Shown: one piece after another, positions 1 to 38,907 of the stretch
Numbering within the stretch: position 1 is the first letter of the stretch
How the letters are laid out: each line of letters begins with the position of its first letter
IMG/VR virus record: IMGVR_UViG_3300025658_000255
Span: 1-38,907 of that record
Source of the DNA: a virus
Lineage: Duplodnaviria; Caudoviricetes
Length of the DNA stretch: 38,907 nucleotides
Strand: one strand, 5' to 3'
Position numbers and translations under genes: made by a program
The notes under the pieces: generated by a model
Told to the model about the DNA's origin: nothing
The model's database searches: none
Seen by the model: only the letters and a program-made list of their open reading frames with translations

Positions 1-2
1 TT

Positions 3-233
3 ACAACAACTACAGATGATCTAGCAGTATATAGATACCTAGTTGGCTCACAGAATATGGCCATGCTTAAAGAGTTTTTAAAGCATGCCAAGGACGGAAG
101 AAGCGTAAGCGCACCCATTATGAAGGCTTATTTGCCTATTATACAGATGGTAGATGACATTGTACAAGGCGGTCCGGGCTTTGTACAGAACCTAAAAGTG
201 CTGCGTTCGAGAGCGCAAAAGCGCAATAAGTAG
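3..233 (+). CDS. 3' end of a hypothetical phage protein (truncated by window start)
   Basis: Frame 3 is open from the window edge to TAG at 231-233 (...IVQGGPGFVQNLKVLRSRAQKRNK*). Confidence 0.7.
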   Translation, partial: TTTTDDLAVYRYLVGSQNMAMLKEFLKHAKDGRSVSAPIMKAYLPIIQMVDDIVQGGPGFVQNLKVLRSRAQKRNK

Positions 234-253
234 TTAATTTTTCTAATAAAGTG

Positions 254-289
254 ATAAATACATTATAAGAAGTTCACAGAGTAGTGAAC
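254..289 (+). promoter_or_regulatory. T4-like late promoter (ATAAATA 254-260) followed by a 5' leader hairpin (GTTCAC-agagta-GTGAAC, 272-289)
   Basis: Matches the recurrent TAAATA motif; AGGAG RBS precedes ATG 317. Confidence 0.6.
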
Positions 290-316
290 GGCAATTAGAG
301 AAATTAGGAGAATAAT

Positions 317-703
317 ATGCCAGATTTAACAAGCGAAGCAATCGCAAGTAACTACCGTAAGCACGTAATCAGCCAGTCAGGCGTTGGACGTGAATTAATC
401 GTAAAAGTCGTAAGTAACAACGACATCACAGATGCAGAACTACAAGCAATGATCGACTATGCTACACTATCACACGGTGTAGATGGCGCAGGCGATTCAG
501 CTTTCACAGTTGGTGCTCTTGGCACAGCAGACGGAAGCGCATTTGTTTCAGAAACAACTGATACAGTATTCCTACGTTTACAAGGTACAGGTGATCTAAC
601 TGTTGCAGATATGAAAGCAGCAGGCGATGCAAAATCAACAGCAGACGCAACAGGTAATACTTACACAGTATCAATCGAAGCAATCTTTGCACCAGCAAAG
701 TAA
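317..703 (+). CDS. Hypothetical protein, probably an abundant late virion (decoration-like) protein
   Basis: 128 aa, Ala/Thr/Gly/Asp-rich; late promoter, strong RBS and its own terminator. Confidence 0.6.
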   Translation: MPDLTSEAIASNYRKHVISQSGVGRELIVKVVSNNDITDAELQAMIDYATLSHGVDGAGDSAFTVGALGTADGSAFVSETTDTVFLRLQGTGDLTVADMKAAGDAKSTADATGNTYTVSIEAIFAPAK

Positions 704-720
704 TTACTAGATAATAATTA

Positions 721-752
721 AAAGGGTTCACGTTTTGTTGGACCCTTTTTTT
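721..752 (+). terminator. Rho-independent terminator
   Basis: AAAGGGTTCA...TGGACCCTTT stem followed by a T-run. Confidence 0.8.
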
Positions 753-769
753 ATGGCTATAAGTACAGT

Positions 770-1165
770 ATGAAATATGAATTACTGACTCTAGCTGACA
801 TCACTGAAACTAAAGCAAAGTTCGATAAGAATGATTCAGCTTGGCATCAGCAACAGAACTTCTTAACAGTACTACAAACAATTGGATTAAGAGTTAATAT
901 AACTTATAAAGACTCAACAGAAGTAATTGATATAACTGCAAAACAAGCAGGCTTCGGCACAGTGTACAAAGGCAAGAACAAAGCATGGAAGTTTGTATTT
1001 GAAACAGACTTTGATGATGCAACTGATATCACAACGATGACACATGACTTTGATATGGTTCCTATTATATCTAACTTAGACGAAACTGCTGAATTTAAAA
1101 ACAATATGTTTGAGTCATTAAACGAGCAACGAAGAAATATAGTAATTAAACCAATAGACAATTAG
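770..1165 (+). CDS. Hypothetical phage protein (probably leaderless late gene)
   Basis: 131-aa ORF; TATAAGTA (758-765) lies 4 nt before the ATG, with no SD. Confidence 0.7.
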   Translation: MKYELLTLADITETKAKFDKNDSAWHQQQNFLTVLQTIGLRVNITYKDSTEVIDITAKQAGFGTVYKGKNKAWKFVFETDFDDATDITTMTHDFDMVPIISNLDETAEFKNNMFESLNEQRRNIVIKPIDN

Positions 1166-1205
1166 GATAAATAATTATAACATTTTATTGTCGAGGGAAT
1201 TTAAG

Positions 1206-1445
1206 ATGTCAGATCCATATTCAACACAACTAGAGAAGGAATCTCTAGAGGCTCACGTAGACCTATGCGCTCTACGTTATCAGAGTTTAGACAAACGTCT
1301 TAACGATGTAGAGGCAAAAATTAACGAAGTCCACAATGAAATTAAGTCAGGCAATCAAAGCCTAGTTAAAGTTCTTGTTGGTGCCGCTGGCACTATCATT
1401 GCAGGGTTATTAAGTACAATCGTTGTCATATTAATGAACGCCTAA
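1206..1445 (+). CDS. Small coiled-coil protein with a C-terminal transmembrane helix (holin/XhlA-like architecture)
   Basis: GAGG before ATG 1206; heptads LDKRLNDVEAKINEV; hydrophobic C-terminus VLVGAAGTIIAGLLSTIVVILM; ATAAATA at 1167-1173. Confidence 0.6.
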   Translation: MSDPYSTQLEKESLEAHVDLCALRYQSLDKRLNDVEAKINEVHNEIKSGNQSLVKVLVGAAGTIIAGLLSTIVVILMNA

Positions 1446-1462
1446 TAACGCTAAATAACTAT

Positions 1463-1759
1463 ATGTTATTAAGAGACTTATTTACTACAGAACTAGATGA
1501 AAATCAAGTCTGGGCTCGCGCAGGCAAAAAGGTTGTACGCAAGTACAGATGTACTGGTGGCCAGCGTCAAGGACGTGTGGTGTCTAACTTCTCACAATGC
1601 TTTGCTCCAGTAAACATTAAGAAACGACAGTCTCTAAAGAAAACAAAAGCTCGCATGGGTAAGCGCATGGCTCGTAAAGCCAACAAGACAAAGCGTATTA
1701 ATCCTGCAAGTAAGCGAGTACAAGCAATGAATAAAAGCAAAAGTAAGAGCAAGAGATGA
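1463..1759 (+). CDS. Small very basic protein, paralog 1 (RKYRCTxGxRxGRVV motif)
   Basis: Lys/Arg-rich; CTAAATA 5 nt upstream; similar to the next ORF. Confidence 0.75.
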   Translation: MLLRDLFTTELDENQVWARAGKKVVRKYRCTGGQRQGRVVSNFSQCFAPVNIKKRQSLKKTKARMGKRMARKANKTKRINPASKRVQAMNKSKSKSKR

Positions 1760-2070
1760 AACTTAGAGAACTTATCGAAAACGTAGTTCCCACCTTTGCT
1801 AAGAGCGGAAACAAAACAGTACGCAAGTATCGTTGTACAAGCGGCAGTCGAAAAGGACGTGTGGTTGCAAAGGCAGCGACATGTTCAGCACCTACTAATG
1901 TTAAGTCAAGTGTTGCATTAAAAAGCACTAAGGCCAAGAAGGGCGCAAAGATGCAGCAGAAGACACGTAGAACAAAGAGTGCAAATGCTGCAAGTGTAAG
2001 AGCAACTAAGTTAAATAGAAAAACTAAGAGAAAGCCTAAGAAGCGTTCATCAAGGAGTAAGAGAATATGA
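1756..2070 (+). CDS. Small very basic protein, paralog 2
   Basis: ATGA overlap with the previous ORF; shares VRKYRCT.G.R.GRVV...C.AP.N.K. Confidence 0.75.
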   Translation: MKLRELIENVVPTFAKSGNKTVRKYRCTSGSRKGRVVAKAATCSAPTNVKSSVALKSTKAKKGAKMQQKTRRTKSANAASVRATKLNRKTKRKPKKRSSRSKRI

Positions 2071-2327
2071 AGATAATGGAAATTATCGATGTGCCTAACA
2101 AAGCAGTAACTACAGGTAAAGTAAAACGTGCAACTGGTACAGAGGTTGAAATTGAAGATCCAGCAAATCCAGGTGTAACTACTAAGGTTGATCTAAAGAA
2201 AGCTAAAGTTGGAACTCCTGACAGCAAAGGTGTTACATCGATTGACACAACTAACAACAAGCCAGGCGGCAGTAATCAACTAAAACCAAATGCCAAAGTT
2301 ACATTAGCGACACCTAAACAGAGATAA
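2067..2327 (+). CDS. Hypothetical protein
   Basis: 86 aa; ATGA overlap; AGGAG upstream; N-terminus MKIMEII. Confidence 0.7.
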   Translation: MKIMEIIDVPNKAVTTGKVKRATGTEVEIEDPANPGVTTKVDLKKAKVGTPDSKGVTSIDTTNNKPGGSNQLKPNAKVTLATPKQR

Positions 2328-2329
2328 TT

Positions 2330-2758
2330 ATGTTTATGAATGCACAACAACTAATACATGATCTTGAAGCAATGGTAGATAATATCATTCCGCTTCCTAT
2401 TGTCAAAGGCAATAGCATCCGTATTAAACATATGATTGTGCGTAAAACAAAGAACGGATATAGTGTTTTTAATTGTAAAAGCAAAGAGCATATTGCTGAT
2501 ACAACATTTAAAAAGAGTGCAATAGCAATAGCAAAAACATCAAGTGCCGGTGCTAACTATGTAGATAAGATTGTAAACTTAGACCGACAAGCACTCAAAC
2601 ATCATAATGATATAACAGTATATCAACACACAGTAAATAATTCTAAGCAGGAAACAATGAAGATGAGCCGACAAGCCAGGCTTACTGATAGTATTGTAGC
2701 CAATAATATTGTTGCCGAACAACTTGAAAATTTTATTTACGATGATAAATACATTTAA
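2330..2758 (+). CDS. Hypothetical phage protein
   Basis: 142-aa ORF in an operon-like array. Confidence 0.65.
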   Translation: MFMNAQQLIHDLEAMVDNIIPLPIVKGNSIRIKHMIVRKTKNGYSVFNCKSKEHIADTTFKKSAIAIAKTSSAGANYVDKIVNLDRQALKHHNDITVYQHTVNNSKQETMKMSRQARLTDSIVANNIVAEQLENFIYDDKYI

Positions 2759-2777
2759 CTAATTTATAGGAAAGCAA

Positions 2778-3524
2778 ATGCAGATAAGCGAATTTACTAG
2801 ACCAGTAACATCATCAACATTAAACGAGAGCCTTGCAAAAATGTATGGTGAAAAATTAAATTTAGCTAAATTTACAAACGAGCAACTAGAAGATTTTCGC
2901 AATCGTCTACGTACAAAATTAAGCCAAGTTGAAACAACTGAAAGTTTTGATGCAGTATTAACAGACAAGCATCAGAAAGATAGATTGTTCTTAGACATTG
3001 TTAATTCAGCAATTGAAGAAAGACATGCAGAGAACGGCGGATCAACTATTTCTGAAGGCGCAGAAGACTCAGCTGAGATTGTTATGGCTGGTAAAGACAT
3101 GGTTGATAAAGTTACAGGCTGGATGGAAGACACAGCTGAAATGCAAACTGAATCAATGCTAGAGCTTGCAGATGCTATCCGTGATGAAATGGGTAGTGAG
3201 CAGAGCGAATCATTTACTAACACAGTTAAGCCTGCATTGGAAGCAATGTATGCAGCAATGGAAAGCACACGTATAGCACTAACAAGCGGCGTAGGCATCC
3301 TAACTGGTGAAGGTGGCGGCATGGACGCAGATATGATGGGCGGCGATGACATGGATATGGACATGGACATGGAACCAACAACTGACATGGACGGTATGGA
3401 CATGGACACTGACTTAGGTGGAATTGAAGGCGATGACTTTGATGCTGATGCATCAGCAGCTGGCGGTGACTTAGATATGGGTCGTGAAAAGCGTGAGTCA
3501 GTAGAGCGCTCAAAAAAAAAGTAA
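2778..3524 (+). CDS. Acidic, probable prohead core/scaffold-like protein with an (MD)n low-complexity tract; ends on a slippery site
   Basis: Late motif ATAAATA 2745-2751; AGGA RBS; ends TCA AAA AAA AAG TAA. Confidence 0.65.
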   Translation: MQISEFTRPVTSSTLNESLAKMYGEKLNLAKFTNEQLEDFRNRLRTKLSQVETTESFDAVLTDKHQKDRLFLDIVNSAIEERHAENGGSTISEGAEDSAEIVMAGKDMVDKVTGWMEDTAEMQTESMLELADAIRDEMGSEQSESFTNTVKPALEAMYAAMESTRIALTSGVGILTGEGGGMDADMMGGDDMDMDMDMEPTTDMDGMDMDTDLGGIEGDDFDADASAAGGDLDMGREKRESVERSKKK

Positions 3525-3826
3525 ACGAAGCTATTGATACTAACGAGCTGTTCCAAATACTGGATCACTTAAAAAGTCGTAAGAAATATAACTTATCAAT
3601 GGATAAACTAGACTCGCTGATGCGCAAAATGGGGCACGGCGAGTTTACTTTTGATGTGTTCAAGGCTGCATACGATGCAGACCCTAAGCTAAAAGAATTA
3701 GTTAAAAACTTTGACAAAGACAAGATACAGCTAAAGTCAAGCGAAGTAGATGATCTATCACCAACAGACGGTGGCGACGATAACACAGTAGCTAATATGG
3801 CTAAGAGGGCGAACGATCTAATATAA
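3521..3826 (+). CDS. -1 frame extension of the 2778 ORF (contains the 3599-3826 ORF)
   Basis: The -1 frame is open from the A9 run (VNEAIDTNELFQILDHLKSRKKYNLSMDKL...) to TAA 3826; ATG 3599 has no clear SD. Confidence 0.6.
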   Translation, partial: VNEAIDTNELFQILDHLKSRKKYNLSMDKLDSLMRKMGHGEFTFDVFKAAYDADPKLKELVKNFDKDKIQLKSSEVDDLSPTDGGDDNTVANMAKRANDLI

Positions 3827-4754
3827 TATTTAATATCTTATCTGTATAGGTTTTGAATGTGTAATCTAACACAGCGTTACGATTTGAGTAAATTCTTTGG
3901 AATAGAACATACGGATCTAGTAGATCGTGTTGATAGTTTTTAATCAACGGTAGGTTACCAAATATACTTTTATGTAGGAATGGTTGTAGGCATATTACAC
4001 TTGCACCAGCAGACAGCATTTCTAAATGATACATTCCTAATGTCTCTTTGTGGCTTACAAAAGCAATATTAGTTTTGCTGTAGATTGCTGCTAGTTCTGT
4101 AATAGGTATTGATCCGTAATCCATATGTCCAATGTCGTCGATATCACAAACCTTATCATGATACGTAACTTCTAAATCAGTCCAGTGTTCGGTCTGCGGA
4201 ATATAACTTTCAATACGTTTTAATGTTTGTTTTATTTCAGTAAAGCAATGTTTACGTTTGTGCAGGTTGTGATCTACATGTATTCTTAGTATGCGATCCA
4301 TCTGCTGCTGCGGCACAAATAAATCGTTCGCAACAACCTGTCCTACATCATAATAGTTTTGTGTAGAGCCAGTGTCAGTATAATGTCCTATTGTTTTAAT
4401 ACGACTATTGTTGCTTATCTTAATATTCTTATCTTCTAGCTTCCATAAGCAACCGGGTATAATGTCTAGTAAACAACGTAGGCTATGCTCTACTGCTCTA
4501 AACTTCAACTTAGCAAATAGTATATGTGACACAGTTCCTAGATGTATATTGTTTACTCTACAAGCGTCTTTGAATATAAACTCAATGTCGTCGCTCTTAA
4601 AATCATCATGATAGAATATTTCAGGACAAGCAAGATGTTTACAACCTTGTGTATTTTTATAGATAAGGTGTGCTTTCATTTCGTCATAATTTGTAACTAG
4701 ATTGATATCATCTAGTACTGCTTGACTACAGGGGTATACTATAAGTATGCTCAT
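3801..4754 (-). CDS. GT-B fold glycosyltransferase-like protein
   Basis: C-terminal ELAAIYSKTNIAFVSHKETLGMYHLEMLSAGASVI carries the E-x7-E motif of GT4-like enzymes. The true start is probably MSILIVYP at 4754, 5 nt after a minus-strand ATAAATA (4760-4766). Confidence 0.65.
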   Translation of the reverse strand: MSILIVYPCSQAVLDDINLVTNYDEMKAHLIYKNTQGCKHLACPEIFYHDDFKSDDIEFIFKDACRVNNIHLGTVSHILFAKLKFRAVEHSLRCLLDIIPGCLWKLEDKNIKISNNSRIKTIGHYTDTGSTQNYYDVGQVVANDLFVPQQQMDRILRIHVDHNLHKRKHCFTEIKQTLKRIESYIPQTEHWTDLEVTYHDKVCDIDDIGHMDYGSIPITELAAIYSKTNIAFVSHKETLGMYHLEMLSAGASVICLQPFLHKSIFGNLPLIKNYQHDLLDPYVLFQRIYSNRNAVLDYTFKTYTDKILNIILDRSPS

Positions 4755-4759
4755 AAAGA

Positions 4760-4794
4760 TATTTATTGACAACAGCGAAAAACTAATGTATACT
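4760..4794. promoter_or_regulatory. Back-to-back divergent promoters: late ATAAATA on the - strand and sigma70 TTGACA-17-TATACT on the + strand
   Basis: TTGACA 4766-4771; TATACT 4789-4794; TATTTAT 4760-4766. Confidence 0.7.
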
Positions 4795-4800
4795 ACAAGC

Positions 4801-5484
4801 ATGACATTAATTAAACCCAAGTACGAATATGCAAAGCTCAAGAGAGTTGAAGTAGATGGTAAACGTAGATATGCTGCTCCGGGCGGCCCACCTGTAGCAA
4901 GTGTTACAACTATCCTAAGTGGTACAAAGGATATGACACACTTGCACGAATGGCGTAGGCGAGTAGGACATGCAAAAGCACAAGAGATAACAACTGAAGC
5001 AGCAGGTGTAGGCACCCGTATGCACAAGTATCTCGAAGACTATGTTGACAACGGAGTATGGACAGAGTCAGCAGGTAGTAACCCCTACGCACAGCAAGCC
5101 TACAAGATGGCTTGTATTATTCGAGACGAAGCAATGGGTGATGTAGATGAAATATGGGGCAGCGAAGTTCCTCTTTATGTTCCGGGTATCTATGCAGGCA
5201 CAACTGACTTAGTAGGCGTGTACAAAGGCAATCCTTGTATTATGGACTTTAAGCAAACTAATAAGCCTAAGAAGCCTGAGTGGGTAGAAGACTACTATCT
5301 ACAACTTACAGCATATGCACTAGGACACAACGAAGTGCATGGTACAGATATACGTGAAGGACACATCTTTATGTGCAGTCGCGGCTTGGAGTATCAGCAG
5401 TTTGATCTATGGCCAGACGAGTTCGCAGAGTGGGAACAAGAATGGTGGAATAGGTGCCGTCAGTATTATGAGAAACACGGATAA
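4801..5484 (+). CDS. PD-(D/E)XK exonuclease (Cas4/RecB/MGME1-like phage exonuclease)
   Basis: Motifs SVTTIL, GTRMHKYLE, YAGTTDLV, IMDFKQ, YYLQLTAY. Confidence 0.85.
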   Translation: MTLIKPKYEYAKLKRVEVDGKRRYAAPGGPPVASVTTILSGTKDMTHLHEWRRRVGHAKAQEITTEAAGVGTRMHKYLEDYVDNGVWTESAGSNPYAQQAYKMACIIRDEAMGDVDEIWGSEVPLYVPGIYAGTTDLVGVYKGNPCIMDFKQTNKPKKPEWVEDYYLQLTAYALGHNEVHGTDIREGHIFMCSRGLEYQQFDLWPDEFAEWEQEWWNRCRQYYEKHG

Positions 5485-5513
5485 ATACTACTACAAGAAC
5501 TTAGGAGTAGTAG

Positions 5514-7178
5514 ATGGCTGTCGTTTCCCTTTCAAGGATACAAGTAAGAAGAGGTAAAAAGAATGAAGGTTCTGGCTTACCTCAATTAGCAAGTGGCGAA
5601 CTTGCTTGGGCATTAGATACACAGGAAGTATACATTGGTAATGGTAGTGTTGCAGAAGGAGCGCCTTTTGTAGGAAACACTAAACTATTAACTGAAAAAG
5701 ATAACATCCTAGCATTTGCTACATCGTATGAATACAAAGCTAACACAGCTTATCTTCTCACAGGAGCAGATCTAACAAGTGGAGTAAAGCGTAGTCTACA
5801 GGACAGATTAGATGACTTCGTTACAGTAAAGTCTTTCGGATGTCTAGGAGACGGCACTGATCAGGGCGATAAATTACAACGTGCTATTGATCAAATCTTT
5901 CTTAATTCTGCATCATTACTAGATCTTACAGCACGAACAACGATTAAAATACCTGCAGGAGATTATGTTGTATCTAATACAATTACGCTTCCTCCTTATG
6001 TAGCTATCATTGGCGATGGAGTTGAAAATACAGTAATTAGAAAATCAACAGCAGGGCCTGTGTTTAAAACAGTAAGTAGACAAAGTGCTATAGGAGCACC
6101 TGTAACTTTTGATGAAAACACAACTGAAGCAAATCAAAGTAATAATGTATCGCTATCAAATCTAGCAATTCAATGTGCAAGTGATACTGCTATTGATTTA
6201 TATGCATCTCGCGATTGTGAGTTTAGTAATCTAAAAATAACCGGCACATGGGCACACGGTGATGCATATGATAATAATAACTGCGGTATTAGAATGCATA
6301 GCAACGCTAATGTTACTTCACACAATAATAAATTTACAAACATTAGATTTGAAAATGTATCGTTCGGTGTGTACTCAGACTTTAACGTAAATAGTAATTC
6401 AATTGACGGATGCTCTTTTTATGAAAACTATATTGGTGTAGCATTTGGCTGGGGATTTAATATTGACATTGGCCCTCTTGCTATCTTTGGTAGCCCAGGA
6501 CAAACTGTTGGCCCATCTTATAATACTATTATACACAACGAGTTTGATATGATTGCACACGAAGGTGTGTTTTACGAAAGAGGCAACGACAACAGATCGT
6601 CACACAACAATTTCCTAGCAGTAGGCTATCCGTTAGACGGAGCTGGACCTAATGTAAATAAACTTGCACCTATGACTGCAATGATTAAGATTGGTGACTC
6701 TACTAAGGGAAATAGAAGCATAGACGATTTCTTCTCAAGAACAAGAGAATATGCACTAGAAGGCACATATTTCAATACACCGTATATTCCTGAGATAGAA
6801 GGACGTCATGAGACACAGTTCGGACACGATCGTGTTAGCCTTTCTCCAAGCGGGACACCTACAGTTATCCTACAGATTCCATCTGATAGACCAAAGCGTG
6901 TACAAATTGATTATATGTACACAAACCCATTTGAGAGTATTGTGCAAGTAGGTACATTGTTAGTGCTTATTGATCCAAATAGTGTAGGGCAACCTACGAA
7001 TGTTACTAACGAGTATGATTACAACGGACCAGCAGCATTTAATAAATCTCTTCAATTTACGTCAGAATTGTTTAATATTGACAATACGAACTTGACATTC
7101 GAGACACTTGGTGTTAAAGTAGTTAACAGTATACCAAGCACTGGAGAGCTTCAGTTCTCCGTTAAAACAATAGGTTAA
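5514..7178 (+). CDS. Tail/fibre-type structural protein: N-terminal RIQVRRG...LPQLASGELAW domain plus pectate-lyase-like beta-helix
   Basis: The N-terminus resembles phage fibre anchor (Mtd_N-like) domains; VTVKSFGCLGDGTD...LQRAID...IKIPAGDY is a Pectate_lyase_3-type start; ATAAATA 5481-5487; AGGAG RBS. Confidence 0.75.
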   Translation: MAVVSLSRIQVRRGKKNEGSGLPQLASGELAWALDTQEVYIGNGSVAEGAPFVGNTKLLTEKDNILAFATSYEYKANTAYLLTGADLTSGVKRSLQDRLDDFVTVKSFGCLGDGTDQGDKLQRAIDQIFLNSASLLDLTARTTIKIPAGDYVVSNTITLPPYVAIIGDGVENTVIRKSTAGPVFKTVSRQSAIGAPVTFDENTTEANQSNNVSLSNLAIQCASDTAIDLYASRDCEFSNLKITGTWAHGDAYDNNNCGIRMHSNANVTSHNNKFTNIRFENVSFGVYSDFNVNSNSIDGCSFYENYIGVAFGWGFNIDIGPLAIFGSPGQTVGPSYNTIIHNEFDMIAHEGVFYERGNDNRSSHNNFLAVGYPLDGAGPNVNKLAPMTAMIKIGDSTKGNRSIDDFFSRTREYALEGTYFNTPYIPEIEGRHETQFGHDRVSLSPSGTPTVILQIPSDRPKRVQIDYMYTNPFESIVQVGTLLVLIDPNSVGQPTNVTNEYDYNGPAAFNKSLQFTSELFNIDNTNLTFETLGVKVVNSIPSTGELQFSVKTIG

Positions 7179-7179
7179 G

Positions 7180-7605
7180 ATGTTCGATAAAAAATATGAA
7201 GACAGGCTACTTCTCTGGCGTGAATTCCGTGAATCATTAGAAACTAGTGACGATCCTCTACAAGATGTAGTGTCTTTTTATTCCTCTGCACCTCTTGTTT
7301 CTATACAGACAGACCCTTACACACAAGAAAATTGGCCTACTCCTTGGGAAATTATTAAGGAAAATAATTATTGTGCCTTTGTGAAAATTCTTGCAATTTC
7401 TTACACTCTACAGTTATGTGAGCGTTTTATAGGGACTAAATTCGAGATAAACATTGTACGAGATAATAATAGATCGTCAACAGAATATCTCCTGTTTGTG
7501 GATGATATGTGCATAGGATATGATTTACAACATGTAGTACCACGAACAAAATTACCAAGCAATATGACGCTCGAGACTAGCTATACAATGCCGTCTTTAG
7601 ATTAA
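7180..7605 (+). CDS. Hypothetical phage protein
   Basis: 141-aa ORF; WPTPWE motif. Confidence 0.7.
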   Translation: MFDKKYEDRLLLWREFRESLETSDDPLQDVVSFYSSAPLVSIQTDPYTQENWPTPWEIIKENNYCAFVKILAISYTLQLCERFIGTKFEINIVRDNNRSSTEYLLFVDDMCIGYDLQHVVPRTKLPSNMTLETSYTMPSLD

Positions 7606-7632
7606 ATACCTAACCAAAGAGGAAAAGACAAA

Positions 7633-9930
7633 ATGATTCAAGTTACCAAACGCGACGGGCGTCGTGAGCCATTAGATATCGAAAAACTACACAAGGTTGT
7701 TTTTCATGCATGTGAAGATATTACAGGCGTTAGCCCTAGTGAGGTAGAAATTAAGAGTCAGATACAATTCTTTAATGGTATGACAACTAAAGAGATCCAA
7801 GAGACTCTTATCAAAGCAGCAGCAGATCTTATCAACGAGGATACTCCAAACTATCAGTACGTAGGTGGCAGGCTTATTAACTATGCTCTACGTAAAGAAG
7901 TATACGGAGAGTACGAACCATTCCATGTAAAGCAACTTGTTGAGCGTAATATCGAGCTAGGCTTCTACGATCCAGAACTGTTAGGGTATTACAGTGACGA
8001 GGAATGGAATACTATTAATTGTTTTATTAAACACGACAGAGATGTTAACTTAACTTATGTAGCAATGGAGCAACTAAGAGGCAAATACTTGTGTCAAAAT
8101 AGAGTAAACGGACAAATATTCGAAACTCCGCAAATGTGCTACGCTCTTATCGCTGCAACATTATTCCAATCATATCCAAAGGAGGAGAGACTAAGATGGG
8201 TCAAAGAATATTATGACGCTATTAGTTTACACGATATTAGCTTACCTACGCCCGTTATGGCCGGCGTTCGTACGCCTCAGCGTCAGTTCAGTTCTTGCGT
8301 TCTTATTGAGTCTGACGATAGTCTGGCTAGCATCAACGCAACTAGTGCATCTATTGTCAACTATGTAAGCCAAAAGGCAGGCATTGGTATTGGCGGAGGA
8401 AAGATACGTGCTATTGGATCACCTGTACGTAAAGGCGATGCATATCATACAGGCATTATTCCTTTTTATAAGATGTTCCAATCAGCAGTAAAGTCATGTA
8501 GCCAAGGCGGCGTACGTGGAGGCGCAGCAACTATATACTATCCTATTTGGCACTTAGAAGCAGAAGAACTTTTAGTACTAAAGAACAATAAAGGCACAGA
8601 AGACAACCGTGTGCGTCATATGGATTATGGTGTACAGTTCAACAAACTATTTTACGAAAGACTTATCCAAGGCGGAGACATTACATTGTTTTCACCAAGT
8701 GATGTTCCTGGATTATATGATAGCTTCTTTGCTGATCAAGATTTGTTTAGACAACTGTATGAGACAGCAGAACGTAATACAAAACTACGTAAGAAAGTAG
8801 TAAAAGCAATTGAATTGTTTAGTTCATTTATGGAAGAGCGTAAGAACACAGGACGCATATATCTACAGAACGTAGACAATGCAAACGAGCATGGCAGCTT
8901 CCTTCCTGAGGTTGCGCCTATTAGACAATCAAACTTATGCGCAGAAATTGACTTACCAACAAAGCCACTAAAAGATCTTAATGATCCTGAAGGTGAGATT
9001 AGCCTATGTACACTGAGTGCTATTAATTGGGGCAACATCAAAGATCCAAGTGACTTTGAAAAAGTGTGTCGTCTAGCAGTACGTGGACTTGATGCACTAC
9101 TGAGCTATCAGAACTATCCTATCTTAGCAGCGCAGTTATCTACAGAGAAGCGCCGTCCTTTAGGTGTTGGCATCATCAATTTTGCATATTGGTTAGCAAA
9201 GCGTGATATGAACTATCAAGATGTAGATGCAACAGGACTTGCTCTTATTGACGAGTATGCCGAAGCATGGAGTTACTATCTAATCAAAGCAAGTGCAGAT
9301 CTAGCAGCAGAGCAAGGTGCACCAAGCGGCAACATGGAAACAAAATACGGACACGGCATTACACCTAATCAAACATACAAGAAAGATGTAGACGAACTAG
9401 TTCCGCATATGGAACGTATGGATTGGGAAGGACTACGTGAGCAACTAAAAACAACAGGCATCCGTAACTCAACACTAATGGCTCTTATGCCAAGTGAAAC
9501 AAGTGCGCAGATTGCAAATGCAACTAACGGCATTGAGCCTCCACGTAGTTTAATCAGTGTGAAGCAATCAAAGCATGGTGTTCTTAAACAGGTTGTACCT
9601 GAGTACAAACGTCTAAAGAACAAGTATGATTTACTATGGGATCAACGTAGCCCAGAAGGCTATATTAAAATTATGGCTGTACTACAAAAGTATATCGATC
9701 AAGGCGTAAGTGTAAACACAAGTTACAATCCTACGTTCTATGACGATGAAAAGATTCCAATGAGCGTTATGATGCAACATTTACTTATGTTTTATAAATA
9801 TGGTGGGAAGCAATTGTATTACTTCAACACATATGACGGACAAGGTGAACTAGACGTTAGCAAGCTAATGGAACAAGAACTTGCACCTAGCGAAGTTGAT
9901 GATGAAGATTGCGAAAGCTGCACCATTTAA
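7633..9930 (+). CDS. nrdA: Ribonucleoside-diphosphate reductase class Ia, alpha subunit
   Basis: ATP-cone (VTKRDG); PTPVMAG; QFSSCVL; SQGGVRGG; QSNLCAEI; CTLSA; C-terminal CESC. Confidence 0.97.
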   Translation: MIQVTKRDGRREPLDIEKLHKVVFHACEDITGVSPSEVEIKSQIQFFNGMTTKEIQETLIKAAADLINEDTPNYQYVGGRLINYALRKEVYGEYEPFHVKQLVERNIELGFYDPELLGYYSDEEWNTINCFIKHDRDVNLTYVAMEQLRGKYLCQNRVNGQIFETPQMCYALIAATLFQSYPKEERLRWVKEYYDAISLHDISLPTPVMAGVRTPQRQFSSCVLIESDDSLASINATSASIVNYVSQKAGIGIGGGKIRAIGSPVRKGDAYHTGIIPFYKMFQSAVKSCSQGGVRGGAATIYYPIWHLEAEELLVLKNNKGTEDNRVRHMDYGVQFNKLFYERLIQGGDITLFSPSDVPGLYDSFFADQDLFRQLYETAERNTKLRKKVVKAIELFSSFMEERKNTGRIYLQNVDNANEHGSFLPEVAPIRQSNLCAEIDLPTKPLKDLNDPEGEISLCTLSAINWGNIKDPSDFEKVCRLAVRGLDALLSYQNYPILAAQLSTEKRRPLGVGIINFAYWLAKRDMNYQDVDATGLALIDEYAEAWSYYLIKASADLAAEQGAPSGNMETKYGHGITPNQTYKKDVDELVPHMERMDWEGLREQLKTTGIRNSTLMALMPSETSAQIANATNGIEPPRSLISVKQSKHGVLKQVVPEYKRLKNKYDLLWDQRSPEGYIKIMAVLQKYIDQGVSVNTSYNPTFYDDEKIPMSVMMQHLLMFYKYGGKQLYYFNTYDGQGELDVSKLMEQELAPSEVDDEDCESCTI

Positions 9931-9933
9931 AAC

Positions 9934-9962
9934 TTGACACGCAGTGATATGCGTGTTAATAT
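9934..9962 (+). promoter_or_regulatory. Sigma70-type promoter for nrdB
   Basis: TTGACA-17-TAATAT. Confidence 0.65.
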
Positions 9963-9992
9963 ACATATACATTTAACAAGAGGAAAAACTCT

Positions 9993-11135
9993 ATGAGCGT
10001 TTTTGACGTCGACAATCGAGTCGATCACACACAAGTAACTGCTTTCTTTGATCCATCAGGCGGACCAACAATCCAGCGTTACGACACACTAAAATACAAA
10101 ACATTTGACAACTTAACTGACAAGCAGTTAGGATTCTTTTGGCGACCAGAAGAAGTAGATATCTATGCAGATGCAAAAGACTTTAAAGCACTTACTGACC
10201 ACGAGCGTCATATCTTTACAAGCAATTTGAAGCGTCAGATCTTGCTAGACTCAGTACAAGGCAGAGCACCAGTAGAAGCATTCGCTCCTATTGTGAGCTT
10301 ACCAGAGATTGAGAACTGGATCCAAACATGGACATTCTCAGAGACTATTCACAGTCGCTCGTACACTCACATTATCCGTAACGTGTACACAAACCCAAGC
10401 AAAGTATTTGATGAACTAATGGACATCAAAGAGATTGTTGACTGCGCAGGTGATATTTCAAAGTATTACGATGACTTGATTGAAATGAGCATGTGGTACA
10501 ACTTGTTAGGTGAAGGTACACATCAAATTACAAGTAATCGAGAAGCACGTAATGTAACTGTAAATTTATACGAGCTAAAGAAATTGCTATGGCTTACACT
10601 AATGAGCGTAAACATCTTAGAAGGTGTTCGTTTCTATGTGAGCTTTGCATGTAGTTGGGCATTTGCCGAACTAAAGAAGATGGAAGGCAACGCTAAGATT
10701 ATTAAATTAATTGCCCGCGATGAAAACTTACATCTTGCATCTACACAGATGCTACTAAAGATTCTTAAAACAGATGATCCAGACTTTGCAAAGATTGCAG
10801 AAGAAACAGAACAAGAATGTATTGATATGTTCGTTGATGCTGTTGATCAAGAGAAAGCATGGGCTGACTATTTGTTTAAAGATGGTTCAATGATTGGACT
10901 AAACACGGAACTATTAAGTGATTATATTGAATGGATCTGCACACGCAGAATGAACAATGTAAACTTAAAGTCACCATACAAAGTACCACAAGCTAATCCA
11001 CTACCTTGGACACAAAAATGGATCTCAGGCGCTGAAGTGCAGGTTGCTCCGCAGGAAACAGAGATAAGTAGTTACGTAATCGGAGGCACAAAACAAGATG
11101 TGTCCAACGACACTTTTAAAGGATTTAGTTTATGA
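9993..11135 (+). CDS. nrdB: Ribonucleoside-diphosphate reductase class Ia, beta subunit
   Basis: FFWRPEEV; ETIHSRSYTHI; LEGVRFYVSF; RDENLH; APQETEISSY. Confidence 0.97.
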   Translation: MSVFDVDNRVDHTQVTAFFDPSGGPTIQRYDTLKYKTFDNLTDKQLGFFWRPEEVDIYADAKDFKALTDHERHIFTSNLKRQILLDSVQGRAPVEAFAPIVSLPEIENWIQTWTFSETIHSRSYTHIIRNVYTNPSKVFDELMDIKEIVDCAGDISKYYDDLIEMSMWYNLLGEGTHQITSNREARNVTVNLYELKKLLWLTLMSVNILEGVRFYVSFACSWAFAELKKMEGNAKIIKLIARDENLHLASTQMLLKILKTDDPDFAKIAEETEQECIDMFVDAVDQEKAWADYLFKDGSMIGLNTELLSDYIEWICTRRMNNVNLKSPYKVPQANPLPWTQKWISGAEVQVAPQETEISSYVIGGTKQDVSNDTFKGFSL

Positions 11136-11383
11136 TAATTATTTGGGGAAAGCCACAGTGTCCGCATTGTGATCAAGCAAAAGCATTTTGCGAACGTAAC
11201 AACTTAGCTTATGAGTACAAGCAACTTGATGTTGACTTTACAAGAGAAGAAATTCTAGAAGAATTTCCTGGCGCAAGAACCTTTCCGCAAATTATTATAA
11301 ATGGTGAAAAAATAGGCGGCCACGACCAACTTGGCGCCTATGTTGAAAACACAGGATATAACGGAACAGGACATACATTATGA
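11132..11383 (+). CDS. Glutaredoxin
   Basis: CPHC; TFPQI; IGG motifs. Confidence 0.92.
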   Translation: MIIIWGKPQCPHCDQAKAFCERNNLAYEYKQLDVDFTREEILEEFPGARTFPQIIINGEKIGGHDQLGAYVENTGYNGTGHTL

Positions 11384-11667
11384 TCTTAGATAAACCATAC
11401 GGTGTCAGTGACACTGTAACTCTTAAGACAGCAGCAGGCGAAGAGCTTGTTGGACGTTTTGTTAGTGAGGATGCAACTACTATTACCCTTAAGAAAGTAA
11501 TGGCTGTGATTGCTCACCAACAAGGTGTAGGCTTAGGACAATTTGCGTTTACTATTAATCCAGACAGTGAAGTACCATTTAATAAGCACAGCTTATTATT
11601 AGTGTGCAGAACAGACGGTGAAATGGCAAAGCAATATATTAGCAGCACAACTGGTATTCAGTTATAA
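11380..11667 (+). CDS. Conserved T4-like hypothetical protein (Sm-like beta-barrel)
   Basis: TLKTAAGEELVGR...Y...TTGI pattern. Confidence 0.6.
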   Translation: MILDKPYGVSDTVTLKTAAGEELVGRFVSEDATTITLKKVMAVIAHQQGVGLGQFAFTINPDSEVPFNKHSLLLVCRTDGEMAKQYISSTTGIQL

Positions 11668-11674
11668 ATACTAT

Positions 11675-11983
11675 ATGCCAGCAGTAGCTAGAAAAGACGA
11701 TCCGACGACTACCGGACATGGATGTGACACAACTACAACAGTAGTAGGACCTCACGGTTCTCCTTCTAAAGTATTTGCTAATACTATTCCAGTAGAATGC
11801 AAAGGCGACCCAACAGCACCACATACTATCCCAGCTGGTCCTGTTTGTGTTCCTCATGCAGCAGCAATTAACGTAGGATCAGGAACTGTGTTTGTTGGCA
11901 ATAAGCCACTTGCAAGAGTAGGAGATTCAACAGATGGCGGAGCAATCACCGCAGGATCACCTAACGTTTTCGCAGGCGGATAA
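11675..11983 (+). CDS. PAAR-repeat spike tip protein
   Basis: MPAVARKDD...GH; PLARVGD; GSPNVFAG. A perfect TATAAATA (11663-11670) lies 4 nt before ATG 11675. Confidence 0.9.
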   Translation: MPAVARKDDPTTTGHGCDTTTTVVGPHGSPSKVFANTIPVECKGDPTAPHTIPAGPVCVPHAAAINVGSGTVFVGNKPLARVGDSTDGGAITAGSPNVFAGG

Positions 11984-11986
11984 TGG

Positions 11987-12015
11987 TTGACAACTTACAA
12001 CACAGATGTTATATT
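11987..12015 (+). promoter_or_regulatory. Sigma70-type early promoter
   Basis: TTGACA-17-TATATT with extended TG. Confidence 0.7.
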
Positions 12016-12035
12016 AACTTATAAGGAGAATTAGA

Positions 12036-12221
12036 ATGAGCGAACAGTCACAACACGACCAAATCGTGCAAGCGTTTAACAACTATCTTGCAGAGTCAGA
12101 AACATTCGAAGCAAAGAATGTAAAAGCCGCAGCAGCTCGTGCCCGTAAGGCACTTGGCGACCTAGGCAAACTGACAAAGACTCGCAGAGCTGAAATTCAA
12201 GACCGTAAGAATTCACTCTAA
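12036..12221 (+). CDS. Small helical protein, Hc1/histone H1-like
   Basis: KAAAARARKALGDLGKLTKTRRAEIQ resembles the Hc1 family; AAGGAG RBS. Confidence 0.6.
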   Translation: MSEQSQHDQIVQAFNNYLAESETFEAKNVKAAAARARKALGDLGKLTKTRRAEIQDRKNSL

Positions 12222-12580
12222 TGAGCGATGAATCTGCGGACTATTTAAAAGGCATTGCAGATAGAATGTTTGCGTATGATAGCATACGTGAATATGTACT
12301 AGACTTTATTACCGATCGCGGTATACTTGATGAAGAAATTACATTAGGTTTACTTGTGATCGGTTTTTTATGGGAGGCAGAGCAGAGGCACGAAGTGCTT
12401 ACTGAAGACCAAGTTAATCTGCTCCTCGGTGTCGAAGAAGACGAAGACTGGAGCCTAGACGATATGGATCCAGGCATAACATTTCAACTAGATCAAGACA
12501 GAGCAGATCTTAAACTAGATGAATTACTTGACTTGGTATACTATGAACTAATCACAACAGACCCTGAAGACGAACAATAA
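12221..12580 (+). CDS. Very acidic hypothetical protein
   Basis: TAATG coupling; D/E-rich, 119 aa. Confidence 0.7.
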   Translation: MSDESADYLKGIADRMFAYDSIREYVLDFITDRGILDEEITLGLLVIGFLWEAEQRHEVLTEDQVNLLLGVEEDEDWSLDDMDPGITFQLDQDRADLKLDELLDLVYYELITTDPEDEQ

Positions 12581-12601
12581 CAATAATCTTACGAGGCAGA
12601 A

Positions 12602-13108
12602 ATGAAACGTTTATACATTGCACTCACTATGCTATTAGTCAGTGCCACTACTTTATCAGCAGAAACAAAAGTTAACTATTTGGCAGATATATTTCCAGAC
12701 GAGTATTGTCTAGCTCTTAATATATATTACGAGTCTAGAGGATCAAGTTTAGCTGACCAAATTGCTGTTGCTGATGTAGTAATCAACAGAGTAAATGATA
12801 CACGCTATCCTGACACAGTATGTGCTGTGGTCAAGCAGGGTAGAGTAGACAAACAAGGAAATATGATTAGACACAAATGCCAGTTTAGTTGGTATTGTGA
12901 TGGCAAGCCAGACACGCCACAAGATATGGATTCGTGGGTAAATGCCCAAACCATTGCTTGGAAGATGATGCAAAGTAAATCATATATTGGTATTACAGAA
13001 GGTGCAACACATTACCATGCACACTATGTTAATCCAAAATGGGCTAAAGAGCTTACAGTAGTAGGTACAATAGGTAATCATAAATTTTATAGATGGGACA
13101 GAAAATAA
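12602..13108 (+). CDS. Cell wall hydrolase, SleB/Hydrolase_2 family
   Basis: Signal peptide; CLALNIYYESRG; VADVVINRV; CQFSWYCDG; GATHYHA; IGNHKFY. Confidence 0.92.
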   Translation: MKRLYIALTMLLVSATTLSAETKVNYLADIFPDEYCLALNIYYESRGSSLADQIAVADVVINRVNDTRYPDTVCAVVKQGRVDKQGNMIRHKCQFSWYCDGKPDTPQDMDSWVNAQTIAWKMMQSKSYIGITEGATHYHAHYVNPKWAKELTVVGTIGNHKFYRWDRK

Positions 13109-13335
13109 TGCCAAATAACGATCACAAAGTATATGCAGATCAGAATGTCAAAGGCGAAGCAATCTGGAAAGTAAGGACAGGTGGCAGACGTGGAGATGTT
13201 GTTACAATCTGTCGTACGCCAGAAGCAGCACAAGATATTGCTGCTAAACTAAACAACGATCCGTGGTACTTAGATAGAGGCTATACAAGAGCTGATAGAA
13301 TCAAAGCATGGAACTTATCTAATCAAAAAGGTTGA
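13108..13335 (+). CDS. Hypothetical protein
   Basis: TAATG coupling at 13108 (MPNNDHKVY...). Confidence 0.6.
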   Translation: MPNNDHKVYADQNVKGEAIWKVRTGGRRGDVVTICRTPEAAQDIAAKLNNDPWYLDRGYTRADRIKAWNLSNQKG

Positions 13336-13362
13336 CAACATCACATAATGATGTTATAAATA
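13332..13362 (+). promoter_or_regulatory. Dual early/late promoter of tmRNA
   Basis: TTGACA 13332-13337, then 17 nt, then TATAAA, which is also a perfect late TATAAATA (13355-13362). Confidence 0.75.
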
Positions 13363-13366
13363 ATAT

Positions 13367-13771
13367 GTTGACGTTGAAGCAACGTAGACACATACTGGAC
13401 CGCGGGGCAGTACCGCGCAGCTCCACCATAAGGATACTAAATGTACTATGTAATGAATCTTGAAACTGGGAGTATCTGGGAAGATACCTTCGATAGTTTG
13501 TTAGAAGCAAGTGAACTTGTTAGCAAACATCCAGAGTGGACCATTATGGTAAAGTATAAAGACAGATAGTATTTTTGTGTTGGGGCTGAAATAGGATCGA
13601 CAGGTGTGAAAGTGAAGTGGAGTTAATCGTGCGCAAGCTACGTAACGCAAGAAAAATGATAATTGCAAATGACAATTTCAAACCTGAACTTTCTTTTGAC
13701 TTCGATGGAGTCTTAGAAGCAGCCTAAGGGCAGTTCGCGGTTACGGAGGCCCCGGGCAACAGAATGCCTCC
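13367..13771 (+). ncRNA. ssrA: Circularly permuted two-piece tmRNA (alphaproteobacterial type)
   Basis: The acceptor piece comes first: T-arm CGCGG-GGCAGTA-CCGCG and CAGCTCC-A-CCA ending at 13428. The coding piece starts GGGGCTGAAATAGGATCGAC at 13582, giving a G3.U acceptor pair. Tag frame 13665-13727 reads ANDNFKPELSFDFDGVLEAA*. Terminal helix GGAGGC...GGCAACAGAAT-GCCTCC spans 13745-13771. Ends are approximate. Confidence 0.93.
13441..13569 (+). CDS. 42-aa ORF within the tmRNA intervening segment
   Basis: AAGGA RBS at 13430-13434; MYYVMNLETGSIWEDTFDSLLEASELVSKHPEWTIMVKYKDR*; the ORF fills the whole loop. Confidence 0.65.
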   Translation: MYYVMNLETGSIWEDTFDSLLEASELVSKHPEWTIMVKYKDR

Positions 13772-13794
13772 AACACACAAACACAGGACTAGAA

Positions 13795-14007
13795 ATGTAC
13801 AATAAGAAGTTCGAACTTACAATACGAGATATTGAGATAATTGAACATGCACTTAGAGCAAAAGCTGGCCGAAGAGGTTTAAGCATTGCTCAAGGCGAAA
13901 CATCCGAACAACTCAAAAATGAGATGCACGAGATACAAGAACTACTAGGACGCATACACGATCAGAAGGTATGGTTTCGTCCTAAAGGATTTGTACCAGG
14001 CGGATGA
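13795..14007 (+). CDS. Hypothetical protein
   Basis: AGGA RBS; 70 aa. Confidence 0.7.
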   Translation: MYNKKFELTIRDIEIIEHALRAKAGRRGLSIAQGETSEQLKNEMHEIQELLGRIHDQKVWFRPKGFVPGG

Positions 14008-14219
14008 ACTGGATTGAGATAGATAAGTTTCTAAATGGTTTAATCCATGCTGCTAAATCAGAAGAGCAGCTATACAAAGATGCCATGAAGAAATTTAGCT
14101 GGAATCGCAAGCAAGCTGAAGATGCTATCAAACCACTACAAGGCCGTGCTAATTTAACGCACCCAGTAGATGTAAAAAAACCGCAAAAAAAAGTAAAAAA
14201 ATCTTCCAAAAAGTCTTGA
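14004..14219 (+). CDS. Hypothetical protein with a basic C-terminus
   Basis: ATGA overlap. Confidence 0.65.
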   Translation: MNWIEIDKFLNGLIHAAKSEEQLYKDAMKKFSWNRKQAEDAIKPLQGRANLTHPVDVKKPQKKVKKSSKKS

Positions 14220-14276
14220 CTCTTTAATCAACCGCACTACATAATAATAGTAACAACAACACACACGGAGAATTAA

Positions 14277-14636
14277 ATGAATTATAAACCTTCAGATATC
14301 TTTCTACCAGTTAGCGTTTTTAAACATGCTAAGGATGCGTGGAAAAGTGTAATGACAATTGAGAACTCACCTTTACGTAAATTAGATCCAATGGCTGGGC
14401 ATATGGTGTTCCAGTTACTTGCTTATATGTGGTGTGCAGTGTTTGCATTGTATATTGGTAGCATTTCCTACTTTGGTATAAGTGCTCTAGTACATACAAT
14501 AATCATTGGAGGTATCTTTATTACGTCAGCAGTAATGCGTGAAGCAGATAAGCGTCCAGAGCGCCTTAATAAATTAGCAGGTACAAGAACTGTTGACGGA
14601 TACAACGGACGTAGCAATGGTGGCGAGCATGATTGA
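14277..14636 (+). CDS. Membrane protein (2 TM)
   Basis: GGAG RBS; hydrophobic segments; TTGACT promoter-like site at 14216. Confidence 0.75.
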   Translation: MNYKPSDIFLPVSVFKHAKDAWKSVMTIENSPLRKLDPMAGHMVFQLLAYMWCAVFALYIGSISYFGISALVHTIIIGGIFITSAVMREADKRPERLNKLAGTRTVDGYNGRSNGGEHD

Positions 14637-14715
14637 TATTATTATTGTTCTTGTAATAGTCGGCGCAATCTTTTACGGTTTAGTAAGAGCACTTGAGAAG
14701 GATGCTAGAGACTAA
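14629..14715 (+). CDS. 28-aa single-TM microprotein
   Basis: MIDIIIVLVIVGAIFYGLVRALEKDARD*; TAATG coupling to the next ORF. Confidence 0.6.
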   Translation: MIDIIIVLVIVGAIFYGLVRALEKDARD

Positions 14716-14909
14716 TGAAAAAATATGCTATCTTAAATAGAAACACAGGTGATGTACAAGTAATGTCATTTAATAGTGAATTACACCTTAAGAAGTACAT
14801 GGTAGTGCTTGGCCCTAATTATGAAGCACTAGAAGAAACTAAGAATGAGTTGCCAACACGGCACGTAAGAATGAAAAACAAAGATGAGTTCGCAGGATGG
14901 GGATCATGA
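14715..14909 (+). CDS. Hypothetical protein
   Basis: 64 aa; coupled on both sides. Confidence 0.65.
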   Translation: MKKYAILNRNTGDVQVMSFNSELHLKKYMVVLGPNYEALEETKNELPTRHVRMKNKDEFAGWGS

Positions 14910-15022
14910 ACGAAACATACTATATTGTTGGAATGATGTTAGGTTTTTTAGCATTATTTCCAATTGCAGGACTAATTTATTTTAACGCACTTGTATCATA
15001 CATGGAGTCAGAAGATGAGTGA
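14906..15022 (+). CDS. 38-aa single-TM microprotein
   Basis: MNETYYIVGMMLGFLALFPIAGLIYFNALVSYMESEDE*; ATGA overlap. Confidence 0.6.
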   Translation: MNETYYIVGMMLGFLALFPIAGLIYFNALVSYMESEDE

Positions 15023-15188
15023 ACAAACAAACTATTGCACTACAAAAGGTTTAGGATTAGCTTTCTTAGTTATCGTTTTTATGATTGCTGTTGTACCAGT
15101 ATTAATGTTGATGGCAATGGTAGGACTTGAAGAATACGGTCGCTACTGCAATGTTAACATCTTACCTTGCTTTGGACTTAACAAATGA
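15015..15188 (+). CDS. Small TM protein with three Cys
   Basis: GGAG RBS before MSEQTNYC; TM helix. Confidence 0.65.
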   Translation: MSEQTNYCTTKGLGLAFLVIVFMIAVVPVLMLMAMVGLEEYGRYCNVNILPCFGLNK

Positions 15189-15310
15189 GAAACAAAGAAC
15201 CACTTTTACAACAGTTTCCAGTCATCCTTGCAATTTGTACAGTAATAATTCCTCTTCTTGTTGTAATAGGAATGGTATATTACGGTGTATTTGACGGAGG
15301 CGGGCATTGA
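15185..15310 (+). CDS. 41-aa single-TM microprotein
   Basis: MRNKEPLLQQFPVILAICTVIIPLLVVIGMVYYGVFDGGGH*; ATGA overlap. Confidence 0.6.
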   Translation: MRNKEPLLQQFPVILAICTVIIPLLVVIGMVYYGVFDGGGH

Positions 15311-15450
15311 AAAAACAAATTAAGCGACCAATTATTTTTAAACAATTTCCTTGGTCAGACAAATTACCAACGGTGACAGGCAGATGAAAAAACTACATTC
15401 AAGTTTAATCTATACTGTACTACATCCTAAACTTAACTACACTAAGTTGA

Positions 15451-15678
15451 ATGAGGCAAAATTCTGTGACAGATGACGAAGTAAGAGCAGCAGCTCAAAA
15501 AGAAGCCGAAGAAACTTTTGAAGGCTTTATTAAATGGTCAAAGATTACAACATACAGTGCAATTGCATTTTTTCTAATTGTTGCCGCATGTAACTTTGGA
15601 GTTGAGGATGACACATATCCAGCCTATAATGGCGAACAATATAATCCCTCCAATTTAAACGTAAAGGACAAAAAATAA
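15451..15678 (+). CDS. aa3-type cytochrome c oxidase subunit IV-like protein (start may be GTG 15466)
   Basis: EAEETFEGFIKWSKITTYSAIAFFLIVAACN resembles the alphaproteobacterial CoxIV (..TFxGFI.. plus TM ending in N). Confidence 0.55.
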   Translation: MRQNSVTDDEVRAAAQKEAEETFEGFIKWSKITTYSAIAFFLIVAACNFGVEDDTYPAYNGEQYNPSNLNVKDKK

Positions 15679-15873
15679 ATGGCAATGAATCACAAGTCTA
15701 AACCAAACACCGACCAGGCTTTGATAGATGCTTTTCTCAAGAAAGGCGGCGAAATTAAAAAAGGTGAAACTAAACCAATGCCTAATGAACTGCACATTAG
15801 CAACAACAGTTGGAACAACAAATTAACTAAAGCAGAAAAAGAAGCAAAAAAAGGAAACAAGAACGATGAATAG
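15679..15873 (+). CDS. Hypothetical protein (IDAFLKKGGEI motif)
   Basis: AAGGA RBS; FLxxGGxI motif common in small phage proteins. Confidence 0.65.
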   Translation: MAMNHKSKPNTDQALIDAFLKKGGEIKKGETKPMPNELHISNNSWNNKLTKAEKEAKKGNKNDE

Positions 15874-16285
15874 ATTATTATTAACAGTTGGACTTATCCT
15901 TGCACTGGCTACACCGGCACTGGCAGAGGATATGACGATCGATATGCTCAATAAGCGTGAAGATGGCGCTAAGATGGTGTACTCAGAAGATATTGCTCGC
16001 ATTGATGTAGGCGATACAATTACTTGGGTACCGACACAAAAAGGACACAATGTAGAATTCATTGCAGGTCCAGATGGTTGGGACGCACCGAAGAAATCAA
16101 AACTAGGCAAAGAATATGCTTATACATTTGACACACCGGGTGTGTATTTGTATCAGTGTACGCCACACAAAAGCATGGGCATGATTGCGCTCGTAGTAGT
16201 AGGTGATGGTGATAACGATGTGTCAGGTACAAAAGTAGGTGGCAAGTCAAAGAAGAAATTAAAAGCGCTCTTAGGAGATCTGTAA
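15866..16285 (+). CDS. Pseudoazurin (blue copper protein)
   Basis: Signal peptide; MLNK...MVY; GDTITW; GHNVE; Cu ligands in YQCTPHKSMGM. Confidence 0.92.
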   Translation: MNRLLLTVGLILALATPALAEDMTIDMLNKREDGAKMVYSEDIARIDVGDTITWVPTQKGHNVEFIAGPDGWDAPKKSKLGKEYAYTFDTPGVYLYQCTPHKSMGMIALVVVGDGDNDVSGTKVGGKSKKKLKALLGDL

Positions 16286-16286
16286 T

Positions 16287-16709
16287 ATGACAGCGGCTAG
16301 TATTAAACGTATATCTAATAGCATACCAGAGTTTTGTATGTCACATTGGTTACTTCGTGTACCACTAGCAATTGTCTTTATTCAACAGGGGCTGTCAAAG
16401 ATGCCTGTTGATATCGAAACAGCAGAATCGTTCGGACTGTCATACTTAGTATGGTGGTTTGTTGCATATGGGGAACTAGGTGCAGGCATAGGACTATTAA
16501 TTGGAGCCGTTGTAGGCCTCAAGCGTATTAGTCCTGAGCTTGGAGATATGTTAACAAGATTTTCAGGCATTACTATTTGTTCAATCATGACAGGAGTCAT
16601 TTGGATTGGGGAACCAGATAGTTTTACTGACGTTCTACTGTACGATAACCTACACGTATTATTATGGGTAGGTGGACTGTACTTTGCCTTGAGAGGCAAT
16701 CGTACATAG
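16287..16709 (+). CDS. DoxX family membrane protein
   Basis: LLRVPLAIVFIQQGLSK...VAYGELGAGIGLLIG...TRFSG. Confidence 0.8.
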   Translation: MTAASIKRISNSIPEFCMSHWLLRVPLAIVFIQQGLSKMPVDIETAESFGLSYLVWWFVAYGELGAGIGLLIGAVVGLKRISPELGDMLTRFSGITICSIMTGVIWIGEPDSFTDVLLYDNLHVLLWVGGLYFALRGNRT

Positions 16710-16773
16710 TGTTGCATCTCTGCAACACATAAGAGAAGATTTTTTGCAGCCGCAGCATTTTAGCTCTTAATGG

Positions 16774-16840
16774 TTGCTGAAGATCAATATAGGTTGTATA
16801 ATTACAATGTAGAAAGGACAAGTTCGACGCTTGTCCTTTC
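16774..16840 (+). promoter_or_regulatory. Porin promoter and 5' stem-loop
   Basis: TTGCTG-17-TATAAT (16774-16802); 11-bp hairpin GAAAGGACAAG/CTTGTCCTTTC at 16812-16840. Confidence 0.6.
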
Positions 16841-16874
16841 ATTTACACATAACAAAACAAAAAGGAAATATATT

Positions 16875-17651
16875 ATGCGTAACGTATTTATGACTGCATT
16901 TGCAGCATTAACCATTGCTGGCGCAGCGTCAGCAGCAGATTTAAGCGGCTCAGTCAAAATGGAAGTAACTGAAAATGCAGCAGGCGATGTAGTTAACACA
17001 ACTACACTAGGCTTAGGTCTAGCAAGAACTGGTGTAGCGTTTGGTAACATTGGCTTAGAAATTAATGACAGTTCAACACTAGTAGTTGACGAGTATGCTT
17101 TAGGTGTACAAGTAGGTGGCGCAACTGTATCAGTTGGTGACCAAGGTGACTTGTTCCCAGATGGCGGACTAGAAATGGTAGGCGACGATACATTAGCAGA
17201 TCCAGCAGACCACGATAGCCTAATGGTAACATGGGGCGGAGCAAGTGCAATGATCGGTGTACTAGATATGTCAGCAGACGCAACTGATATCGAAAACATT
17301 CAGTTGTCATACGGCACAGAACTAGGCGCTGGTCTAAGTGTAACAGGTGTTGTAGACATGAACGAAACAACAGACCTAAACACATATGCAGCTGAAGTAG
17401 GTGCAGACTTAGGTGTAGCATCAGCAAGCACAGTTATCACATATGCAGACAGTCATCTAGCTTATGAGCTTTCAATGAGTGCAATGGGTGTAACAGGTTT
17501 CATCAACGGTGATGAAGATGATATGGCTGAAAACATTGGCTTAGGTTACTCACGTGATGTAGCAGGCGGTTTGACATTGTATGCAGAAGGTGCATATGAT
17601 CTAGAAGCAGAAGACGACAAAATTGGTGTAGGCGCTTCATTCAACTTCTAA
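16875..17651 (+). CDS. Outer-membrane porin (Rhodobacter-type)
   Basis: AAGGA RBS; signal peptide ending ASA|AD; alternating beta-strands; C-terminal VGASFNF. Confidence 0.85.
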   Translation: MRNVFMTAFAALTIAGAASAADLSGSVKMEVTENAAGDVVNTTTLGLGLARTGVAFGNIGLEINDSSTLVVDEYALGVQVGGATVSVGDQGDLFPDGGLEMVGDDTLADPADHDSLMVTWGGASAMIGVLDMSADATDIENIQLSYGTELGAGLSVTGVVDMNETTDLNTYAAEVGADLGVASASTVITYADSHLAYELSMSAMGVTGFINGDEDDMAENIGLGYSRDVAGGLTLYAEGAYDLEAEDDKIGVGASFNF

Positions 17652-17671
17652 ACAATATAAATTGTTAAACT

Positions 17672-17700
17672 AAAAGGCGCTCTTCGGAGCGTCTTTTTTT
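17672..17700 (+). terminator. Rho-independent terminator
   Basis: AAAAGGCGCTC-TTCG-GAGCGTCTTTTTTT. Confidence 0.92.
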
Positions 17701-17749
17701 ATGGATAAATACTTATAGGAGTGAGGGCTCCTATAATGAGGGTAATAAT

Positions 17750-18235
17750 ATGATAGATCCAATTACAGCGATCTCTGCTGCCACGGCGGCATACAATGGT
17801 GTCAAGAAGCTGGTTTATGCTGGCAGAGAACTTGAAGACGTAGTAGGGCAACTAGGCAAGTGGTACGGCGCAGCAGCAGATATAAATCGTGCTGAAACAC
17901 AGCGCAAGAATCCGCCTATCTTTACAAAACTATTTAACGGCGGCTCTGTAGAGGAAGAAGCTCTAAGTATTATTGTACACAAAAAGAAACTAGCTGAACA
18001 AGAAAAAGAACTACAAGAAATGCTTAATGTGCGTTTTGGGTATGGTACTTGGAAAGAAATGATCGAGCTTCGTAGACAGATACGTAAAGAGCGTGAAGAA
18101 ACTATGTACAAGCAACAAGAGCGCAAAGCAGCATTCTTTGAAGGACTTATGCTTACTGGTTTATTAATCATGCTTGCTGCTATAGTAGGCGTTAGTATAT
18201 GGTTAACCGGTCTCGGCGCAGGTTGGTGGGGCTAA
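17750..18235 (+). CDS. Hypothetical protein, coiled coil plus C-terminal TM (MIDPIT family)
   Basis: 161 aa; late motif at 17705-17711. Confidence 0.75.
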   Translation: MIDPITAISAATAAYNGVKKLVYAGRELEDVVGQLGKWYGAAADINRAETQRKNPPIFTKLFNGGSVEEEALSIIVHKKKLAEQEKELQEMLNVRFGYGTWKEMIELRRQIRKEREETMYKQQERKAAFFEGLMLTGLLIMLAAIVGVSIWLTGLGAGWWG

Positions 18236-18249
18236 CACTAAATATCTAT

Positions 18250-18396
18250 ATGACAAAGATATTTAAGCACGATAGACATATGTCTGCATCACTACGCAGG
18301 CATAAAGAATCTTCTCGTAAAGTAAAACAAATGCGCAGATCCAAAGAACTTGACGCATTGAGGAAAGGTTATGATGACTCTCATAGAAAGAATTGA
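18250..18396 (+). CDS. Small basic protein (leaderless)
   Basis: CTAAATA (18238-18244) 5 nt before ATG 18250. Confidence 0.5.
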   Translation: MTKIFKHDRHMSASLRRHKESSRKVKQMRRSKELDALRKGYDDSHRKN

Positions 18397-18643
18397 GTAT
18401 CTAGCTGATGTTTACCCTACACTAGATACATTAGAAGCAAAAAATGAAAATGTAAAAGAGCGTATACATTTATTACGCAGAACAGAAGATTTTGAAAAAC
18501 GTGCAAAAGAAATATTTAATTTTCCACGTGTGGTTACATCTCCAACTAACGACGATATACGTTCTGCACATGAAGAACTACAAATGAAAATGCGTAGTAG
18601 TGAAATGAATGATCTTAAAGCAAAGTTGACAGGTAAACGATAA
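18371..18643 (+). CDS. Hypothetical protein
   Basis: 90 aa; GAGGAAAGG upstream. Confidence 0.6.
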   Translation: MMTLIERIEYLADVYPTLDTLEAKNENVKERIHLLRRTEDFEKRAKEIFNFPRVVTSPTNDDIRSAHEELQMKMRSSEMNDLKAKLTGKR

Positions 18644-18977
18644 GAAACGCAGTAGCATAATGGGCTATCTGATCTAGAGTTTGCCATTTCCAGAACGTTC
18701 TACTTTCTCTATCTATTTTAAAATAGGCAAAGATATTTGTTTTGCTCCAATCAATATGCCAATGTATTACATAGTCTAGTATTGAAAATATCAATGCCCA
18801 CATAGGCGACACAAAGAATATACACACAATAAAATTACATACAGCATGATCTCGATAGTGCCTGTGTCCGCGACCTAACCACGATAGTTTATCGTGTGGC
18901 GGTTTTAATAATGTTTGTAAAAATAAGTCGGCGGTTGCGTGTTTAACAAGTAAACAAAAGAAGAAAAACAGTTCCAT
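18615..18977 (-). CDS. DUF3307-like His-rich membrane protein
   Basis: KHATADLFLQ...H...HWHIDWSK...DQIAH pattern; minus-strand CTAAATA at 18982-18988. Confidence 0.7.
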   Translation of the reverse strand: MELFFFFCLLVKHATADLFLQTLLKPPHDKLSWLGRGHRHYRDHAVCNFIVCIFFVSPMWALIFSILDYVIHWHIDWSKTNIFAYFKIDRESRTFWKWQTLDQIAHYATAFLIVYLSTLL

Positions 18978-19026
18978 CATATATTTAGTAGTTTAATAAA
19001 TACATAGATAATAATGGAGGGCACCC

Positions 19027-19314
19027 ATGAACAATATTGAAATAAATCAAACAATTGACGACTATTCGTCTGATGAATTTGGTGAGTTTGGTGAAGGTGG
19101 CGACGAAGATCGAGTTGCTGTAGATTTCAGTGAAGAAGGTTTCGTTAAAAATATCACTATTGAAACTGACGAAGTTGCCGGGATGGGTGATGTGCAAGCA
19201 GGTATAGAATTTATATATCATATGCGCGAGCATCTAGTTGACGTAAGTGTTGCAACAATATACTTGTTAGTAGTATATGCAGCATACATGTGGATTAAAA
19301 AGAAATTATCATAA
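19027..19314 (+). CDS. Acidic protein with a C-terminal TM
   Basis: GGAGG RBS; ATAAATA at 18996-19002. Confidence 0.65.
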   Translation: MNNIEINQTIDDYSSDEFGEFGEGGDEDRVAVDFSEEGFVKNITIETDEVAGMGDVQAGIEFIYHMREHLVDVSVATIYLLVVYAAYMWIKKKLS

Positions 19315-19326
19315 GGGCAAATAAAA

Positions 19327-19791
19327 ATGTACGAATATAAATGTAAAATTTTAAGAGTAGTAGACGGCGACACAGTTGATGTAGATATCGACTTAGGGTT
19401 TGGAATGTGGATGCACAAAGAACGTGTGCGTATGATGGGTATAGATACTCCTGAGTCTCGCACAAGAGATAAAGTAGAGAAACTATTTGGACTAGCAGCA
19501 AAAGCACATCTTAAATCGCTATTACCTGTAGGGTCAATGCAAGTACTGAAGACAGAGATTGATCGTAGTGGCGAAGATAAAAAAGGCAAGTTTGGACGTA
19601 TACTAGGTGACTTCCTGCTAGAAGACAGACGAGCTACAGAGCAAATGATTGTTGACGGACATGCTGTTAATTATCATGGTGGTAGTAAAACAGAGATAGA
19701 AGCATTGCATTTACTCAACAGAACATTACTGTTAGAAAAAGGGTCTGTTGATAGAGCAGAGTATCAAAAACTGGTTGACAAAGCAAAGTAA
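19327..19791 (+). CDS. Thermonuclease (staphylococcal nuclease family)
   Basis: RVVDGDTVDV; RVRMMGIDTPESR; GKFGRILG. Confidence 0.9.
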   Translation: MYEYKCKILRVVDGDTVDVDIDLGFGMWMHKERVRMMGIDTPESRTRDKVEKLFGLAAKAHLKSLLPVGSMQVLKTEIDRSGEDKKGKFGRILGDFLLEDRRATEQMIVDGHAVNYHGGSKTEIEALHLLNRTLLLEKGSVDRAEYQKLVDKAK

Positions 19792-19827
19792 TATTGTATA
19801 CTAGTGGAGCAACAACGGAGTTTTACT

Positions 19828-20175
19828 ATGTCAATGCACCTTGTAGGTCCACACATGACTACAACCAAATACAATCGCAAATCAAAGTCTTCTAAGAGCA
19901 AGAAACTTGCTAAGGCACAAGCTGAGCACGAAGCTTATCTTAAGAAGCTAGGAGTCAAAGGCTCTGCAAAAGAAGTACGCTCAGAGATACCTGACTACAA
20001 CACAGGTCCTAGAGTAACTAGCGATAAGGTTGGTAATGGACATGCTAAAGAACGCAACGTTTATTCAGGTGAGCGTCAATTAATTGGTATTGCAACTATG
20101 CATAAGTCAAATATGGTGCCAATCTTTGCTGATAAGAAAGATGATGCAAAGGATATTGCGTCAATGCGACGATAA
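19828..20175 (+). CDS. Conserved T4-like hypothetical protein (GIATMHKSN motif)
   Basis: GGAG RBS before ATG 19828; TTGACA-16-TATACT at 19775-19802. Confidence 0.7.
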   Translation: MSMHLVGPHMTTTKYNRKSKSSKSKKLAKAQAEHEAYLKKLGVKGSAKEVRSEIPDYNTGPRVTSDKVGNGHAKERNVYSGERQLIGIATMHKSNMVPIFADKKDDAKDIASMRR

Positions 20176-20182
20176 ATAATAT

Positions 20183-22564
20183 ATGGCATTAGGAATATTA
20201 GTACTCATTACTGCTCTAACTATTAGTGCAGTAGCAATTTATTATAGCGTAGCAGGATTGGTTGCAATCTTTGCAGCGGCAGCTGTTCCCATTATTATTA
20301 TGGGTGGAGCACTAGAAGTTGGAAAACTCGTAACAGCAGTTTGGCTTCATAAGTATTGGAAACAAGCTACATGGTGGCTTAAGACCTATCTAACAGCAGC
20401 AGTTCTTGTTCTTATGTTTATTACAAGCATGGGTATCTTTGGCTTCCTAAGTAAAGCACACATTGAACAAACAAGTGCAGCACAAGAAGGTGTTGCTAAC
20501 ATAGAACGTATTGACTCAGAATTAGTTCGTCAAGAACAAATTATTACACGAGCCGAAGAACGTATTGTCGAAGCTGAAGCAAGTGTAGGGCAAGGCAACG
20601 ATGCACTACAAGCACAAATTGACAAAGAGCAAGGACGTATTGACACAGCATATGATCGTATCCAGCCAGGTATTAATGAGCAGAATACTATTGTTGCAGC
20701 GCAACTAAACAGCCTTGAAGATAGAGTTAAAGTATACGAAAATGAGCTAAAAAGCCTAGACAGCGATTTAGAACGATTGCAGGGTGTTGTAACAGACTAT
20801 AGAGACGAACTATCAAAAACCAATGTTGCTAGTATCGAAGAACAAGTAGACCCGTATAACAAACAAATAGAACAATTAGATGCAGACCTAGCACGTATCA
20901 ATACACAGGCAAACGAATACGAAGCACGTATATCGGAATTGAATATTGACATAAGTGCAGTTACAGCATTAGAACAACAGATCAGAACTATAGAAGATAA
21001 TATAGTCCTAACAACTAATAAACTACAAAGCCGCGAACGTGACAAGATTAAAGAAGGTCAAGCAGTTATCGGTGTAAGTAGTGACGGCTTGTTTGGCGGC
21101 AACACACAACGAGCACTTACAGCATGGGTTACAGCACAGCAAGAGCGCATTGCTACACTACAGGGTCAAGCAGTACAGCTACGTACACAAGCGCAGTCAG
21201 CACTTGACAACGAAAGAACACGCCTAACAAATCTAGTAACAGATTTGCGTGGCTCACAGACAGAGACAACACAACAAAGAAAGCAATCGTTACTTGATGC
21301 GATCGATAGTATTAGAGCTGGTGCTATTGATGAAAACAAAACAGCAAGGGCAGACATACAATTAAAGATTGATACAATCTTAAACACAGATATTCCTTCT
21401 AACAGGGAGGCTAGAACTACAGCACAAGAAGCTATTACGGCTCTTCGTCAAGCAGATGATCCTAGAATCAATGCTGCAAGACAAGCGATCAAAGATTTAC
21501 GTGCAAGTGCTGATGCACAGATCGCTGCTAGTAACACATTAATACAACGACTAAGAGATAATCTAACAGTAGGCAAGGATGCTGACGTAGAAGAATTAGT
21601 CGCTGCACAACAGGATAAGATTGTTACAGCAAACAACACAATAGATACATTAACAGAGGAAAAGTATGCTCTACAAGCTGAGTATAGAAAGCTTGAAGCA
21701 GAAGTAGGCCCAGTTAAATATCTAGCAGAATTTATCTATGGCGAAACAGCCACTGAAAACATATTAGAAGAAGCAGTACGTTGGGTAATACTTGTTATTA
21801 TATTTGTATTTGATCCACTTGCAGTTTTACTTCTTATAGCTAGCCAGTACACTTTCGAAATGCTTAAAAAGCGCAAGGAAGAAGAAGCAGGAGAAAGCCT
21901 TCGGCTCGAGAGAAATAGTTATCAAAGAGCAAGAGCACAAGCAATAGTAAACAATCCAGGTTTTAGTTTAGATCCCGTTAAGGACGAACAGCCTGCAGAG
22001 GAAAATAATGACACCAGAACAGAAATTAAAGAAGATGTTGGGAACAATGACATTGGAACCAACGATCAGGATGGAAGCACTCCCACCGGAGTGGCTGTGG
22101 CCAGAGAAGAAGTAATCACTCCACCTGAAGTATCAGAAGGAGATGATAATGGAACACCTGATCAAACTACAAATAGCAATATACAAGATGACGATGTGGA
22201 ACATAATGAACGAGATGGAAAAGCCGATGATGAAGCAAGTGTTCTACAACGGAGCAAAGTGGAGGGAACAGAAGAACAAGTTCCTAACAGTAAAACAGAG
22301 CAATTGGCCATTGGACTAGAAAAACCTTACACTAGAGAAGACCAAGAGAAGCGTTCAGCAGACTTAGCTGAAAAAGAACAAGACACTGATCATATGTCTA
22401 ATCGTGCTGCTTGGAAAAAAGACAATCCAAACGAAACACTTAAGATATACCGTAGAGCATATATAGAAGGTAAGATTAAAAAATTACCGTGGGAAGGGTA
22501 TAAACAAAATGACGAACAAAGCGACAACAGTCTTTTTAGTAAATTAAGAAAAGATGAAGATTAA
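20183..22564 (+). CDS. Large membrane-anchored coiled-coil protein with an internal peptidoglycan-binding-like motif
   Basis: N-terminal TMs; long heptad region; GVSSDGLFGGNTQRAL; second TM WVILVIIFVFDPLAVLLLIA; acidic tail. ATAAATA 4 nt before the ATG. Confidence 0.75.
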   Translation: MALGILVLITALTISAVAIYYSVAGLVAIFAAAAVPIIIMGGALEVGKLVTAVWLHKYWKQATWWLKTYLTAAVLVLMFITSMGIFGFLSKAHIEQTSAAQEGVANIERIDSELVRQEQIITRAEERIVEAEASVGQGNDALQAQIDKEQGRIDTAYDRIQPGINEQNTIVAAQLNSLEDRVKVYENELKSLDSDLERLQGVVTDYRDELSKTNVASIEEQVDPYNKQIEQLDADLARINTQANEYEARISELNIDISAVTALEQQIRTIEDNIVLTTNKLQSRERDKIKEGQAVIGVSSDGLFGGNTQRALTAWVTAQQERIATLQGQAVQLRTQAQSALDNERTRLTNLVTDLRGSQTETTQQRKQSLLDAIDSIRAGAIDENKTARADIQLKIDTILNTDIPSNREARTTAQEAITALRQADDPRINAARQAIKDLRASADAQIAASNTLIQRLRDNLTVGKDADVEELVAAQQDKIVTANNTIDTLTEEKYALQAEYRKLEAEVGPVKYLAEFIYGETATENILEEAVRWVILVIIFVFDPLAVLLLIASQYTFEMLKKRKEEEAGESLRLERNSYQRARAQAIVNNPGFSLDPVKDEQPAEENNDTRTEIKEDVGNNDIGTNDQDGSTPTGVAVAREEVITPPEVSEGDDNGTPDQTTNSNIQDDDVEHNERDGKADDEASVLQRSKVEGTEEQVPNSKTEQLAIGLEKPYTREDQEKRSADLAEKEQDTDHMSNRAAWKKDNPNETLKIYRRAYIEGKIKKLPWEGYKQNDEQSDNSLFSKLRKDED

Positions 22565-22940
22565 TGTAATCACTGCACCTGACTATGTATATACAGAAGG
22601 TGTTAACATGTTATTGGTGCATCCAAGCGATGAACTGCTTAAAACGTTACAGGACAATGTACTATCCCAATCAGATGTAGATGTAAATATTTACATACAA
22701 ACTAATTCAGACAACATTGAATGGCTGCTCAATACTTACAAGATGGCAGACGTTTGCATTATAGATGTAGATAATGTAGTCCCCGTAATAAGAGATGCTA
22801 TTGGATACTTTCTTGCCAATGCCAAAACATATTGGTTGACAAATGGTGAGAATATCGTGTATAATAGCATTAACAATAATAGAATTATGAATATAGAAGA
22901 CATAACAAACATAGGAGGTTTATTTGTCAAAACAACATAA
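22554..22940 (+). CDS. Hypothetical protein
   Basis: 128-aa ORF overlapping both neighbours. Confidence 0.65.
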   Translation: MKINVITAPDYVYTEGVNMLLVHPSDELLKTLQDNVLSQSDVDVNIYIQTNSDNIEWLLNTYKMADVCIIDVDNVVPVIRDAIGYFLANAKTYWLTNGENIVYNSINNNRIMNIEDITNIGGLFVKTT

Positions 22941-23190
22941 TACAGGTAAGAAAACAAACCCTCGGTACGACAACAGAGATGTTGGTCTACCTGGATCAAA
23001 AGTCGAAGTACGCAACAATGACATTACTAAAGCTATGCGTAAATTCAAAAGAAGAATTCAAGAAGACGGTATTCTGCAAGAATACAGAGAACGTCAATAC
23101 TTTGAAAAGCCAAGTCTTGTTCGTAAGAAAGCAAAAGCAGCAGCACGATCACGCTGGTTAAAGAAACTATCAAAACTTAACGATAACTAA
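22924..23190 (+). CDS. rpsU: 30S ribosomal protein bS21
   Basis: VEVRNNDITKAMRKFKRRIQEDGILQEYRERQYFEKPSLVRKK; AGGAGG RBS with TTG start; TTGACA-18-TATAAT at 22836-22865. Confidence 0.92.
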   Translation: MSKQHNTGKKTNPRYDNRDVGLPGSKVEVRNNDITKAMRKFKRRIQEDGILQEYRERQYFEKPSLVRKKAKAAARSRWLKKLSKLNDN

Positions 23191-23200
23191 TAGGTGATAC

Positions 23201-24343
23201 ATGCGTCTTGAAGAAGACATGAAGTACGACTATAAAGACGTTCTCATACGTCCTAAGCGCAGCACTTTGGGTAGCCGCAAAGAAGTAGATCTTAATAGAG
23301 GATTTACGTTCCGTAATTACACACCGCCAATGGTAGCAGAACCAACTGCTGAACCAGGTTACCCTGCTATGCCTAGACACTATCGCGGTATTCCTATTAT
23401 GGCTGCTAACATGGACGGTGTTGGTACATTTGAAATGGCTGACACTCTTGCTAAACAAGGTATGTTTACATGTCTTGTAAAAACCTATAGTGTAGAGCAA
23501 CTAGTAGAATACTTTGGTCCCGAATACCGTAAACAAAATGTGGCAATGAGTATTGGCATTACAGACGCAGATGCACAAAAGTTTCATCAAGTATATGCAC
23601 AAGCCGGAGAACATATGAAGTTTGTGTGTATTGATGTAGCAAATGGTTACTCAGAACGATTTGCTAGTTTCGTAAAGAAATTCAGGAATGATTATCCAAA
23701 TGTAGTAATTATAGCAGGTAACGTAGTTACTGGAGAAATGACGGAGGAATTAATTCTTGCAGGGGCAGACATTGTTAAAGTTGGTATTGGTCCTGGTTCT
23801 GTGTGTACTACTAGGATACAAACTGGTGTTGGATATCCGCAACTATCGGCGGTTATCGAGTGTGCTGACGCTGCTCATGGTCTTGGCGGCCATATTATTG
23901 CTGACGGCGGTTGTACTTGCCCTGGTGATGTAGCTAAAGCATTTGCTGCTGGCGCTGACTTTGTAATGCTTGGAGGCATGCTTGCCGGACACGATGAAGG
24001 CGGCGGCGAAGTAATTACTAAAACATATGAATCGAATGAACTCCTTGATGAAGGAGATGGATATTATGCTCCAGTTTACGATAAAAAACAGTTTGTGCAG
24101 TTCTACGGTATGAGTAGTGATGCAGCAAACACAAAGCATTTCGGAGGATTGAAAGATTATCGTTCTTCTGAAGGTAGAGAGGTCTTAGTTCCTTACAGAG
24201 GCTCTGTGGGTATAACCGTGCAAGATTTACTCGGAGGACTAAGATCTACCTGCACATATGCCGGAGCACAAAGGCTCAAGCATTTAAGTCGTTGTACAAC
24301 ATTTGTCCGTTGTACTCAACAATTCAACGCTGTTTATGCGTGA
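23201..24343 (+). CDS. guaC: GMP reductase
   Basis: [14 protein letters not shown]; ANMDGVG; CIDVANGYS; [13 protein letters not shown]; FYGMSS; YRSSEG. Confidence 0.93.
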
Positions 24344-24385
24344 GTTGATAAATAACTTTGGACGCCATAATGGGTCCATACATAA

Positions 24386-24406
24386 TTCTTGCTTGATAAA
24401 GGAGAA
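24386..24406 (+). promoter_or_regulatory. ROSE-like RNA thermometer hairpin over the hsp20 SD
   Basis: TTCTTGCTT-gata-AAGGAGAA: U(U/C)GCU pairs with the SD, leaving a bulged G at 24391. Confidence 0.7.
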
Positions 24407-24411
24407 ATAAC

Positions 24412-24870
24412 ATGACAAGACTTACAACCCTAGACCTACCATCATTTCACAGAGCAACTATTGGCTTTGATCGACTATTTAATGATATGGAAAGAAGATT
24501 CCAAAATAGTCCAAATGCAACAGGTTACCCACCATACAACATAGCACAGATTAACGATGATGAATACATGATTAGTATTGCAGTCGCTGGCTTTGGCATG
24601 GATAATCTAGACATTACGAAAGATGGTAATATACTACGTATCGAAGGCACTGCTCCAAAAGGAGATGAACATGTCAATTATCTACACAAAGGTATTGGCG
24701 GACGCAACTTCCGCAGAGAATTTACGCTTGCAGATCACGTAGAAGTTGAAGGTGCAATGCTAGAACTTGGGATGCTAAATGTACATCTAGTACGTGAAAT
24801 ACCCGAAGAACTACAACCAAAGAAGATCAACATTAGAACTGCTGGTCAATCTCGCAAAATAAAAAAGTAA
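24412..24870 (+). CDS. Small heat-shock protein Hsp20 (IbpA-like)
   Basis: IGFDRLF; YPPYNI; IAVAGF; YLHKGIGGRNFRREFTLA; GML. Confidence 0.95.
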   Translation: MTRLTTLDLPSFHRATIGFDRLFNDMERRFQNSPNATGYPPYNIAQINDDEYMISIAVAGFGMDNLDITKDGNILRIEGTAPKGDEHVNYLHKGIGGRNFRREFTLADHVEVEGAMLELGMLNVHLVREIPEELQPKKINIRTAGQSRKIKK

Positions 24871-24881
24871 TTAAACTTAAA

Positions 24882-24905
24882 TACTGGGAGAGAAATCTCC
24901 CAGTA
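24882..24905 (+). promoter_or_regulatory. Perfect 10-bp GAAA-tetraloop hairpin between hsp20 and clpS
   Basis: TACTGGGAGA-GAAA-TCTCCCAGTA with no U-tail; overlaps TTAAATA at 24877-24883. Confidence 0.55.
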
Positions 24906-24921
24906 ACACATAGGAGCAAAC

Positions 24922-25230
24922 ATGGAATCTAATGCAGACGTAGTAATCGATGAAAAGATCGAACAAAAAATAACATTTCCAAACACATACCATGTCATTT
25001 TGCTTAATGACGACACAACTCCTATTGAATGGGTAGTTGAGATATTAGCTAGTGTCTTTAAACATTCAAATATCTCTGCTGAAAGCCTAACACTTGAAAT
25101 TCATAATGAAGGCTCAGCAGTAGTTGGTACATATCAATATGAGATTGCAGAACAGAAAGCAATCGAAACAACTAATCTAAGTAGAGACAAAGGATTTCCT
25201 TTACAAGTAAAGGTAGAAGAAAATAAATGA
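24922..25230 (+). CDS. clpS: ATP-dependent Clp protease adaptor ClpS
   Basis: YHVILLNDDTTPIEWVVEILASVF; IHNEGSAVVG; EIAEQK; GFPL. Confidence 0.92.
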   Translation: MESNADVVIDEKIEQKITFPNTYHVILLNDDTTPIEWVVEILASVFKHSNISAESLTLEIHNEGSAVVGTYQYEIAEQKAIETTNLSRDKGFPLQVKVEENK

Positions 25231-25763
25231 CAATAGAAGAGTTATTTGAGCAGGAACAATTAAAAGTACAGAATCATCCATTTACACAAGAGTTGTTAAA
25301 CTGTGAATCACAAATAACAGCAAAGAGGTATGCTACTTATCTTTTTAATCTTCACCCGCAACTTAATGTGTTAGAACAATTAAGTATCATAAATGATGTA
25401 AATGAAATAAGAGTAGCACCTAGTATTTGGTATGATTATAAAGAGCTATGGGCAACAACCGATACGCCAACAGAGTCTCCGGTTAAACTTCCGATAGTCG
25501 ACGAATATGTTTCAAGCCTTATGAAACTTAGAAATGACAGAAGGTCATTGAGATCACACATATATGTACGTCATATGTTAGATTTAAACCTAGCAGAGAT
25601 GTATTGTGTACCAGGTGAGAAAAGACTTTTCACATACCCTGATGATACTATCGAAGCAATAAAATCTAGATATGAAAATCATGAGGTTTCTCTTTACAAC
25701 ATCGAAATGCAAAAAGCATTTGATATAATTATAAAACAGCTTGATCAAATGGCAGAACTATAA
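25227..25763 (+). CDS. Heme oxygenase-like protein, degenerate
   Basis: HO-like pattern (HPFTQELL, YATYLFNL, SHIYVRHM, AF); proximal His and GDLSGG are not conserved. Confidence 0.7.
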   Translation: MTIEELFEQEQLKVQNHPFTQELLNCESQITAKRYATYLFNLHPQLNVLEQLSIINDVNEIRVAPSIWYDYKELWATTDTPTESPVKLPIVDEYVSSLMKLRNDRRSLRSHIYVRHMLDLNLAEMYCVPGEKRLFTYPDDTIEAIKSRYENHEVSLYNIEMQKAFDIIIKQLDQMAEL

Positions 25764-25888
25764 TGACTATTGGTGGAATAATTCTCTGTGCAACATTTTG
25801 GATCTATTGTGCAGGTATGGTTGTGTATGCAGTATATGCAACACGTAAAGCAAACGATCCATTTGGAAATTCAGGAACAAGACTATGA
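25763..25888 (+). CDS. 41-aa single-TM microprotein
   Basis: MTIGGIILCATFWIYCAGMVVYAVYATRKANDPFGNSGTRL*; TAATG and ATGA overlaps on the two sides. Confidence 0.6.
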   Translation: MTIGGIILCATFWIYCAGMVVYAVYATRKANDPFGNSGTRL

Positions 25889-26577
25889 GTATGATATGGG
25901 AGAAATTAATTGAGTGTCAACACAAAATTATTGAGAAGTTCGAGTACCACCTCAAAGAGTATAACGAAGACGGCCTCGGCGACTACAACCAACCTGAGAA
26001 TGGTTGGGTTAACAGGACTTGGAATAGCGACTCTATTCGTCGTGCTCACATTGATGTTGTAGATGCACGTGAGCAACGTGGCTTGTGGATGATGCATGTT
26101 TGTGTGTTTCCACAGCTACACAACGATGCGCCAATATATGGCTTTGATGTTATAGCAGGCGCAACTAAGATGACAGGCGCTTTCCATGATTATAGCCGCA
26201 GTGTTAATCCTGATCATCCTATGATGCAAGGCTATGCTGAAAGCGTACAGGATTTTATTCCAGAGAAGAAACGTGAACTGCCTGAATGGGCTCGCAATAT
26301 CTTCTCAACTAACATGTTAGCAGCAGGTAATGTAAAGACTGAAGAAGAAGCAGCAGAGATTATTCGACTTGCACTTGACAACTTAGATGCATACCTATGG
26401 GAAGTAAAAGACTTTAATCACACAGCAGACGAAGCAGCATGTGCAGTAGCACAAAACTATTATTGCGAAAATCAGCAACAGAATCCACATACGCCTAGAA
26501 CAATGAAAAGCCTAGGACTGCCAGAAGCTGAAGTGGACAAGTTCTGCAAGGACATGTTGTTCCCTAAAATTGCATAA
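25885..26577 (+). CDS. pcyX: Ferredoxin-dependent bilin reductase (PcyA/PcyX-like)
   Basis: RRAHIDVVD; WMMHVCVFP; PIYGFDVIAG; AFHDYS; RELPEWARNIFS; QNYYCENQQQNPHTPRTMKSLG. Confidence 0.85.
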   Translation: MSMIWEKLIECQHKIIEKFEYHLKEYNEDGLGDYNQPENGWVNRTWNSDSIRRAHIDVVDAREQRGLWMMHVCVFPQLHNDAPIYGFDVIAGATKMTGAFHDYSRSVNPDHPMMQGYAESVQDFIPEKKRELPEWARNIFSTNMLAAGNVKTEEEAAEIIRLALDNLDAYLWEVKDFNHTADEAACAVAQNYYCENQQQNPHTPRTMKSLGLPEAEVDKFCKDMLFPKIA

Positions 26578-26598
26578 ATAATTTACTAGGAGAATTAC

Positions 26599-28275
26599 AT
26601 GCGCTGGACTGATTTTAAAAATATAATTACTGAATCTGAAGATGATGATGATGATTTTGCTTTGCCTAGTAAAACTATGGTTGCTGGAGAAATTTCTAAA
26701 ACAGACAAAAGATCTGGAAATTTAAAATATCTACTTGCTATCGGCAAAGGCATAGACGAAGGTAAAACTTTTGCATTTGCTACTCAAGGAAAACCTGCAT
26801 CAGAAGAAACAAAAGCAAATGCATCATTTGGCATTATAGACAAAGTATCAATGATAATGCCCGGCGACAAAAGATTAGAAATTAAGCCACGAAAAAGCTC
26901 AAAGTTTAGTGTCGGCGATGTGTTTGCATACTATTGTCAAACAGAAATGGAAAAACATGGAGCAAAGCACGTTGTAGATAAAATAAGATTTTCAGTTGGT
27001 GGCGAAGAATTTAAATTTAATCAAATGTACAAAACAGATGCAGCTTCTGGAGAAATGAAAATCAACAAAGGCGATGCAGCAGAAGCTATACTTGGAGCAG
27101 CAATCACTGCAAAGTTTGAAGCTGGCGGCAAAACTATCGGTGTGGCAAATGTAGTAGAATTACTCAAAGAAGTAATAGCAGCTGGTTCAATCAGACGTAC
27201 TGCTGATTATGATAAAGGCGAAGGCGACAATATAGAATTTAAATTAAGTCTCAATGCATCATCTTTATCTGGCATAAAGATGTGGATGCGTGAGCCTGAT
27301 CCATTAGGAGATCCTAAAAGTTTTCAAATTGTTGAAAAAGGTGTTAAACCTGTTACTATCAAAGATTTGCAAAGACAAATAGCACATGCTGTTGAGTATG
27401 CAAATACTAATAAAAGAGCAACAATGGCAGTCGAAAGAGCCAAAGCCGATTTAGGAAAAAATGAAGTTCAGGTTATATCAGACGGTGGTGATGCTACTCA
27501 ACAAAGTTCAACTAAAGTAGATTTAAAAATTACATATGACGGAGAAGCTACACGACTACTAAGTTTAAAAGCAGGTAGCGTAAAACAATTCGGACAAGGT
27601 TCCGGCGGCGGATGGACACAGGTATCTGACTTTTTTGAAAGTGTTCTTAAATTTAAATTACCTGATACATTTAAAGAAAAATTTGGATTTAAAGATCCAG
27701 CAGGTCCGAGAGATACTACTTATCTTGACTATAACTATAGTAAAGGCCCATTCCAAAAATTATATGCAGAAATGGCTGCACAAGCTCAGCGTTATACAGC
27801 TGGTGATAATACTCAATTAGAATATAGCCTAGTAAAAAATGTATATGATGCTATCAATTTTCATGCTACACGAGGCGAAGCAGGCGTAACAATGGTTATA
27901 CTTTCACCTACTTCAAAAATTGCATATAAAGAATTAGCATTTGACGAACGACTACTTGCAGCATTAGAACTATATGATTTAAGGGTAGTAAACGAGTTAG
28001 GAAAATCTAATCATTATTTACATGTAGTAGGTCATTTGAAAACTGATGAAGCTGCTCGTGAATTAGGCGATGACATGAAGAAAATAGGAACTAAAGCAGT
28101 TCTTGTATCTTGTAGATCATCAAGCAACGGTGGCGCAATAAGAAATGCTGTTGAAATGGGCGATCTTCTAAAAGAACTTGCTAATATAGAAAAATTAGAT
28201 AAAGATAACGCACAGGATGCTTTACAACAAGCACCGGCGCCTAAACCAACTAACGATCCAAACGCTACAATTTAA
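26599..28275 (+). CDS. Late protein with a restriction-endonuclease-like (PD-(D/E)XK-type) core, probably virion-internal
   Basis: ATAAATA 26574-26580; AGGAG RBS; N-terminus MRWTDFKNIITE; GDAAEAILGAAI...TKVDL...LSLK. Confidence 0.55.
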   Translation: MRWTDFKNIITESEDDDDDFALPSKTMVAGEISKTDKRSGNLKYLLAIGKGIDEGKTFAFATQGKPASEETKANASFGIIDKVSMIMPGDKRLEIKPRKSSKFSVGDVFAYYCQTEMEKHGAKHVVDKIRFSVGGEEFKFNQMYKTDAASGEMKINKGDAAEAILGAAITAKFEAGGKTIGVANVVELLKEVIAAGSIRRTADYDKGEGDNIEFKLSLNASSLSGIKMWMREPDPLGDPKSFQIVEKGVKPVTIKDLQRQIAHAVEYANTNKRATMAVERAKADLGKNEVQVISDGGDATQQSSTKVDLKITYDGEATRLLSLKAGSVKQFGQGSGGGWTQVSDFFESVLKFKLPDTFKEKFGFKDPAGPRDTTYLDYNYSKGPFQKLYAEMAAQAQRYTAGDNTQLEYSLVKNVYDAINFHATRGEAGVTMVILSPTSKIAYKELAFDERLLAALELYDLRVVNELGKSNHYLHVVGHLKTDEAARELGDDMKKIGTKAVLVSCRSSSNGGAIRNAVEMGDLLKELANIEKLDKDNAQDALQQAPAPKPTNDPNATI

Positions 28276-28370
28276 TTAGAACAAACAACAATAAGTGCAA
28301 TAAGACTACCTATTACTGCTCCAATACCTACGCCCATGATGGTATCGCAACTTTTATTTAATCTTTTCAT
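28272..28370 (-). CDS. 32-aa TM microprotein
   Basis: MKRLNKSCDTIMGVGIGAVIGSLIALIVVCSN*; upstream GGGGT, a leader hairpin and CTAAATA (28409-28415). Confidence 0.5.
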   Translation of the reverse strand: MKRLNKSCDTIMGVGIGAVIGSLIALIVVCSN

Positions 28371-28484
28371 TTTTTACCCCGATGAAGAGCCCTCACGCTC
28401 TGCTAATGTATTTAGTAAGCACTAAACTTAATTAAATAGCTACTTAATGGTTGACCTCTATCGTAAGATATGTTATTATTAGCT

Positions 28485-28685
28485 ATGAAATATGCAATCA
28501 GAATACAATTAGCAGCGGACGACTGGATCTTTATAACAGAAGAACAAGGTACTATGTTTGAACTGCAACCTGTGCTCTATAATACAGAACAAGAAGCATG
28601 GGAAGCAGCAGAGATTTGGTTGAAAGAAGGCAAAAGAAAAAACTTCGTGCAGGTAGTAGAATATGACACCGATAGAGAAGTTTGA
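28485..28685 (+). CDS. Hypothetical protein (leaderless early gene)
   Basis: TTGACC-17-TATTAT (28451-28479) ends 5 nt before ATG 28485. Confidence 0.65.
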   Translation: MKYAIRIQLAADDWIFITEEQGTMFELQPVLYNTEQEAWEAAEIWLKEGKRKNFVQVVEYDTDREV

Positions 28686-28911
28686 ATACCGACAAAAATG
28701 GCTTCGCAACCACGGAGGCCATTCTTGCACACTGCACAGTGATTTAGAAAACCAAGCGTTAGAATGGTGCAGAAAAAATATAAAACCAGAGACTTTTCAT
28801 AGGTACACCGATTGGCCTTATCAAGTCACATGGCTATTTGAGCATGAAGACGATCTAAAAGCATTTATGCTCGTATGCGAACCACGTTTTTATAATCAGG
28901 AAAAAATCTAA
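28663..28911 (+). CDS. Hypothetical protein
   Basis: 82 aa; overlaps its neighbours. Confidence 0.65.
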   Translation: MTPIEKFEYRQKWLRNHGGHSCTLHSDLENQALEWCRKNIKPETFHRYTDWPYQVTWLFEHEDDLKAFMLVCEPRFYNQEKI

Positions 28912-29636
28912 TGGAATATACAACAGAAGAAAATCAAGAACTAGTAGAAACTATCAAGCGTCCTATTAGACATTATAAAGTAACTATTAATGGTTACGGC
29001 GGCGAAGCAGCATATTGTAATTTAACCAAAGAGCAATACGAGTTTTGGAGCAAGCATATCGAAGAGCATGGCGATAGTGATGCTATTTCATATATGGTAG
29101 GCTGTGAAGATAACGAATTTGATTTTGAAAATATCGAAGAGCTTCCAGAAGGTATAGACTTTCAAGCAGACGAAGAAGGTTATCGCTACCCTTGGTATGA
29201 AAGTCCTGCTGAGTATGAACATCAGTATGGTGTATCTTGGGAAGCTTCAAAGATAACTGTTGACGAAGTTGATAGTGAAGAATACAATGCTGACGTTATT
29301 ACAGAAGTGTTAAACTATGAAGCTTTAGACGAGTATGTAGAAGGTCTGCATGAGGAATGGGATTACGAAAGAGAAATTGTAAGCATGGGTGTTTCTGAAG
29401 GTGAAGAAGGCGACTATGTAATGCAATTTTACAGTTCTGAGAAGGGATGCTTCTGGGAAGGTATAATTACTACTACTGGTGCATTTGATCCTAAGAAATT
29501 AATGTTCCGTACTACAGAGTATCCTAACGGAGAAGATATTTTAACTGAAGTTGAATATGATAATGAAGTTGTAGACAACGACGGCGGGGACACAAACGGT
29601 AAAGGTTATAGTGTCCATGTTTGGAGTAATAAATGA
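28911..29636 (+). CDS. Very acidic hypothetical protein
   Basis: GYGGE...SSEKG...GGDTNGKG motifs; TAATG coupling. Confidence 0.75.
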   Translation: MEYTTEENQELVETIKRPIRHYKVTINGYGGEAAYCNLTKEQYEFWSKHIEEHGDSDAISYMVGCEDNEFDFENIEELPEGIDFQADEEGYRYPWYESPAEYEHQYGVSWEASKITVDEVDSEEYNADVITEVLNYEALDEYVEGLHEEWDYEREIVSMGVSEGEEGDYVMQFYSSEKGCFWEGIITTTGAFDPKKLMFRTTEYPNGEDILTEVEYDNEVVDNDGGDTNGKGYSVHVWSNK

Positions 29637-30427
29637 ATTTAAAAGAATCAGCGCCTGAATGGTTCATGGAACTACAGGATATGATTACGGCTGGTGTCGA
29701 GTCTTACGAATCTACTAAGATGGTAGAAAAAGAAAACAAACGTGAGGGTTGGCATCAGCGTCACAGAACAATATACGGCGATACATTTGAAAAGGCAGTT
29801 ATTGCGTATTCATGTGTCAGTGGTGAATTTAAAGAAGAATTTGCAAAAGAAATACCAGGAACAGAAAATAATAAAGAGTATTGGGCAAGCGGCATTAGCG
29901 TTATCTTTCACCCAATGAATCCTCACGTTCCTGCTATGCATATGAACACACGGTATATTATTACAGGCAAGGAATGGTTTGGCGGTGGCTTTGACTTTAC
30001 TCCTTGCTTACCTGATGCGGAGTATGAGACATGGTATCACAACAAAGTAAAAGAACTATGTGATGCACATGACGAATCATACTACGAAGATTTTAGAAAG
30101 AAGTGCGACGAGTATTTCTTCTTGCCTCATCGTAATGAAACAAGAGGCATTGGAGGAATCTTTTACGAATACTTCTCTCCACAAGAAATGAGTTTTGATT
30201 TCCATAAAGCAGTAGGCAAGAGCTTTTTTAATACAGCAATGGAAACATTTGAAAAATTTCATACAAAAGAATATACTGATGCTGACAAAGCAGCACAGCA
30301 AATAAAGCGTGGCCGATATGTTGAGTTTAATCTACTTAATGATAGAGGCACTAGATTTGGTCTTAAGACCGGCGGCGACACGGAGGCTATTCTAGCAAGT
30401 TTACCTCCTACCGCAGATTGGAGATAA
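29633..30427 (+). CDS. hemF: Oxygen-dependent coproporphyrinogen-III oxidase
   Basis: FEKA; SGISVIFHPMNPHVPAMHMNTRY; WFGGGFDFTP; CDEYFFLPHRNETRGIGGIF; RGRYVEFNLLNDRGTRFGL. Confidence 0.95.
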   Translation: MNLKESAPEWFMELQDMITAGVESYESTKMVEKENKREGWHQRHRTIYGDTFEKAVIAYSCVSGEFKEEFAKEIPGTENNKEYWASGISVIFHPMNPHVPAMHMNTRYIITGKEWFGGGFDFTPCLPDAEYETWYHNKVKELCDAHDESYYEDFRKKCDEYFFLPHRNETRGIGGIFYEYFSPQEMSFDFHKAVGKSFFNTAMETFEKFHTKEYTDADKAAQQIKRGRYVEFNLLNDRGTRFGLKTGGDTEAILASLPPTADWR

Positions 30428-31402
30428 ATGTTTAGATTTTATACAGAAAAGAAATGGTGGCTATGGAGCTGGATTGGCTCTGCTATCATTCTTTCATCAC
30501 TTTGGGTACAAGTACAGATTGATGTAAAGATTAACGAATGGTTCGGTCAGTTCTATGACATGATCCAGAAAGCATTGGCAACACCAAATGCTATTACAAT
30601 AGGAGAGTATTGGGCAAGCCTCGGTAGCTTCTTAAGCCTAGCAGTAGTATATGTACTCATTGCTGTGGCTATCAGTTTCTTTACAGCACACTTCCTATTC
30701 CGCTGGCGTGCAGCAATGGTAGAATGGTATCACAGTGTATACGACAGAGCACGTACTATTGAAGGTGCAGCACAGCGTGTACAAGAAGATACAATTAAGT
30801 TTAGCCGCATTATGGAAGGCTTGGGCACAAGTTTTATTGAATCAATTATGGTGCTTATACAGTTTGTTCCTATCCTACTAGGACTAAGCATTGGTATTCC
30901 AATCTTCTTCTTTGGCGACTGGCAGTATGGATTAGTAACAGGTGCGCTTGTTTGGTCAATTGGTGGTACAATATTTCTTATTGGACTAGGTTGGTTATTA
31001 CGTCTTGTAGGTGTTGAGTATGATCTACAAAAGAAAGAAGCAGCGTATCGTAAGATCCTTGTAATTGCAGAAGATGATGAAACTGTAAGACCAAAGACAC
31101 TAGAAGAACTGTTCGAAGACGTTCGCGGTATTCATTTTAAGTCGTATGTACGTTACTTGTATTTTAATATTGGACGTATTGCATATCTACAAGCTAACGT
31201 GCTAAGTGCGTATGTATTCCTTGCTCCAGCTATTGTAGCAGGCGCAGTAACACTAGGTGTAATGCAGCAGATTATTAGAGCGTTTGGCAGAGTAGAAGGC
31301 TCAATGCAGTATCTACTTAAAGCATGGCCAACTATTATTGAACTTGCAAGTGTGTACAAGCGTTTGCGTGAGTTTGAAAGACAGATTAAAGATGGCAGCT
31401 AA
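30428..31402 (+). CDS. sbmA: SbmA/BacA-family peptide transporter
   Basis: INEWFGQFYDMIQKAL; FRWRAAM; IEGAAQRVQEDTIKF; QKKEAAYRKILV; WPTIIELASVYKRLREFE. Confidence 0.9.
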   Translation: MFRFYTEKKWWLWSWIGSAIILSSLWVQVQIDVKINEWFGQFYDMIQKALATPNAITIGEYWASLGSFLSLAVVYVLIAVAISFFTAHFLFRWRAAMVEWYHSVYDRARTIEGAAQRVQEDTIKFSRIMEGLGTSFIESIMVLIQFVPILLGLSIGIPIFFFGDWQYGLVTGALVWSIGGTIFLIGLGWLLRLVGVEYDLQKKEAAYRKILVIAEDDETVRPKTLEELFEDVRGIHFKSYVRYLYFNIGRIAYLQANVLSAYVFLAPAIVAGAVTLGVMQQIIRAFGRVEGSMQYLLKAWPTIIELASVYKRLREFERQIKDGS

Positions 31403-32138
31403 TCTTAACAGAATAGCAGCAGCAATTGCAATGGATCGCTGGGAAGAGATCGGGGAAAATACTAACATATGGAACCCCGACGAAGCAGCACAAGACTTTG
31501 AATGCGATCCATTGTATCTTATAATCATGCTACAGCGTAATAAAATGGATGCTGATATACCCAGCATCCTACGCAGTATCTTAAAAAGCCCAAGAGACAT
31601 TGACGGATACCTTCCAGAGATTATTCCTGATGATATGATGCAAGCAAAGACTATTCGTAATTATTACAGAAATATTTTACTTGTTAAAACATTAAAAGAC
31701 GAAGTTATCACTAACCAACATAAAATGCTTAATACAATTGTTAACAACGATAAGGCAATTAATAGAGAACTTATTCCGTTGTTAGTGCGTATGCCTTCGA
31801 TGTACATTGAGGATGTAGAAACATCTGAGATATTTAAACAAGGCACATTACCAAAGAAAATTAAGAAGCGAAAAAATATTGCAGATGAAATGAGTTTTTT
31901 AGGCACAGTAGATACACTAGTTAGTGGAAAAGAACTACGAGAGTATTTCTTCTCAACAACAAAAGATCGCAATCTTTTTTGTGCAGTTGTACCAAGAGAC
32001 TCAGTAGAAGAAGTTGCATGGAAATATATTTCACAGCAGCCTTGGGTAGTATTCACAGGTACATGCCATAAAGCTACAAAGCCCAATCATGAATTTATCT
32101 ACTATAATTTTACTTCCAATATAGAAATAACTAAATAG
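31392..32138 (+). CDS. Hypothetical phage protein
   Basis: Likely start MAANLN overlapping the sbmA end. Confidence 0.65.
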   Translation: MAANLNRIAAAIAMDRWEEIGENTNIWNPDEAAQDFECDPLYLIIMLQRNKMDADIPSILRSILKSPRDIDGYLPEIIPDDMMQAKTIRNYYRNILLVKTLKDEVITNQHKMLNTIVNNDKAINRELIPLLVRMPSMYIEDVETSEIFKQGTLPKKIKKRKNIADEMSFLGTVDTLVSGKELREYFFSTTKDRNLFCAVVPRDSVEEVAWKYISQQPWVVFTGTCHKATKPNHEFIYYNFTSNIEITK

Positions 32139-32142
32139 ACAT

Positions 32143-32322
32143 ATGATACAGTATAAAGCAGAAGACATTTTTCAAGACATCGAAGGAGATCCTGATAATG
32201 TTAGAATGACCATTCCACCAGAAGTACTAGAGCAGATGGGTTGGAAAGAAGGCGACACTCTTCTTATAAGTACAAACGATGATGGATCAATCACTATAAC
32301 ATTAAAGGAATCAGATGGGTAA
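32143..32322 (+). CDS. AbrB/MazE-like small DNA-binding protein (not in the ORF track)
   Basis: [59 protein letters not shown]; CTAAATA 5 nt upstream. Confidence 0.75.
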
Positions 32323-32530
32323 AGAAGATATTTTAGAATTTCAAGGAACTATAAACGAAGTACTACCAAATCAAACATACAAGGTAGTATTAGAAAATGA
32401 ACATAGTATTACATGTTACACAGCAGGAAAGCTAAAGCAACATAGAATAAGATTAGTTCTTGGAGATAAAGTAAAAGTCGAGATGACGCCCTACGATTTG
32501 GAAAAAGGTCGAATTACTTACAGATTATAG
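32315..32530 (+). CDS. infA: Translation initiation factor IF-1
   Basis: [17 protein letters not shown]...VVLENEH...[33 protein letters not shown]. Confidence 0.95.
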
Positions 32531-32591
32531 TTGACACGTAGACAACTGATGTTATACTTTATGTAGTACACACTACATGAGAGCAATTACT

Positions 32592-33008
32592 ATGATTTAT
32601 ATTCAAGGCGGCACAAAGCGACAGCGTGAACTTGCGGAAGATATGACAATCTTTATGTTCCGTAAGTTTAATATGTATCCTGATGTAGAGATATCATTTA
32701 AAAGACTTACAAACGAAACTACGCTGGGCGCAGTAGTTGAAGACGAAGGCGAATACTTTATTGAATTAAAGCGCAGTCTCAGTCAGCGTAATATGCTAGT
32801 AACACTAGCACACGAACTTACACATGTAAAACAATACGAGTACGGCGAGCTTACACAGACAAGTGATGTAGGTGTCGACTATTGGGAACGTCCTAGTGAA
32901 ATAGAAGCACATGCAATTGAAGATGCTCTGTTTGACGAGTGGGCTAGAATTAATGAAGTAGATAATAAAAAGTGGGCACAATATGGATCAGCAAGTACAA
33001 CAGTTTGA
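32592..33008 (+). CDS. Zn-metallopeptidase-like protein (HExxH)
   Basis: LAHELTHVKQY...PSEIEA; TTGACA-16-TATACT at 32531-32558. Confidence 0.75.
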   Translation: MIYIQGGTKRQRELAEDMTIFMFRKFNMYPDVEISFKRLTNETTLGAVVEDEGEYFIELKRSLSQRNMLVTLAHELTHVKQYEYGELTQTSDVGVDYWERPSEIEAHAIEDALFDEWARINEVDNKKWAQYGSASTTV

Positions 33009-33249
33009 AGAATGGCATACTCTAATTGCAGAGTGGCACAAGTATCACAAATCAACATCTCCCGGCACAACAACTAGATTAAAGAAACGATTCGATCAGT
33101 ACTCATTTGACTATTTTAAGTTGATGTCAGAGTATAGAAAAACAGGTAAAACAAGTTTACTTCGCAAAGCTGACGCTATATATGAATCCGCAGAGAAAGA
33201 AATAAAAACTTTTAAACGATACGAACTGATGGGTACACTGTCAAAATAA
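32983..33249 (+). CDS. Hypothetical protein
   Basis: 88-aa ORF. Confidence 0.6.
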   Translation: MDQQVQQFEEWHTLIAEWHKYHKSTSPGTTTRLKKRFDQYSFDYFKLMSEYRKTGKTSLLRKADAIYESAEKEIKTFKRYELMGTLSK

Positions 33250-33345
33250 AGGTTGACTTTATAATTATCGATGTTATGCTTAATACATGTTCGAGGGTGA
33301 CACACCCTTTAGCATACTAAAATGCAAAAATGGAGAGACCAAATA

Positions 33346-34497
33346 ATGCAACTAATGATCAATACATCACAGCAGCCTTATGCTGATCTAAAAAACGAAC
33401 GCTTTTCAACTAACGCAGACTATGTAATTACAGCTCAGAAACGCTGGGAAGAAACATACGATGCACTTCCACAATACCAAAAAGATCGTGTAGACTATAT
33501 GCTTGAACAAGCAAAGTCTGAATTCCGTCGTCGTAATCCTAACTTTACTTCTTGGGATACACTTCCCCTTGCAGAAGCAAAGTCTTTGACTATGAATCAA
33601 ATTAACATCGATGCAACTATGCAACGACAGTTAGATATTTTTTGGGTACTAACACTGCTAACACAATTTACAGCAACCAAAGTAGTACCTATTCAAGTAT
33701 ACAAGTACAAAGAAGGCCAGTACTTAGCATGGGACGGTCAGCACACTCTTATGTTGTTGTGGCTTATTGCAACACAACTGTTTGAACAAGATCCAAACGC
33801 TGTTGAAGTTCCTGTAAACGTATATCAAAGCGAACTCAAGTCAGAGATGCGTACAAACTTTGTAAGCCTTAACAGTAAAGAAGGCAAGAAGCAACTAGAT
33901 CCAATTGATATTTGGGAACAGCAAGTGTTTGGTGTACGGGTCGACGGCAGCAAAAATCCTAGTTGGTTAGAAGTAGAGAAAAAGCAACGTGCTATTGAAG
34001 CACTAGGATTTTTTGTAACTTCTAAGAAGTTTGGCGACGAAGACGAAGCAGGTGCAATTACTCGTCTACCAGAAATTAATAAACTTGATGTAGAGTGCGT
34101 AACCAATTTGATGAAATATCTTGCAATGGTTGGTGCAAATCAGCGTCCTGTTGTTGAAAAAGAAATGGTTATGATGGCTAATTTCTTTGAACGTTGCAAG
34201 TTTGCAAATTTTAAAGTAGACGATACATATATTGCTCAGATTGCAAATGCTATACTTACAGCATTTAATGCAGACTTCTCTCCAAACGGAAAGTTTTGGA
34301 CACGAGCAAGTAATGCATATCATAACTGGTATGCAAAACATGGCTGGGGAGATCGAGGACGCTTCCGTACAGAAATTGTACACGGTAGTCCTTTCCTTAC
34401 ACAGCAACTATTTAAAACTTTAAAAGGAACAGGAGTTCTTATTCCTCGCACAAGTAGTAACAGCGAGTTCCGTCCGTTTGAAGAGGACTTGTTTTAA
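33346..34497 (+). CDS. ParB/Srx-like (DGQH) N-terminal domain protein
   Basis: INIDATMQRQLD...PIQVY...WDGQHT; GGAG RBS; TTGACT-16-TATGCT at 33253-33280. Confidence 0.7.
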   Translation: MQLMINTSQQPYADLKNERFSTNADYVITAQKRWEETYDALPQYQKDRVDYMLEQAKSEFRRRNPNFTSWDTLPLAEAKSLTMNQINIDATMQRQLDIFWVLTLLTQFTATKVVPIQVYKYKEGQYLAWDGQHTLMLLWLIATQLFEQDPNAVEVPVNVYQSELKSEMRTNFVSLNSKEGKKQLDPIDIWEQQVFGVRVDGSKNPSWLEVEKKQRAIEALGFFVTSKKFGDEDEAGAITRLPEINKLDVECVTNLMKYLAMVGANQRPVVEKEMVMMANFFERCKFANFKVDDTYIAQIANAILTAFNADFSPNGKFWTRASNAYHNWYAKHGWGDRGRFRTEIVHGSPFLTQQLFKTLKGTGVLIPRTSSNSEFRPFEEDLF

Positions 34498-34925
34498 TGA
34501 AAGAGATGATTTGGGATCAGCCTAAGACCCAGGCTATGATCAAACGTGACATGGGCAAGGTGTGTAAGATTGACGGATGTGGCAAGCCAGTGTCACATAT
34601 GCAAGGACCTGGACAAAGTTCTTTGTGTAGAGATCATCAGTTGATGCAACGTGAGTATGGTGGCATGGGACGGCTAGATCGTCCGCACACTTTTCACCGT
34701 ACTTGGGAGTGTTCAGAGTGCGGCTACAATGCGCTCGAAGACGCTCGCTTGCAAGACATTACAGATGAGATGACTAAGCGTCGAGTTGCTCGGACACTAA
34801 TGCATGGAGACCATAACGGTACTCGTAAAGCAGACGGTGGTGACGACAGTGCGTCGAATGTAATCAGTCTTTGCTTTGTATGTCATGCAAAGAAAACTAT
34901 TCTGAACGAAGACTACCTAAATTAG
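34497..34925 (+). CDS. Zn-finger HNH endonuclease
   Basis: CKIDGC...LCRDH; CSEC; GDH...DGGDDSASNVISLCFVCHAKKT; TAATG coupling. Confidence 0.8.
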   Translation: MKEMIWDQPKTQAMIKRDMGKVCKIDGCGKPVSHMQGPGQSSLCRDHQLMQREYGGMGRLDRPHTFHRTWECSECGYNALEDARLQDITDEMTKRRVARTLMHGDHNGTRKADGGDDSASNVISLCFVCHAKKTILNEDYLN

Positions 34926-34988
34926 GTTGACAACAAGTGTGTCTGAGTATATTATAATAGTATACTTAGGCACACACAGAGGCACACT

Positions 34989-35963
34989 ATGATTGTAAAC
35001 GAAGATAAAATGTACTGCTATCTTTGGGAAGAAGTTGAACATCCTGGAGAATGTAAGTTTGGAGAGCGTTGGGTATTTGCAGGACAAGATCCTGAGAAAG
35101 AATGCCGCAAACGTATTCGAGAGTCGCTAGGTGTGCGTAAAGATATTTTTGATCAAGGTGCAGTACGTGTAGTACATCTTTGGGACGTAACTGAAGCATC
35201 CAAAACAGCAGGACGTTACTATCAGCGTTCGCGTATGGATGACTATTTGCGTGAGTTTATCGGCTACCGTAAAGGCAGTACAGGTGAAATTCACAAGCTA
35301 CACGGCGACGATATGAAGTTGCGTGTAAACAAGTTGCTGGCTAAACTAGGACAGCCGCTGATTACAGCAGGTCTAAGCACCAAGCAATACGAAGTAGCAG
35401 AAGAAGTAATTAACTTGTTTAATACTAGCAGTCACACAGTGTTGGCAGAGCTTTGTGCTCGTTTTGGCAAAACTATTTGGAGTGGTGCTGTTGCAGTAGA
35501 AATGGGTGTAGACATTGTAATTGTAGCAAGCTACGTTAAAACAGTGTTTACAAGTTTTGCAACAGACCTTACTAGCTTTCAGCAGTTTGCAAATTATGCA
35601 CACGTTGACACTAGTGATGCGGATTATCAAGAGCAAATTGAATCTGCACTTGCAGACGGCAAAAAAGTATTTGCATATCTAAGTCTTGCAAACGGTAGCA
35701 AACGACAAGAACGTATTGATTATTTGTTTGATAATCAAGTTAAAAAACTTCTTGTAGTAGATGAAGCAGATTTTGGAGCTCACCAAATTAAGCAAGCACA
35801 ACCTTTGATTGACAAACTTGATGATTTAGTGTATACTATTATTATGACGGGCACAAATGCAGAACGGGCTGCGACACACTGGCCAATTGACTCAATGGTA
35901 AGTGTTACATATCCTGAACTGCTAATTCAAAAGAAGGCTACACAAAATGCTAAATCAGTTTAA
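34989..35963 (+). CDS. GIY-YIG/T5orf172-like N-terminus plus SF2 helicase RecA1 domain (restriction subunit-like, N-half)
   Basis: YCY...CKFGE...RKRI; Walker A ARFGKT; Walker B VVDEAD; motif III MTGT; promoter TTGACA at 34927. Confidence 0.75.
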   Translation: MIVNEDKMYCYLWEEVEHPGECKFGERWVFAGQDPEKECRKRIRESLGVRKDIFDQGAVRVVHLWDVTEASKTAGRYYQRSRMDDYLREFIGYRKGSTGEIHKLHGDDMKLRVNKLLAKLGQPLITAGLSTKQYEVAEEVINLFNTSSHTVLAELCARFGKTIWSGAVAVEMGVDIVIVASYVKTVFTSFATDLTSFQQFANYAHVDTSDADYQEQIESALADGKKVFAYLSLANGSKRQERIDYLFDNQVKKLLVVDEADFGAHQIKQAQPLIDKLDDLVYTIIMTGTNAERAATHWPIDSMVSVTYPELLIQKKATQNAKSV

Positions 35964-37200
35964 CATTAATACAGACCGCGACTTGCTAGTTCCTGACTTT
36001 GCATGTTATCAAATGAATCTAATGGGTCCTGTAAATGCAGCTATTGCAGCAGGTGAAGTTGACGAAGACTTTGAAACACTGCCTAGTTGGGCAAAATTTG
36101 CAGCTAACCCTATTAAGTCGAAAGGATTCTTTACTCGCACACTACAAGCGATGTTCTTAGGACAGGGCGGTCACGACGAGCTTAATGTAGACCTACAAAC
36201 AGAAGACTACAAAAGTCAACGTGTAAGCATGATGTTTATGCCAGCTAATACACGCAATGATGTGCTAGAGCTTATTGGCAATATTGCACAAGAAACATTG
36301 CCAGGTTTTGAAGTAATTGTGCTATGTGGTACAGTGAAACATAACGGACGTAAGATTACTAACCGTCTTGCAGAACGTGCAGTAAAAGAAGTTGTTGAAC
36401 AAGGCAAGCCTACACTTATTATTGCTGCACAAATGGCACAACGTAGTTTTAGTATTCCTGAGATTACAGAACTGTACCTTGCATACGATCGAGGCGAAAA
36501 TGGCGCTACTATTCAAAAGATGAGTCGTACACTTACTCCTGGTGACATGGACAAAGTAGGACGTATTTTTAGCTTGAGCTTTGACCCTAACCGTGACGAT
36601 AAGTTTGATGCTATGGTAGTTGAGACTGCACTTAATCACAAGAAGCGTAATACCTCAAAAAGTTTACAGGAAGCAATGCGTGATGTACTGCGCACTGTTG
36701 ACATCTTTAAGTGTACCGAAGATGGTAGTGTTAAAGTTGAAGTAGACGACTATCTTGCACTTGCACTAGAGCGCAAGGGTGTAAGTCGTGTATTAGGTAA
36801 GATTGTTAATATTAACTTGCTTACTAGTGACGCTATTAGTGCTCTCGCAAACGGTAACAGCGATTACTTTCGCAATCAAAAGCAAGAACGAGCAGAAAGC
36901 GGCAAGACTCGAAATAGTTCGAATAATAAGAACAGTGGTGTTAAACGTGATCTAAGCACACAAAAAGAAATTGCAAAAGCACGTGAAGTAATTACTACAA
37001 TTATTGAAAACTTAGATATTGTAATTTTAGGTACAGGTAACACTGTACTTGCAGACGCAATGATATCTGTTGAACAAGACGTAGAAATGCGTGAATGTGT
37101 TGAAGAAGAGTTTGGTGTTGCAGCCGAAACAATATCATACCTGTTTCAAAACAATATTATCAAACAAGACTGGGTAGAGCTCCTATACGATAATGGTTGA
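35947..37200 (+). CDS. SF2 helicase C-terminal half
   Basis: TLIIAAQMAQRSFSIPEI (motif V-like); QKMSRTLTP (motif VI-like); AAGAAGG RBS. Confidence 0.65.
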   Translation: MLNQFNINTDRDLLVPDFACYQMNLMGPVNAAIAAGEVDEDFETLPSWAKFAANPIKSKGFFTRTLQAMFLGQGGHDELNVDLQTEDYKSQRVSMMFMPANTRNDVLELIGNIAQETLPGFEVIVLCGTVKHNGRKITNRLAERAVKEVVEQGKPTLIIAAQMAQRSFSIPEITELYLAYDRGENGATIQKMSRTLTPGDMDKVGRIFSLSFDPNRDDKFDAMVVETALNHKKRNTSKSLQEAMRDVLRTVDIFKCTEDGSVKVEVDDYLALALERKGVSRVLGKIVNINLLTSDAISALANGNSDYFRNQKQERAESGKTRNSSNNKNSGVKRDLSTQKEIAKAREVITTIIENLDIVILGTGNTVLADAMISVEQDVEMRECVEEEFGVAAETISYLFQNNIIKQDWVELLYDNG

Positions 37201-37252
37201 CATACTGTATAAAGATGTTAATATATCTGTATAGGCATTATACGAGGCAATT

Positions 37253-38434
37253 ATGATAGGCAGACTTAAATTTGATATTGCAAGTCTTGTAGACGAAATT
37301 TTAGATCAGCTTCCGAGTGAAGTATGGTCTAGTTCTACTACAACTTTTTTAGATCCTGCTATGGGCGGCGGCCAGTTTGTTCGAGCAATTGAGAATAGAT
37401 TGCGTAATGCAGGACATTCTAGTGAAAATATTAGCAAACGTGTTTACGGGTATGAGTCTAACCGTATGCGTATTAATTTTGCTGTAAATAAGTATAAACT
37501 AGTAGGAACGTATACTAATGCAGATTTTTTAGAGGATAAAGTTGATATGAAGTTTGATGTAATTGTAGGTAATCCGCCCTTCCAAAACAGAGCAGAAAAT
37601 TCAGACGGAGCACTTTGGTTAAAGTTTGTAAACAAAGGCATAGATTGTTTAGATACTAATGGCAAATTAGCATTTATTACTCCTACATCTTGGATTGGTA
37701 AAATCACTAAAACATCAAAAGCAAACTTTAGCCCATTTACTGACAATCATGTTGAATATCTTAAAGTACTAACTTCTGAAGAAGTTGATACTTACTTTAA
37801 AGGCGTAGGTAGTAGCTTTGGTTATTATGTTTTATCTAATGGCACTGGCGTAACTAATTTAGTCCTTGACGACAATAGTATTGTACCATATCAATTAAAA
37901 TTAGGTGAACCTCTGCCTAAAAAACTAAATCAACACAGTGTTAGTGTGCATCAAAAAGTTTCAACTAGTCCAAAAGTTTTATTTAATGCAAATTTTAAAA
38001 TGCATAGTCAGGTTTTAAAAAAGAAAAAAATTGTTTCGGACGATAAGAATGATACATTTTGTTATACTACATATTATAGTCACAATCTTATTCGATACAG
38101 TTCAGAAAAGCACGAGCTATTTGATAAGATCAAAGTAATGATTCCGATTGTAGGAACTTTAAAAAATGCATGGACTGATAAAAATTGTAACTTTACTGAA
38201 GATGTTAGATTCTTAACTGTTGATACCCAAGAAGAAGCGGATAATATGATTAAAGTCTTTAAGTCTAACTTGTTTTTATACTTAGGAGCACAGTATCGTT
38301 CAGGAAGAAACTTAGGATTAGCATTGCAGTTTTTACCAAGTCTTGATTTTACTAAATCTTGGACAGATGAAGCGTTATATAAACATTTTAATTTGACTAC
38401 TGAGGAAATACAATATGTTGAATCAAATCACTGA
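37253..38434 (+). CDS. N6-adenine DNA methyltransferase, Eco57I/TaqI-like, with TRD
   Basis: FLDPAMGGGQF (motif I); FDVIVGNPPF (motif IV); FITPTSW; TTGACA-16-TAATAT at 37197-37224. Confidence 0.9.
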   Translation: MIGRLKFDIASLVDEILDQLPSEVWSSSTTTFLDPAMGGGQFVRAIENRLRNAGHSSENISKRVYGYESNRMRINFAVNKYKLVGTYTNADFLEDKVDMKFDVIVGNPPFQNRAENSDGALWLKFVNKGIDCLDTNGKLAFITPTSWIGKITKTSKANFSPFTDNHVEYLKVLTSEEVDTYFKGVGSSFGYYVLSNGTGVTNLVLDDNSIVPYQLKLGEPLPKKLNQHSVSVHQKVSTSPKVLFNANFKMHSQVLKKKKIVSDDKNDTFCYTTYYSHNLIRYSSEKHELFDKIKVMIPIVGTLKNAWTDKNCNFTEDVRFLTVDTQEEADNMIKVFKSNLFLYLGAQYRSGRNLGLALQFLPSLDFTKSWTDEALYKHFNLTTEEIQYVESNH

Positions 38435-38876
38435 TCATATAAGAAACCGTTCTTATATGAGCGGCGTAGAAAGAGAACAATCTCGTGTAAAAGACACAGG
38501 AGAGATATTTACTCCAACAAAGTTAGTCCAAGATATTTTAGATACGTTAGATCAATCTGTATTTACAGATCCTACAAAAACATTCTTAGAACCTAGTTGT
38601 GGAGATGGACAATTCTTAGGCGAAGTGCTTATACGAAAGATAGAGAACGGTAGCACGTTCGAACAGGCTCTTAGCACTGTCTATGGTGTAGACTTAATGG
38701 AAGACAATGTCGAACTGTGTCGCGAGCGGTTGTTGTGCGGGCGTGAAGACTTACGACACATTGTAGAGAAGAACATTGTGTGTGCAGACGGACTACGTTA
38801 TCACTATCGTTTTGACGGAAGTGATCCATACGATGATGAAGCAGTAATTACTAACAAAAATAAATTTTTCGGTTGA
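38415..38876 (+). CDS. Short methyltransferase-like subunit (SAM-binding part, no NPPY/F)
   Basis: RVKDTGEIFTP; FLEPSCGDGQF; YGVDLMEDN; NIVCADGL; stops without a catalytic motif IV. Confidence 0.8.
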   Translation: MLNQITDHIRNRSYMSGVEREQSRVKDTGEIFTPTKLVQDILDTLDQSVFTDPTKTFLEPSCGDGQFLGEVLIRKIENGSTFEQALSTVYGVDLMEDNVELCRERLLCGREDLRHIVEKNIVCADGLRYHYRFDGSDPYDDEAVITNKNKFFG

Positions 38877-38901
38877 CAAGTCTTAAAAAATGTGCTATGT
38901 A
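38873..38901 (+). promoter_or_regulatory. Sigma70-like promoter for the next gene
   Basis: GGTTGACA-17-TATGTA, the same family as the other early promoters. Confidence 0.5.
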
Positions 38902-38907
38902 TATGCA

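Follow-up and report, generated by a model that had tools for sequence, protein, structure and literature searches.

The spacer that separates the two pieces of a permuted phage tmRNA gene (ssrA) is likely a swappable cargo slot rather than a tmRNA-specific switch, as judged from the comparison of ssrA sequences. In the large marine phage studied here the slot is closed by a stem and holds a conserved 42-codon gene. The reading we favour is that such a passenger is probably translated briefly on the nascent precursor, after which the stem closes and the predicted maturation removes the segment. The slot is real and broader than the original prediction saw, but it is less specific to tmRNA.

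The tmRNA gene and the helix closing its spacer

The window, i. e. the whole stretch of DNA that was analysed, is the virus record IMGVR_UViG_3300025658_000255 (38,907 nt; 12% complete according to CheckV). Its gene content includes NrdA, PAAR, an endolysin and an exonuclease. Another contig with the same peptide family carries a gp23-type capsid gene and measures 198 kb at 55% completeness, from which we infer that the window phage is a T4-like jumbo phage. Rfam gave no rRNA match in the window. Between 15866 and 17651 lie a plastocyanin/pseudoazurin-like gene (PHROG 515) and two ORFs labelled by eye as host-like membrane or porin-like, all of them probable auxiliary genes.

ARAGORN places a permuted tmRNA at 13335-13818, and both permuted models of Rfam recognize it: alpha_tmRNA with 107.8 bits at a cut-off of 50 and tmRNA_permuted with 105.9 bits at a cut-off of 47. 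The acceptor piece precedes the coding piece, as in permuted two-piece tmRNAs (RF01849/RF04321). A 7-bp acceptor stem with G3-U70, the discriminator A, CCA and the T arm are all present, and the tag frame terminates in Ala-Ala (ANDNFKPELSFDFDGVLEAA*). The tag is acidic and, with 20 aa, long compared with the commonest length of 10 aa in PMC11915505. The original prediction of a permuted gene, with the CCA and the start of the coding piece where Table 1 has them, was confirmed by the sequence, by ARAGORN and by both Rfam models. Every coordinate of the 153-nt spacer, of its 42-codon ORF and of the AAGGA ribosome-binding site (RBS) was found to be correct as well.

Table 1. Features of the window around the ssrA gene (IVS, intervening segment; SD, Shine-Dalgarno sequence)
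Feature	Position	Strand	Basis or remark
Predicted composite promoter	13332..13362	+	TTGACA, 17 nt, then TATAAATA; from sequence
tmRNA acceptor piece	13367..13428	+	ARAGORN, Rfam, sequence; predicted 5' end
5' hairpin	within 13367..13428	+	
T arm	13401-13417	+	
Acceptor 3' strand	13418-13424	+	pairs with 13582-13588
Discriminator A	13425	+	
CCA	13426-13428	+	
IVS (153 nt, cargo slot)	13429..13581	+	Rfam, folding, IVS parsing
Closing helix 5' arm	13427..13439	+	includes SD-like AAGGA 13430-13434
42-codon cargo gene (42 aa)	13441..13569	+	predicted beta-beta-alpha-beta fold
Closing helix 3' arm	13567..13579	+	begins with TAG stop
tmRNA coding piece	13582..13774	+	starts G13582; sequence, ARAGORN, Rfam
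Acceptor 5' strand	13582-13588	+	holds G3-U70 pair
Tag frame	13665-13727	+	
3' hairpin	about 13746-13771	+	

The predicted promoter upstream of ssrA combines a sigma70-type -35/-10 with an overlapping TATAAATA box, which we take to be of the T4-late type. Of 241 distinct regions upstream of viral ssrA, 108 have the composite motif and 141 have the box (both among the matches listed); neither is present in any of 116 bacterial ones. The promoter is absent from the output of the promoter scanner because this scanner demands T at -10 position 6. No terminator-like site was found in window positions 13000-14400. Beside another phage ssrA there is a manA RNA motif (L037:1142-1351).

The two ends of the IVS form a helix of 13 bp with three G-U pairs, which is the same in the MFE and the centroid structure; the window fold has a z-score of -5.1, and none of 200 shuffles was equally stable. 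As had been proposed, both the SD, which lies 6 nt upstream of the cargo ATG, and the stop codon are buried in it. The claim that the helix extends the acceptor stem also stood, with a refinement: the two are joined through the pair A13425-U13581, C13426 and U13580 are unpaired at the junction, and the AUG sits just outside the helix. Within the window family the stem covaries: 97.3% of the cells are paired, and twice both sides of an arm pair have changed, once with the compensatory replacement of the TAG stop by TAA (the shuffle control is inflated by kinship).

The cargo gene and its relatives

Taken alone, the window ORF is only modestly unlikely, as 2.4% of 5000 shuffled versions of its IVS contain a spanning ATG ORF, and therefore relatives were needed. 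Twelve protein clusters match the peptide at 71-86% identity. Alignment-based scans for its gene gave 35 viral and 20 metagenome loci, with a few contigs in both collections; three metagenome loci (L197-L199) turned out to be unrelated long proteins and were dropped. Of the remaining 52 loci, 11 lie inside a tmRNA IVS and 41 outside ssrA as tightly packed small genes, many of them directly 3' of a homolog of the window gene 14277-14636. In the window this usual place of the free gene (14277-15188, after the 119-aa gene and before an MSEQT-type gene) is taken by other small ORFs, and the start of 14715-14909 loosely resembles the cargo-gene pattern.

The seven distinct IVS alleles (22 loci with four acceptor-stem types) have all kept the frame, the SD and the stop, with a single indel, of 3 nt, among them. 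Pooled pairwise Nei-Gojobori estimates, which carry no confidence intervals and come from pairs that are not independent, gave a dN/dS of 0.11 for these alleles and of 0.17 for 20 free alleles. Judging by this pattern, the cargo ORF is under purifying, coding-type selection, which is what the original prediction had named as a check. The low ratio may in part have been acquired outside the slot, because free and IVS copies recombine and because the tree of the cargo gene, with four changes of the IVS label, does not separate one capture from several. The window allele itself is a mosaic: nt 1-49, including a 3-nt insertion, equal the free allele L145 and the remainder equals the IVS allele L148 save for 1 nt. 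The window copy thus arose, by its sequence, through recombination between a free and an IVS allele. Where a contig carries the free gene, its IVS is empty in two cases (29 nt in L154, 40 nt in L545) and filled with a different cargo in a third (L546). On this evidence the window gene is an ordinary selected small phage gene and not a dedicated tmRNA partner.

In sequencing run X1 the whole stretch was recovered as a contig identical to the window with flat depth; this run may be DNA or the source sample and gave no sign of transcription. Runs X2-X4 covered the flanks and left 13432-13553 uncovered, an absence of cover only, which is compatible with other cargo.

AlphaFold2 models the peptide as a compact beta-beta-alpha-beta fold (pLDDT 88). 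The modelled fold is similar to that of numerous small phage proteins that are uncharacterised, but to none significantly: Foldseek had no match at E up to 0.001 either in PDB, where a BRK domain was best (E 0.5), or in BFVD, where the closest were such phage proteins with a TM of up to 0.85. All matches in the ESM Atlas stayed below 0.9 (best 0.88), so that DUF7204 (0.86) and Arm-DNA-bind_4 (0.85) are leads only. Searches with the peptide found no match in PHROGs or in cultured phages, no Pfam family at E up to 0.5 and, among PDB sequences, nothing but one chance match (E 1.2). A likeness to NUMOD1/IENR1 had no support from Pfam. A profile search of 1.84 billion representatives yielded seven matches; five are clear family members or fragments and the other two, long repetitive proteins, were taken as spurious.

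The slot across ssrA genes

To place the window spacer among others, 355 of 417 viral ssrA loci were parsed into 238 distinct IVSs with a median of 102 nt, and 117 of 120 bacterial loci into 115 distinct IVSs (both among the matches listed). Bacterial permuted tmRNAs of the alphaproteobacterial type (RF01849, RF04321) share the gene order, the acceptor stem, the T arm and the tag frame with the phage gene, and, according to PMC11915505, the absence of the IVS from the mature RNA; their sampled IVSs differ in being short (median 24 nt among the matches listed) and in having no fixed long closing helix. The viral scans were not alike: two demanded an AAGGA arm, one demanded the last four IVS bases and only one was fully blind. 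The two scans that were blind to the 5' arm make up an arm-blind set of 184 distinct IVSs (among the matches listed).

Among the 122 distinct viral IVSs of at least 100 nt, 102 contain a spanning sense ATG ORF, where shuffles lead one to expect 7.8 and the antisense strand has 14. The arm-blind scans gave 57 of 76 (shuffles 6.1, antisense 11) and the bacterial IVSs of this length 1 of 4; all three counts are among the matches listed. The ORF-bearing viral IVSs (104 of the 238 distinct ones, among the matches listed) form 34 BLAST clusters. We estimate that these represent about 30 families, because five clusters share a C-terminal YLG-type motif and a few singletons are possibly due to chance. 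Several of the IVS ORFs in L125, L060, L496, L448, L486 and L538 have an amphipathic N-terminus together with a C-terminal YLG/YLSG and likely belong to one superfamily. In 10 of the 11 clusters with at least three alleles dN/dS was 0.11-0.29, the exception (0.74) being a saturated heterogeneous cluster; clusters with two members gave 0.16, 0.41, 0.44 and 0.46, and two were undefined. Fourteen of the 34 clusters, three of them weakly, were found also as ordinary genes in the fetched loci, often less than 500 nt from ssrA. Relative to the predicted cut, most cargo stops are at -12, -1 or +13, which are three different frames.

Proteins are not the only cargo. The arm-blind set (among the matches listed) comprises 59 IVSs with an ORF, 33 short ones and 92 other inserts, several of which bear tRNA-like T arms by eye. 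IVSs of at least 48 nt without a spanning ORF amount to 100 distinct ones in 66 clusters (among the matches listed); several are conserved and are candidate new small RNAs (they include L011, L027, L035, L046, L050, L058, L080 and L120, with tRNA-like T arms in L490, L434 and L097). Inside the non-coding IVSs of 20 loci Rfam gave no match at the gathering threshold.

The closing stem is common to all these types. In 182 distinct arm pairs (among the matches listed) the first C of CCA always stays unpaired; the 12 positions that follow are 90-98% paired, with one exception at 54% and with several pair types per position. At least 10 of the 12 register pairs are formed in 58/59 ORF, 26/30 short and 90/92 other arm-blind IVSs (among the matches listed) versus 15/49 bacterial ones; the stem-length calls of fam13, fam19 and fam20 were off-register and left out. 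We rejected the idea that locking the RBS is what the stem is there for, since it is found in empty spacers too. SD-type arms are nevertheless enriched for ORF cargo (8/12 clusters versus 18/98, p = 0.001; among long IVSs 8/8 versus 18/33, p = 0.018). The closing stem appears from these patterns to be a processing-type feature that sometimes doubles as an RBS.

Cargo moves between ssrA alleles. The window's cargo also occurs in ssrA alleles whose coding pieces are 57-67% identical to that of the window, with IVSs that are 80-86% identical. L025 has a coding piece identical to that of the window and an IVS of 91% identity, and compared with L149 its IVS identity is 0.93 and its coding piece identity 0.59. 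More than one cargo type was seen in 14 of 32 clusters of coding pieces at least 97% identical, which is an upper bound because non-coding inserts were typed by length. L148 and L025, the closest relatives of the window, have a decayed acceptor end and IVS arms about 120-330 nt upstream of the CCA, and this relic encloses an intact cargo gene of another family.

Cassettes can also be stacked. L537 (G001:C1:18348-18831) has three head-to-tail IVS cassettes in one ssrA, joined by 14-nt linkers, each composed of one 5' and one 3' strand of acceptor-like type; cassettes 1 and 2 are seen as single units in L507 and L038. In L457 an ssrA-derived module without T arm or tag lies about 100-600 nt upstream of the intact acceptor piece and consists of a tRNA-like cassette and an ORF cassette between two terminator-plus-promoter repeats (PeSL-like, by eye). 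Cultured phages provide further cases. Sinorhizobium phage Phosso (PV764938) has an unannotated two-piece tmRNA (L122:1095-1510), whose 410-nt IVS contains two structured non-coding cassettes (fold z -7.2) and had no Rfam match at E up to 5. Phage Melnitz (MZ577097) has an SD-led 54-codon IVS ORF (L538:652-816), which is unannotated in GenBank and whose stop lies only within the coding piece; its gene 85, upstream, resembles the commonest cargo family by eye. In DSS3_MAL1, V10 and RcXuper (L121, L540, L541) extra IVS-type stem cassettes are present upstream of ssrA, outside the tmRNA gene, and one of those in L121 follows a GOLLD RNA.

Mao et al. in 2009 reportedly described rickettsial palindromic elements in permuted ssrA, and the IVS is said to tolerate insertion and swapping. 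Those elements are repeated and non-genic, whereas the window cargo is a selected protein gene in single copy (on a 12% complete contig). Our literature search found no description of protein ORFs in tmRNA spacers, although the content of the IVS may be treated in Keiler 2000, Sharkady 2004 and Mao 2009. The accessible parts of PMC11915505, PMC10085705, PMC9004378, PMC3978253, PMC6581868 and PMC4131195 mention no protein genes in a tmRNA IVS, and the supplement of PMC11915505, as far as accessible, mentions neither IVS nor intervening segments. What the accessible texts do mention is a tRNA-Ala gene in one IVS and a repetitive element in another, the absence of the IVS from mature two-piece tmRNA (PMC11915505), very few reads for the 129-nt IVS of Hodgkinia (PMC6581868) and Melnitz as a phage example of the two-piece gene (PMC9004378). 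Two-piece ssrA is common in marine phages.

The nearest analogue is the S23p-bearing IVS of Coxiella 23S rRNA, which, according to PMC4990558, is likewise stem-closed, removed at maturation, equipped with a protein ORF and horizontally moved. It differs in lying in 23S rRNA, in being excised by RNase III and in carrying one decaying family. The window slot has the paired ends, but it lies in ssrA, encodes no S23p and would presumably be cut by RNase P; it takes about 30 selected families plus non-coding cargo, and its peptide has no Pfam match. The PeSL cassettes of T4-type phages (PMC2839356) are similar in that short conserved elements cause small non-essential genes to be shuffled within hyperplastic regions. 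In phage ssrA, however, the two halves of a functional tRNA-like domain serve as conserved flanks, and the cargo sits inside RNA that processing is predicted to remove. Of the PeSL combination of strong sigma70 promoter and stem-loop terminator the window has the promoter motif and, at 13000-14400, no terminator-like site; both were seen, by eye, only in L457.

Expression of the cargo

Bacterial two-piece tmRNAs are matured by an RNase P cut and by trimming of the acceptor piece to CCA. In the phage, the strong early/late promoter would give rise to the precursor. Transcription has to proceed about 130 nt further before the 3' arm exists, and up to that point opening of the initiation region (-20 to +13) is computed to cost 6.7 kcal/mol. 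Ribosomes could then load, because this value falls within the range of 15 other window genes (1.5-14.8 kcal/mol). Pairing of the 3' arm would raise the cost to 21.9 kcal/mol in the full precursor, where the SD is computed to be fully paired, and thereby shut the RBS; the cost would be 13.1 kcal/mol after a cut at 13582 and 9.8 kcal/mol in the free IVS. These energies are equilibrium values, not kinetics. If the phage RNA follows the bacterial route, the helix would also offer a pre-tRNA-like substrate, so that RNase P would cut before G13582, the acceptor piece would be trimmed to CCA and the spacer would be destroyed. The stem would be retained for processing, and an arm that reads AAGGA would in addition provide a ready-made SD and, via complementarity, a TAG stop. 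Spacers move between ssrA alleles and swap sequence with free gene copies, as the sequences demonstrate, probably through recombination events located either inside the genes or in the flanking T-arm/acceptor and D-loop sequences, which are conserved.

The original prediction had seen in the locus a dual-output RNA, with processing and translation either coupled or mutually exclusive. As the RBS is computed to be open before and closed after synthesis of the 3' arm, exclusion on each single molecule is plausible; a tmRNA-specific switch, in contrast, does not agree with a stem that is equally paired in empty spacers. The series of opening energies therefore favours a brief co-transcriptional translation followed by closure and processing, which we regard as the probable course. 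The few reads on the Hodgkinia IVS and the apparent lack of S23p in vivo in Coxiella speak against it. Another possibility is that the IVS gives no useful expression of the gene, which would look selected owing to recent capture and recombination with free copies, like S23p in Coxiella, which is apparently not made in vivo (PMC4990558). The mosaic window allele, the ambiguous gene tree, the computed pairing of the SD in the full precursor, the decayed relics in L148/L025 and the 12 of 34 cargo clusters that reach no stop before the predicted cut would agree with such silence. Yet 22 loci, with seven alleles and four acceptor-stem types, retain frame, SD and stop; fam5, fam6 and fam8, without a match outside the IVS among the fetched loci, have a dN/dS of 0.11-0.15; only a single copy is found in the window and in each of four IVS-carrying contigs (3-12% complete); and SD-type arms are enriched with ORFs. 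A silent passenger is therefore rather unlikely in our view.

We are similarly doubtful, if anything slightly more so, about a regulatory coupling in which the cargo, by being translated, governs how the tmRNA matures. With a ribosome bound to the SD, CCA and the acceptor strand would be covered and RNase P delayed, so that tmRNA output would track ribosome availability; cargoes without a stop would, once the cut is made, turn into substrates of tmRNA. The geometry allows for this, as the -20 to +13 region overlaps the acceptor strand. The arm contains the SD in 15 of 34 clusters, SD and stop remain paired through the compensatory TAG to TAA change, and those 12 clusters stop only past the predicted cut. 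However, the SD is outside the arm or absent in 19 of 34 clusters, 125 of the 184 arm-blind IVSs (among the matches listed) have no spanning ORF, near-identical tmRNAs exist with and without cargo, and the homolog P0011 appears to run through the arm into the tmRNA. Selection on the cargo proteins at the amino acid level would also be needless for a pure ribosome sensor. An action of the peptide on trans-translation itself, for example on SmpB, the ribosome or Clp proteases, is highly improbable. It is suggested by the nesting in ssrA and by the five partial phage contigs, in which no SmpB gene was found, a situation that may oblige the phage tmRNA to compete for SmpB of the host. But the peptide has no sequence match in Pfam, PHROGs or PDB, and its modelled fold is like that of many uncharacterised small phage proteins, though none matches significantly. 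Moreover, 41 of 52 loci lie outside ssrA, the slot takes about 30 other, unrelated families interchangeably or no ORF at all, and the SD is in the arm in only 15 of 34 clusters. The special link between peptide and trans-translation that had been suggested was thus not borne out; the other option offered, a passenger that exploits a harmless, highly transcribed site, fits best.

Beyond brief translation on the nascent precursor, one may tentatively consider the tmRNA spacer of aquatic alphaproteobacteria-type phages a programmable expression platform, in which processing of a fixed helix would time and limit the translation of a small protein or release a folded small RNA, in a unit that is mobile and stacks in tandem. 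The mobile unit could then, equally tentatively, be the acceptor 3' strand, ACCA, the cargo, TGAT and the acceptor 5' strand, which persists in modules without T arm and tag (L537, L122, L457).

A segment that has been treated as disposable is thus a hypervariable gene-capture site, in which about 30 families of small proteins occur beside numerous non-coding inserts that are uncatalogued. Such cargo escapes annotation pipelines, for example in Melnitz. Cultured cases are at hand, Melnitz with an ORF cargo and Phosso, DSS3_MAL1, V10 and RcXuper with non-coding or extra cassettes, and the slot allows one to ask whether the precursor of a stable RNA can serve as a self-limiting mRNA and how ribosome loading stands against tRNA-like processing. 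Even if the cargo were silent, the slot would still be a new hotspot of phage gene shuffling.
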